From: Octopus vulgaris
Taxonomy: Eukaryota
Direction of reading: 5' to 3'
Assembly (NCBI GenBank): GCA_951406725.2
Contig: OX597819.1
Span: 28,396,001-28,460,000 of the forward strand
Length of the DNA: 64,000 nt
The first letter of the stretch is position 1. Each line of letters starts with the position of its first letter. Positions 1 through 64,000 of this stretch are shown here, piece by piece. The position numbers and the translations under genes were made by a program. Below the pieces are notes generated by a model. It had not been told where the DNA came from, did not search any database, and was given only the letters and a program-made list of their open reading frames with translations.

Positions 1-73
1 TCAGCTGTAAATGAGTAATCCTGAAACGGTCTGGCATCCTGTTCAGGAGGAATATTGTGATCTTGGTCACTTA

Positions 74-273
74 TGAAGGGGTGATGAAAAGTTCCTGGCT
101 TTAAAGGTATCACAAAAGGCCTGGTTAGAGGCCCAACATTCTGAGTTCTTTTACAGGGCTTAGAAAAACTGAAGGATCACTACAATAGTCTGGGAAGGGA
201 ATATGTTGCATAAAATTATAATTTACTGATCCTCTTGTATTTTCTTTTACCGAAACTTTTCAGCACCCCCTCG
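74..273 (+). mobile_element. Mariner-type MITE (about 200 bp)
   Basis: TIR-like ends yGAaGGGGTGaTGAAAAGTT / AACTTTTCAGCACCCCCTCG, flanked by TA. Same family at 11770-11985 and, inverted, at about 61396-61610. Confidence 0.8.
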
Positions 274-1169
274 TACATACTGTAGAAACTGGGGAACCAG
301 CTCTGAGTCCTGGGATTGAATATTAACGAGAGTAATTTATTAATGTTTATAAAGCATGATTTAAGTTTAATTGGTAGTCTTATAATATAATTATAACTTT
401 CAATGCAAATATTTCAGCAGAAGTCGCCTCTATATTGTGAAAACTCACTTTGGTCCATACATTAATCAATTTAAGAGATGACAGTACTGCATATAGTGCT
501 GTGATACTTGTTAAGATTTAAAAATAACCCCACGCTTTTAAAGTAACAACATTAATTCCGCTTAAAATAGTCTAAATTTTGATTAAAACAGGTTTGACAT
601 TAATTTAATGTTATTTCTAACCCAACTTAATACTTTAAGTTTTAAAATATACTGAAACTAACAGGCAATGATATTTATGAAATGTGTGTTGTAAAGTATC
701 AGAGTATGACAGAGTGTATTAGAAAGAAAAAAAGAAAAGTAAAAGGTTTTTAGTTCACTATTGATTGTTTCATAATGAAATTATCCAAGAGAAGGTGTGT
801 GGCTTAATTGTTAGGGTATTCAGCTCGTGATCATAAGGTCATGAGTTCAATTCCTGGTGCCGTGTTGTGTCCTTGAGCAAGACACTTTATTTCATGTTGC
901 TCCAGTTTGCTCAGCTGGCAAAAATAAGTAGTACCTGTCTTTCAAATGGCCAGCCTTGTCACACACTGTGTCATGCTGAATTTCCTTGAAAACTACATTA
1001 AGAGTACACATGTCTGTGGAGTGCTCAGCCACTTGCATTTTAATTTCATGAGCAGGCTGTTCCGTTGACTGGATTAATTGGATCTTTGTCATTGTAACTG
1101 ATGGACAGCCAAATTATCCGAAGATATAAATATTTAAATAGATAGAAATGAAAGATCACTATAATATAC

Positions 1170-1246
1170 CTGATGGTTTTATCTAATGCAGCCAATTTTA
1201 TTTTTTCTTCACATGTGTGTTCTTCTGAATTGGCCTTTTCTGAATA
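1170..1246 (-). CDS. ERO1: ERO1-like, coding exon 5 (regulatory Cys); gene continues beyond the window start
   Basis: tag|YSEKANSEEHTCEEKIKLAALDKTI+AG|gtatat; 77 nt; resembles ERO1A YSEEANNLIEECEQAERLGAVDESLS. Confidence 0.92.
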
Positions 1247-2629
1247 CTATTCATGAAAAAACAAAAAAAAACAAAAAAACTTTTATTTCTTTTTAAATAT
1301 GCATGGAAATCATTTATAATTTTAAAACATGAATTTAAAGTTACAAACAGAAACTTTATGAATTCAGTTAAGATATCTTGGCAGGATCATCATCGTTTAA
1401 CATCCGTTCTCCATGCTAGCATGGGTTGGACGGTTCGACCGGGGATCTGGGAAGCCAGAAGGCTGCACCAGGCTCCAGTCTTATCTGGCAATGTTTCTAC
1501 AGCTGGATGCCCTTCCTAACGCCAACCACTCCGTGAGTGTAGTGGGTGCTTTTTACGTGCCACCTGCACAGGTGCCAGGCGAGGCTGGCAACGGCCACGG
1601 TCGGATTGGTGTATTTTATGTGCCACCGGCACCATTATATGAATAATAAACATATGCACTGGATTAATGACCTTCCCAGGATACAACTAAATTTGTTTCA
1701 ACATGAGGAGTTCACATTAAGAATCTTGGAAGCCAAATGCAAAAATAGACGGTAATGTAATAATGTCATAAACATCAACAACACATAAGACAATACATAC
1801 AGAAAATGGGTCATCATATACAGTAGTTAAATAATAATATGCATAAAAGGTAGCTTAGAAATCAATGTTGGATTTTATTACACTGTTTAATTCTAGTTTG
1901 TAACAAGCAGCAATTATTGAAATTTAAAATGTTTTGTTTAGCTTGAACCTCCAACTTCAGCATTTGAGGTACAAGTGTAAGAGTGTCCCAGTTCACTGCA
2001 TATTGCTTCCAGTATCACAAGGGATACTACAGAACCTATCTGACTCTCTCCAACATACCCTCTCTTGTTCTTATTACTATCTCTCACTACACTGAAGTAT
2101 ATACTTAAGGGACCTCATTAGGCCTGCATGTATCTCATTCATTCTATCTACACTCCTCACTGCCATTTGATATTCACTTCCATCATTTATTCACCTCTTG
2201 CAATCCATCACTCTTTCATTGCCATCCTCTCTAGTGTTGGCATCATGATAAAAATGCACCTGGAACATTCTGTTAAGTATAGAGTTGGGAGGAGCATGCA
2301 GTCTTATTGAAAACTCAACAATCTCACTAGGTCTGGTACCTTGAAAAAAATGCACCCTGTAAACTCTGTAAAGTGGTTGGTGTTAGAAAGGGTATCCAAC
2401 TGTACAATGAAACTTAGAAGGAAGAAGTGGTTCCCTGACCCATTTAAGAGAGCAGCAATGAATTTTTTCAAACCAAGCCCAGTATGAAATGTGGACATGG
2501 AACATATATTGAAAGCAATGATAATTATGATAGGTGGCTGCTACTCTTCAATGGAAGTATGTCAAAATGCACTTGCGAGAAAAGTAACAATAATGAATTC
2601 ATAGAATTCATTGGTACTTTAAACACTAG

Positions 2630-2990
2630 TTTTATAATAATAATGAAATTATTGTATACAGTGCTCAGGTGCACCACAACTTGTCAAAAAGTGCGTATAA
2701 AGTATATGCAGTAATGTACAAATGTCTGGAAAGCGAACAGTGTATGAGTCAGATACATGCTTGCGTGTGTATGGAGGGGAGAAAATCAGGTGTAGTGTTG
2801 GCGAATCTCAGGAAGCATGGAAGTTTTGAAGGATGCAGTGCTCCGACAACTAACAACTGATGCTGGCAGTCTGTTTCATGCTTCAGCAACTCTTAGCATG
2901 AAAAAATGTTTCCGTAAGTCATGGGAGCTGTGCTGTTTTCTGACTTTGTAAACATGTCCAAGGGTGTTAGACAGGTGGAGTTTGAAAAGA
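2630..2990 (-). mobile_element. CR1/L2-like LINE 3' end
   Basis: The minus strand encodes a decayed RKHFF.LRVAEA*NRLPASVV...ASFK terminus followed by a (TTA)n-like tail. Confidence 0.6.
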
Positions 2991-3255
2991 GTTTTCTTCA
3001 GTACTTTTGGAGCTTATGTTAAATGACAAAGAAATTTGAGTGGTGGAGCCAAGATTTCATCTTCATGAACTAGATCAATGTTGGACTGTGCCAACTCACA
3101 TGCTTCTTGACCCCAGTATCTTAGCATGTCTTTAATTGTTGAATACCTTTTCTTTGCTACTACTTCTGAGTTGTTTTATCAGATATACAACACTACCTCA
3201 AACCTCATTCTATCTAAGACATTTTTTATAAAAGTAATGCAAAAATGGGCATATA

Positions 3256-3683
3256 GGCGCAGGAGTGGCTGTTTGGTAAGTAGCTTGCTAACCAACCACA
3301 TGGTTCCGGGTTCAGTCCCACTGCGTGGCATCTTGGGCAAGTGTCTTCTGCTATAGCCTCGGGCCGACCAATGCCTTGTGAGTGGATTTGGTAGACGGAA
3401 ACTGAAAGAAGCCTGTCGTATATATGTATATATATATATATATAAAAGTGTGTGTGAATATGTTTGTGTGTCTGGGTTTGTTCCCTTATCATTGCTTGAC
3501 AACCGATGCTGGTGTGTTTACGTCCCCGTCACTTAGCGGTTCGGCAAAAGAGACCGATAGAATAAGTACTGGGCTCACAAAGAATAAGTCCCGGGGTCGA
3601 TTTGCTCGACTAAAGGCGGTGCTCCAGCATGGCCGCAGTCAAATGACTGAAACAAGTAAAAAGAGTAAAGAAAAAAAAGAGTA
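3256..3683 (+). mobile_element. tRNA-derived SINE family A (representative copy)
   Basis: Head GGCGCAGGAGTGGCTG..TGGTAAG...GGTTCAGTCCC with A/B-box-like motifs, internal TA/TG microsatellite and (AGAGTAAA)n tail. Other copies at about 4518-4900, 6970-7330, 14443-14818, 28062-28490, 32160-32570 and 63390-63795, plus fragments. Confidence 0.85.
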
Positions 3684-4167
3684 ACTCTTTATGTCAGCCT
3701 TACTATGATCCAGTCTTTACTTTCATGTTTTTTCCTTTACCAATTGATATTGTTGAAAGTATCACTTGATGAAATTCTGGGTGATTCTATTGATTTCAAA
3801 ACAAGTCAGGGATGATTTACCAGTGTAGCTTCCATTTTGTCTACTTGAAACCTATATGCTGACTTCCAGCTGAATTCAGTATGACAAGCAAATAGAACAT
3901 TTGTTAAGCATCTGCTAACTAAAGTGGTGTGTTTTGCATGTTTATGCTACAGCTATTGAAAATTAAGTGTCTCAGTCTTGGACACTTTCAGGTTAGTGAC
4001 AAAGTGTGTTGATTTTGTTTTGCCAGTGACAAGGTATGTTGATTTTGTTTTGCCACCTTATTTATTTGGATAACTGTAACTCTCTCACACTCATTAAAGA
4101 TTGAAAAAAAAAAAATTAATAAAATGTTCCATAAAAATAGAATAGGGTATTTTCTAATAATACAAAC

Positions 4168-4224
4168 CTTATTTTCCTTAGTATCCTGATGGCTGCTTTC
4201 TTTCAAACCAATAGGTATTTCATC
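4168..4224 (-). CDS. ERO1: ERO1-like, coding exon 4
   Basis: aag|DEIPIGLKESSHQDTKENK|gtttgt; 57 nt, phase 0/0; DEIP.GLK matches ERO1 DEVP.GiK. Confidence 0.88.
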
Positions 4225-5545
4225 CTTTGTAAAATAAACAAATAATAGTATATACTTGAATAGAATAAAATTTGTTTATAAAAAGAATTATTTTTATGAT
4301 TTCTCAAACTATAAAAAACTTGTTACATATGATTAACATGTCTTACATTATGAAAATGGTGGAATATGGAATGAATTTTTTAATACTTTTTTCAGTTTCT
4401 AATATTCTATTTTGCAATTTTGTATCCTGACCAAAGCCTTGTGAGTAGATTTGATAAATGGAAACTGAAAGGAACCCATCATATATATATTAATTATACA
4501 CCAGCATGTAAGTTATAGGTGCAGGGATGGCTGTGTGGTAAGAAGTTTACTTCTCAGCCACGTAGTTCCGAGTTCAGACCTACTGCAAGGCACCTTAGGC
4601 AAGTGTTTTCTACTATAGCTCTAGGCTGACCAAAGCCTTGCAAGTGGATTTGGTAGATGGAAACTAAAAGAAGCCCATCATATGTGTGTGTGTGTGTTTT
4701 TGTGTTTGTTCCTCACCACCTCTTGACCACCAGTATTGGTTTGTTTATGTTTGTAACTTAGCAGTTGGGAAAAATGAATCCAGTATAACAAGTACCAAGC
4801 TTAAGAAACATAAGCACTGGGGTTCATTTGTTTGATTAAATCCTTCAAGGAGGTACCCCCAGCATGGCTGTAGTCTAGACTGAAACAAGTAAACGATAAA
4901 CATTACACAGAAAACATGTAATGTCAACAGTAATCTTATGTGGTACACACAGCTTGTTGTGTGGTTTGATACCACTACCTGGGCCTAGGGTGTCTTTTGT
5001 GGGGTCCAATTTGTTGCAAGTATCTTAGCCAGGTCTCGGTTTGAGGGTTCTTTTTCCTGTCCTCCCACCAGTACTGAAGGCCCTTGTAAAGGACCATGGA
5101 CACTGCCCATCATCCTTGACTAAAAGACAGAAAGAAACCAACAACAACCGCACTAAACATGAAACTTCGATAATAAGACAAATGAAGGGTGGTGAGCTGG
5201 CAGAACCATTACCATGTCAGATGAAGTGCTTAGTGGAATTTCTTCTGACTTTACATTCTGAGCTCAATTGCCTTTCAGAGTTGATAAAACAAGTTGTGCA
5301 CTGGGGTTGATGTAATCACCTTACCCCGTCTCCTGGAATTGTTGGCCCCATGCCATAATTTGAAACCAACAAAACAAATGAAAGATCCCAATCATTAAAA
5401 AGACAGTGACAACAGAATAATTTAAACAATGGGATATTGCTGCTATATAATAGCTTATCTAATTAATTTTCCAGCTAATGACTATGTATTGGAGTGTGCA
5501 CTAGTGTTTAAAAAAATTATTAAACATTTATTTTCAGGATATACC

Positions 5546-5773
5546 TATTTCTTTATTACCCACAAGGGGCTAAACATAGAGGGGACAAACAAGGACAGAC
5601 ATAGGTATTAAGTCGATTACATCGACCCCAGTGCGTAACTGGTGCTTAATTTATCGACCCTGAAAGGATGAAAGGCAAAGTTGACCTCGGCGGAATTTGA
5701 ACTCACAACGTAGTGGCAGACGAAATACCGCTCAGCATTTCGCCCAGCGTGCTACAGATTCTGCCAGCTTGCC
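5546..5773 (-). mobile_element. SINE family C with 17-bp TSD
   Basis: tattttcaggatatacc on both sides; core GCCTTTCATCCTTTC.GGGTCGATAAA resembles the Deu/Nin SINE domain (from memory). Copies at 9377-9608 (TSD aatgtaaaatgaacct), 57435-57829, 7629-7840, 36174-36375 and 62927-63143. Confidence 0.85.
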
Positions 5774-8115
5774 TATTTTCAGGATATACCAATGTTTAAA
5801 ACCTGTCTGTAGAAACATTTGAATGACAAAAACAACTGTACAAATACTAGGGTACACCAACATTAACAGTAAGTAGGAAGCCAAAAAAAAAGTAAAGTTA
5901 CCTTCTCAAGTCATACTGACTCACAAGGGCTGGTTTCCCAGTTTCCATGGTGTATATATCCTCCACCTGGACAGGATGCCAGGCCATCATCACAGGATTA
6001 CTCATTTTTGCTAACTGAGAGGACTGGTACAATGTGAAATGAAGTGTTTTGCTCAAGAACACAATGTATCACCTGGTTCAGGAATCAAAACAACAATCTT
6101 ACGATCTTGAATCCAACACCCTGACCACTAAGCCATGTGCCTTCACTAATAAGTAGGAACTACTGAAGGGTGACCTCGGAACACTGAACCTTTCAGACAA
6201 GATGACAAAAGACTGAGATACCTGTTCTCAGGATCTGTCCTCCACAGCAGAAGTGAAAAGGATGCATACCCTGGTGAAGAGGATTGGCCTGCAGGAGTCC
6301 TGTGTTGATGCCATTTAAAAAGCACTTGTGCCAGTACCAGGTACAAGTGCTCATACCAGTGTTAAAAGCACCTTGCACACACTGTAAAATAGTTGGCATT
6401 AGGAAGGGCATCCAGCTGTAGAAATCAACTTCTTGGTGATGATGGCAACTTCTTCCATAAGCTGCAGTGCAGCTGTGACTGAACAACTTGCAGGTTTAGA
6501 ATTGTAGGATTTTATTATATGAATAATATTCAGGAACATACCAAAGAGGATGTTATTAGTCAATCCCTTAGCTGTCTTGGAATAGTTCATTGGTGAAGTA
6601 CACTCACTACCATGGATAGTCAGCATGCCACAATTTTGGGGATGTAGAGCCAATGATGGTTGGTTAGGGGCTAAGTTTAAGAGGGAGGAGTAAAAGGGTC
6701 AAGTGTGTTTGGAGAGTTAGCATGATGCTCAACACTCTGGCTAGTTTGGGAAACAAACTCATGCAGTCAGTTTAGAATGGCAAAGAATTTGGTCTGTGCA
6801 TCAGTGGTATCGGTGTAGAAAAAAATGTAAAAAGTTGGGGAAAGTTGTAAAGGAAAGCTTTAGAGAGAGATGGTTTCAATGCAGGATAGGTAATTGAAGG
6901 GAGTTCAAAGAGTGGTAGAGACAAATGATAAATTTTGAGTAGTGTATTTATAGCGAAGGCATTTTTTTCCTTGCTTCAGCCATCATACTGTACCATGCTG
7001 GGGGACTGCTTTGAAGAATTTTAGTCGAACAAATCAACCCCAGTCCTTATTTTTATTCTAAGCCTGATACATATTCTATTGGTGTTTTTTTTTACCAAAC
7101 TAAGTTACAGGGACATGAACACACTGACACCAGTTGTCAAGCAGTGGGGGAGCACACACATGCACGCAAATATACATATATATACATGATGGGTTTCTTT
7201 CAGTTTCCGTTTACCAAATCCACTCACAAGGCTTTGGTTCACCCAAAGCTATAGTAGAAGACACTTTTCCAAGGTGCTAAGCAGTGGGAGTGAGCCAAGA
7301 ACAATGTGGTTGGGGAGCAAGCTTCTTATAGTAGCTAAGGGTGTAAAAAAGAGCAGAAGAAATACAAGAAACTATTACCTCTTTTACCAACAAGTGGCTT
7401 CTATTCTTGTACAAAAGGGGTGATGCAAGTATTGTTTTAAGAAGTGTGACACTGTCTACTAGTGTGACATGAGTGCTGACTGTGGAAAATATGAGGAGTT
7501 AGTTGTGATATGTTCAATGTACAATGTTAGCTTGTGTAAAAAGGCTGAGTGAAAGTGAGCTAAGGATATATTTGTACATTCGTAATTTGTACATGGAATG
7601 TGCTACACTAGAAAAAACATGTAAACAGCTTTCAAGTTTGGGCACAAGGCCAGCAATTTCAGAGGAGGGATATGTCAATAAGATCAACCCCAGTGCTCAA
7701 CAGGTACTTATTTCCTTGACCCCAAAAGGATGAAAGGAAAAGTCAACCTTGGCAGAATTTGAACTCAGAATGTAAAGACAGACAAAATGCCGCTTTGCAT
7801 TTTGCTTGATATGCTAACAATTCCGCAAGCTTGATGCCTTAAAGAACATGCAAATAGGTCGCACTTGCTAGATGGAAGTATGATGTGAACTGAAAGTGGA
7901 AACTAATAGGGACAGAGGGTGATGAAAGAGAACAAGGGAAGAAGCGGTGAGGCCACTGTGTTGGACCTGATGGATGACAGATATGGGATTGAGACAAAAG
8001 GTGTTATACAACATGGCAGGTCAATAAAACATTTGTAAATATTGAGAAATGCACACCAATAAGATGATGAAAATTAAAAGATGTTGATTATATACAGAAA
8101 ATTATATTTACTTAC

Positions 8116-8199
8116 CATTTTACATTTGTCTATAGCACAATCTTTCAAAGAACATTGATGATCGTCATACCAAAAAGGACATTTTTTATTCAAATTTAC
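8116..8199 (-). CDS. ERO1: ERO1-like, coding exon 3 (shuttle cysteines)
   Basis: cag|VNLNKKCPFWYDDHQCSLKDCAIDKCKM|gtaagt; 84 nt; CPFW plus the CX4C outer active-site pair. Confidence 0.97.
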
Positions 8200-11157
8200 C
8201 TGCAATTGATATTATTTTAGAGTAAAATTAACTTTGAAAATCCTCAAAATCTGTAGGATACTTTTAAATTAGAATGTTTAAAAGTACTGTTATAATTGTA
8301 CAATCAGAAACAAATTTTAAAATATAAAAATTTTTGTACAGTAGAATTCTATTCTTGGTTTTAGCTGGAGATTGTGGCCATGCTGATGCACTGCCATTCA
8401 CTTTTAACATATACCTTTTTCAGAAAGAATAGTTTTATAGTTTCTGTGGTCATTTACTCTGCTTTAGTTAGTATTAGAAAGGGCATAGAAATCATGCCAA
8501 AATGGACATTGAGGCATGATTTGGTTCTCCAGTTTTTTGGATTCTGTTGAAATCATCCAATCTGTGCCAGCATGGAGAATGGACATTAAATGATGATGAT
8601 GATTCCTTGTAATATCAATTTTAACACATACTTGTAGCATTATCCTTTTAACATACTTATTCATAGTGATATTATTTTTAACATATTTATTCATAGTGTT
8701 ATCCTGATTTATCTCACAATACTATCATACAATTAAAATAGTTCACACCTTGTATTTCAACTTTTGAGAATGCTGGCAAGCATTCTAATCAGATTTTTAT
8801 GTACCTAAGATGTATCTAACAACTTCCTTGCTTGCATTATTTATCTATATCTATGTGTATTTAATATCTCTCTCTCTCTCTCTCTCTCTCTCTGATGTAC
8901 TGGGTGCTTTTTCATGACACCAACACCAGTGAAGTCATCTTGCTCTCCATACATGAAGGAGAGCAAGAGAGAGGGAAAATGTGATAATTTTAGGCAATGT
9001 GATAAGAGAAGGTGAAGTATGGTGAGAAGAATAGATTTATGTTGTGGGAAAGTGGGAGTAGAGAGAGTAACAGAGTGGACACTTGGAGAGGGAGTACAGA
9101 AGGAACAGGGGAAAGTGAAAGGATTAGTCATGGGTCAGTGAGAAAGGGCAGAATGGAGTGGGAAAAGTGATGAAGTGGGTTGTGTAGAAGGGGTTGTAGA
9201 AAAGGGTACAGGGCTGTCCCACATTATAAGGGTGAGACAGAAAATCTGAAGGTGGGAAGGTAACCCAAAAGAATGGAAATAGATGAGAGTGGTGAGGATC
9301 CAAAAAGTGATGTGTGAGGGCTATAGGTTAGTTCAGAAAGGGAGAGGTATTGAGACTGCAAATGTAAAATGAACCTTATTTCTTTATTGCCCACAAGGGA
9401 CTAAATGTAGAGGGGACAAACAAGGACAGATAAAGGTATTAAGTCGATTACATCAACCCCAGTGTGTAACTGGTACTTAATTTATCGACCCTGAAAGGAT
9501 GAAAGGTAAAGTCGACCTCGGCAGAATTTGAACTCAGAACATAACGGCAGACGAAATACCGCTAAGCATTTTGCCCAGCGTACTAACGTTTCTGCCAGCT
9601 CGCTACCTAATGTAAAATGAACCTTCTGTCAGTCACCCAGAGAGATAGAGAAGGTGGGTGTTAAGATATTCAGTTTATGTCTTTTTTCATGCCTTGTATG
9701 GGTTGGATGAATATGTTATCTGAGGCTTTGTTTTACAGCCAGATGCCATTCCTGACACTAAACCACACATATTTTTCAGGTAAGGAATTGCCTATTCCAT
9801 ACAGCTTCAAAGACACGAAGTGCCTGAATGACTTGTTGATGAAAGAAACTGACAACGCACACTTCTTGCTGCACTTTCACACAAGTGAGTGCAGATGTAC
9901 ATAAATAAACACACCAGACACATGCATGCACACACACACATATAGATGATCTGCAATTTTCCATCTATCAAATCTAGGGTAAAATTAACTTTGAAAATCT
10001 TCAAAATCTATGGGATGTTTTTAAATTATAGTTTTTGAAAATACTGTTATAATTGCACAATTAGAAAGAAATTTGGTAGGCCCAAAGTGCTATGCTGTCA
10101 GAGTGAACCTAAAACCAGGTGGCTGGGAAGTGAATTGCTCAACCACACAGGCATGTCTACACCTATAGCCATATGTATGTTAAAAATGATATCATTATCA
10201 TCACTACACACCTGTTTTATGTACTGGCATATGGTGGATGGCTTGTTGTAGTCTGAGTTGATTCTTATTTGGAGTTACTACCCCCTTAGGTGAGATAGAG
10301 AACCAAGATCTTGTTTCCTTTTTGGTTTGATTTCTCTGATCAAATGCCATTCCTGACACCAAGCAGTTTACAGAGTATAATGGGTGCATTTTATTATGGC
10401 ACTAGCTCAAAAAAGGTTGTCATGTCTTTGACAAAACTAAAGGCGCCACACAACAGAGTTTGCTACAGAGTGGATTTCACTGCAAGTACTAAAGGGCCAA
10501 GTGCTGATGTCAAATTTGGAGAGAGAGAGAGAGAGAGATTAAGCTGACCACCAAAAGCATAAGTAGTCTGTTTGACATTAACCAAATTTCACTCACAAAG
10601 CTTTGGGTGATTTAAAACTATAATAGGAGACACTTGCTCAAGATGCCCTGCAGTGGAGTTGAATCTGAAAGCATATAGTTGCTTAGCAAACTTCTTAATG
10701 CACAGCCTTATCTGAATTGACATAACCAAGCTTCATGGACAGGAACAAAAAAACAAAACAAAAAAAAACAAAAAAAAAAAAGAAAGAAAGAAAAAGAAGT
10801 TACAGTGTTTACTTTCTAATTCATGCAGAGACGAATGGATGTAACTTTCACTGATGTTGATTGTTTGAAATAATAATTGCTTTGTTACTTCTGAACATTG
10901 AACCATTCTATTCTTGTCCTTTAACTTTATTTATGCCATTTTACTGTATCAGCATAACTCTACTGTTTTGAAATACTTATTTTATTATGGTATTCTATTA
11001 TTATTATTATTATTATTATTGTTATTGCCTCTCATTAGTAAAGTGGTCACTGTTGTAGTACAAATAAAGTTCCCTTCATAAAGAGTTTCAAGTGTCATTT
11101 AAGGATGATACAAAAATAACAATAACTTTAAAAAAAAAAGTTATGTGCATTACTTAC

Positions 11158-11277
11158 TTTGAAATATCTGAAGTAATCTGTTTGAAGAATCTCGTGCAAT
11201 AATGGTTGTATTCGAAGATTGTTGAAAAAGTCAACATTTTCTACTTTGCATTCACAATCATCTACAGTGCCAGATAA
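11158..11277 (-). CDS. ERO1: ERO1-like, coding exon 2
   Basis: tag|LSGTVDDCECKVENVDFFNNLRIQPLLHEILQTDYFRYFK|gtaagt; 120 nt; matches the ERO1 motif G.vDDC.C.ve.id.fNN....P.L..l...DYFRy.K; long polypyrimidine tract. Confidence 0.97.
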
Positions 11278-11769
11278 CTAATTCAAAGACAAAATGAATA
11301 AAAAAAAAAACAAAAACAAAAATTAAAAAATGATAAATGGAGTTTGATAGTCAATAATAAAAAAAAAAGGAAGAAAACAACAGATACAACATTGACATGA
11401 AATAACTTATTAAAAACTTGTTCAGCAATAAATATATGGAATCCAACAAACATCAATAAAAAAAAACCCCATCAACCAGGTCAATGTGTTGACAATCCTG
11501 TTTGTGATGCTACATTTGCAGATGTTAAAAGCAATATATTAATAACTTGTCTGTCAACTTGAAGTTAATATAATAATTCAATCATTTGTTATGATATACA
11601 ATCATAATTCAGAAAAACTGAAGGAACCTTGATGAGTTGTTAAAGTAATGAAACTGGTTAGTTCAGTTCCTGGCTCAAGCTACCAGTAAAACCCTTGTGG
11701 ACACAGTGACATGGCAAGACCAAGAGTAAGCTTCTGTTGATGAAGACTGATTATTTATTCATACTTGTA

Positions 11770-11985
11770 CAAGGGAGTGTTGAAAAGTTCTTGGCTTTAA
11801 GGGTGTAGCGAAAGGCCTGGTTGGAGGCCCAACCTTTCAAGTTCTTTTACAGAGTTTAGATAACTGAACTACTGCTGCAATAAGTGTGTGAATCTGAGAG
11901 GTGAATATGTTGAATAAAATCATAGTTAACTGATCCTCCAGTGTTTTCTTTTACCCAAAGCCAGGAACTTTTCTGTGCCTCCTCG
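11770..11985 (+). mobile_element. Mariner-type MITE, second copy
   Basis: Collinear with 74-273; TA on both sides. Confidence 0.8.
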
Positions 11986-14900
11986 TATGAGCAGGTCTAA
12001 GCAAGACTACTTTTTTTTTTGGCAGAGAATGATGATGACTTATGTACATAAGTCTCTCCTTACCACACCACTGATGTTCTCCAAAAGGAAAGGCTACCAC
12101 CTTGGGCCAATACAACTTGGCACCAGTGTCATTGTATACATTTCTGTCACAGTGCAAAGAATCAGAACAGTTATTTAAACTAGTTTGATAAGAGTCAATG
12201 CACAAAACTCTCAACTCTTGAGTTACTTTGTAAATTTTGCCAATTAAGCATATATATATCATCATCATCATTGTTTAATGCCCGTTTACCATGGTGGCAT
12301 GGGTTGGGTGGTTCGACTAGGGTCTGGGAAACCAGGAGGCTGCACCAGGCTCCAGTCTGATCTGGCAGTGTTTCTGCAGCTGGATGCCCTTCCTAATGTC
12401 AACCACTCCGAGAGTGTAGTGGGTGCTTTTTATGTGCCACAGGCATGAAAGCCAGTCAAGGCAGCACTGGTATCAGCCATGTTTGGATGGTGCTTTTTAT
12501 GTGCCACCGGCACAGAAATCACAGCTACAATTTCCTGGTTAATAATCATCCCATAATCTTGAGCTTCCAAAGATAAATGGGAAAAAATTATCTATTTCTT
12601 GAAAATTAGGGAAGGGTTAGGAACAGGAAGAGTATCTTGCTATAACACAATGGTTGAACATATTTGTTCAACCCATGCTAACATGGAAAAACAGATGTAA
12701 AAATGAATGAACAACAAACCTGTGAAAACAAAGATAGTAGACCTGAGATGTCTAACAATTAATGTATACACTTCATTGCTTACAGCCATGAAACATTAAA
12801 TGTTTAGTGAATAGATTCAATGACAATTGTTAATCCTGTTACCAGGTTAGTAGTGATATGTAGTTTTACATTGTATTATTTAAAAGTGATTAACTGATTT
12901 AAAAGATTACAGTTTAAAATGGGAATGTTATATCAATAGAATATGCTGGTAGTGAAAATAAAGTCTTCAATATACACTTTTATGATAAAAGAATGGATGT
13001 GAAAAATAAGGCATAAGCTTAGAATGTAAAATTAAATATTACATCATCATTATCACTTAATGTCTGTTTCCCATGTTGGCATGGGTTAGATGGTTTGACT
13101 GGAGCTGGTGAGCCAGAGAGTTGTAGCAGGCTCCAGTCATCTGTTTGGGGTTGGTTTCTACGTCTGGATGCCCTTCCTAAGAGTGCACTGGGTATCTTTT
13201 ATGTGTCATTGGAATGGGTGCCATATATGTGTCACTGGCATGGGTACCTTTTATGTGCCATGATCACAATTTCACTAAGCTTGATGTGTTTCTCAAGCAC
13301 AAAAAATTGCCAGAGGTCTTGGTCACTTGTCATCAGCTTTACGAGACTCAACAACCAAAGATAATAAATATTTTTAAACACAAAAAGTGTGTTTTGTGGG
13401 GTTGCATTATACTTGAGATAATATTGTATTTTGAAATATAAAATGTCCAGAAGAAACTATATAAAACACAAGGATGAAATGTGATAGATTATAGGAATAA
13501 GGTATGAGAAATTTATAGCTAAACTAGCTTAGAATAGAGATAAAAATCAATGATCAATGAGTAATCTGAAGCAAGCAAGGTATAATTTTTGTTTTAAAAC
13601 ACATAAAATTTTAGCCTCACTTTGAAAGCTACACAAAGTGGCTACACCATTTCTGTTTATCTTTCTGAAAAAAGAGGAAATCATCTGACAACTTTCTAGT
13701 TTTGTTAGATCTGCATTAGAGAAAGAATAGTCATTTGTCCATTGAGAGATTGGGAGTTTGCAAGTCAGACTGGTTCTCTTACCCTTTTACTTGTTTCAGT
13801 GAAACTGGAATGGGCCATGCTAGGGTACTACTTTGAAAGGTTCAAGTCAAAGAAATTGACTCCAATACTTATTCTATCAGTTTCTTTTTGCCAAGCTGCT
13901 AAGTTATGGAAATACAAACAAACCAACACTGATTGTTGAGTGATGGAGGGACAAATATATACACAAAGATGTGTGTGCACATGCACACACACACACTGGC
14001 TTTCTACACAGTTTCACTCTCTACCAAATTCCCTCACAAGGCATTGGTTGGCTTAGGGTTGTATAAGACACTTGCCTAGGGTACCACACAGTATGACTGA
14101 GCTCCAAACCACACAGTTGCAAAGCAAATTTTTTAACCACGCAATTATGTTTGTGTCTAATCTACCTGAAAGTGCATTGTTGATTAATCAATTATTTATC
14201 TGTTATCAGTGCATGTAGACCTTACATTTATAATTTAAAATGGACATTATGTACTAGTCAATTTATCTTCCCAGACAGCATGGAAGCTGGATGTTAACTG
14301 ATGATGATGAAATGCAGACTGAAGGTAGTGGATGAAACTCATTGAAAACAATCTACAAGTCAGAAATCAATTTGCCTGTTTTGGGATGATGTCACAGCTT
14401 TTGATCAGTATTCTGTGTTAGTCTAAACTTCACTGAAAATACAGGCACAGGAGTGGCTGTGTGATAAGAAGCTTGCTTCCCAACCTCATGGTTCTGGGTT
14501 CAGTCCCATTGCATGACTCCTTGGACAAATGTCTTCTGCTATAGCTTTGGGCTGACCAAAGCCTTCTGAGTAGATTTGGTAGACAGAAACCGAAAGAAGA
14601 CTGTCGTATATATATATGTATATATGTTTGTCCCCCTACCATCACTTAACAACTGATGTTGGTGTGTTTACATCCCTGTAACTTAGTAGTTCAGAAAAAG
14701 AGACCGATAGAATAAGTACTAGGCTTACAAAAAATAAGTCCTGGGCTCGATTTGTTTGACTAAAAAAGGCAGTGCTCCAGCATGGCCACAGTCAAATGAC
14801 TGAAACCAATAAAAGAATACCACTGGTCCTCAACCTGGGCAGTAGTGCTCTCTTAGGGGCATTGTGAGTTTGCAAGGAGGTGACAAAAGTCAAAGGGGCA

Positions 14901-16379
14901 CTATGAAGACACCGGGTATTTGAGGGTTTATGATTTTTCTCAGAATTAAGATATTAAAGTTAGATACAATAATTATACTTTAAATATATTTTCAAAGATT
15001 CTTTGTCTTGACTGGAATATGAACAGGACATTTATCAGTGAGCACAAACATGAGTGATGATGCACCAAGGGCTAGTATAATTTATAATGTAAATCCTTGC
15101 CTGTTTTTAGTAATTTCCATAAAAATTCAACATAGGGTTACTAGTCTATGCAAGTATCTAAAAAGGATCATATGCTGGTTGGGATATCATCATCATTTGT
15201 GTCTCATGTCCATGCTGGCATGGGTTGGACGGTTTGACAAGGGCTGGTAAGGTGAGAAGTTGGCACCAAGTACCTAGTCTGATTTGGCATGGTTTCTATG
15301 GCTGGATGCCCTTCCTAATGCCAACCACTTCGAAAGTGTAATGGGTGCTTTTATGTTTCACTGGTATGGGTATCAATTTGCATGACACCAATATCTACCA
15401 CAACTATGATTTCACTTAGCTTGATGAGTCTTCTCAAGCACAACATATTGCCAAAGGTCTTGGTCATTTGTCATTGCCTCTGTGCTCAGAAGGTGCTTTT
15501 CATGTGTCACCGGCATGGGTGCTAGTTACACAAGACCAGCATTGGTCTCATTGCCTCCATGGGATAATATAAGAAAATATAGATATAAAAAAACTGCACA
15601 AAATTAGCTCCTGTTTGATTAAATCTGTTTTGTTTTGCAAAACCTGGGGAAGGGCATTTGTAAGACAGAGTTTAGTAAAAGGGGACACTGAGTTAAAAAG
15701 TGGTTGAGAACTATTTAGGACTTAAAACATCTGACTCTATTTACAAGAGAGTAGAGTTTATATTGAGTGAGATTTCATTACTAATTTTAGGTTTAGCAAT
15801 TACATAACAACTGTCTTGTAATTTTATGCTGCAGTTCCTGACAGAATCTGAAACAACAGGTGATGTTTCTATGCAGAACTTTTAACTAATAAATTACTAT
15901 CTGTCATGAAAAAATATTTGAAATGGTATTTTATGGTATAGTATGATGGACATTATGTAACTATACATTACTTTGAAGAATGATTCGTGTCATACAAATA
16001 AAAAGTTAATATCTATGGGTTTTTTTTATTGTATTTATGATGACTGCTAATCAATATTTTAAGTATATCAAATGCATCATTATCACTACCATTTTAACAC
16101 CTGTGTTTCTATGCTTACATGAGTTAGATGAATCCTCCTTGCATAATGTCTTACCACTTATCTTCTTCATGAACTTGAGTATCCTGAGATCATCTTTCAC
16201 AACTTCTATCTATGGCTTCCTCTTTCCACTTAGGTCAGGGTTAATAACTAACTAAATAGCAGAGATTACAGCGACCTATAGTGTTTTTTTTTTCTAACTC
16301 TGTTTTTATTTTGGCTACTAAGTTTAAAGAGTATCCACTTCTAATGCTAATTAGGTGATCTATCTCAGGATTGAATAGG

Positions 16380-16840
16380 CTTTTCATGAAATCAAACATA
16401 TATTGTGAAATAAACAGCTATCAATAAAAGTGAGGAAAAGAGTTTTAGGAGTATACATAAAACCTATGCTTACATATGGTTGTTTGACTTGGATCAACAA
16501 CAAACAAGTGCAAAAGTTTATCAATGCTGCTGAGATGCAGTTCCTTAGACGATTACTCAAGATATTCTATAGAGATAGACCAGAAGAAACCACCAGGAAA
16601 CTTAACAACATAAGGAAACAACAAGTAAAGTTTATCCACCATCATACGAAAAGATAAAGCCTTGAATATTTGGTGAGAACTGGGAAACTGAAAGGGCAAA
16701 AAAAAACTGAGGAAGACACTTGTTGGCCTTTCCAGGTGGATACAAAAAGACCAAATCCCTAACTTGCTCGGTTGAATGCACATCAGGAAGGTGTGACAGA
16801 CTATAATTGTCAACACATGTATGCATAGCACATAAAGAAG
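16380..16840 (+). mobile_element. RTE-like LINE 3' fragment
   Basis: KRVLGVYIKPMLTYGCLTW...AAEMQFLRRLLKI is a typical post-RT region of RTE elements. Confidence 0.75.
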
Positions 16841-16999
16841 GTAAGAGAAACCACCAAATACTTCTATGGAGCTTTCAAAGTATTTGAAAGAATTTATTTT
16901 ATGCTGCTCTAACTCTTAGCCACAACTGTATATCTGCTACACACATGAAATCTTTCTTTTCGGCAAGCCTGCCTACACACTTTCACAACCACAGTATGG

Positions 17000-19440
17000 A
17001 ATTCCTACATGTCCCTTTATTATATATTAAGTATGGGTATGGCTAATTCTCAGGTAGCAATACAATCTTGTCTTTTTTTCTGCTAACTAAAATGTTTGTC
17101 TTTGCTAGATTTACTTTGAAGCCTGTCAATTCTAAGCTTTACACACATATTTGAAATTCCTTTTCTAAACCTTCAACAAATTCAGCTTTGAGAACTAGAT
17201 CACCAATGTACAGGATTCTTAAGGACAACCAATTTTAAACTTCTCTATTGTGACCTAGAGAACTATAATAAACAGGAAGGGGCTGAGAATTGAGCCCTGA
17301 TGAATATCAACCTGCATGCTAAATTTCTAGCTGAACTTAATATCAACTCTTAACTTTCTGATGGAATCTCTGTAAATAGCTTGCACAACTCTCAAGCCAT
17401 TCTTAGTGACTACAAGACTAGAGAGCAAAGAATTCTATCATAGGCCTCCTCCATATTTTAGATATAGTAACATAGTTCTTAGCTATGAACTTGTAGTTAA
17501 CTCACTGGAAACAGAGAACCGATAATACTCCACATTGGTACACGCCTAAACTGTATCTAGTCCAAGCTAACTTCCTTCTTAATCAGTTGTGTTATAACTC
17601 TTTGTGTTATTTTCATAACTTGATTCAACATTTCAACTGACAGTGATATCACTCTGCCAGTCATTAAGTATGACACCTTATTGTATTATTTGATCAACTA
17701 TGTGAGTATCCAGTACAAGCCCTACTTCAGACATTTTCAACTTCTCAGCAACTATTTATGTTCTGGTTGTTTCCCTGGTTTCATATTGCACTTTTGATTA
17801 TATGGCTGCCAACATCAGTAGCAGGTTATGTTTTTTTTTGTGGTAGTCCCTCTTTCTCTCACACATTCTTTACATTTATCAGCTTCTCGTTGTGAGATTT
17901 CCATGCATCTTTCTATATTTGTGTTAGTGAGAGTAAGTGTGCTGCAATCATTCTGGACACACTTTTCTCTTCAATGGCATTTTGATTCTCACTGAAGTAA
18001 AGCTTTACAATCCGAAATACCTTCCATCTCTAAACCGGTCATTGCAGATCACAAGCAAACCTCTTACTTATAGTTTCTTTCTATGTTATGCTTAACTGAT
18101 ATCAAGCTTCCTTTGGAGCTACTCTTCTCTCCATTTTCTTCCAATCTTTCCAAGACTGTCTTTAGTTCTAATGGACCCCATCTACTGTACTATTCACCTT
18201 CATGTCAACTTGCAACAGGCTGGTATATTGCTTCAGTGGAGGCACAATGGCCCAGTGGTTAGGCATAGGATCGCGGTTTCGATTCCCAGACCGGGCGTTG
18301 TGAGTGTTTATTGAGCGAAAACACCTAAAAGGTCCACGAGGCTCCGGCAGGGGATGGTGGTGATCCCTGCTGTACTCTTTCACCACAACTTTCTCTCGCT
18401 CTTTCTTCCTGTTTCTGTTGTACCTGTATTTCAAAGGGCCGGCTTTGTCACTCTCTGTGTCATGCTGAATATCCCCGAGAACTACGTTAAGGGTACACGT
18501 GTCTGTGGAGTGCTCAGCCACTTACACGTTAATTTCACGAGCAGGCTGTTCCGTTGATAGAATCAACCAGAACTCTCGTCGTCGTAACCGACGGAGTGCT
18601 TCCATCCATCCATATTGCTTCAAGCACAAATCTGATCTGTAGCTCATATTAGATTGTCTAGCAGAAACTCCCAGTTGTCATTTATGTTACAGATCCCTGT
18701 CTGCCATTCTTTAGAATCTGTCTGAGCAGACTAAGCAAAGGGATCTTTGCTTTGCCATCTTGTGTCTCTGGGTTTGTATAGTTCTTTCTGTAAAGCCACT
18801 AAGAACAAGTCTATATTGAGTGGTACATTCTTCACTGAGGATGGACTCATTATTCACAACCACCTGTCTACCCTGTTTCTTGATCAATATGATGTCTATT
18901 TTGTTTGCATACTCACCTTATTGTTAGTTGAATCAGTTCTGCAACGCTAACTTTAATTTCTTGACGTGAGTGTCACAGATGGTTACTTGATCCTTACTCA
19001 TTCTTCACACCATATCTATAGTCTCCATGCACGTTAGAATAACTATAATGGTGTTGCCCAACATGTCCATAAAAGTCATTGGCTGTGATAACAAGGTCAC
19101 TGTTGTTCATTATAGAGATGGTCTGTCAAAGGACCCCATAGAAATTGTGCTTTTACACATCTGTCAGCCCTGATCGTCATTCATAAGCAGAGAAAACTGA
19201 TGATATTGTGTTGCCCATGACTAATCATAGCTTAATTATTCTGTCACAAACTCTGACTACCTCAATTAGCCATTTCTCTGCCAACACTTTGCCAACTTCA
19301 CCTATCTGAGCACTTTTATACACCTCAAAAGAATTTGTACCCATATTCTTTGTGAGTGAAGAATCTAGTTGAGGTTTCCCTTCCATCATCAAAGCTCTTG
19401 TATACAACATGCATTCACTCAACTTTGCTTAAGCATCTTT
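17000..19440 (-). mobile_element. Highly decayed RTE-like LINE (endonuclease and RT remnants)
   Basis: DIHQGSILSP (RT motif GV.QG..LSP) near 17280-17310; endonuclease-like GEVGKVLAEKW...VVRVCDRIIKL at 19225-19310; SINE inserted at 18238-18610. Boundaries approximate. Confidence 0.65.
18238..18610 (+). mobile_element. tRNA-derived SINE family B (representative copy)
   Basis: Head GGAGGC.CAATGGCC.AGTGGTTAGG...GGTTTCGATTCCC. Relatives with different 3' modules at about 790-1110, 24964-25268, 29054-29380, 29501-29840, 30499-30788, 33490-33765, 49214-49517 and 50235-50528. Confidence 0.85.
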
Positions 19441-22400
19441 CTGCTCTCTTCAAATCTAAAGATATATGAATCTTGTTATTAAAATGACTAAATCAATGCT
19501 GGGACAGCTCTAATGAAAATGTAAAAATAAGAATCTGTTGTTGGAGGAAAATTTACAGACGTCATGTTTCTAATAACAACAAAAGGATTCTGTCTTTATA
19601 CACAGAGGATTAACCTAATCTTGTGGCTTCAACCAGTTTTGAATTATTGGATGAAGTACAGATGAAAAGCAAATGAAATGGTTTGGACAAATAATTGAAA
19701 TAAATTTAGGCTGCTTGTTGTCAATGGTAGATGACAAAGATAATTAGTGTGACTAATATAGTTAAGAAATATGAGAGAAGTTACATATATAACTGCAGTT
19801 ATTATTAATTATCCAATCTACTTAAAATTATTTGTTCCTTATGAAGGTTATCTTATATCCTGTCATTAGGCCTCTATTTTTTTGTTATCACCTTTCTCAT
19901 TTAGTGCTTGGCTTTCATGATGATGTGGGATGGGTGCTTCAACAGGATTCAAAGAGTTAGAGAACTGTCAAACTCCAACGTCTTCTTTGGCGTAGTTTCT
20001 ATAGTTAGATGCCCTTCTTAATAGCAACCACTTTACAGGGTGTGCTGGATACTTTTTTCATGGCACTAACACTACTGAGATTGGCAAGTAATTTGCAAGA
20101 CAGAAAAAGTCAAAAGCTTACGACTAAGTTTGTAATCTTTATAATTACTGACAAAATGAGACCTCAAGGACATTCCAAGAGATTGTACAGTTATAAGATT
20201 ATGGCATGAAAGTGCTTAACTGACTTATTAGTAACAACAGCAACAACAACAAAAGGATAGTCAGAAGAGGAAAGGCATCATCCATGATCCTATCAGAGTT
20301 TCTGAAATTTGTAGGAGGAAGATATTCTTGAATTGGAAACTTGTCCCGAATGCTTGTAAAAGAGAAGGCTCCACTTAAAGCATCTAAGGACCAGGTGGTA
20401 ATGTTACATTGTGAGATAGATTAAACCTAGGACAAGAATACCAAAGATCAAAAACAGCACCTCTGATGGACTTCCATACAGGTTCTGTCCACCAAAGTTT
20501 TATACTGGACAAAGCCTTGGTCAACCTGAGGCTATGATAGAAAATACTTGATCAAAGGTGCTGTGTAGTGGAATCAAACCCAAAATCCCATAGTTGTGAA
20601 GTGAACTCCTTAACCACACAATCATAAGTGTCCTTCTAAAGCAAAGGGTCAATTACCAGGTGCTGAAACCCAGTAATAACTGTTAACTAGTAAATCCAAA
20701 CCTATTGGCAACATGGAACATGAACATTAAATGATGATGGTGTTGATGTAAATGTTTGTTTTATTGAACCTAGAGAATTGCAAGATTAAAACAACTACAA
20801 TATTTGGGACATTCAAATTTAGATTGACACTATATTACTTAATTGTTCCTGTTTCTTTTAACCTGGAATAGTTTGAGCCAACACAGAAGTCTTCAGCAAG
20901 TCACCTAATGTACAAAAATAAGCAACCAAACTTACCTCACATGATATACATGGTCATGGCTGAAATGACATTGCTGATATGTTTACTCAGTCAGGGCTAA
21001 CCTTGGACTCAACAATAACAACAACCATCCAGAAATGGTTAATTTGATCAAACCTCACTGAATGTACTATACTTTTAGTAGGGATCAAATTTTACAACAG
21101 GTGTCCAAAATTTAATATGAGCTTCTGTAACACAGCAAGCCGGTACAATTGTAAGCACGCGGGGCAAAATGCTTAGTGGAATTTTGTATGTTTTTATGTT
21201 CTGAGATCAAATGCTGAGGATGTCAACTTTGCCTTTCATCCTTGCGTCAAAACTTGAAACTAATGTAAGCCTCTGTAGATTGAAGTGAGGTCTAGTGTTA
21301 GGCTCAAGATCATTACATCCCGCGTTTCCAGACTGGGTGGTGCACTGTATCCTTGAGCAAGATACTTTATTTCAAACAGGTCGAGTCCAGCTTAAAATGA
21401 GTACCAGCAATAGCAGAAGACTTAACTTTGTGATGGACTGGCACCCCATTCATGAGGAAGATTTGTACTTATAGTCTCTAAACATCTCAGATAAGCTTCC
21501 GCCTCATGAGCCTGTTAGATTGAGTCTAAATGAAGTAAAGCTATGGCTACAAATAAAAATAATAGTAAGTTAATTTAGGTCAGGATATTAACTGGGCACT
21601 TCTTGAAATAAAAGTTTCTTTCGTGCACAGTGACGGGCTCAAATGATGTACGTTCAGTCGTCATGAGCCCGTTGGTTAGAGGCAGGCTTCTACTGTAGGA
21701 TGAAGTTCTGTTGAACAGATTTAGATTTGTATATAGATGCTTCAGATTTTTCAGCTATGATTAAATAGTATTTTTCTTCTGATTTTTCACCTATTAGTTA
21801 TGACTTGTCAAAGAACTACCCGAAACGTGAGATTTTTCGTCTTCCCCGCGGCATTTTTGAAATGTTTACATACCATTCGCCGACAAAGACTCAATAATTC
21901 TCCTGGATCTATTGTTTACTTAGTTAGTTTAAATACCTAAGGCCGAAAAACTTGTATTTCTTCTTTTGCTTTCTTAAAACTTTATACTGAGCACAAATGC
22001 AAATATCATATGCGGTAGGCTTTCTCATTTCCGAAAACTAGAAAATGTACACCCAGCTGTTACCCTGTTCGTTCGCAGAAACGATACATTTAAACTTCAA
22101 GATATCACTAAATATTTACATTTTTAGATGTGTACTTTAATATAAAAATGTAATGGATACTTTTTAGAGTAAAAATTAAAAAAAATATTTTGATGATAAC
22201 CCAAGGAGACGTTAGAATATAGTCAACAAACCGATTAAGCAGCCCCCACCTTTTTTTATCTGCAGTAGTAAGGAAGTACGTAACTAAAATAACTGCAGAT
22301 CTATGTATGAAATATGATTGTGTACGATCCCTCCCACAAAGAATTAAGCAGGGGACAACAGGTGCATACAAAAAGGGGCGATCTTTCGTCTCTAGTAGAC

Positions 22401-22453
22401 CTGACGAAAGATCGCCCAAAAAGGTTCCTAAAAGGCATCGAAGATACGACTGG

Positions 22454-22485
<32 letters not shown>

Positions 22486-23536
22486 CAACAAACAATAAAA
22501 AAGAAGTCACAAATATCAATTTATCGATGGTCAATGTTATTCCTCTAATTACTAAATTTTTTTAAGGATATATTTTCATTTTTCAATACCAAACAGCAGT
22601 TTAACTACCTCTTGTGGCACTAAAATGTACTCCATTTACGTTTCCATTCGATATTATTTTGGTCAGATCCAACTGCTATCTTTGGAGCAACAGAGAAAGC
22701 CTGTACGTGACTATTCGATTCGGCTGTTATTTCTTCCGTGAAGATCTAACAAGACTGGTTGGAAAACAAGAACGATCTATTCCTACTCCAGGTACTAAAA
22801 AATTCCAGATTATGTTAATACAATTAGTTGAATGCCAGTTACAGGCCATATATAGTTAGACTTGTATAATTAAATGATACTTAATGTTAAGTATAGATTT
22901 GAGCTTCCCATAAGCGAGTAGTGTCGGAAACGATGAGTCCTCGAACCATATGTTTCCTATCAATATGCAGAAATGTTGTAATTTTAATAGAAAACATAAA
23001 CTATCAACAATTGGTCTCTCGAAAACCCAATACAATGATGCCATCTATTACTTTTAATTCATTGCTTTTAATGCACATACAAACACACACGCATTTAGAA
23101 CTCAGTATACAGTTTAACGTATTACCTTAAACTTTGGTAAAAACGTGTTTATTAAGGAAGAATTTAGAAATATATCGATACAAGGTAAATTTGGAATTCT
23201 TCTTCTAAATACCTCTATTCTAAGTGATCTCAGGATCTGCTAGAAATGGCAGTTAAAATCTCCCTTAAACTATACTCTGCTGTCTTAAAATAGAAAAGGA
23301 TACGTTAAATAACGTTGTCTTAAAATGAGATCAGATGGTCGTGGCTGGAATACCTTTGATCATATGTCTACTCAATTAAGACTAACTTGAAGTTAACAGA
23401 GATGAAAGAATAGTAAACAGTAGCAACACGTTGAGTGTTTTCTGGAATATCTTTTATAAATTATCGTTTTTAAATTAAAAGTGATGATTGCTAACAGAGT
23501 GGGAAGTGGGAGAAATAAACTGAATTATTTTTTTAC

Positions 23537-23677
23537 CTTGCAGAAGCATCCTTCGGCAGCATCTTTTTTTCCTTGAACATTTTTTCCGGTAATATTACCT
23601 TTTGCATTTGGAAGTTCTATCAGATATATTAAAATAAATATCTGATAGCAGCTTACTAGAACAATATAATTCTTCAT
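23537..23677 (-). CDS. ERO1: ERO1-like ER oxidoreductin, coding exon 1 (signal peptide and CFC motif)
   Basis: Manual translation: MKNYIVLVSCYQIFILIYLIELPNAKGNITGKNVQGKKDAAEGCFCK, then donor gtaaaa. Hydrophobic N-terminus; CFCx ends exon 1 as in vertebrate ERO1A/B. 141 nt, phase 0, in frame with exon 2. Confidence 0.9.
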
Positions 23678-24199
23678 AGTTTACAAGGATGACAATTAAT
23701 ATTTTGACAAATCAATAAAAATTTTGTTTGTTTTTTTATCTCTTTCCACCTTAGATCAGTGAAAAAACGGTTCCGACGCCAAGAAAACTCCTTTCAATAA
23801 TACCATGTTGATTGTTATTTATCTGAGTAGCTTTGAAACTGACAACAGCAAACGGAAAATCTCACGCAGAGGAAAAATAGTTCCATTAAAAATACACTTA
23901 ATTAACTAACTACGAAGCAATAATATTATTTACAATTATTAAAAATAAAGACGTATATGCTAATTATATTTGAATTAATAACTTAGATGTGTAAATAGCA
24001 TTTTTTTCGCCGAAATGTACGGTTTATGTATCGTTTAAGGAGTACGTGGCCTAATGCACACCACCGAAACGAAGGTCAACGTTATGAAAGGATTTCGTCA
24101 ATTAAGAGGGAAAGTATGATAAGGAATTGTTTGATGTCACTTGACAACATTATACAAAGACATTTCCTTGGAATTAAGGATTTATTTAAAGCACCTCAT
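23678..24199. promoter_or_regulatory. Putative bidirectional promoter and 5' UTR interval between ERO1 and NDUFAF7
   Basis: Lies between divergent start codons (23677 minus; 24026-24200 plus), has no recognisable repeats and visibly retains more CpG than the introns. TSSs are not observable. Confidence 0.6.
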
Positions 24200-24215
24200 A
24201 TGTCACTGTTACGAG
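24200..24215 (+). CDS. NDUFAF7: NDUFAF7 probable coding exon 1 (start ATG uncertain; in-frame ATGs also at 24026, 24116, 24134)
   Basis: ATG TCA CTG TTA CGA G|gtatat gives the phase-1 donor that exon 2 needs. The joined peptide MSLLRVSRASKILPFPYRCLST looks like a mitochondrial presequence (human begins MSVLLR). Confidence 0.55.
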
Positions 24216-26099
24216 GTATATTGAATTATATTAATACCAGATATTCACACTGAAATTATAAACTTGTGTTTAGGTTATAATAGTTGACAATTTGTACTAA
24301 CACGTGCATTGATATTTAAGTATTTTTGTCGTTTTATAAAGTTACACTTCTTTTAGTTTTCTCCCTCGTAATAAGTTAATAGTTAAATGAAATCGGAGAA
24401 CAGTTTGTAAAGATGAAATTCGTTGTGTTTTCGTTGTTGACGAATTCAGTTTCTAACTATTATAATTTGCTATTGTTATTATTTAGCCCCATAATTAATT
24501 ACGATCAAAATATTTACCGAATATAATACATACAAAACTACGTTATCTGTTTTTCCCCCACTTCTTTTTTGTAAAGACGGTAGGGTATGTTTTGGAACAA
24601 GCTTAGCTGTTACTTCTAACCGCATATAGGCTATTTAATTATCTATCTCATCTATCATTCAGATGCTGGAGGACAAAGATCGATGCTTAAAACCTTTGCC
24701 GGCCTTCTCTCAGATCGGTGAAATCGCTGTAATAATGTCCGTAGGGAAATATGAGCTGGGCGTAAATTGCAGCGGTTCCAATTGTGAGAATATGAAGGAT
24801 TGGGAAAAGTAATGAATGCTAAATTTGGTGAATAAGGCACAAATAGGAGCAACGAAAGTGGGGGGTTAACCTTGCCAGTTCAGAGGGGCTGCAACCGCAA
24901 AAGTAACGATAAAAGATATAGAATAATGTGTTTGTGCACTAAGGGGTTATTGCTGTTGTTTGTGAAGGCGCATGGCTGAGGTGGTTAGGATATTCTGCTC
25001 CCGTTTGTATGGTCATCAGTTCGATTCCTGGCGGTGCGCCGTGTCCTTGTGCAAGACACTTTGTTTCACGTTACTCCAGTTCACTCAGCTGGCCAAAATG
25101 GCTTGTAACTGTAATTCAAAGGATCATCCCTGTTTGAATCGCCTCGAGAACTACGTTAAGGGTACGCGTATTTGTGGAATGCTCAGTCACTTGCACGTTG
25201 ATTTCACGAGCAAGCTGTTCCGTTGATCGGACCAACTGGAAACTCGTCGTAACCGACGGAGTGCCAGTCTTTCATTGATGTTGTTTAACCCCAGGTCATC
25301 CCTGACTAGGCTGATCTATGATCAAGGGCGTTCCAACTTTGACCATCCCAGTTTTCTCTTGTGCAATGCATATCTGGAACTACATTATCTAATGTGCATA
25401 TCTTTCATAAGTAAGTTGTAGATAGCGTGTCTTTTGAGGCAAACTTGACTACTATTTCTAGCTGGTCGAGAGACTATGTTACCAAAAGAAAAGCCCTCGC
25501 TTCAAGACTTTTCGGATTTAGAAAGTGGGGAAAGGAACTCTCTTAAAATGCAAGTACACGGTGACGTTTTAGCTTTTTCTTTGTGGGACCCGACAAATAG
25601 GGACATGTTTTTGACTCTTCGGCCCTCTCACTCTCTAAAAACATTTATGAAAATAAATAAGCGAATAAAAACGATCTAAGCCTAACGGCCAAAACAATAA
25701 TTTGATATAAGTTTCATAGTTATGAATTTGTAAAATTAACGATTCATTATTTTCCTCAGCACAAATTGCATCTGCATAAGGACCAGTAGATGTTCATGTC
25801 CACCGGTCATTCGCAATTTGTTCTCTTAGTAAATAATTCCCCACACCTGCTGTAGAGACTCGTTGACTCATACTCCCCTATACCTCTAACACTAGAAAAG
25901 GCACAAATATTACACAATAGTATTATGCTCTATAGATTTTTGGTCTCAGACTTTGTTCACTATTATTATAACTTTCACATTTAGTATGTAGCTTTTCTTC
26001 AGTCTCTCATTGTCACTGTGGCTAGTGGAGAGTTTGCCTTACAGGTAATTGAACTGGTGGACTGTCTTCAACTATGCCTCACTGGTGGTGTTGCAGGTA

Positions 26100-27240
26100 G
26101 GTGTAGGCTGGTGGAGAATTTGTATTAGAGTTTTGAGTGGAGAAGCAATTCTCAACCATCAACATTTTCCACCATCAAGACAGCCGGCATCCTTGGTCCA
26201 AGCATTGATAGCTCATGGGCTATATTTTGGTGTGCCAGAAAGATTTTTTAAACACTTTATTCTCCTCGGTAATGCTCAGTGTGGTGCGGACCAACATCCT
26301 TCCCACTACAAACTGAGTCTCTGTTTCAAACTCAAGCCAAAGAAAGGAGTCTTGAGGAAAGCATTTCAAGCTGGTAGCTTCCAGTCTGCTGAAGTGAAAG
26401 TTAACTTCAAGGTGAATCTTCAATTAAAGCATGAAGATCCTGACTCACCTATAGATCCTGCTTCAAAAGTGCTGAGGGAAAACTTAGAAAACACCATAAT
26501 GCAGTCTTCTGAAGCAGACCTAGATTTTCCATAAAGAAAAATAAGGATTAGTTCAATGAAAATGACCAGAATATGTTGGTTGAGAAGAGATTCACTCACC
26601 AGACTCACCTTCCCTTAGGCTCTCTTGTCTCAAAAAGCAAGCAACCTTATGCCTTGTGTGCAGAAATTTCTAGCACTATTTTCAAGAGATTCAGAATGTG
26701 GACCAATCTCACAGAAAGAACTCTGTTTTGCACAGGTACCAGTGACTACAGAAGATTTTATGAGGCTTTGAATATTCAGAGTCCCTTGCTTTATGCAAAT
26801 GGTTAGGCAATTTTCACAGATAAGGCATCCATCCTGAATTGAAAGTCAGAATATTTGCTGACTTTCCTCAGCATTGTCCATATGGCCCATGACTTAGGAA
26901 TGCATCATATATCATGACAGCAAGAGAAAACACAACTGGATGAGATTCCAATGCTAAGAGAGATTGTCAAGGCCATAAAGTAGCACAAAAATGGAAAGAC
27001 AACAAGAGTGTTGGATATGATACAGAATGATTAGAGATGGATGGGAGAAGCAGATGTGTTGAATGGCTCTGAGTGCAGAAGGCAAGTAGCTAGTTAGCTC
27101 AGAAGAGCAGAAGCCATTGCAGTTGTTGTACAAGAAAAAAATAGATGAAACAGCACATCTAGGAGACAGTATGTCCAGCTTGTTAGTAAATATTTGCCAA
27201 TCACTCAAATAGCTTTTTAAAGATACAACCTAGGAAGGTT
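26100..27240 (+). mobile_element. Decayed RTE/BovB-like LINE fragment
   Basis: Broken frames with endonuclease-end and linker-like peptides (AQCGADQH..YKLSL.FK; DYRRFYEALN). Boundaries approximate. Confidence 0.55.
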
Positions 27241-28233
27241 TTGTGCAGCAGCACCATTCCATAGATGTGAACTGTATTCAAATGTGGATCTTACTAAAGC
27301 TTATAAGTGGGTCAGTAACTAATCAAAGATCCTCAGATGGAATCCTAGTCTTTGTGTTATTGCTAAAATGTTATATGTGTGTTGTAAAGTGGGTTCTTCC
27401 CACTGGGGTGATGTGTGACTGCCGTTGTACTGTAGTTGCTATTTTATGCTAGTAACCAAGTAGTTACTTGTCATCAGATACCACTCTATCTCTTTGAACC
27501 AGAATAGTAATACAATAATTTCTGTCTTAACTATCGCTGATAGCTCTACAAGACACCAACTACAACTGTTGACTCTTGACCCTCTCTCAACTACCAGGTA
27601 ATGGTCTATTTATAATGGCTGGTTCCTACCACTTTTTACCAGGAGAGGTATACAGTTTCTCTATACAACAATATGTGGGGTTGTTATGATACATAATCTT
27701 ACTGTGTGGTGGTCTATCATTTTTAGTAACTTTAAAATATGATCCAAGATATATTATGTCTATAAAAAAGGCAGGATGGTTGCAAATGAAATACTTTTTA
27801 ATCTGCTTGATCAAAATTGATCTGAGATTAGAGAACAAAAGCAACAACCTGGTTTCTTTGAATAAAAAGATTCAAATAATATTTGAGAGAATGTTTGAAG
27901 AAGTCTGTTGTATTGGACTGAATAAATAGAATGGAATTTGTATCTCTCAATAATATGTAAAGTGGGATTGAAACTGGAATCACATAGTTGTGAAACAAAC
28001 ATCTTAACTTTAAAGCCATATTTTTATCTACCCATGCACCCCCCATATCTACACCCTATATAGGTGTGGGAGTAGCTGTGTGGTAAGTAGCTTGCTAACA
28101 AACCACATGGTTCCGGGTTCAGTCCCACTGCGTGGAACCTTGGGCAAGTGTCTTCTACTATAGCCTCGGGCCGACCAAAGCCTTGTGAGTGGATTTGGTA
28201 AACAGAAATTGAAAGAAGCCCGTCGTATGTATG

Positions 28234-28294
<61 letters not shown>

Positions 28295-31225
28295 CTGTGT
28301 TTGTCCCCCCCCCCAACATCGCTTGGCAAGCGATGCTGGTGTGTTTACATCCCCGTAACTTAGCGGTTTGGCAAAAGAGACTGATAGAATAAGTACTAGG
28401 CTTGCAAAGAATAAGTCCTGGGGTTGATTTGGTCAACTAAAGGCGGTGCTCCAGCATGGCCACAGTCAAATGACTGAAACAAGTAAAAGATTAACTATAT
28501 AGTTAGCCTTTAACGGACCCTAACCTATGTTTCTAGTGTATTGCAAAGGTGCTAGAGACAATTTGCGATTGTATAGACTGTGTGATCTGTAAATCTGCAA
28601 GCACATAAATATCATCTTGAGTGTATGGGGAGATAAAGATATGGCTGTGAAGTTAAGATGTTTGTTTTACAAATATGTGATTCCAGTTTCAATCTGACTT
28701 TGTGGCATCATGCGGAAGTGTCTTCAATCATGGTCTTTGGTTCACTATTGTCTTGTGATTGAAGTTTGGTGGATGGAAACTGTGTGAAAGTCAATTGTGT
28801 GTGTGTATGTCTCTCTCTCTCTCTCTCTCTTAGACACACGTGGACAAAAAAGTGGTCCTACTTCTACAAACAGTTCTTTGTCACTCTCACTATTGGAAAT
28901 GCAGTAAACAGGGACTAGCCCATTGTAAAATGTATAATAAATGATGACATTTTTGACAAAATGCATGATATAAAATAAAGATAAAAGCTTCAAGTGTTGC
29001 AAAGGTTAATCTTTATGAAGTTTTGTTACATAGGAGCCATTATCTGTGCAGTGAAGATGCATGGCTCAGTAGTTGGAGTGTTGGGCTCGCAATCATGAGA
29101 TAGTGAGTTTGATTCCTGGACCAGGCTCTGTGTTGTGTTCTTGAGCAAGACACTTTATTTCATGTTGCTCCTGTTCACTCAGTTGTAGAAATGAGTTGCA
29201 ATGTCACTGGTGCCAAGCTGTATCAGTATTTACCTCTCCCTTGGATAACATCAGTGGCATGGAGAGAGGAGGCTGGTATGCATGGGTAACTGCTGGTCTT
29301 CTATAAACAATCTTACTCGGACTTGTACTTCAGAGGGTAACTTTCTAGGTACAATCCCATGACCAAAGGGGGTCTTTACCTGTGTGTGCAGTCAGTATAT
29401 TAGAAATAGCAACCAAATCCCTGTCAGATCACACCATACTGTCTTGAGAAATAAAAAGACAAAATGTACAAAGTAATTGTAGGCATACTTCTAAAATGGT
29501 GAAGGCGTGCGGCTCAGTGGTTAGAGCGTCGAGCTTACGATCATGAGGTTGTGAGCTCGAATCCCGGACTGGGCTGCATGTTGTGTTCTTGAGCAAGACG
29601 CTTTATTTCATGTTGCTCCAGTTCACTCAGCTGCAGAAATGAGTTGCGATGTCACAGGTGCCAAGCTGTATCGGCCCCTTTGCCTTTCCCTTAGATGACA
29701 TTGGTGGCATGGAGAGGGGAGGCTGGAATGCATGGGCAACTGCTGGTCTTCCATAAAACAACCTTGCCCAGATTTGTGCCTTAGAGGGTAACTCTCTTGG
29801 TGCAAGCCCATGGTCAGTGTCGTGACCGAAGGGGGTCACACACACTTCTAAAATGATAATGGTCAATATGAGAATATCTTTGATCATAAGTCTGTCAGGG
29901 CTGACTGGAACTAAACAACGGCAGAAACGATCAGATTTTGTGATGAGGCAAAATCCTGTTTTGGAATGCAGCCTTAGCTATTTTATAGATATGCTTATTT
30001 GGCAGATGTACAATTTGAAATGTCTTGAATGCCTATGTGTGGGTGTGATGACTGCACTATCTGTATCAATTTAATGTGCTTGAAAAGACATGACAAGTAA
30101 AATTGTGGCTGTCCATGCATACTGGCATGTCCTCTACATCTCTCTATCAGCCAAGAGATTCTAGTCTTGCAGGCTCATGGGGGCTGGTGCCATGTAAAAG
30201 CACCTAAACTGACTAGTGCCATAAACAGACTAGTGTCAGTTGCAAACAGTGGTGAGAGATTGAACACATACACACATAACTACCTACCTATTTATCTGCC
30301 TGCCAGTCTATGTATGTATACACACACACACACACATCACAAATGTCCAATGAATAAGAATGAAACACCGAGTAACAGTTTTGTGAAGATTTTGCAGCTT
30401 TAATAAAAGCATATTACTCTACCTTAGAGTATTATTTTTTTCCACTTTGTTTTGCATTTAAGTGCTTACTCATGTGTGTGTGTGTGTGCATATATATATC
30501 ACGTGACATGACTGACCAGTCCATCAGATGTAGTTACACATCGCTGGTCACAATGCGTTCGCATTGTTTTAGCCTTCAAATGACGCCACCCCGCTGGCTA
30601 AGCGAGCAGGCCAACAGAAGAAAGAGTGGTGAAAGAGTACAGCAGGGATCACCACCCCCTGCCGGAGCCTCGTGGAGCTTTTAGGTGTTTTTGCTCAATA
30701 AACACTCACAACACCCGGTCTGGGAATCGAAACCGCGATCCTACGACCGCGAGTCCGCTGCCCTAACCACTAGGCCATTGCGCCTCCACTATATATAATA
30801 TAAATTGGACATGGGCAATTGTTGTGTTCTTTCTTATCTTGAGGTTCACAGCCAAATGGCTAGGTGGATTCATGTGAAAAATGGCACACATGTGGAGACA
30901 GGTGCATAGATTGAAATGCAGTTTGTATTTTTTTCCTAACCCCCATACTTACCGAGAAAATTGATTAAAACTTTTTCTAATGGAACTTCCCTCTTTCTTC
31001 CGCCATTAAAACAACCAGTTGTTTAGAAGCTGTTTTCTGATGGGGTGGGGGTCAGGAAATTTTCATACAGCTGGAGGCCCCAATCGAAACAGGGGATCCG
31101 AAATGATAAGGTTGAGAAACGGTGTTATAGATTATGCCTAACCGAAAATGATCACAACCACATCACCCAAACAGACCGGGTGAAACCGGGCTTAGCTGAT
31201 GGTATATATATATATATATATACTA

Positions 31226-31283
<58 letters not shown>

Positions 31284-31288
<5 letters not shown>

Positions 31289-31514
31289 GTAAATGTAATA
31301 TGTGACAATTATTCGGTAGCAATGATAAAACTTTGAGTTTCGGATGCCGAGGTGGAAATCCACGCCACCATCTCTTCAGTTATCCAGCCATCGGGGCATT
31401 TTTCTGATGGCCAGATAAAGGAAGAGATGGCGTCGTGGATTTCCACCTTGGCATCCAAAACTCGGAGTTTTATCATGGCTACCGAATAATTGTCACATAT
31501 TACATTTACAGATA
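31284..31514. mobile_element. Fold-back element (arms of about 110 bp) next to (TA)n, carrying a hammerhead-like core
   Basis: tatctgtaaatgtaatatgtgacaattattcggtagc... / ...gctaccgaataattgtcacatattacatttacagata, with a spacer of about 9 nt. Confidence 0.85.
31324..31384 (-). ncRNA. Candidate type I hammerhead ribozyme (Penelope-like minimal stem III)
   Basis: GAUAA-CUGAAGA-[GAUG...CAUC hairpin]C-GAAA-CU-caa-AG-UU-UUAUC; stem I GAUAA/UUAUC; GUU site; one extra C before GAAA. Confidence 0.55.
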
Positions 31515-34500
31515 AATTCCTCTATTTGCATAATATCGAGGTCTCTTTCTTTCTTTTGTCATCTTACCATTTTTATCAATATATATATATATGTATATAT
31601 ACATACAATGGGCTTCCTTCGGTTTCCATTTACCAAATCCACTCACAAGGCTTTGTTGGCCAAGTGCTATAGTAGAAGACATTTGCCCAAGGTGTCTCAC
31701 AATGGGACTGGACCCAGAACCATATGGTTGGGAAGTAAACTTCTTACCACTCAACCACAACAAAATCATATATAGTTGGTGTATTCAAGAAAAATATAAA
31801 ACAATGATTCAGGAAAACGTTTGAAGTTCATTAATAGCAACAAGTATTTTAAAAATACTCTGACCTCTTTAGTCAGTGAATTTCAGATAGAATGTTTAAT
31901 AGTAATAAAATCTGTATGTAACTATTAAGTTATATATAGATGTCCATAACCATAGAACAGTACCTGTTTCACAGCACTCTAATGTGCGTTGAAGTTATAC
32001 AGGCATGTCATGAAATTGCTTGACATCAGAATGTATTGTCTATATTTCCCATTTATAGAATAAAGATTAGCATGAATTACTTACTTTGAGTTACTTTTCT
32101 CTCACATGTGATCTAGTCAACAAATTTACATTGTTTAATTTCTAAAAAAAATGTATACTCTTTACTCTTTTACTTGTTTCAGTCATTTGACTGTGGCCAT
32201 GCTGGAGCACCACCTTTAGTCGAGCAGATTGACCCCAGGACTTATTCTTTGTAAGCCTAGTACTTATCCTATCGGTCTCTTTTGCTGAACAGCTAAGTTA
32301 TGGGGACGTAAACACACCAGCATCGGTTGTCAAGTGATGTTGGGGGAACAAACAAAACACACAAACATATACACTCACATACATATATATATATATATAT
32401 ATATATGACGGACTTCTTTCAGTTTTCATCTACCAAATCCACTCAAAAGGCTTTGGTCGGCCCGAGGCTATAGTAGAAGACACTTGCCCAAGATGCCACA
32501 CAGTGGGACTGAACCCGGAACCATGTGGTTCGTAAGCAAGCTACTTCCCACACAGCCACTCCTACACCTAAATTTTGTTTATATAACCTGAGCTGCTTCT
32601 AATTCATATTTGAAAAAAATATGTATATTTATTTTTGTTTATTTTTAGTAAAACAAACTTACTGTTTTCTTTAATCCTTTAGCATATAAACTGTCCATAT
32701 CCAACCAAAATATTCTACTTGTTTTATGTTCAAACTGACCAGATCTGACCTCTCGTATCTACCCTACAATGTCATTCTAAAAATAAACAATCACATCATC
32801 AAAATTTCAAAGCTATGAGATAATGCATGGTTAATATAAAACAATTGAATAATAAAGCATTCCCTCTCTCTTCTCCGGCGAGGCACTGAGCAGCTATACG
32901 CACACATACACACACGGCAGTAACTTCCACCTACCGAATTCAATCACAAAGCTCCGGTCGGCTCGGGGCTATAGTGGAAGACACCTACCCAAAGTGCCAC
33001 GCAGTGGGACTGAACCCGAAACCATGTAGCTAGGAAGCAATTATATTTGACAAAAGTGGAGGTGCATGGCTTAGTGGTTAGGGTGTCAACATCATGATCA
33101 TAAGATTGTGGTTTCAATTCCTGGACCGGGCGACGCATTGTGTTCTTGAGCAAAACACTTCATTTCACATTGTTCCAGTCCACTCAGCTGGCAAAAATGA
33201 GTAATGCTGCGATGGACTGGTGTCCCGTCCAGCTGGGGAACACATACACCATAAAAACTGGGAAAACGGGCCCATGTGCCTGGCTAGGCTTTAAAAGGGC
33301 ACATTTATTATTATTTTATTTGACTGAATAATGTGAATGTTAAACAAGTTTAAAGGTTGGAAGGCCCTAGAAAACACTCTCATTAAAATGTGCCAGTCAG
33401 ATTAAAAGGATATCTGTTGCAGTTGATTGTCTGAGTTAAGTAGGGTTAAAATTGATATGTATATTATATTGGAAATACATACATTGTGTGGAGGCGCAAT
33501 GGCCTAGTGGTTAGGGCAGCAGACTCACGGTCGCAGGATCGCGGTTTCGATTCCCAGACCGGGCGTTGTGAGTGTTTATTGAGCGAAAACACCTAAAAGC
33601 TCCACGAGGCTCCGGCAGGGGGTGGTGATCTATCACCACTCTTTCTTCTGTTGGCCTGCTCGCTTAGCCAGTGGAGTGGCGTCATTCGAAGGCTAAAACA
33701 ATGCGAACGCATTGTGACCAGCGATGTGTAACAACATCTGATGGTCTGGTCGGTCACGGGATCACATACATTGTACATTGAGCAGGATACACAATAACAA
33801 TATTACTGAAAATTTTGTAAAAGTCGTATAACAAGACAAGTATATATTTTATAAGAGTATTTAACATTACACAGTATGTAAAAATATAAAAAATTAGCTT
33901 TTTAATTTCAGCATTGTGCTCTGGCACCCCATCACCACCAACTTTATCTCCCTTCCCGCTACCCTCTTCCACCCTCACATAATACTGGGTAACCATATTT
34001 CTCTTCTATAACAAAGCACCTGCAGTTGTCCCTCTATCATGCTTTAGCCTTCAAATCCTGGCATAAAGCTACCCCACTCTCTCAAATGCTTTCCAATTCA
34101 GTTGAGGGAGCTTTTCTCTTTTCTTTATCTCACAAGCTACATTGTTAATGTTACGAAAAATGCACCCAGTACATGCTAGAATGTGGTTGGCATTAGGAAA
34201 GGCATCTAGCCATAGAATCCATGGCATAGCTGTTATTGGGGCTTGATGCAGCTCTGTGACTTATCAGATCCTGTTAAACTTCTAAGTATGATAAATGAGC
34301 ATTTAAGGTTGATGATGGGTAATTTTAGTACTGGTTCCATGGTAATTTCTAAACTACTGTATCACTAACTTTGAAATTATTGATGCCTGTATGCTTCACT
34401 AGTTTAGTAGCAGCACTTTTAATTCCTACACTATGGACATTATTACTCAAGAGTTGTTGATAGATAAACCACCATGTCACAGTCTTCTCAGGACTTGCAA

Positions 34501-36441
34501 CTTTCAGGTGCATCCCAGCAACAACTGGTCATGATTTAGAACAGGAAATCAGGAACCTTTTTGACCAATTATCTCAAAATATATTTATTTATGCTGAGGT
34601 TACCCCCTTGATCTGAAAGGAAGAAAATTATAGATTCTTTGAATTCAAAAGTTTTATTTAATCTATTTATATTGAGAGTACCATTATAACTATAAAAAGT
34701 ATAAAACAAATGCAATAAAAAAAGGATTTTTCTAGAAACCTTTTCAAATCAGGTTTTGGTGAAATAATGTTTTGTTTTTGTTACAATTATATCAAAATTG
34801 AGGAATCTTGATGCCAGAGCAATTTGGATACAGTCTTCAGGGTCCAGTCAATTACTCTGCTTTGTTTTTATGTTCATCAGAATGTAAGATCATTGTTCAC
34901 AGAGGTAGGTTGTTGTAAGAGGCAGCAACTTTTTGATCACCTCCTCATGTCAGAAGAAGAATTTCTGTTGCAACAAGGAACACATTTTTTTATATAATTT
35001 TACTTATATCTAGTCAGTCTTCATTAACCCACAAAATTTCATTTTTACCCCTGTTCGCTGACCTCTGATTTAGAATTTGCATCAAATTTACATTTCAAAG
35101 AAAATGTATGTTCATCCACAACATTGCATGTGTACAGAATAGTTTGCTTTTTAATACCCTACTCGTCATACAAAAAACTCTTGCCACCAGGCACAAGCTG
35201 ATAACTTTCTTATTTATAAGTTCCTGTTTCTAATTCAAAGATAGAGTCACAAGCCTATTCACTGAATCATTGTTCTCCCTTAAGGTGTTAAGCTAGCAGA
35301 ATGATTTGAGCATTGGGGAAAATGCTGGCTATTTATGTTCTGAGTTCAAAGCCCACTAAGGTTAACTTTGTTTTTTATCCTTTTGAGATTCAGAAAATTC
35401 AATAACAGTGAAGTACAGGGGTTAGCAATATCAACTAAACCCTCCTTTCAGAATTGCTGGCTTTGTGCCTATATCACAAACCATGGTTACTCTCCCTTGA
35501 AGCCATTTGTAAACTATATTACTGAAAATTACTTAATCATTGAAACACCAATGAAAATTGCAGCTATACACTACACTGATAGTCAAAGATCATCATCATC
35601 ATTATCATCATTTAACGTCCGCTTTCCATGCTAGCATGGGTTGGACGGTTCAACTGGGGTCTGTGAAGCCAGAAGGCTGCATCAGGCCCAATCTGATCTG
35701 GCAGTGTTTCTACGGCTGGATGCCCTTCCTAACGCCAACCACTCCGTGAGTGTAGTGGGTGAAAATCAACATTGACTCTCTTAATTCATATTTTCTCAGG
35801 TTTCCCCAAAATCTAGCTTAATGGGGTACATTTTAACGTTGTTGCTTTGTATATGTTAAATAAATCATATTTGATTACTTAAGTAATCAGCATGGCCTCA
35901 GCGGATGGCTGAAACAAGTAAAAGAGTAAAAGAGAGTAAGTAAAATTATTCATAAAGAAGAGAAAGATCCACAAAGATGAGCTCTTATTTTTTCTTAACA
36001 AACATATTACAATATCTAGGAGACCTGAAGTAGAGAGGGTATGTCACTGATGAGGTTGCAAATGCTGACAAAAGAATTCTGATGAATCTAGATGATTGAT
36101 TGATTGATTGAATGAACGATTAATCAAGCGATCACTTAATTGGTGAAATGATTAACTAGTTGGCTCATAAAAATGGTTTCAAATTTTGGCACAAGGCCAG
36201 CAAGTTTGGGGGAGAGGGTAAGTCATTTACATTGACCCTAGTGAGCAACTGGTATTTATTTCATCAACCTCAAAAGGATGAAAGGCAAAGTCAACGTCAG
36301 CAGAATTTGAACTCAGATGTAAAGCCAGACAAAATGCTGCTTAGCATTTTGCCTGGCATGCTATCGATGGCATAATGCCCCCTTCTGAGATACAGTAGAA
36401 TCACACAAGTTCACACCAGGAATCTTGCAAATAAATATAAA

Positions 36442-36837
36442 TCTTTATATATAAAAGAGAAGTTGTGTGTCTGTCTCCTACGATTTAGATTCCTAACTAC
36501 TCCCACATTTTGCGGTACAGTTTAACCAAAACCAGGTATCTTATAGTCGTGATTCATATCGAGCCCTTCTGGGTATTAGCGCGCGTCTACGATGAGTCTA
36601 CGATTTAAAAAAAAATTTACCATCATTTTTTTCCATTTTAATGCATTTTTTCGCTATTATATAAGGGAAGTAACTCTCTAAAAATGTCTACGATGAGTCA
36701 ACGATTTAAAAAAAATTTACCATCATTTGTTTTCCATTTTTAATGCATTTTTTTCTATTTTTTGGCTATAACTCTCTAAAAATGCTTATATAGTTATTTC
36801 CCTTACAAACCCGAGCAACGCCGGGCGATGCTGCTAG
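36442..36837 (+). mobile_element. Non-autonomous Helitron
   Basis: A|TC start, subterminal hairpin CCCG-agcaacgc-CGGG, CTAG|T end; internal tandem duplication of about 100 bp (36585-36780); CpGs retained. Confidence 0.85.
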
Positions 36838-37489
36838 TAAAACATAAAACAATCATCATCATCATTTTAACGTCCACTTGTCTATGCTCGCATGATTCAG
36901 ATTGTTTTGTTGAGGTGGATTTTCTATATCTGGATATCCTTCTTATTGCCAATCTTCACCCAAATAAATTATAAATGAATTGACATTGTCTTTTACTTGT
37001 CTTAGTCATTTCATTGCAGCCATGCTGGGGCACTGCTTTGACAGGTTATTTTGAACAAATTGATCCCAGTACTTGTTTTTATGCCCGGAACCTACTCTAT
37101 TGGTCTCTTTTGCCAAACTACCAAGTTACAGAGGCATATACAAATCAACACCAGTTATCAAGCAGTGGTAGGGGGCTAACACAAACACAAAGGCACACAC
37201 ACATAGATAGATAGATAGCTAAATTGACAAGTTAACTGATAGACAGATGGATAGACATGATGGGCTTCTTTCAATTTTCATCTGAATCCTCCCACAAGTT
37301 TTTGATCAGGCCAAGGCTATTGTAAAAAACTCTTGCACAAGGTACCATACAGTGAGATTGAACCCATGATCATGTTATTTTAGAAGCAAACTTCTTACCT
37401 GTGCCTGTACATATTTTTCTTATAGTTGTCAACTGTTTAGAAGAACATTAATAGCTTTAATTCAACAGGTCATAGAAAGTCCTTGAAGT

Positions 37490-37650
37490 CTGTGTGTAAA
37501 GCTCCTTCTTGCTGGCCTGTGAATGCAATAGATACAGCCATTTCTTACAAATTTGTAAAGGCAATGGGTACATCCTCTTCCTACAAACCTGTGGAAGCCA
37601 TAGATACAGCCCCTTCTTACAGACCTGTGATGAGGACAACCCTGTGAAGG
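37490..37650. repeat. Degenerate minisatellite of about 39 bp (about 4 units)
   Basis: Recurring (c)cttcttacagacctgtg..agc.atagatacagc; explains the spurious repetitive ORFs at 37457-37839. Confidence 0.75.
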
Positions 37651-38867
37651 CAATGAGAAAGGACCTGATCCTTTGCTAAGCTTCTGAGACTGATGGAAGG
37701 TAAGAAGGAAGTTACCCTTACCCTGAAGACTTTGTCTGAATACCTGCAATAGAAAGGACTCTGCTATGGTTATCCAGGAGCCAGGTGGTGTTGTTAAAGT
37801 AAATGATGAGATGGTCTTGGCTAGAACACCTTTCATCATAGATCTGCTATATCAGAACTGACCTTGGGCTAAATCACTCATATCACTATCAATAGATTAT
37901 TCATGTTATTTAACTGATAGAATGTTTATTCATCATCATCATCATTTAACCCTTTGAAGATGGAGCCTCATTTGGAGTTTCAGTTCCAAGAAGACAGAGC
38001 CCTTTTCACAGCATGCAATTATTTTTCAAAAAAAATTACAAGAAATAAAGTAATTCCTTTCATATATAAAACTATATATATTCTTGTAGGAAATTCAATG
38101 AACTAATACAACCTTTATGAATCAAACGGAAACCTCAGCATTTATTCAAATGAGCCATCTAGTTAAGTATCCCTAATCCTAAACCAAGAGTTCACAACAT
38201 CATCACCATAGTAATTTTGATCTTCTCCATTACTTGTTGGTTGTTTTCACCAGTTTCAGTACCCGATTCACTGCTAGGCTGAGAGAAATCAGACTCGTTA
38301 AGGAGATTTTCATCAGTGTCACTGTTGGACATGGTCAAATTTCATGATGCTCACTTGGAACACAAAACAATCAATGTAAAATCACAGAACACAACAAACT
38401 ATCTAAGTGGCAATATCTGATTTCCTTTCTGGCATGGGTTGGATGGTTTAACAGGGAACCAGTGAGCTGCAGGGCTGCATCAAGCTCCACTGTTATCTTT
38501 GGCATGGTTTCTATGGTTTGAAACCCTTCCTAACACCAACCATTTTACAGAGTGTACTGGGTGCTTTTTTTTTCATAGCACCAGCACTAGTGAGGTTGCC
38601 ATGAAAATTTGCCAGACATAAAAGAATAGAAGAAAATGAAAAGGAAAAAGCTCCCATTACCAAGAAGAAGTATTTGGGAGAGGAATATTTTAGTATATTG
38701 AATGTATTTCTCATTTTATCCAACCATACAGAACACAAACCAAAAAACAAATAACCAAACATTTTGATTACATTATGTAATAAATAAAAATGATTTTATT
38801 TTTTGAAAATATAATGGATAAATGTATGTTGACAAACTGTTTTATTATTTTTTTAAATTTCTACTAG

Positions 38868-39025
38868 TTTCACGGGCATCTAAAATATTGCCATTTCCTT
38901 ATCGGTGTTTATCCACAACTGAGACCTCAAAGGATTTGTCTAATTACTTGAAAGCAAAAATCTCTCTTAGTGGTCCCATTACCGTAGCAGATTACATGCG
39001 AACAGTATTAACTCATCCTACATCG
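38868..39025 (+). CDS. NDUFAF7: NDUFAF7 coding exon 2
   Basis: tag|(V)SRASKILPFPYRCLSTTETSKDLSNYLKAKISLSGPITVADYMRTVLTHPTS|gtaagt; GPITVA.YM..VLT.P is the family signature. Confidence 0.95.
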
Positions 39026-41288
39026 GTAAGTATATTTTTCCTGTTTTGGTATTTAGGGAATGTTTTGAGTGTTGGTTTACTTTTCTACCTTGGTTTAATG
39101 GTTTGTTTAAGCCATGACAATTTTTAAGACCATACTGTAAAATAGTTCTTTTGAAATGGAGTGAAAATATCTCACAGTGCTCTTCAACCTTCCATTTAAC
39201 AAGTTGTATTTAAAATTCAGAAAAAATATTTTATTATTAATAAAATAGTAACAATGGTCAAGTTATTAAAAATAATCAATAATAGTTTTTAAGAGCATAA
39301 TTAATCCTTTTCCTGCAAAATATACATAAACTGTCAACTAAAAGTAAAAGCAATTATTTATATGAGTGAATAACATATTGTTGCAGTTTATGTTTTTTTA
39401 TTCTGACTGTAATGGGTTTAAACTCTTTTTCTGAACAAGATGTTGCACAGGGGAATTGATGTTGGGACTATGTGGTTTTGAAATAAAAGAAGTTAGACAT
39501 GCCAACACTCATAAATACTTTTATCTACAATGAGGAATTTACCCACTTCATCTAAAAGTATAGTCCTTCTTGCTAACAGGATATTAACTGGCCTTATTTT
39601 TATGAAACATATTGACACTTGTCAGAATACAGAATGAACAACCTTTTGAAAGCAACATCATTGACATGTACATTAAAGTAACTCTTAAAATGGGACACTT
39701 GCAATCTCAACAATTATGAGAAATTTCTTGGTTAGAAGACCTAGATAGTTGCCCCTACCTATGTCTTTTCTGTGCATGTCATAATGGCCTTGGTCTTGCA
39801 TTTAGAAAATTTTCAGTTTATAATTGAAGGTTCATTAAAACTGAAACTTGGAAAGGAAGTTTCTCCTCTTCTTCCTTTTCTTTTTCTCTTTCATTCTCAT
39901 TCTCTGTCTCTATCTCTCTGATGAACACACATATACATGTATATGCTCATATATATTTGTACATATACAATACATAATCATTATCATCATTATGACTGGC
40001 ACCCGGCAGATGCCAAGACCCCTGGACTGGAGATACGTAAAAAGCACTATCCGAATTGTGGCCGATGCCAGCGCCGCCTCGACAGGCTTCTGTGTCGGTG
40101 GCATGTAAAAGGCACCATCCAAATCGTGGCCGAAGCCAGTGCCGCCTCGACCGGCTTCCGTGCCGGTGGCATGTAAAATGCACCAATCCGACCGTGGCCG
40201 ATGCCAGCCTCGTCTGGCACCAGTGCAGATGGCACGTAAAAAGCACCCACTACACTCGCGGAGTGGTTGGCGTTAGGAAGGGCATCCAGCTGTAAAAACA
40301 TTGCCAGATAAGACCGGAGCCTGGTGTAGCCTTCTGGCTTCCCAGATCCCCGGTTGAACCGTCCAACCCATGCTAGCATGGAGAACGGACGTTAAACGAT
40401 GATGATGATGATCATCATCATCATTCTCACCCATTAACATCCATTTTCTCGTACATCCTTCAGTTAACACAGCATGTCACCATGTGTGGCCCCTTATCGT
40501 CTCCTTCATCTTGAGATCAGCTTTTCACACTTCGTCTTTCTCTCTACTACAAGCTCCTTCCACTTGGATTACTTTGCACTTCTTCACTAAAATTTAATCT
40601 TTAATATACATCAAATGTCTATATGAGCAAGGTCTTCCCTCTTGCACATCACAGCTAATCCTGCTTATACCTTTTATTTTTTCTCTTGAATTATCTGCAA
40701 GCTGTTGTTTAAGACCTGTTGAGGCAAGTGAAAATCAAATCAAATCAAAATCGATGAACATCAATGGAATTTGTATTTTTGTGGTATCAGTGCCAGTGGC
40801 ACATAAGAAAACCATCTGAACATGGCCGTAGCCAGTACCGCATCGACTGGCCTCCATGCTGTGGGCCAGCCTTGTCTGGCACCTGTGTCGGTGGCACAAA
40901 AAAACACCATCCGAGCGTGGCCGTTCACCAGCTTCGTCTGGCACCTGTGTCGGTGGCACATAAAAAGCAACCACTACACTCACAGAGTGGTTAGCGTTAG
41001 GAAGGGCATCCAGCTGTAGAAACTCTGCCAGATCTGACTGGCCTGGTGCAGCCTTTGGGCTTCCCAGACCCCAGTTGAACCGTCCAACCCATGCTAGCAT
41101 GGAAAGCGGACGTTGAACGATGATGATGATGATGATTACACATCTTCTCAGTCAGTGCCAGTGTTTTTGCTCCCATGCACTATCACACTTCATGCACAAG
41201 TGTTGCCAACAGAGATATCACTTCCCTGAACATTTTCCAATCTAGCTACTATACTTTCACTATCTCCACTGCGTATTAAGTAATTTAA

Positions 41289-41508
41289 CCTTTTTGTTAC
41301 TGTATTAATTTTGAGATGCTCTGTGTTTCTTTCAATTACTTTAAATATAACAAAGAATTTAGTAAAATAACTTAGTTATCATTCAGCTAGTGTTAGAAAC
41401 ATAAAATGTGACTAAGGTTTGGTGGTATATTTTAATGCAAAACTTATGAAAATAAGGCATTTGTACACAGAGACAGAGCCGGTTTCAGCCAGGTTGGTAA
41501 CAAAAGGG
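41289..41508. mobile_element. piggyBac-type MITE, second family
   Basis: TTAA|CCTTTTTGTTAC ... GTAACAAAAGGG|TTAA; diverged inverted relative at about 59401-59631. Confidence 0.75.
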
Positions 41509-42654
41509 TTAAGTAATAGGAACTATCAATCACTGCTAACAAACCTACACATTTGAAAAATGCGATTTGCTATGCTTGAGAAGACACATCAAACTAAGTG
41601 AATTTGTAGTCGTGGCCAGGGCTGGTGACATGTGAATGGCACTCATGCTGGTGACACATTAAGAGGCACATGTGCCAGTGACATATAAAAGGCTTCTGTG
41701 CTGGTAACGCGTAAAAGGCACTCATGCTGGTGACACGTAAGAAACATCCAGTACACTTAATGGAATAGTCGGTGTAAGGAAGGGCATCCAGCCATAGAAG
41801 CCATACCAAAACAAATTAGAGTCTGGTGCTGCTCTCTGGTTTACCAGTTCCAGTCATGGAAAATGGACCCTGAATGATGATGATGATGATCATCATCATC
41901 GTTTAATGTCTCCTTTCCATGCTAGCATGGGTTGGACAGTTTAACTGGGGTCTGGGAAGCCAGGAGGCTGCACCAGGCCCAGTCTGATCTGGCAGTGTTT
42001 CTACAGCTGGATGCCCTTCCTAACTCCAACCACTCCATGAGTGTAGTGGGTGCTTTTTACATGCCAGGCGAGGCTGGCAACGGCTACGATTGGCTGGTGC
42101 TTTTTACGTGCCACCGGCACAGAGGCCGGTCGGGGCGGCGCTGGCAACGGCCACGTTCGGATGGTTCTTTTACGTGCCACTGGCACTGGTATCACAACTA
42201 CAATTTCCATTGATTTTTGAGCGATTTCAATTTCGATTCCGATTTCACTTGCCTCAACAGGTCTTCACAAGCAGAGTTTTGTGTCCCAAGAACTGCTATT
42301 GCAACATGCAAAGTCCTTTACTGTCAGCTTGTCTGTGATTTCAGTGCATCTGCTGTGCATCCATAGTTTACATTGTTTACATAGTGCAGTTGCTTTACAC
42401 ACTTCTTTTCTGGATAATGGGTGGGGTCTCTTATCAGGTGGTTGCAGAACTGTATATTCTGTCATATAAGTTGACTTTTAGACCTCTTGATTCTAGGTTT
42501 TTATGTAACAAATGTGTATATATATATATGTATACATGTAGCTATGCTATACTGAACTACAGAATATATTTACAAATTTCTGTTATCTATACATATAAAC
42601 AGATGTAAACACCATGTCACTAACTCAGCTCCTTCTGTTTCTGTCCATGATGAT

Positions 42655-42714
<60 letters not shown>

Positions 42715-42759
42715 AGGCGTTTACATCTATCTATACAGTGTTGGCTAAAATTGTACAGG

Positions 42760-43990
42760 TATGTTTTGGAATACCACATAACATTGAAACAAAACACTGT
42801 TAATTTATGTATATCAGCAATTTATTAATCAAACTAGCTGCCTAGAATGTGTTACACACACACATGCATGTACATACACATACACTTGATAATCATATGA
42901 ACAACTCAAGAAGAACAGAGTTTGGTAAATAAGGTAATAGTTTAATGCTTGTGAGCTGGAAGATAATATCTTAACTTTTTGACCTTTTAACATGTGTATA
43001 AGCTCATTTAAATTTGCACCTCCTGGCATATATTTTCTTCTTGGATTGTACCCTCTTCCTGGACCCTTTTAACTGATTTATTGGACGTTTCTTTTCATCC
43101 CCAAATTCAATTCAATCTTTTCAAACTCCCCCATTTTCAAGTGTTTCACTGTTGCATGTCTGAAAAAAAAAAAAGAAAAGAAAAAAAAAAAAAGAAGGTT
43201 TTTTCCATCCCTAAAAGCTTTTGTTTATACACTTTCACACACAGAAATAACACCTTCCCCCTTGCTCTTCACTATCCTATGTGCTTCTTTGACACCTTTA
43301 TTGTCCCCTTATTCTCATACCGTTCCATGCACCCTTTCACACTATCCACCTTTATAATTACACACACCAATGCTCCCCATCTCTATTAACCAATGCCACC
43401 ATACTTCTACATTTGCAGACATCTATACAGTTATATACAGCATACCAACACACACACACACACACACACGCACGCACACGCATGCACACCTTTCCTTTAT
43501 TCTTACTTCTAGACTCAGATGCACTTTGACACATGCCCCTTCCTCCCTTCTTACCTTTGAACCTCTCATAGGAGAGCATTACCCTCTTGTTTCCAACCAC
43601 CCACCTTTCTCCTGCACCTCCCCTACTGTTCTTTTTTCTATTGTTATTGTTATCTTTTTCATCATCATTAATATTTTCTAAGTTTGTGATTATCTTTCTT
43701 TTATATGCTTACTTTTTTTTACTCTTCCTCATTCTGCCTATGAGATTCTCTTTTCTGATGAAGGACCTAATGTCCAAAATATTAAGACACTATCTTCTGA
43801 CTCACAAACGTTAAACAACTAATGCCTTATTTATTTATCAAGTTTTGATCTTCCTGTGTTATTCATCTTTGCTTATTGTGTGTGTGTGTGTGTGTATAAA
43901 ACACATTCTACTAAGTAGCTAGTTTGATTAATGAATTAATTGGTACATTGACAGTATTTTGCTTGAACATTATAATTGTATTCTGAAATC
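42760..43990 (+). mobile_element. Old Penelope-like relic with diverged inverted terminal segments of about 220 bp
   Basis: 42760-42980 is the diverged reverse complement of 43783-43990; decayed hammerhead at 43751-43787. Confidence 0.55.
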
Positions 43991-44344
43991 TCTTTCTTCC
44001 TCTCTCAGCTCCCCTCTCCCCCCTCTTCCCCTCTCTCTATGTACATATGTACATATATAGTTACAAAAATTTACAGACACAATATTTGAAAAAACATCTA
44101 TAGTTAAAAATTACTAATTATGTATAACAAAAGTCTGTAGTAAAGCTGGTTAACACAGACCTGATGGAAGAGAAAGGTGTCAAAATGAAATCCCAACTCA
44201 GGATTGGAACTATTTTGGCTTATCCCACCTTTTCTATTCTTGAAGATGTTATATATATACAGTCATGTTGTTTACTTATGTTGGTTAAAGATCTATAAGA
44301 TTTGTTCTCTTGTACAGTATAACATTGACTCAAAAGACTCTTAA

Positions 44345-44623
<279 letters not shown>

Positions 44624-44730
44624 TAAAGTTGAGGAAGAAAACTGAAACTGAACATGACCAACCTCCTTTGAGTTCCCATTGGCAGAGCAAGTTTAATGTT
44701 GACACCAACAATGGTTGATCTCAATAATAT

Positions 44731-45534
44731 TTGAGCCTACCTAGAGAAAATTACCCCTTGATCGTGGATTTTGCTAGAAAGAAAATGTCACTCTTTGGGA
44801 GCACAAATAAATGTGAGCAGCTATTATCGAAAATGAAATCTACTAAATCCAAAGCAAGATCAAGAATAACTGATAATCATTTTGAAAATAACTTGAGAGT
44901 AGCCACCTCGAGCATTTCTACAAACATCGAGATGTTGGTGAAGAAACATCAACCCCAAATATCCCATTAGAATAATGTTTCATGGCTATTTTCTCCCTAT
45001 GAGAATGAATAAATTATTTCACTGAGTCAACTACATTTGTTATATATTAATAAATTGTTTTGTTCTTACCCTTATTTTAATATCCTTTTTATATTATACA
45101 GCAAATACTTGTATAAGCACATCATCATCATCATCATCATCGTTTAACGTCCGCTTTCCATGCTAGCATGAGTTGGACGATTTTGACTGAGGACTGGTGA
45201 ACCAGATGGCTGCATCAGGCTCCAATCTGATCTAGCAGAGTTTCTACAGCTGGATGCTCTTCCTAACGCCAACCACTCCGAGAGTGTAGTGGGTGCTTTT
45301 TACCTGCCACCAGCACGGGGGCCAGTCAGGCGGCACTGGCAATGACTTGCTCAAATCTTTTTACACATGCCACTGGCACAGGTGCCAGTAAGGCGACGTT
45401 TGTAACGATCATGCTCAAATGGTGCCCTTTTACGTGCATACATATTTTGTAAGTCTATAATTAGGGCTTTGGTCCATGACTTTGGTGAGAAAACTTAATC
45501 CAGCCTGCACATAGAAAAAGGTTGCCCATGCCTG
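44731..45534 (+). mobile_element. hAT (Charlie/SPIN-like) 3' fragment with transposase C-terminus
   Basis: SLFGSTNKCEQLLSKMK..KSKARSRITDNHFENNLRVATS...QISH* is a hAT dimerisation domain. Right end GGTTGCCCATGCCTG at 45534; interrupted by a SINE at 45121-45437. Confidence 0.85.
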
Positions 45535-45817
45535 TAATAGCCCTTTACTTTCTGAGACTTAATTCTCACCAAGGTCTTCTTTGCTTTTCATCCTTCCAAG
45601 ATCAATGAAATAATGTACCTCTCAATTACTGAGTAGTTAGATTTAATTTCCTTATAAAGTAACCTAGGAATTATACAAAACTAATTATGTATTACTTGTA
45701 ATTAATTTAATGGCACATATATTGGCCATAATCAAATATATTCTATTTATATTTTTTTTACAGTGATAATTGATATTTGGTTTATATTATTTGATATTGA
45801 ATTTTTATATTGTCTAG

Positions 45818-45928
45818 TTGTTAGGTGTCTGGTGCGTAAATGAATGGATGCAATGTGGTAAACCTTCCAAGATGCAGGTTGTGGAACTTGGACCGGGTCG
45901 AGGTACATTAGCTTATGACTTGCTGAGG
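45818..45928 (+). CDS. NDUFAF7: NDUFAF7 coding exon 4 (SAM-binding motif I)
   Basis: tag|[37 protein letters not shown]|gtaggt; 111 nt; [10 protein letters not shown] motif. Confidence 0.98.
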
Positions 45929-46191
45929 GTAGGTATTTACTTTTTGATATTTTATGTATGCAAGATACAGAAATCTATTTATCTTGACAGAATAAAACAC
46001 ATTTATTATCTCTTTCTCTCTCTCATTGCCTTCCTCCATATGTGTGTATGTGTGTGTTACAATATACATCTGTGGCACTACTTAAATATATTGCCTATGT
46101 CCATCAGCTTGAGTGTTTTCTAAACAGTCATTATGTACATGCTTTAAGCATTCATTTGTTTTTTTCGCTGCTACTAGTCCCCCCCTCCCAC

Positions 46192-46241
<50 letters not shown>

Positions 46242-46840
46242 ATGCATTCGTGCTTGTATGTGTGTGTGTATATATATGTATGTGTGTGTGCGTGTGTTTG
46301 TGTGTGTGTGTGTTTATACTGGCCTAAATAAGTCTTTAAATTACCCCCAGCAGTAAAAAATATATTCAAAGAAAAATTATTATTTTCAGATATGTTGGGG
46401 GAAGAAACTTTAATAGCTTTTTTTTTTATGCCCTAATCAATAAATAAGAATTACTATTTCTGAGTGGCCATATGTGTTTTTTTCTAGCCTAACATTTTAT
46501 CTATTCATGTATTTATTTATTTGGAATATAATATCTATTAAGCTTATTTTCAGCTGTTTAAACTGAAAGCTGATATTGTATGGTAGCTCTTGTGGCTGTG
46601 ATTAACAAATGCATGTATCATATGGTGACTGTGATCAACTAGTAGTAGTAATAGTATGGGGGTATGCACTGTAGCAGTGCATCAGTGCATCCACCATTTG
46701 TTGGTGATTCCCTACTCCTGGTAGATGATAGCTTTGCACCACTCAGGCAACAACCCTCCAACCCATGGGTCTGTTTAGGTAGTCGTTGCTGGCGAGGGTT
46801 TTACAAAGTCAGAGTGCAATTCCTACTTTGACCTCTTTAA

Positions 46841-47063
46841 CCCTTTAGCATTCAAACTGGCCATGTCTGGCCAAAATATTTAATCTGTTTATGTTGAAAC
46901 AAGCCAGATCTAGCCTCTCGCGTCAGTCCTACAATGTCACTGTAAAAATAAACAACCATATCGTTGAAACCCCAAAACTTCGAGATAATATGTGATTAAT
47001 TCAAAACAATATAAATAAACAGACAGGTGTAAATTTGACAGGTGTAGTTTGAATACTAAAGGG
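46841..47063. mobile_element. piggyBac-type MITE
   Basis: TTAA|CCCTTTAGCATTCAAACT ... AGTTTGAATACTAAAGGG|TTAA; truncated relative at about 32671-32860. Confidence 0.8.
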
Positions 47064-47834
47064 TTAAGTTACCTTTTATGACATACTGAGGAAACGTTGG
47101 GTCTATTCTTTGACATGCTGGTCCCCACACAGCACTAGAGCAATGTGAAATGAAGTGTTTTGCTCAAGAACACAACATGCCACCTGATCTAGGAATTGAA
47201 CCCATGATCTGGTAATTACGAGTGCAACACTAGCCACTAGGTCATTTGCCTTTGCAAGAATATATTATAAATCATCCTTCAACAAGTATAGATCATAAAT
47301 TGTTCTGTAGTGGTGGTGTGGTTGCTAGATGTGCGTTTCTGCTTTGTCAGTAGCATGTATTCATGCCAGCAGCTTGCATAGACAAAACCTGTCACTATTG
47401 ATGTAATAAAATAGAATGTTGCACTGAAAACTTTATGCTTGGAGTGGGTAGAGAGGAGTAAAGTATGGGAGGAAAGGGCTGGAGCAAAACAGGTTTCTTG
47501 CTGAAGAGGAGCTACGTGAATTCTCACATTTTAGAAGAGAAGGTTGGAGCAGTGGAACTGGAAAGTGATATAAGTGGTGATGAGGTATCAGAGTAGTCCT
47601 TCAAGGTACTAGGTGTGTAGGGAATGAGTGATTCGGGAGTGTCAGGAGTGGATGGGGTAGCAGACGTCTGTTAGTGCTGGGCAGCAAAATAGAAATTATG
47701 ACACTGTAAGCAGAGTGGACAAAAGAGAAATGTCATGCTGTTGGAGAGCTTGCTAGAGTAAATGGGGAAGAGAGAGGAGGGAAGGCACAATGTATGGAGA
47801 GGGTGGGATGTATGATGATAGGGGGAGGGAGATA

Positions 47835-49108
47835 CAGGGGTTGGACAAAATAATGGAAACACCTTAAAATTTCAAACAAATTTATTCTAATATGGGGTAG
47901 AACTGCCTTTGGTAGTAATTACAGCTTGAATCCTACAAATTATGGACTTGTACAAAGTTTGAATTGTTTCCAAAGGAATTTTTGTCCATTCTTCAGCTAA
48001 AACAGTCTCCAGTTCTTGTAGTGATGGTGGTAGAGGATATTGACTCCTTACTTGTTTTTCTAAATCGCATCATAAATGCTCATTAATATTGAGATCTAGG
48101 AACTGTGGTGGCCAGATAAGATGTTCAACTTCACTAGAATGTTCCTTGTGCCACTCAGTAACAACTTTAACTGTGTGAATTGGTGCATTATCATCCTGAA
48201 AGATTGCGTTTCCCTCCGGAAACAGTTCTGCAACCAGAGGATGAATTTGATCAGATAACATACTTAAATAGTCTTCACTATTAATTCTGCCATGAAGGGA
48301 AACCATTGGGTCAGTGGATTTCCAAGATGTAGCCCCCTCCCGATCATCACAGATCCCCCTCCATGTTTAACAGTTGGAAGAAGGCAGTCTGGGTCAAATG
48401 CTTCTTTTGGCTGTCTCCACACGTATACTCGGCTGGTTGTCAGAAATAAGGTAAAAGATGAGTCGTCCGAGAAAATAACATTCTTCCACTGCTTTAGGAA
48501 CCAATTCTGTAGGTTTTTACTCCACTCTAAATGCTTTGCAACATTTGTTTTTGAAAGTAGTGGTTTTCTGATTGCAGCCCTCCTATGAAATCCAGCTTTG
48601 TGTAACTCCCAGCAAACAGTTTTTATGGAAACTGGGTTCACGAGGTGGTTATTAAGCTCTGCAGTAATTTTGGGAGCTGTACTTTTGTGGTCCTTTCTAA
48701 CAATACGTGTAAGAGTCTGACGGTCCCTATCTGAAAGTTTTGGTTTTCTTCTGGAGTTTTGTTTCAATGAGGAGGTTTTTCCCTCTTCCTCAAGAAAGTT
48801 ATTACTTTCGAGACAGTACTTCTTGATACACCAAACATTTCAGCTGTTTTCATTATGCTAGCACCTGCCATACAAGCACCAACAATTTGACCTCTTTGAA
48901 AATCTGGTAGATCTGTCATTTTAATGAATTTTAATTACCTTTTCCTGATGATATCTTAAGTGAAAGAGCAATTTTAGCAAAACATATTAAGCAACATTAA
49001 TAATAAATCAAAAATCATAAAAATAAACAAGCCTTTGACAGTTTTATAGACATTTCAAACTTACGATGCTATGATGCTAGGTGTTTCCATTATTTTGTCC
49101 AACCTCTG
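47835..49108 (-). mobile_element. Full-length decayed Tc1 (DD34E-type) DNA transposon
   Basis: 30-bp TIRs CAGGGGTTGGACAAAATAATGGAAACACCT with 1 mismatch; TA duplication at 47833-34 and 49109-10. Frameshifted transposase at about 48919-47887: MTDLPDFQRGQIVGA..., FSDDSSF, TVKHGGGSVM, FQDDNAPIH, WPPQFLDLNINE. Confidence 0.95.
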
Positions 49109-50559
49109 TAGTGTGGTGGCACTGTGGGGATAGATGGGTGATCATTGAAAGTATGGATGGAGATCAGCATTAATGAATGAATGATGGATATATATATATA
49201 TATATATATATATCATGTGATCACGTGACTGACCAGACCATCAGATGTTGTTACACATCGCTGGTCACAATGCGTTCACATTGTTTTAGCCTTCGAATGA
49301 CGCCACCCCGCTGGCTAAGCGAGCAGGCCAACAGAAGAAAGTGTGGGAGAAAGAGTGGTGAAAGAGTACAGCAGGGATCACCACCCCCTGCCGGAGCATC
49401 GTGGAGCTTTTAGGTGTTTTCGCTCAATAAACACTCACAACGCCCGGTCTGGGAGTCGAAACTGCGATCCTGCGACCGCGAGTCCGCTGCCCTAATCACT
49501 GGGCCATTGCGCCTCCACACATATATATATATATACACCTATTATCATCATCATTATCATCATTTAACATCCATTTTCCATACTGGCATGGGTTGGATGG
49601 TTTGACTGAAAACTGTTAAGCTGGAGAGCTGCACCAGGTTCCAATCTGATTTGGCATGGTTTCTACAGCTTGATGCGCTTCCTAATGCCAACCACTCCAA
49701 GAGTGTAGTGGGTGCTTTTTATGTGCCATTTATATAACGTCAGCATTGCCCACAACTATGATTTCACTTGGCTTGACAGGTTTTCTCAAGCACAGCATAT
49801 TACCAAAGGTCTCAGTCACTTGTGATTGCCTCCCTGAGACCCAACATTTGAAGATTATGCTTCTCCACCTTGTCTCATGTCTTCCTGAGTCTACCTCTTC
49901 CACAGGTTTCCTCCACTGTTAGAGTTTGGTACTTCTTCACTTCACACAGCTGTTCTCATATATGTGTGTGTGTGTATATATATATGTACAGACTCACTCA
50001 GCTCTACAGGACCTCAGTTTCTCTGAAGTGGGTAGGTCTTCTTGAGAACTGTATATCACCACTCATCTTGGTCCTTTGTGATTTCCTCCATGAGGTTCAA
50101 AGTCCTGAGATTAGTCTTTACCACATCATTCCATGTCTTCCTGGATCTCCCTCTTCTGCAAGTTCAACCCATTTTTAGTGAGCAGCATTTCTTTATACAA
50201 TTGTCCTTGTCTGTACACAGCATTTTTGTTTGTTCCTTCTCGAGCCATGCCTGGCTCATAAGGGCCGGTTTCCTGGTTTCTTGGCATATGGGTTCCCCAC
50301 CTGGATGGGACGCAGGTCCGTCGCAAGTGAGCTGCAAGATGCAGGAGGAAAGAGTGAGAGAAAGTTGTGGCGAAAGAGTCAGCAGAAGTTTTGCCATTAC
50401 CTTCTGCCGGAGCCGCGTCGAGCTTAGGTGTTTTGCTCATAAACACACACATTGCCCAGTCTGAGATTCGAATCCGCGATATCTCGACCGCGAGTCTGCT
50501 GCTCTAACCACTAGGCCATGTGCCTCCAACACAGCATTTATCCATATCTGTATAGTCTT

Positions 50560-51253
50560 CTTTCCTGTACACTATGTCTGATTCCTATTTTCACTCAGTT
50601 TTTCACTCAGCACCTTTGTGTTATGTCTTTCTTGTGCACTTACATTGCATGTCAAATGGAGTATACATCTTCATTTTGTATTTCTTTCCCATCTTCTCAA
50701 ATCCTTTGCATTCAAGGCCCATGTCTCACTGCCATGCACAGGTGTCATATGATTTGCCTTTCACTCTAAGGGAAAATATTTTTGTTGTTAGTAGTAGTTG
50801 TAGCTCCTTAAACTTTTTCCAACCTCTTCTTACTCTATCGACTATACTTTCAGAGCTACCACCTCCTTTGCTAATTACATTTTTTAAGTAACAAAGGCTA
50901 TCAACTACTTTTTGTGAATTTAAGAGAAACTATTTCCAGTGTACTCCTATGTACAGCTCCAGTTCATCTATTGCATATGATGCTTACATTCTTGGATAGT
51001 CTACTTATGATTCCACTACATCTCTTGTGTGTCTATAGCTTACATCAGGTGCAGAGTACGGAGTTTGTACCTACTATTTTTTGCACAATGAACAAGGCCA
51101 TTTCCTTGAAGGTGTCAGGATCCTGTCTTTCCTACTAACTAAAACCTTTCTTTTTGCTTGGTTTACCTTAAGACCTCTCAATTCTAGGGTTAGTTTCCAT
51201 GCCTGGAGTTTCTTCTCTAATTCCCCTATACATTCAGCTATGAGTGCTAGATT
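50560..51253 (-). mobile_element. RTE-like LINE 3' fragment
   Basis: NLALIAE...ELEKKLQAWKLTLELRGLKVNQAK.KVL...KWPCSLCKK, downstream of the YADD region; related pieces at about 40440-41270. Confidence 0.75.
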
Positions 51254-52270
51254 ATTGACATTTCCCATCATGGAATTACAATTTCTAATGTCTTGTAATG
51301 TCCTGTCCACAGCTTCAAAAGCTTTTTTGTGGGCCATGGTACATTCGTTCCAGACAATTAAGTGACATCTTTGTATTAGTTCTCCCATTCCAGAATTTTT
51401 AGATATATTACAAACTGCATCTTCTCTGTTAGATAAATCTAAAGGTGACTTGAATATTGAATGGGCAGTTCAACCTCCAGATAGTAATGTTGCTGCAATC
51501 CCAGAAGTAGCAGTAGCTAAAGTTATTTTATTTTCTTGACAAACTTTAGCTGGAGGGAGTTTAATTACAAATGTTTCCCCAGAATCTCCTGGAGCATCTA
51601 GGAAATAAAGTCCTCCTGTGTTATTGTTAATACTTTCTATGACAGTGGAATCTGCATGATGTTGATCAGGTAGAAGCTTGGGAAGATAATCATTTCTGTA
51701 CATGGTCATTCCTCCATATCATAGGAAATTTTGGATCTTTTCGGCAGTTTTTTCTAGCGGTGTCATATGAAATTGTCACCCATAATTATGACCCTAGAAT
51801 TGATCTATTGCATTTCAATCTCTTTTAGGGTTAGGGTTAGGAGTGGGGGAAGGGTATCTTTTTTTTCTTCACAAATGTAAATAAACCCAATCTGTTTCTT
51901 AAACGAGGGACATATTCATGTGGCACAGAATATTTTTTACCTCAATACACGTCATTGATTGATTGAAATTGCAGAAATTGAAGAAAAAAAACCCAAATAT
52001 CTTACAAACTATAGAATTTTCTCAATAAAGCCAAGAGAAAAAGATGTTTTATAAACACATTCTACCAGTATACGAAGTTTAAAATGTTTTAGTTACCTAG
52101 AAATTATGTTAAAAACTACTGTTCAAACCAAAAAGATTCGAAATTTCCCCCATTATTTCAGTGCACAGACAGTTAAGATCCCCTCTATTAGTTAGTGGGA
52201 GACCTAAATTTTCTATAGGTTCACCTTGCATTGAAATAATTTGATCTTCTATTTCAATCAAAGCCACACT
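51254..52270 (-). pseudogene. Helitron Rep/Hel (PIF1-like helicase) fragment, split by a MITE
   Basis: Decayed motifs GGLYFLDAPGDSGETF (Walker A, normally GGTGKTF), ATATSGIAATLLSGG*TAHS and LIVWNECTMAHKKAFEAVDRTLQDI; upstream piece ALIEIEDQII...LGLP at 52140-52270. Confidence 0.9.
51733..52139. mobile_element. TIR MITE with internal TTAGGG repeats, copy 1
   Basis: Ends GGATCTTTTCGG / CCAAAAAGATTC; nearly identical to 58705-59138; gaaattt is duplicated on the flanks. Confidence 0.85.
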
Positions 52271-53916
52271 GCGGGTAAGCAAGGGCAGGCTACCCATAGA
52301 AAATTCAGCTCCAAAAAAGCCTCATGATAGCAAAGGAGAATGATTTTGAATATTGTGGTTCTTGTATTCACCTGATGAAAATGGTTTTTTCTAATGATGT
52401 AATGTCTCTATAAATCAATAAAAATTAATTGGAAACAGGTGTGTTGAATTCATACATTATTCATCTGTTGTTATTTATTTATCCTCTGCGTAAAAAATGA
52501 TGGCTAATTGTAGTATTCTATGTATAAAAAATGGTACAAAAAGGTGAAAAAATTCATCAAACAGGGCTTCAGTTCTGTGTGTGTGTGTGTCTGCATATGT
52601 ATTAATTTATATGTATGAGTAGCACAGTCTGTAGAAAACACAATTTTCTATACTTTGTCACAGTCCACTTCGTTCCTCTTTTTAAGTGTGTCTGTTTATA
52701 TATATGTATGTGTAAATGCGCATGTGTCTGTAATTCTATTTTTTATGTATCTTTCTAAATAAACTTACACAAACACATATACACTCACTCAAATATATAA
52801 ATATATTTTACAGAAACACACACATACACACACACAAACATTCACATTCCCCCCTTTCACAAGCACACACATATACTAACACACAGTTGAAGCACTGTTT
52901 GATTTTTGTTCCACTGTTAACTTTTCACCATCCCACTTCCATTGGTGGATCACCCCTTCCTTTTTCATTCATGTGTTGTGACGGAGAAATACAAAAGTGT
53001 ATTATTATAGTAAAAGATACATGACACTCTCTTTGTCACTTCCTCTCTCTCATTACTATTACTTTCTCTCATGCCCTCTCAGTCAGGGCTATTACTCTCA
53101 CTTCTTCTCCTTCACTGAATTACTATTTTATCTCCTCTCCCTTCACCCCTACTGTGTGATTTTGGACAAATATATATATTTATATATATATTTGTCCCTT
53201 TTGTGTTACATTTTTTCTTGCTTGTTTACCCCTCTACGAGTTTATTTTATTTTAATTCTCTCATAGGAAGGCCTAGCTTGACCTTACATGTTCTGTCTCT
53301 GCCTTTGAAACACGTGTCTGCTAGCGACAGCTGATGAAGGGGATTTTTTCTTGTGCAGCATGTCCTGTACTTCGTTTTTCTGCTGCACTTAATTGTTTTT
53401 CCCATTTTCGTTTTCGTTTCGTCTTGTTCCACGTCTCTGTCCTTCTGTTGTAACAAAATGTCTTTTCCGTTTTCGTTCTGTTGATTTTTTCGTCTTCCTG
53501 TGATGTCCTGTACGTATATATATTTATATATGCATGTATATATACATGTAGATGTCGGTACATACATATATGTTTGTATGTATGCATATATTTTATTTAT
53601 TACATTATATATTTATATATATATATATCTCATTATTATATTAGGAGATTATTCAACTTTCTTGGAACCGGTGGCATGTGTAAATCTGAAGTATATTATG
53701 GACTGTATATTTAGAACAGGGTTTATTTCTTGATTAGCCTCAGGGCTGTTGATATACTCAGTTGGGTACAGTTAATAGCATACATAAACTGAATATATTT
53801 CTACTTGTACCTTGGTACCCTCATACATATTCCTCTTTTTTTTATTGTGTACACATTTTACCTTTTGACCCGACCAGGAGCCTTACCATTCTCTCTGATT
53901 CACTTGAATCCTGATC

Positions 53917-53979
<63 letters not shown>

Positions 53980-54171
53980 GTTTAGCGTCCGTTTTCCATG
54001 CTAGCATGGGTTGGACGGTTCAACTGGGGCCTGTGAAGCCAGAAGGCTTCATCAGGCCCAGTCAGATCTGGCAGAGTTTCTACAGCTGGATGCCCTTCCT
54101 AACGCCAACCACTCCGTGAGTGTAGTGGGTGCTTTTTACATGCCACCGGCACGAGGCCAGTCGGGGCGGCG

Positions 54172-54207
<36 letters not shown>

Positions 54208-54507
54208 TATGTCTGTTTATATATATATATATATATATATACACGCACACACACACACACACACACACATATTATTCTTATGCAGGAATATTCTTGACAG
54301 TGACTTTGAAGATTTGGCCAGCTAACCCATCGTCGGACTGTCTTAGATGGTCAAAACTCCTAAGTCACAATTAAGAACATTCTTTTGTATAAGAATAATA
54401 AATTTGTACTCTACAAACGTACAGAGTAACCCATCAGATTAATGTAAAATTGTTTTTATTATAACTGAACTTAAAAACAAACATTAATGCATATATATAC
54501 ATGATGC

Positions 54508-54538
<31 letters not shown>

Positions 54539-54889
54539 ATGTACGCACACACACATACACACACATATAATATGTATATGTGTGTGAGTGTATATATATA
54601 TATATATATATATTCTCTCCTTGTTTCTCTCCTTTTTCTTTTTCTGTGTCCCTTTCTGTAGAAGAGCGTAGGCTCAAAATGTAAAAGACTTTTTCTATTC
54701 CTGAGCATTATACTAATACATCTGTTTGTTTTGTACACCACCTGTCTTCATCTTTTGTTTTTTTTCGTAAACTCTCCCTATATATATATATATATATATA
54801 TATATGCTGTGACTACAAAGACCCGGGATGCTTCCGGCTCCAGTTCCGCATAGCCCCTGCCCATTCAAAGTACCTTGGATCCCGGAATG

Positions 54890-55367
54890 TCTTGCTGTGC
54901 TTGAGGAGACCTGTTGAGTCAAGTGCATGTACACGAACAGCGAAACAAATATCAATGGAAATAGTAGTTGTGATACCTGTGTTGGTGGCACATAAAAAGC
55001 ACCATCCGAACGTGGCCGTTACCAGCGCCGCCTCAACTGGCTTCTGTGCTGGTGGCACATAAAAAGCACCATCCGAACGTGGCCGATACCAGCGCCACCT
55101 TGGCTGGCTTCCGTGCCGGTGGTACGTTAAAAGCACCAACCGATCGTGGCCGGTTCCACACCCCCCTGGCACCTGTGCAGGTGGCACGTAAAAAGCACCC
55201 ACTACACTCACGGAGTGGTTGGCATTAGGAAGGGCATCCAGCTGTAGAAACTGCCAGATCAGACTGGAGCCTGGTGCAGCCCTGGCTTCCCAGACCCCGG
55301 TCGAACCGTCCAACCCGTGCTAGCACGGAAAACGGACGTTAAACGATGATGATGATGATGATGATGA
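54890..55367 (+). mobile_element. SINE family D with (GAT)n tail and internal tandem units of about 60 bp
   Basis: GTGGTTGGC.TTAGGAAGGGCATCCAGC...GGACGTTAAACGATGATG. Copies at about 1387-1635, 12259-12535, 35589-35761, 40030-40420, 40710-41135, 41878-42290, 45121-45437 and 53948-54171. Confidence 0.85.
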
Positions 55368-56263
55368 TATATATATATATGTATACATACACATAGAGGA
55401 GTTACAGAATGGAGTAGATAAGATCCGTCTAATTCATTCCATAGCTCATGTATGCTTATTCACACACCTGATAACCCAGGTTGCCTACTATGAAATATGA
55501 AAAGAACTTTTTTCAGCTTATACTTTGATAAGAAAAAAAATCCACAACCTTCCGTCTCATAGGCCACTATTGGCCCTGAACGTTGTTTTGTTATACTTAC
55601 TATATGGATTACTTGAAGCTAACTTTCTTCCTACACTTCAATCCATGGATCTTACATTTATATATATATATATGTACATATATATATGTGTACATATATA
55701 TATTATTGTTTATGTACTTTATTGATTTTTAGAATAATGTTTTTTATAGTATATTCAATTTTTTTCTTTATGGTGTGAATAACGTCTTTCACCATTGAAT
55801 TGCTTAATAGGGGTTTTATCTCTAAATTATATACATACATACACACTCACACACACACACACATATATATACATATATAGTTGTTCAAATTTACAGAAAA
55901 CAAAAGACAAAAAGAGGTGTTGGAACAACAAGCAGGTGTATTAGTTTAATGCGCAGGAAGAATGGAAAAGTCTTTTATGTTTCAAGCCTACGTTCTTTGA
56001 CAGAAAGAATTAAGAGGAAAGAAACCGAGAAAGAATTTAAAAAATCCAAGAGAGAAAAAACATTTTTTCTGGGATTAACAGTTCAGCATACATACATATA
56101 CAACAGGGTTCTTTCAGTTTTCCTTTAGCAAATCCAGCCACAAGGCTTTGGTCATCCCAAGGCTATAACAGAAAACACATGCCCAAGGTGCCACACAGTG
56201 GGACTGAACTGGGAACTATGTGTGGCAAGCTTCTTGCCACACAGCCATGCCTGTGTGTGTGTA

Positions 56264-56334
<71 letters not shown>

Positions 56335-56335
56335 T

Positions 56336-56550
56336 AGTAAACACATAAATGTGAAACAAGGTGGAAAAAAGAGTACTCAAATACCAGTGGTAGAGTAATA
56401 TGCTTTATTTTAAGCAGCAGAAAATTCAACAAAATCTGTTACTCTGAGTTTCTCGTTGCTGTTCATCAGACAGTTTTTCTAGCAAAAACTGTCTGATGAA
56501 CGGCAACGAGAAACTCAGAATTTTGTTGAATTTTCTGTGCTTAAAATAAA

Positions 56551-56551
<1 letters not shown>
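56336..56551. mobile_element. Fold-back element within (TA)n, carrying a hammerhead-like core
   Basis: Arms 56403-56478 and 56484-56551 around ctagc; a single-arm relative lies at about 30343-30470. Confidence 0.85.
56436..56473 (-). ncRNA. Candidate minimal type I hammerhead ribozyme
   Basis: CUGU-CUGAUGA-acaGCAAcga-GAAA-CUC-a-GAG-UA-ACAG; stem I CUGU/ACAG; palindromic stem III; GUA site. Confidence 0.6.
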
Positions 56552-56608
<57 letters not shown>

Positions 56609-56860
56609 AATAAATGTGTGTGTGTATATATATATATATATGTGTGTGTGGATGTATATATATATATATACATATATATGTACATCCACACACACACACA
56701 CATATGTATGTGTGTATGCATGCATGTATGTATGTATGTATGTATGTATGTATGCATGCATGCATGCATGCATGTATGTATGTATGTATGTATGTATGTA
56801 TGTATGCATGCATGTATGTATATATGACAATGAATGTATACAGATATATGTGTGTGTTTG
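56552..56860. repeat. Compound microsatellite (TA/TG/CA/TATG/CATG)
   Basis: Read directly. Other large tracts at 28236-28294, 31203-31286, 42658-42710, 46196-46312, 56262-56332 and 61648-61730 (TATC). Confidence 0.95.
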
Positions 56861-58420
56861 TTTTTGTCCTGATGCCATGAGACAGTTGTGAAAGAGCAGC
56901 CTCATCATACAAGGAATATCGTTGTCATGATGTCGATGATGGTGATGATGTTAAATGAAAAGGCTGTAGGCCGTAATACAATTTACATATTTGCTATGAG
57001 TCCATGTGTATTATCAGCTAGAAAAATGTCTGTGTGACTATTAGCATGTAAGCACACAGTGGCAATTCGGATGACAGGTGTACGTGACAAAAGGTGCATA
57101 AGACATTGAGATAGTAACTGGCAGCGACTGTGAGTCATGTATGCATAAGTATGTATGTACATAAGCCTGTGTCTGTTTGTAAGGAAGAGACAGCATAAAC
57201 ATTAGTAAGCATGGGGGAAAAAAAAAGCATAAGAGTAAATGACGAAATAATATTTTTGTCACCGTCATTTATGTACCCCTCCTTGTCTCCACCAGTTTTG
57301 GAAGCTGTTATTCAAATGTGCCAGTAAAGTCTGGAATTTAAACTCCCCCCCACCTGAAAGGAAGTATTCAGAATTTAAAAAAAATCTTTTGAAATATCAG
57401 TTTTCTTTTCAAATGAACTATGCATTATTGTTCTTTTCTACTCTAGCCACGAGGCCCGACATTTTGGGGTAGGGAGCCAGTCGATTAGATCGACCCCAAT
57501 ATGCAACTGGTGCTTAATTTATTGACCCCGAAAGGATGAAAGGCAAAGTCGACCTTGGTGGAATTTGAACTCAGAACGTAATGGCAGACGAAATACCTAT
57601 TTCTTTACTACACACAAGGGGCTAGACACAGAGGGGACAAACAAGGACAGACACACGGATTAAGTCGATTACATTGACCCCAGTGTGTAACTGGTACTTA
57701 TTTAATCGACCCCAAAAGGATGAAAGGCAAAGTCGACCTCTGCGGAATTTGAACTCAGAACGTAGTGGCAGACAAAATACCACTAAGCATTTCACCCGGC
57801 GTGCTAACGTTTCTGCCAGCTTGCCGCCTTATGCATTATTGTTGTTGCTTACAATAATGCTGATGTTGTTGATTGTGATGATAATGATGATGCTATCATT
57901 GTTTAATCCTGGGTCAGCCCTAAATCCAAGGGATATGTGTATCTAGGATTTGAGGGAGATTTTCTACTATTTCTAGCATGGAGAATTCCATGTTGGTTTG
58001 GCTTGTTAATCTTGTACCCACATTTCCATGTTAGTGAAGTTTACAATACTCTTCCTCCATGCAGCTTAATTCCTTCATAATCTCATCTGTTAATTACAAC
58101 ATGAGTATAAGGAGGTGCTTTTCTGTGGTTACTCAATCTACTAGAAATAGTAGCAGCCAAATTTATCTCAAACCATACCTTACCACAGTGGTTTTCGAAG
58201 ATTGCAGTTTGTGAGCTTTTAACCCTCTCAGACCAGAGAGCTTTTAACCTCCATATGGCCTTCTGGCCAAAAATTAAAAAGTTGAATATACAGCTCATGA
58301 CTTAGGCAAACTAATGGACAGAACCAGTTGCACCTTCTTTTTTTAAATGTGTTATTCATTACCGCTTTACTGAGGATGTGGCAGAGATGAGGTTTAACTG
58401 ATTCCTGTTATAGTGGGAAA

Positions 58421-59269
58421 CAGTGTTTCTCAACCGTTTTGCCCTTGTGTAACCCTTAAAATAAATTATATGCCTCAAGGAACCCCTGCACAAAAAAAAA
58501 AAAAAAATTATATACCATTTCTTTCTTATATTTTTCATTACAGTTCACATGGTAAATATCATATATATATATATATATTGGGTGTCCATAAATTTGCAGA
58601 AATCATTTAATATATCCCTAATGGTTGTTATATATTTTTGATAACATAATAGGTTAGATAGGATGATGTCTATATTGCAATATTATAATAATCAATAATA
58701 TGTTGGATCTTTTCGGTTTGAATGGCAGTTTTTTCTAGCGGTGTCATATGAAATTGTCACCCATAATTATGACCCTAGTATCGATCTATTGCATTTCAAT
58801 CTGTTTTAGGGTTTGGGTTAGTTAGGGTTAGGGTTAGGGGTGGGGGGAAGGGTATCTTTTTTTTCTTCACGAATATAAATAAACCCAATCTGTTTCTTAA
58901 ACGAGGGACATATTCATACGGCACAGAATTATTTTTTTTTTACCTCAATAGACGTATTTGATTGGTTGAAATTGCAGAAATTGAAGAAAAAAACAAATAT
59001 CTTACAAACTATAGAATTTTCTCAATAAAGCCAAGAGAAAAAGATGTTTTATAAACACATTCTACCAGTATACGAAGTTTAAAATGTTTTAGTTACCTAG
59101 AATTATGTTAAAAACTGCCGTTCAAACCAAAAAGATCCATATGTTGTGCATGTATAGTAATATTACAATCATGAAATTAGCATTAGCTTATCTCACTCTT
59201 TCCTGCGGAACCCCTAGGAACCTTTTGCGGAGCCCTAGGGTTCCGGGAATCCCCAATTGAGAAATACTG
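58421..59269. mobile_element. hAT-type non-autonomous element hosting the MITE
   Basis: TIRs CAGTGTTTCTCAA / TTGAGAAATACTG; 8-bp flanks gtgggaaa / gtgagaac (6 of 8 match); ggaacccc/gggttcc subterminal motifs. Confidence 0.8.
58705..59138. mobile_element. TIR MITE with internal TTAGGG repeats, copy 2
   Basis: 29-bp TIRs GGATCTTTTCGGTTTGAATGGCAGTTTTT with 2 mismatches; atatgtt is duplicated on both flanks. Confidence 0.9.
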
Positions 59270-60022
59270 GTGAGAACACTGCATGGTAGGCTTAAAAATA
59301 ATTTAAGCTTTCAGAAAATAATTACTAAACTCTTCAGTATTTTGAAAAACATATTCAAAATTTTGTTGTAATAGTTTTCTATATTTTTTCTAAACTAACA
59401 TTAACCCTTTAGATACCAACCTGCCTGAAACTGCTCTTGGTCCTATGGTACAAACTTCCCATTTTAAAGTAATCTAAATTAAAATTTCCATTAAAATTTC
59501 ATGTTAATTTATGTTTCTAACCCCAGTTGAATAATGTCAAAGTTATTTTAATAATTTTTAAAAATTATTTTCAAAATTAATTGAAAAAAGAGCAGTGTAT
59601 ATCACCAGAAATATAGTAATGATAAGGTTAAAACAGATTTTTTTTTTACAAGTCTCATATGCATACATACTCTCCCTATTCCTCTCTATCCCTCTTTCAC
59701 TCTCTCTCTCTGTACAATCTCAGTTTCACCCTCTATATTCATCTCTCTCTCTCTCTCATATGTACACACATGTACACTAAATGGCTGAAGTGGTCAAATA
59801 AAATTAAAGTAGCTAGAATGGCTATAAAGTGGAGGTTCTGGAAGTAACAATGGGTTTCTTTCTCATTTTCATATTTTCTTTCAAAGTCAAACTTCACTTT
59901 ATTTTTCTTAACTTTTTTCTTTTGCTTGCTTTTCTTTATATATTTTCTGTTATTTTTGTCTTTGTATTTTACAAATTTTTTTCTATTTATTTTTAAAGTA
60001 ATATTTCATGTTTATTTTCCAG

Positions 60023-60316
60023 GTATTTCGTCAGTTTCCACAAATGAAGGATGTAGTTACTCTGAACTTGGTTGAAGTTAGCAGTAAAATGAGTAGTTTA
60101 CAATATGAGAAATTGGTTGGGCCACATCAGCTGTCTGATTCTGCCAATAAAGCTACACCAAAATTGGACAGTAACAATTCTTTAGCATATAATCATGGCA
60201 TAAGTAAATTCAATATTCCTGTGAATTGGTATTACAAATTAGAAGATGTTCCTTCTACTTTTACTTGTTACATTGCACATGAGTTCTTTGATGTACTTCC
60301 TGTTCATAAATTCCAG
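60023..60316 (+). CDS. NDUFAF7: NDUFAF7 coding exon 5
   Basis: cag|VFRQFPQMK...LVEVS...WYYKLEDVPSTFTCYIAHEFFDVLPVHKFQ|gtattc; 294 nt. Confidence 0.97.
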
Positions 60317-61154
60317 GTATTCATTCACTTTATTTATTTATTTATTTATTTATTTATTTTGTGTTTAGGAAATAGCTGTGTTGTTGGTTACAAATTTACA
60401 AGAGGTCAATAAGTGATACTGCAGGCTTCTCTTCCCAGCTCAAGCCAGACAGCAGGACAGTTTTCCTGTGGCATCCCAGACAAGGTCCCTTATCTGAGAT
60501 TCTGTTTGCTGCAACACCTCCAGTAGCAACCTGGTATGTTCTGCTGCCAGCCCAGGCTTTGCTGCTCATCAGGCCAAGAGGGGAAAACTATCAAAGTATC
60601 AGATGCTCTTTGACAGATTTGTGGATGAACCTGTGGCAGTGGAAACCTTCAACGTTCTTGGTTCTCAGACTGTACCCATTACTCATTGCTATTGAGCTGG
60701 AGATGGCTATCTGCAAGTGCAAGCCCTGAGAGTTGGAGTGGCTGTTCCAGAACATCACCTTCACTGTCCTCTGGGGCACCACTTTTTCCATTTTGTCTGC
60801 TGGGACCATAAAGAAGACTGACATGTATTTTTAGTTATAGCTGTTGTATTGCTTAAAAATACAAATGGTTTCTATGTGCATAGTTGGAACGCTACCAAAA
60901 TTGATTTCATTTCAGATTATTGGGAGTGACAAAGGAATGTCTAGGCAACTGAGGTTCAACAAATACCACTAAGAGTATTTATTTTTGAAATTATCAGTCT
61001 TTCAATTTCCTCACCCATCAAGTCTATGAGAATTACTTAATAGTTTTTTAAGCGTATTATGAGGATGTTACTAACCATTTTTTCTAGTGTGTAAGCACTT
61101 ACATTTAACCTTTTTATAACCTCTATCTGAATAATACATATATATATATATATA

Positions 61155-61286
61155 TATTGTTATATTTTGGAATGGTCATTTTGCCAGTTTAGCCAATAAA
61201 AACACACGCACTATATATTTGGTATTATTTTGCTTCAGTGTTATTGGCTAAACTGGCAAAATGACCATTCCGAAATATAACAATAT
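61155..61286. repeat. Inverted repeat (fold-back), arms of about 45 bp
   Basis: atattgttatattttggaatggtcattttgccagtttagccaataa ... ttattggctaaactggcaaaatgaccattccgaaatataacaatat, adjacent to (TA)n. Confidence 0.9.
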
Positions 61287-61395
61287 CTGTTTCAACACAC
61301 GACTTCACATAAAAAATCTTGCACAACAAATATATAAACATACATATATATATATATATATACACGCACACACACACATGCACACACACACACAA

Positions 61396-61610
61396 CACGG
61401 GGTGCTGAAAAGTCCCTGGCTTTGGGTAAAAGAAAATGTAGGAGGATCAGTTAATTATGATTTTATTTGACATAATCCCCTTCAGGTTCACACACTTATT
61501 GCAGTGGGCCTTCAGTTTTTCTAACCCATATAAAAAAATTCAGAAGGTTGGGCCTCAAACCAAGCCTTTCACAATATCCTTGAAGCCAGAAACTTTTCAG
61601 CACCTTCTTG
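61396..61610 (-). mobile_element. Mariner-type MITE, third copy (inverted)
   Basis: Reverse-complement match to the interior of 11770-11985, with the same ends. Confidence 0.75.
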
Positions 61611-61644
61611 CATGTATATATGTATATGTATATGTATGTATATA

Positions 61645-61731
<87 letters not shown>

Positions 61732-62041
61732 ATATAGATAGGCTGGTTTATGGGGTTACTCTGGGATTCTTGCTGATAAAGGGTTCAGCCTTATGGTGTA
61801 TCTTCAAACCCCAAACATTGCTGGCCTGAGACCTCTTCAAAATATGGAGAGGGGAAAAGCCTCATTTTTAAGAGTAAAACCCTAAGTGATTATCTTTGCC
61901 ATTGTCCATTGATCACACTGCCATCTTGTGGTAACCAAAGCATCATGAAGGTAAATGATTGTCTCTCTTCGACCTTAGCTATTGGTTTCTGGCTGTGGTG
62001 CCACCAGGAACAGACGTAACAACATCACATGCCCACAGTAC

Positions 62042-62157
62042 AGGACGGGTCATTCGAAGTTTTCTTTCTTCAGTCAAGCACCAGATTATCCTCGCAATTT
62101 CAGCTGATGGATAATCTGGTGCTTGACTGAAGAAAGAAAACTTTGAATGACCTGTCT
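62042..62157. repeat. Inverted repeat (fold-back), arms of about 49 bp
   Basis: gacgggtcattcgaagttttctttcttcagtcaagcaccagattatcc / ggataatctggtgcttgactgaagaaagaaaactttgaatgacctgtc. Confidence 0.9.
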
Positions 62158-63160
62158 TTGTTTTCTTTGTATCGTCTATCTGGATGTTTTGTTGTCCCTT
62201 TTTGTATCACCTAGCTGTCCGAATGTTTTGTGTTCTTGTCTCATTTTGTATTTTATATATATATATAGCGGCATATGCACACTTTGTTCTCTTATATATA
62301 TATATATACACACACACACACGACCAGCTTCTTTCAGTTTCTGTCTACCAAATCCACTCACAAGGCTTTTTGGTTAGCCAAAGGCTACAGTAGAAGACAC
62401 TTGCCCAAGGTGCCTCACAGTAGGAATGAACCCAGAACCATGTGATTGGCAAGCAAGCTACTTACCACACAGCCATTCCTGTGCCTATATATGTATATAA
62501 TATAAATTTATATAATATCATCTAGTTTACACAATTACAAAAGAGCTAGTAATAGTTTCATACTTTAAGATACATAAATCAGCAGATTTATATAACGTGC
62601 CATGTAGTTCCAAGCAATCTGTCAGGCTCTGTTCATAACATTAGATATAGGTTAATCCTGAAACCTATGTATACCTACCAACAACCTCACCACAAATGAG
62701 ATGCAGTGGAATCGCATCAGTGATTTTTTGTATGTTTTTGCAAGGCTAATATGTGTTTCCCATGTTGTAATTCTTCCAGTTTCAACACATGATCTCAGAT
62801 CAAATCAATTACCTGGCAGGTATACTTCTGCAGTTCTAATACTTTTAAAAGAAAAATAAAAAGATATTTTTGAACCAACAAGTTGTATACATAAGCAATA
62901 GAATTCAATATTAGTCAGAATATTAGGGCTGTGAGCTGGCAATCATAAGCATGCTGGGGAAAATGCTTAGTGACATTTTCTCTGTCTTTACATTCTGAGT
63001 TCAAATTCCACCAAGGTTGACGTTACCTTTTATCTTTTTGGGGCCAATAGAATAAGTACCAGTTGAGTACTGGGGTCACTCTAATTGACTTAACCTCTAC
63101 CCCAAAGTTGCTAACCTTGTGCCAAACTTTGAAACCATTATTATTTATATTCCATTTCAG

Positions 63161-63277
63161 AAAACAGAACGTGGATGGCGAGAGGTTCTTGTTGATTTAA
63201 ATTTAGATTTATCTTCTCCGAACGATTTTAAATTCACAGTCTCAAAATCTCCTACTCCTGCTTTGGTTATCTTCCAA
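63161..63277 (+). CDS. NDUFAF7: NDUFAF7 coding exon 6; gene continues beyond the window end
   Basis: cag|KTERGWREVLVDLNLDLSSPNDFKFTVSKSPTPALVIFQ|gtaagt; 117 nt; GWREV.VD motif. Confidence 0.95.
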
Positions 63278-63601
63278 GTAAGTATATTTTTTATTTCGTT
63301 TGTCGTTCTAAATCCAGTTTTTTAATATTTTCTATTTTTATCTCTGATGTTTTAATTTCTGACAACGATGTTATCTTTTATCTTTTGTCTTTTAATTGTT
63401 TCAGTCATTAGACTGTGGCCATTCTGGGGTAACACCTTGAAGAATTTCTAGTCATATGAATCAATCTCAGTACTTCTTTTTTTCATTTTTAAGCATGGTA
63501 CTTATTCTGTCAATCTCTTTTGCTGAGCTGCTAAGTTACAGAGACTATTTCAGCAACACCAGTTGTTAAGCAGTGGTGGGAGTCATGACAACATGTATGC
63601 C

Positions 63602-63644
<43 letters not shown>

Positions 63645-64000
63645 GTCTTCTTTAAGTTTCTTTCTATCAAATCCACTCACAAGGCTTCAGTCAGCCTGAA
63701 GCAATAGTAGAAGTCACTTGCCCAAGGTGCCCCATGCAGTGGGACTGAACCTGGAACCATGTGATTGGGAATCAAACTTCTTGCCACGCAGCCACACAAA
63801 CATTTTCTGTAAGCCTTAAAATAGATTTTATCTGATTTTGAACCAACAACTACAAAAAATGGCTAAAGTTTCCAAAATGTTTAATTTTATTTCAGAAACA
63901 TCAGAGATAAAAATACCAAGCTTTATTTCAGGAACAAAAGCTATTTATTTATTGTATACCACAGTTTGTGAACAATAGCATTGTTGGTTACAGGTTTCCC

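What the first reader, a model, noticed from the sequence alone, without database searches (positions are those of the whole stretch)
31284..31514. Second, sequence-distinct fold-back family with the same hammerhead architecture
Seen: arms of about 110 bp beside a long (TA)n. Minus strand 31384-31324 reads GAUAA CUGAAGA [GAUG-GUGGC-GUGG-auuu-CCAC-CUCGG-CAUC]C GAAA CUcaaAG UU UUAUC. The two-arm consensus extends stem I (UGGCC/GGCUA across a small internal loop) and gives stem III ACUC-G-GAGU, the same ACUC-N-GAGU palindrome as at 56.4 kb although the flanks and stems I/II are different. The plus arm core is broken (AGGAAGA; AAAA for GAAA). Inference: a shared core with different stems is what selection on ribozyme structure would leave.
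Basis: partly seen in the sequence, partly recalled or inferred. Interest (0 to 1): 0.75.

Follow-up and report, generated by a model that had tools for sequence, protein, structure and literature searches.

The report
Fold-back stub of Penelope-like retrotransposon
This mirror-image repeat is two truncated, back-to-back copies of the tail end of a common jumping gene (a Hydra-clade Penelope-like retroelement) that carries a hammerhead RNA motif predicted to cut itself; it is a known kind of genomic debris, and this copy is damaged in both arms and likely inactive.

Summary
It is not a stand-alone ribozyme family. It is the 3' pseudo-LTR of a Hydra-clade Penelope-like element (PLE). The arm follows an RT + GIY-YIG ORF in 20 of 30 endonuclease-anchored loci, and one full-length copy has direct pLTRs around the ORF. 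The inverted 5'-truncated arms, one-sided tail (41 of 44 pairs), (TA)n target and hammerhead with palindromic helix III are all published PLE traits. ACUC-N-GAGU is listed for other Hydra elements, and the 56.4-kb repeat is a second Hydra-type family. Stems I and II covary across subfamilies, so the source RNA was probably selected for this fold. Changes arising after insertion hit core and flank about equally. Here the plus core is broken, the minus helix III is damaged, and a read-through RNA would fold as a long duplex. Small new points: a lineage-wide extra pyrimidine before G12, a U4C subfamily, and a 5'-end hotspot just upstream of the ribozyme. There is no pile-up at the cut site, and cleavage is untested. 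The scan noted the same class elsewhere in this genome.

The parts
31203..31283 (.). (TA)n target microsatellite, left side
   Evidence: Sequence. (TA)n or a related AT-rich microsatellite flanks most of the 23 loci, and it is the preferred target of Hydra PLEs.
31284..31394 (-). Short arm: 5'-truncated inverted copy of the PLE 3' pLTR, without the tail; begins 14 nt upstream of C3
31324..31384 (-). Type I hammerhead motif: stem I 31384-31380 with 31328-31324; CUGAAGA 31379-31373; 13-position stem II 31372-31343; extra C 31342; GAAA 31341-31338; helix III 31338-31330 (damaged at 31333); predicted cut after U17 = 31329
   Evidence: cleavage not tested
31395..31395 (.). One non-templated base at the junction of the two arms
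   Evidence: Over 66 junction rows (a few are duplicates) most values run from -2 to +2 nt, mode -1; range -13 to +32.
31396..31514 (+). Long arm, shared part: 5'-truncated pLTR copy beginning 22 nt upstream of C3
31414..31474 (+). Broken hammerhead (C3>A, U4>G, G12>A); helix III ACUCGGAGU intact at 31460-31468
31515..31581 (+).
   Evidence: 41 of 44 inverted pairs have it on exactly one arm
31580..31605 (.). (TA)n target microsatellite, right side

Best explanation
The fold-back is a decayed insertion of two 5'-truncated, oppositely oriented copies of the 3' pseudo-LTR of a Hydra-clade Penelope-like retroelement in a (TA)n tract, likely made when the element's enzyme primed reverse transcription from both cut DNA ends. 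Shown: the same sequence lies downstream of an RT + GIY-YIG ORF and as direct repeats around it; the two arms end at two fixed 3' points 67 nt apart; their 5' ends and junctions vary from copy to copy; both arms of one insertion share private variants. Inferred: the endonuclease cuts (TA)n, RT starts at two internal sites of the element RNA (one per DNA end), and the two short cDNAs are end-joined in the middle. The hammerhead belongs to the source element's RNA. There it is predicted to cut after GUU, probably as a dimer through the palindromic helix III or with the help of the PLE protein. In this copy it is probably dead: the plus core is broken, the minus helix III is damaged, and the arms would pair with each other.
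For: ORF link: L086 holds inverted arm, RT C-terminus, GIY-YIG, ~0.9-kb 3'UTR, hammerhead and tail. 20 of 30 loci picked by the RT-end/endonuclease DNA alone have the arm downstream on the same strand (five of the 20 look like duplicates of one C17 segment). L117 has direct pLTRs 2,568 nt apart around the ORF, and the L116 and L117 5' copies run through the tail into the ORF. The ORF has RWK, DKT, YKDD, CxCx5C, CxxC/CxH and no Cys inside the GIY-YIG core, the Hydra criteria of PMC8557442 section 11. Atlas neighbours score 0.94-0.96, with HTH_animal in 10-69% and RVT_1 in 13-17% of members. Tail on exactly one arm in 41 of 44 pairs. Non-CpG variants shared by both arms: 59 vs 9.4 on permutation, maximum 28, over 56 pairs. 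Inverted truncated copies, one-sided tails and (TA)n targets are described in PMC8557442. Two internal RT starts that define the tail, and extension of both target strands, were shown in vitro for an anole PLE (PMC11167929). Covariation: 85.5% of cells paired, 9 of 22 pairs with two-sided changes, slid controls 31-51% paired.
Against: Pfam gives only a sub-threshold GIY-YIG hit (E=0.015) and no RT hit. The PDB search found nothing. Rfam finds no hammerhead. No tree was built for clade membership. Ten of 30 endonuclease loci lack the arm within 1.5 kb downstream. Shared arm variants could also come from gene conversion between the arms. The covariation rows are related and were mostly picked by the core pattern, so helix III and the core are not tested by them. 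No intact ORF was found, and cleavage was not tested.
Confidence: 0.92

Rival explanations
1. An independent non-autonomous fold-back element (MITE-like, or a hairpin retrozyme) that moves as a ~300-bp unit with ribozymes in both arms.
For: Many ~230-bp fold-backs exist (2,172 candidates, 40 scored). 5' ends pile up 5-36 nt upstream of C3, so many copies look alike.
Against: The centre differs in every copy, and arms start anywhere from -124 to +68; only 97 of 177 arms span the whole hammerhead. The ends are asymmetric. Longer copies continue into the ORF. The uniform look comes from querying with the fold-back itself. A read-through RNA would be a duplex. No tandem array of a short unit was seen at this locus.
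Confidence: 0.04
2. This copy has been kept by the host as an active ribozyme or regulatory hairpin.
For: The minus-strand catalytic nucleotides are intact, but so are those of 103 of 162 full-span arms (that set includes loci picked by the core pattern).
Against: Both arms carry lesions. Arm-private changes across the family fall on core and flank at the same rate. Arm-arm pairing (-174 kcal/mol) far outweighs the ribozyme fold (-20 to -27).
Confidence: 0.03
3. The hammerhead-like motif in this lineage is no longer catalytic (extra pyrimidine before G12, mismatched stem II, U4C subfamily) and is kept only as a protein-binding or priming structure. This is compatible with the PLE origin and rivals only the 'cuts itself' step.
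For: No excess of 5' ends at the cut site (6 of 162 arms; 0.0075 per nt vs 0.007-0.011 nearby). A U4C subfamily multiplied (17 of 175 arms). In the anole PLE, ribozyme mutants did not affect insertion in vitro, and no reads ended at the site.
Against: The core is kept across families with unalignable flanks. Inherited variants are rare in core + stems I/III (4 of 1,045) against stem II, the stem I extension and the 3' flank together (46 of 2,441, p=3e-4), though against the 3' flank alone p=0.08. G10.1 can pair with the last pyrimidine, which leaves a canonical core with a bulge in stem II. U4C is a known natural low-activity variant (PMC3088659).
Confidence: 0.25

Closest known systems
Hydra clade of C-terminal EN+ Penelope-like elements, incl. 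Hydra-1_Obim (Craig et al. 2021, PMC8557442)
   Same: RWK, DKT, CxCx5C, no CCHH, <3 kb unit, (TA)n target, canonical hammerhead near the 3' end. File S2 lists ACUC-N-GAGU helix III for Hydra-2_aMil, Hydra-1/2_aJap, Penelope-3_HM and Penelope-16_HM. Hydra-1_oBim also has CUGAAGA-G-AUG and a GUU site.
   Different: A separate family: 45 of 79 residues identical to Hydra-1_Obim in one RT stretch (counted by eye). It has a different helix III (Obim ACCA-A-UGGU), a longer stem II, an extra pyrimidine on the 3' side of stem II, clear pLTRs, and a 67-nt tail rather than 30-40 nt.
PLE hammerheads with palindromic helix III (Cervera and de la Pena 2014, PMC4209133)
   Same: Type I motif in pLTRs, long helix II, short helix I, palindromic helix III proposed to work as a dimer; pairs on opposite strands 100-700 bp apart already noted; one unpaired base next to stem II.
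   Different: The published extra base lies between 9 and 10.1 (5' side). Here it lies 3' of stem II, or is a bulge after the first pair.
Anole Poseidon element PAc (PMC11167929)
   Same: Tail set by two internal RT starts; both target strands extended; AT-rich target.
   Different: Another clade. There the ORF starts inside the hammerhead; here the ATG lies about 100 nt past the tail end (L117).
Animal non-LTR retrozymes (bioRxiv 10.64898/2026.07.22.740005, part 1 of 5 read)
   Same: Type I hammerhead, PLE-related.
   Different: Retrozymes are tandem non-coding units; this is an inverted stub of a coding element.

Membership tests
EN+ Penelope-like element | Single ORF with RT and C-terminal GIY-YIG endonuclease upstream of the repeat | tested here: met
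   L086, L091, L101, L117; Pfam GIY-YIG only E=0.015, no Pfam RT hit; Atlas neighbours with RVT_1/HTH_animal
EN+ Penelope-like element | Pseudo-LTRs, direct or inverted, flanking the ORF | tested here: met
   Direct in L117, inverted in L086 and L101
EN+ Penelope-like element | Tail extension at one end only | tested here: met
   41 of 44 inverted pairs; 2 with none, 1 with two
EN+ Penelope-like element | Variable 5' truncation | tested here: met
   177 arms from 119 loci start between -124 and +68
Hydra clade | RWK and DKT motifs | tested here: met
   L114, L116, L117 translations
Hydra clade | CxCx5C linker, no CCHH, CxxC and CxH around the conserved E and N | tested here: met
   Read from translations; CxH appears as CxH in L101 and L114 and as CxY in others
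Hydra clade | (TA)n target and length under 3 kb | tested here: met
   2,568-nt pLTR spacing in L117; others have a longer 3'UTR
Hydra clade | Groups with Hydra in an RT phylogeny | not tested
   Reference proteins were seen only in a paper supplement and compared by eye
Type I hammerhead ribozyme | Core C3 U4 G5 A6 N7 G8 A9, G12 A13 A14, A15.1-U16.1, H17 | tested here: met
   Family majority and window minus arm; not met in the window plus arm
Type I hammerhead ribozyme | Three helices supported by covariation | tested here: met
   Stems I and II show two-sided changes; helix III was fixed by the search pattern, so it is not independently tested
Type I hammerhead ribozyme | Stem II joins G12 directly (10.1-11.1 pair) | tested here: inconclusive
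One extra pyrimidine.
Type I hammerhead ribozyme | Self-cleavage after H17 | not testable with these tools
   No assay; no pile-up of genomic 5' ends at the site
MITE / fold-back DNA transposon | Fixed centre, symmetric terminal inverted repeats | tested here: not met
Non-LTR retrozyme | Tandem non-coding units each with a hammerhead | tested here: not met
   Inverted stub linked to an ORF

The most novel reading that the evidence does not exclude
The short arms are not random truncations but run-off copies of an RNA that starts at a pLTR promoter just upstream of the hammerhead. Each fold-back would then record, in vivo and thousands of times, two internal RT starts used at the two cut DNA ends, with the uncleaved ribozyme as template. 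The lineage would also carry an active hammerhead variant with an extra pyrimidine before G12. Basis: 66 of 95 arms that pass the ribozyme end within the next 32 nt (0.033 per nt vs 0.007-0.015 elsewhere). A cap-derived extra G was not shown.
Probability: 0.25. Interest if true: 0.5.

Novelty: new member of a known kind. Interest (0 to 1): 0.22.

Why it matters
As a locus it matters little: it is one of thousands of decayed stubs. As a family it is a large natural record of how Penelope-like elements insert, a mechanism still open in PMC8557442 and PMC11167929. The strict one-tail rule, the variants shared between arms and the absence of ends at the ribozyme cut site fit two-ended priming from uncleaved RNA. 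It also adds an untested hammerhead core variant.

Tried and rejected
Rfam scan of the window at E<=5: 92 matches, none a hammerhead. Pfam found no RT family in 5 RT-side or N-terminal pieces; PDB sequence search gave 0 hits. First loci with repeated motifs (L084, L085) were local tandem duplications, not full elements. Expression: no RNA holder listed on record. Four runs of contigs with guessed RNA status cover the family but cannot show ends or level; no conclusion drawn. Pile-up of 5' ends at the cut site: not found (one search was polluted by TA hits and redone). Cap-derived extra G: base before the arm is G in 31 of 105 hotspot arms vs 22 of 81 others, p=0.75. At one hotspot position, 13 G vs 8 A junctions among 26 hits, including one duplicate pair and one doubtful call: inconclusive. 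Conservation test: 63 of 243 rows from loci picked by exact core or exact flank patterns were dropped; one search includes them. A look-up of earlier findings by sequence returned nothing. Literature searches; none listed a paper on this family or on an extra base before G12, but these five searches are narrow. Supplements of PMC4209133 (hammerhead alignments) and of the bioRxiv preprint were not seen and may hold such a variant.

Full report
Observation. The minus strand has GAUAA, CUGAAGA at 31379-31373, a long stem II, an extra C, GAAA, helix III and a GUU site ending at 31329. The plus arm has C3>A, U4>G and G12>A. Two things were missed. The plus arm continues for 67 nt (31515-31581) before the right-hand (TA)n. 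The minus helix III carries a G>A that drops its palindromic self-duplex from -9.7 to -0.1 kcal/mol. Rfam sees no hammerhead, and the minus arm alone folds no better than shuffles. The whole fold-back is a -174 kcal/mol duplex, which would bury both motifs in a read-through RNA.

Family. The window lies in a 2.8-Gb animal genome, probably an octopus; that is an inference from genome size and the closeness to Hydra-1_Obim. A 24-nt flank word occurs 2,197 times against 0 for the reversed control. The two-part core pattern occurs 8,846 times against 3, spread over several families. In the 23 best loci, the short arm ends mostly in (TA)n or a related microsatellite, the long arm carries the tail, and the centre differs each time. 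Loci picked by the tail or by the flank word show arms starting anywhere from -124 to +68 relative to C3; 97 of 177 span the whole ribozyme. The tail is on exactly one arm in 41 of 44 inverted pairs. Junctions mostly overlap by 1-2 nt or have short inserts. This excludes a MITE.

Parent element. Walking upstream led through a ~0.9-kb 3'UTR to a GIY-YIG endonuclease and an RT. Of 30 loci chosen only by RT-end/endonuclease DNA, 20 have the arm downstream on the same strand (five appear to be one duplicated segment). L117 has direct repeats 2,568 nt apart around the ORF. In L116 and L117 the 5' repeat runs through the tail into the ORF, whose ATG lies about 100 nt further on. All ORFs seen are broken. 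Motifs RWK, DKT, YKDD, CxCx5C, CxxC/CxH and the lack of CCHH match the Hydra clade as defined in PMC8557442 section 11. One RT stretch matches Hydra-1_Obim at 45 of 79 residues by eye, so this is a related but separate family. Pfam support is weak and the PDB search was blank; the Atlas gives RT/HTH_animal neighbours. No tree was built.

The 56.4-kb family. It is also followed by a one-sided tail, and it lies downstream of a similar ORF with 47-48% RT and 34% EN identity to this family (L200, L201). The shared ACUC-N-GAGU is listed for five other Hydra elements in File S2 of PMC8557442. The shared core is thus common inheritance within a known clade.

Selection. Across 26 arms from several subfamilies, 85.5% of cells pair, and 9 of 22 pairs change on both sides (e.g. 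C-G/U-A in stem II, G-C/A-U in stem I); slid controls pair at 31-51%. The rows are related and mostly chosen by the core pattern, so this supports stems I and II only. Within the family (176 arms; 63 of 243 rows from pattern-biased loci dropped), non-CpG change in the core is 3.1%. It is 4.1% in the adjacent 3' flank (p=0.09), 5.4% in the tail and 5.8% upstream; the column-level test gives p=0.27. Splitting 44 inverted pairs by type of change helps. Arm-private changes are alike inside and outside the ribozyme (2.1% vs 2.5%). Changes shared by both arms are rare in core + stems I/III (4 of 1,045, vs 46 of 2,441 elsewhere, p=3e-4; vs flank alone p=0.08). Both arms share far more variants than permuted pairs (59 vs 9.4), as expected if both were copied from one source, though gene conversion is possible. 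The reading: selection in source elements, neutral decay in copies.

Mechanism. In vitro, an anole PLE cuts and extends both target strands and starts RT at two internal sites that bound the tail; its hammerhead cuts only with protein and is not needed for insertion (PMC11167929). Applied here (inference): the endonuclease cuts (TA)n, one cDNA starts at the tail end and the other 67 nt upstream, both stop early, and they are joined in the middle. The ribozyme is predicted to act in the source RNA, probably as a dimer through the palindrome (PMC4209133). Genomic 5' ends show no excess at the cut site, so cleaved RNA is not a visible template. They do pile up 5-36 nt upstream of C3, at three to four times the rate elsewhere; both window arms (-14, -22) start there, which is why the stub looks like a defined 110-bp family. 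A transcription start or RT stalling could cause this; a cap-type extra G was not shown.

Extra C. The extra base is a pyrimidine in nearly all 26 arms. It can sit before G12 or bulge after a G10.1-Y11.1 pair; the two registers score alike. In a more distant relative the extra base is on the 5' side (L171), the published PLE position. Section 8 of PMC3088659 discusses other insertions, not this one. Its effect needs an assay. A U4C subfamily has multiplied; U4C is a known low-activity natural variant.

What was read: PMC4209133 parts 1-2 of 4; PMC8557442 passages, outline, section 11, supplement parts 1-2 and search hits; PMC11167929 passages and section 3 part 2; PMC3088659 passages and section 8; the retrozyme preprint part 1 of 5. 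Earlier scan notes were seen after this reading was formed and describe the same class at other sites.

Verdict. Real, a new family of a known clade, and an ordinary decayed copy. Interest 0.22.

Noticed in passing
window 56337-56552: The other fold-back is a second, more homogeneous Hydra-type PLE stub with a GCAA-capped 2-3 bp stem II, a GUA site and a one-sided tail; the plus arm has a 7-nt deletion through helix III.
   Followed up: partly
window 30362-30500: Older, decayed, single-armed relative of the 56.4-kb family, 74-81% identical.
   Followed up: no
L117, L118, L114, L111, L097, L113: Subfamily with CCGAAGA (U4C) core, including the full-length copy with both pLTRs.
   Followed up: partly
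run X11, record 9, laid on L086:3553-5578: A 2,619-nt contig of a related subfamily joins the tail end back to the RT region, as a head-to-tail or circular unit would; the run's RNA status is only a guess.
   Followed up: no
window 30640-30790; copies at 33488, 49369, 18235, 50404: Dispersed repeat, 83-97% identical, whose minus strand looks like a tRNA-derived SINE head (label recalled; ARAGORN calls no tRNA).
   Followed up: no
L084:757-1368 and 4334-4945: Tandemly duplicated ORF fragment that looks Helitron-like (label recalled, not searched), beside a pLTR stub.
   Followed up: no
window 61154-61286: Another short fold-back, seen only as a sub-threshold miRNA-model hit.
   Followed up: no
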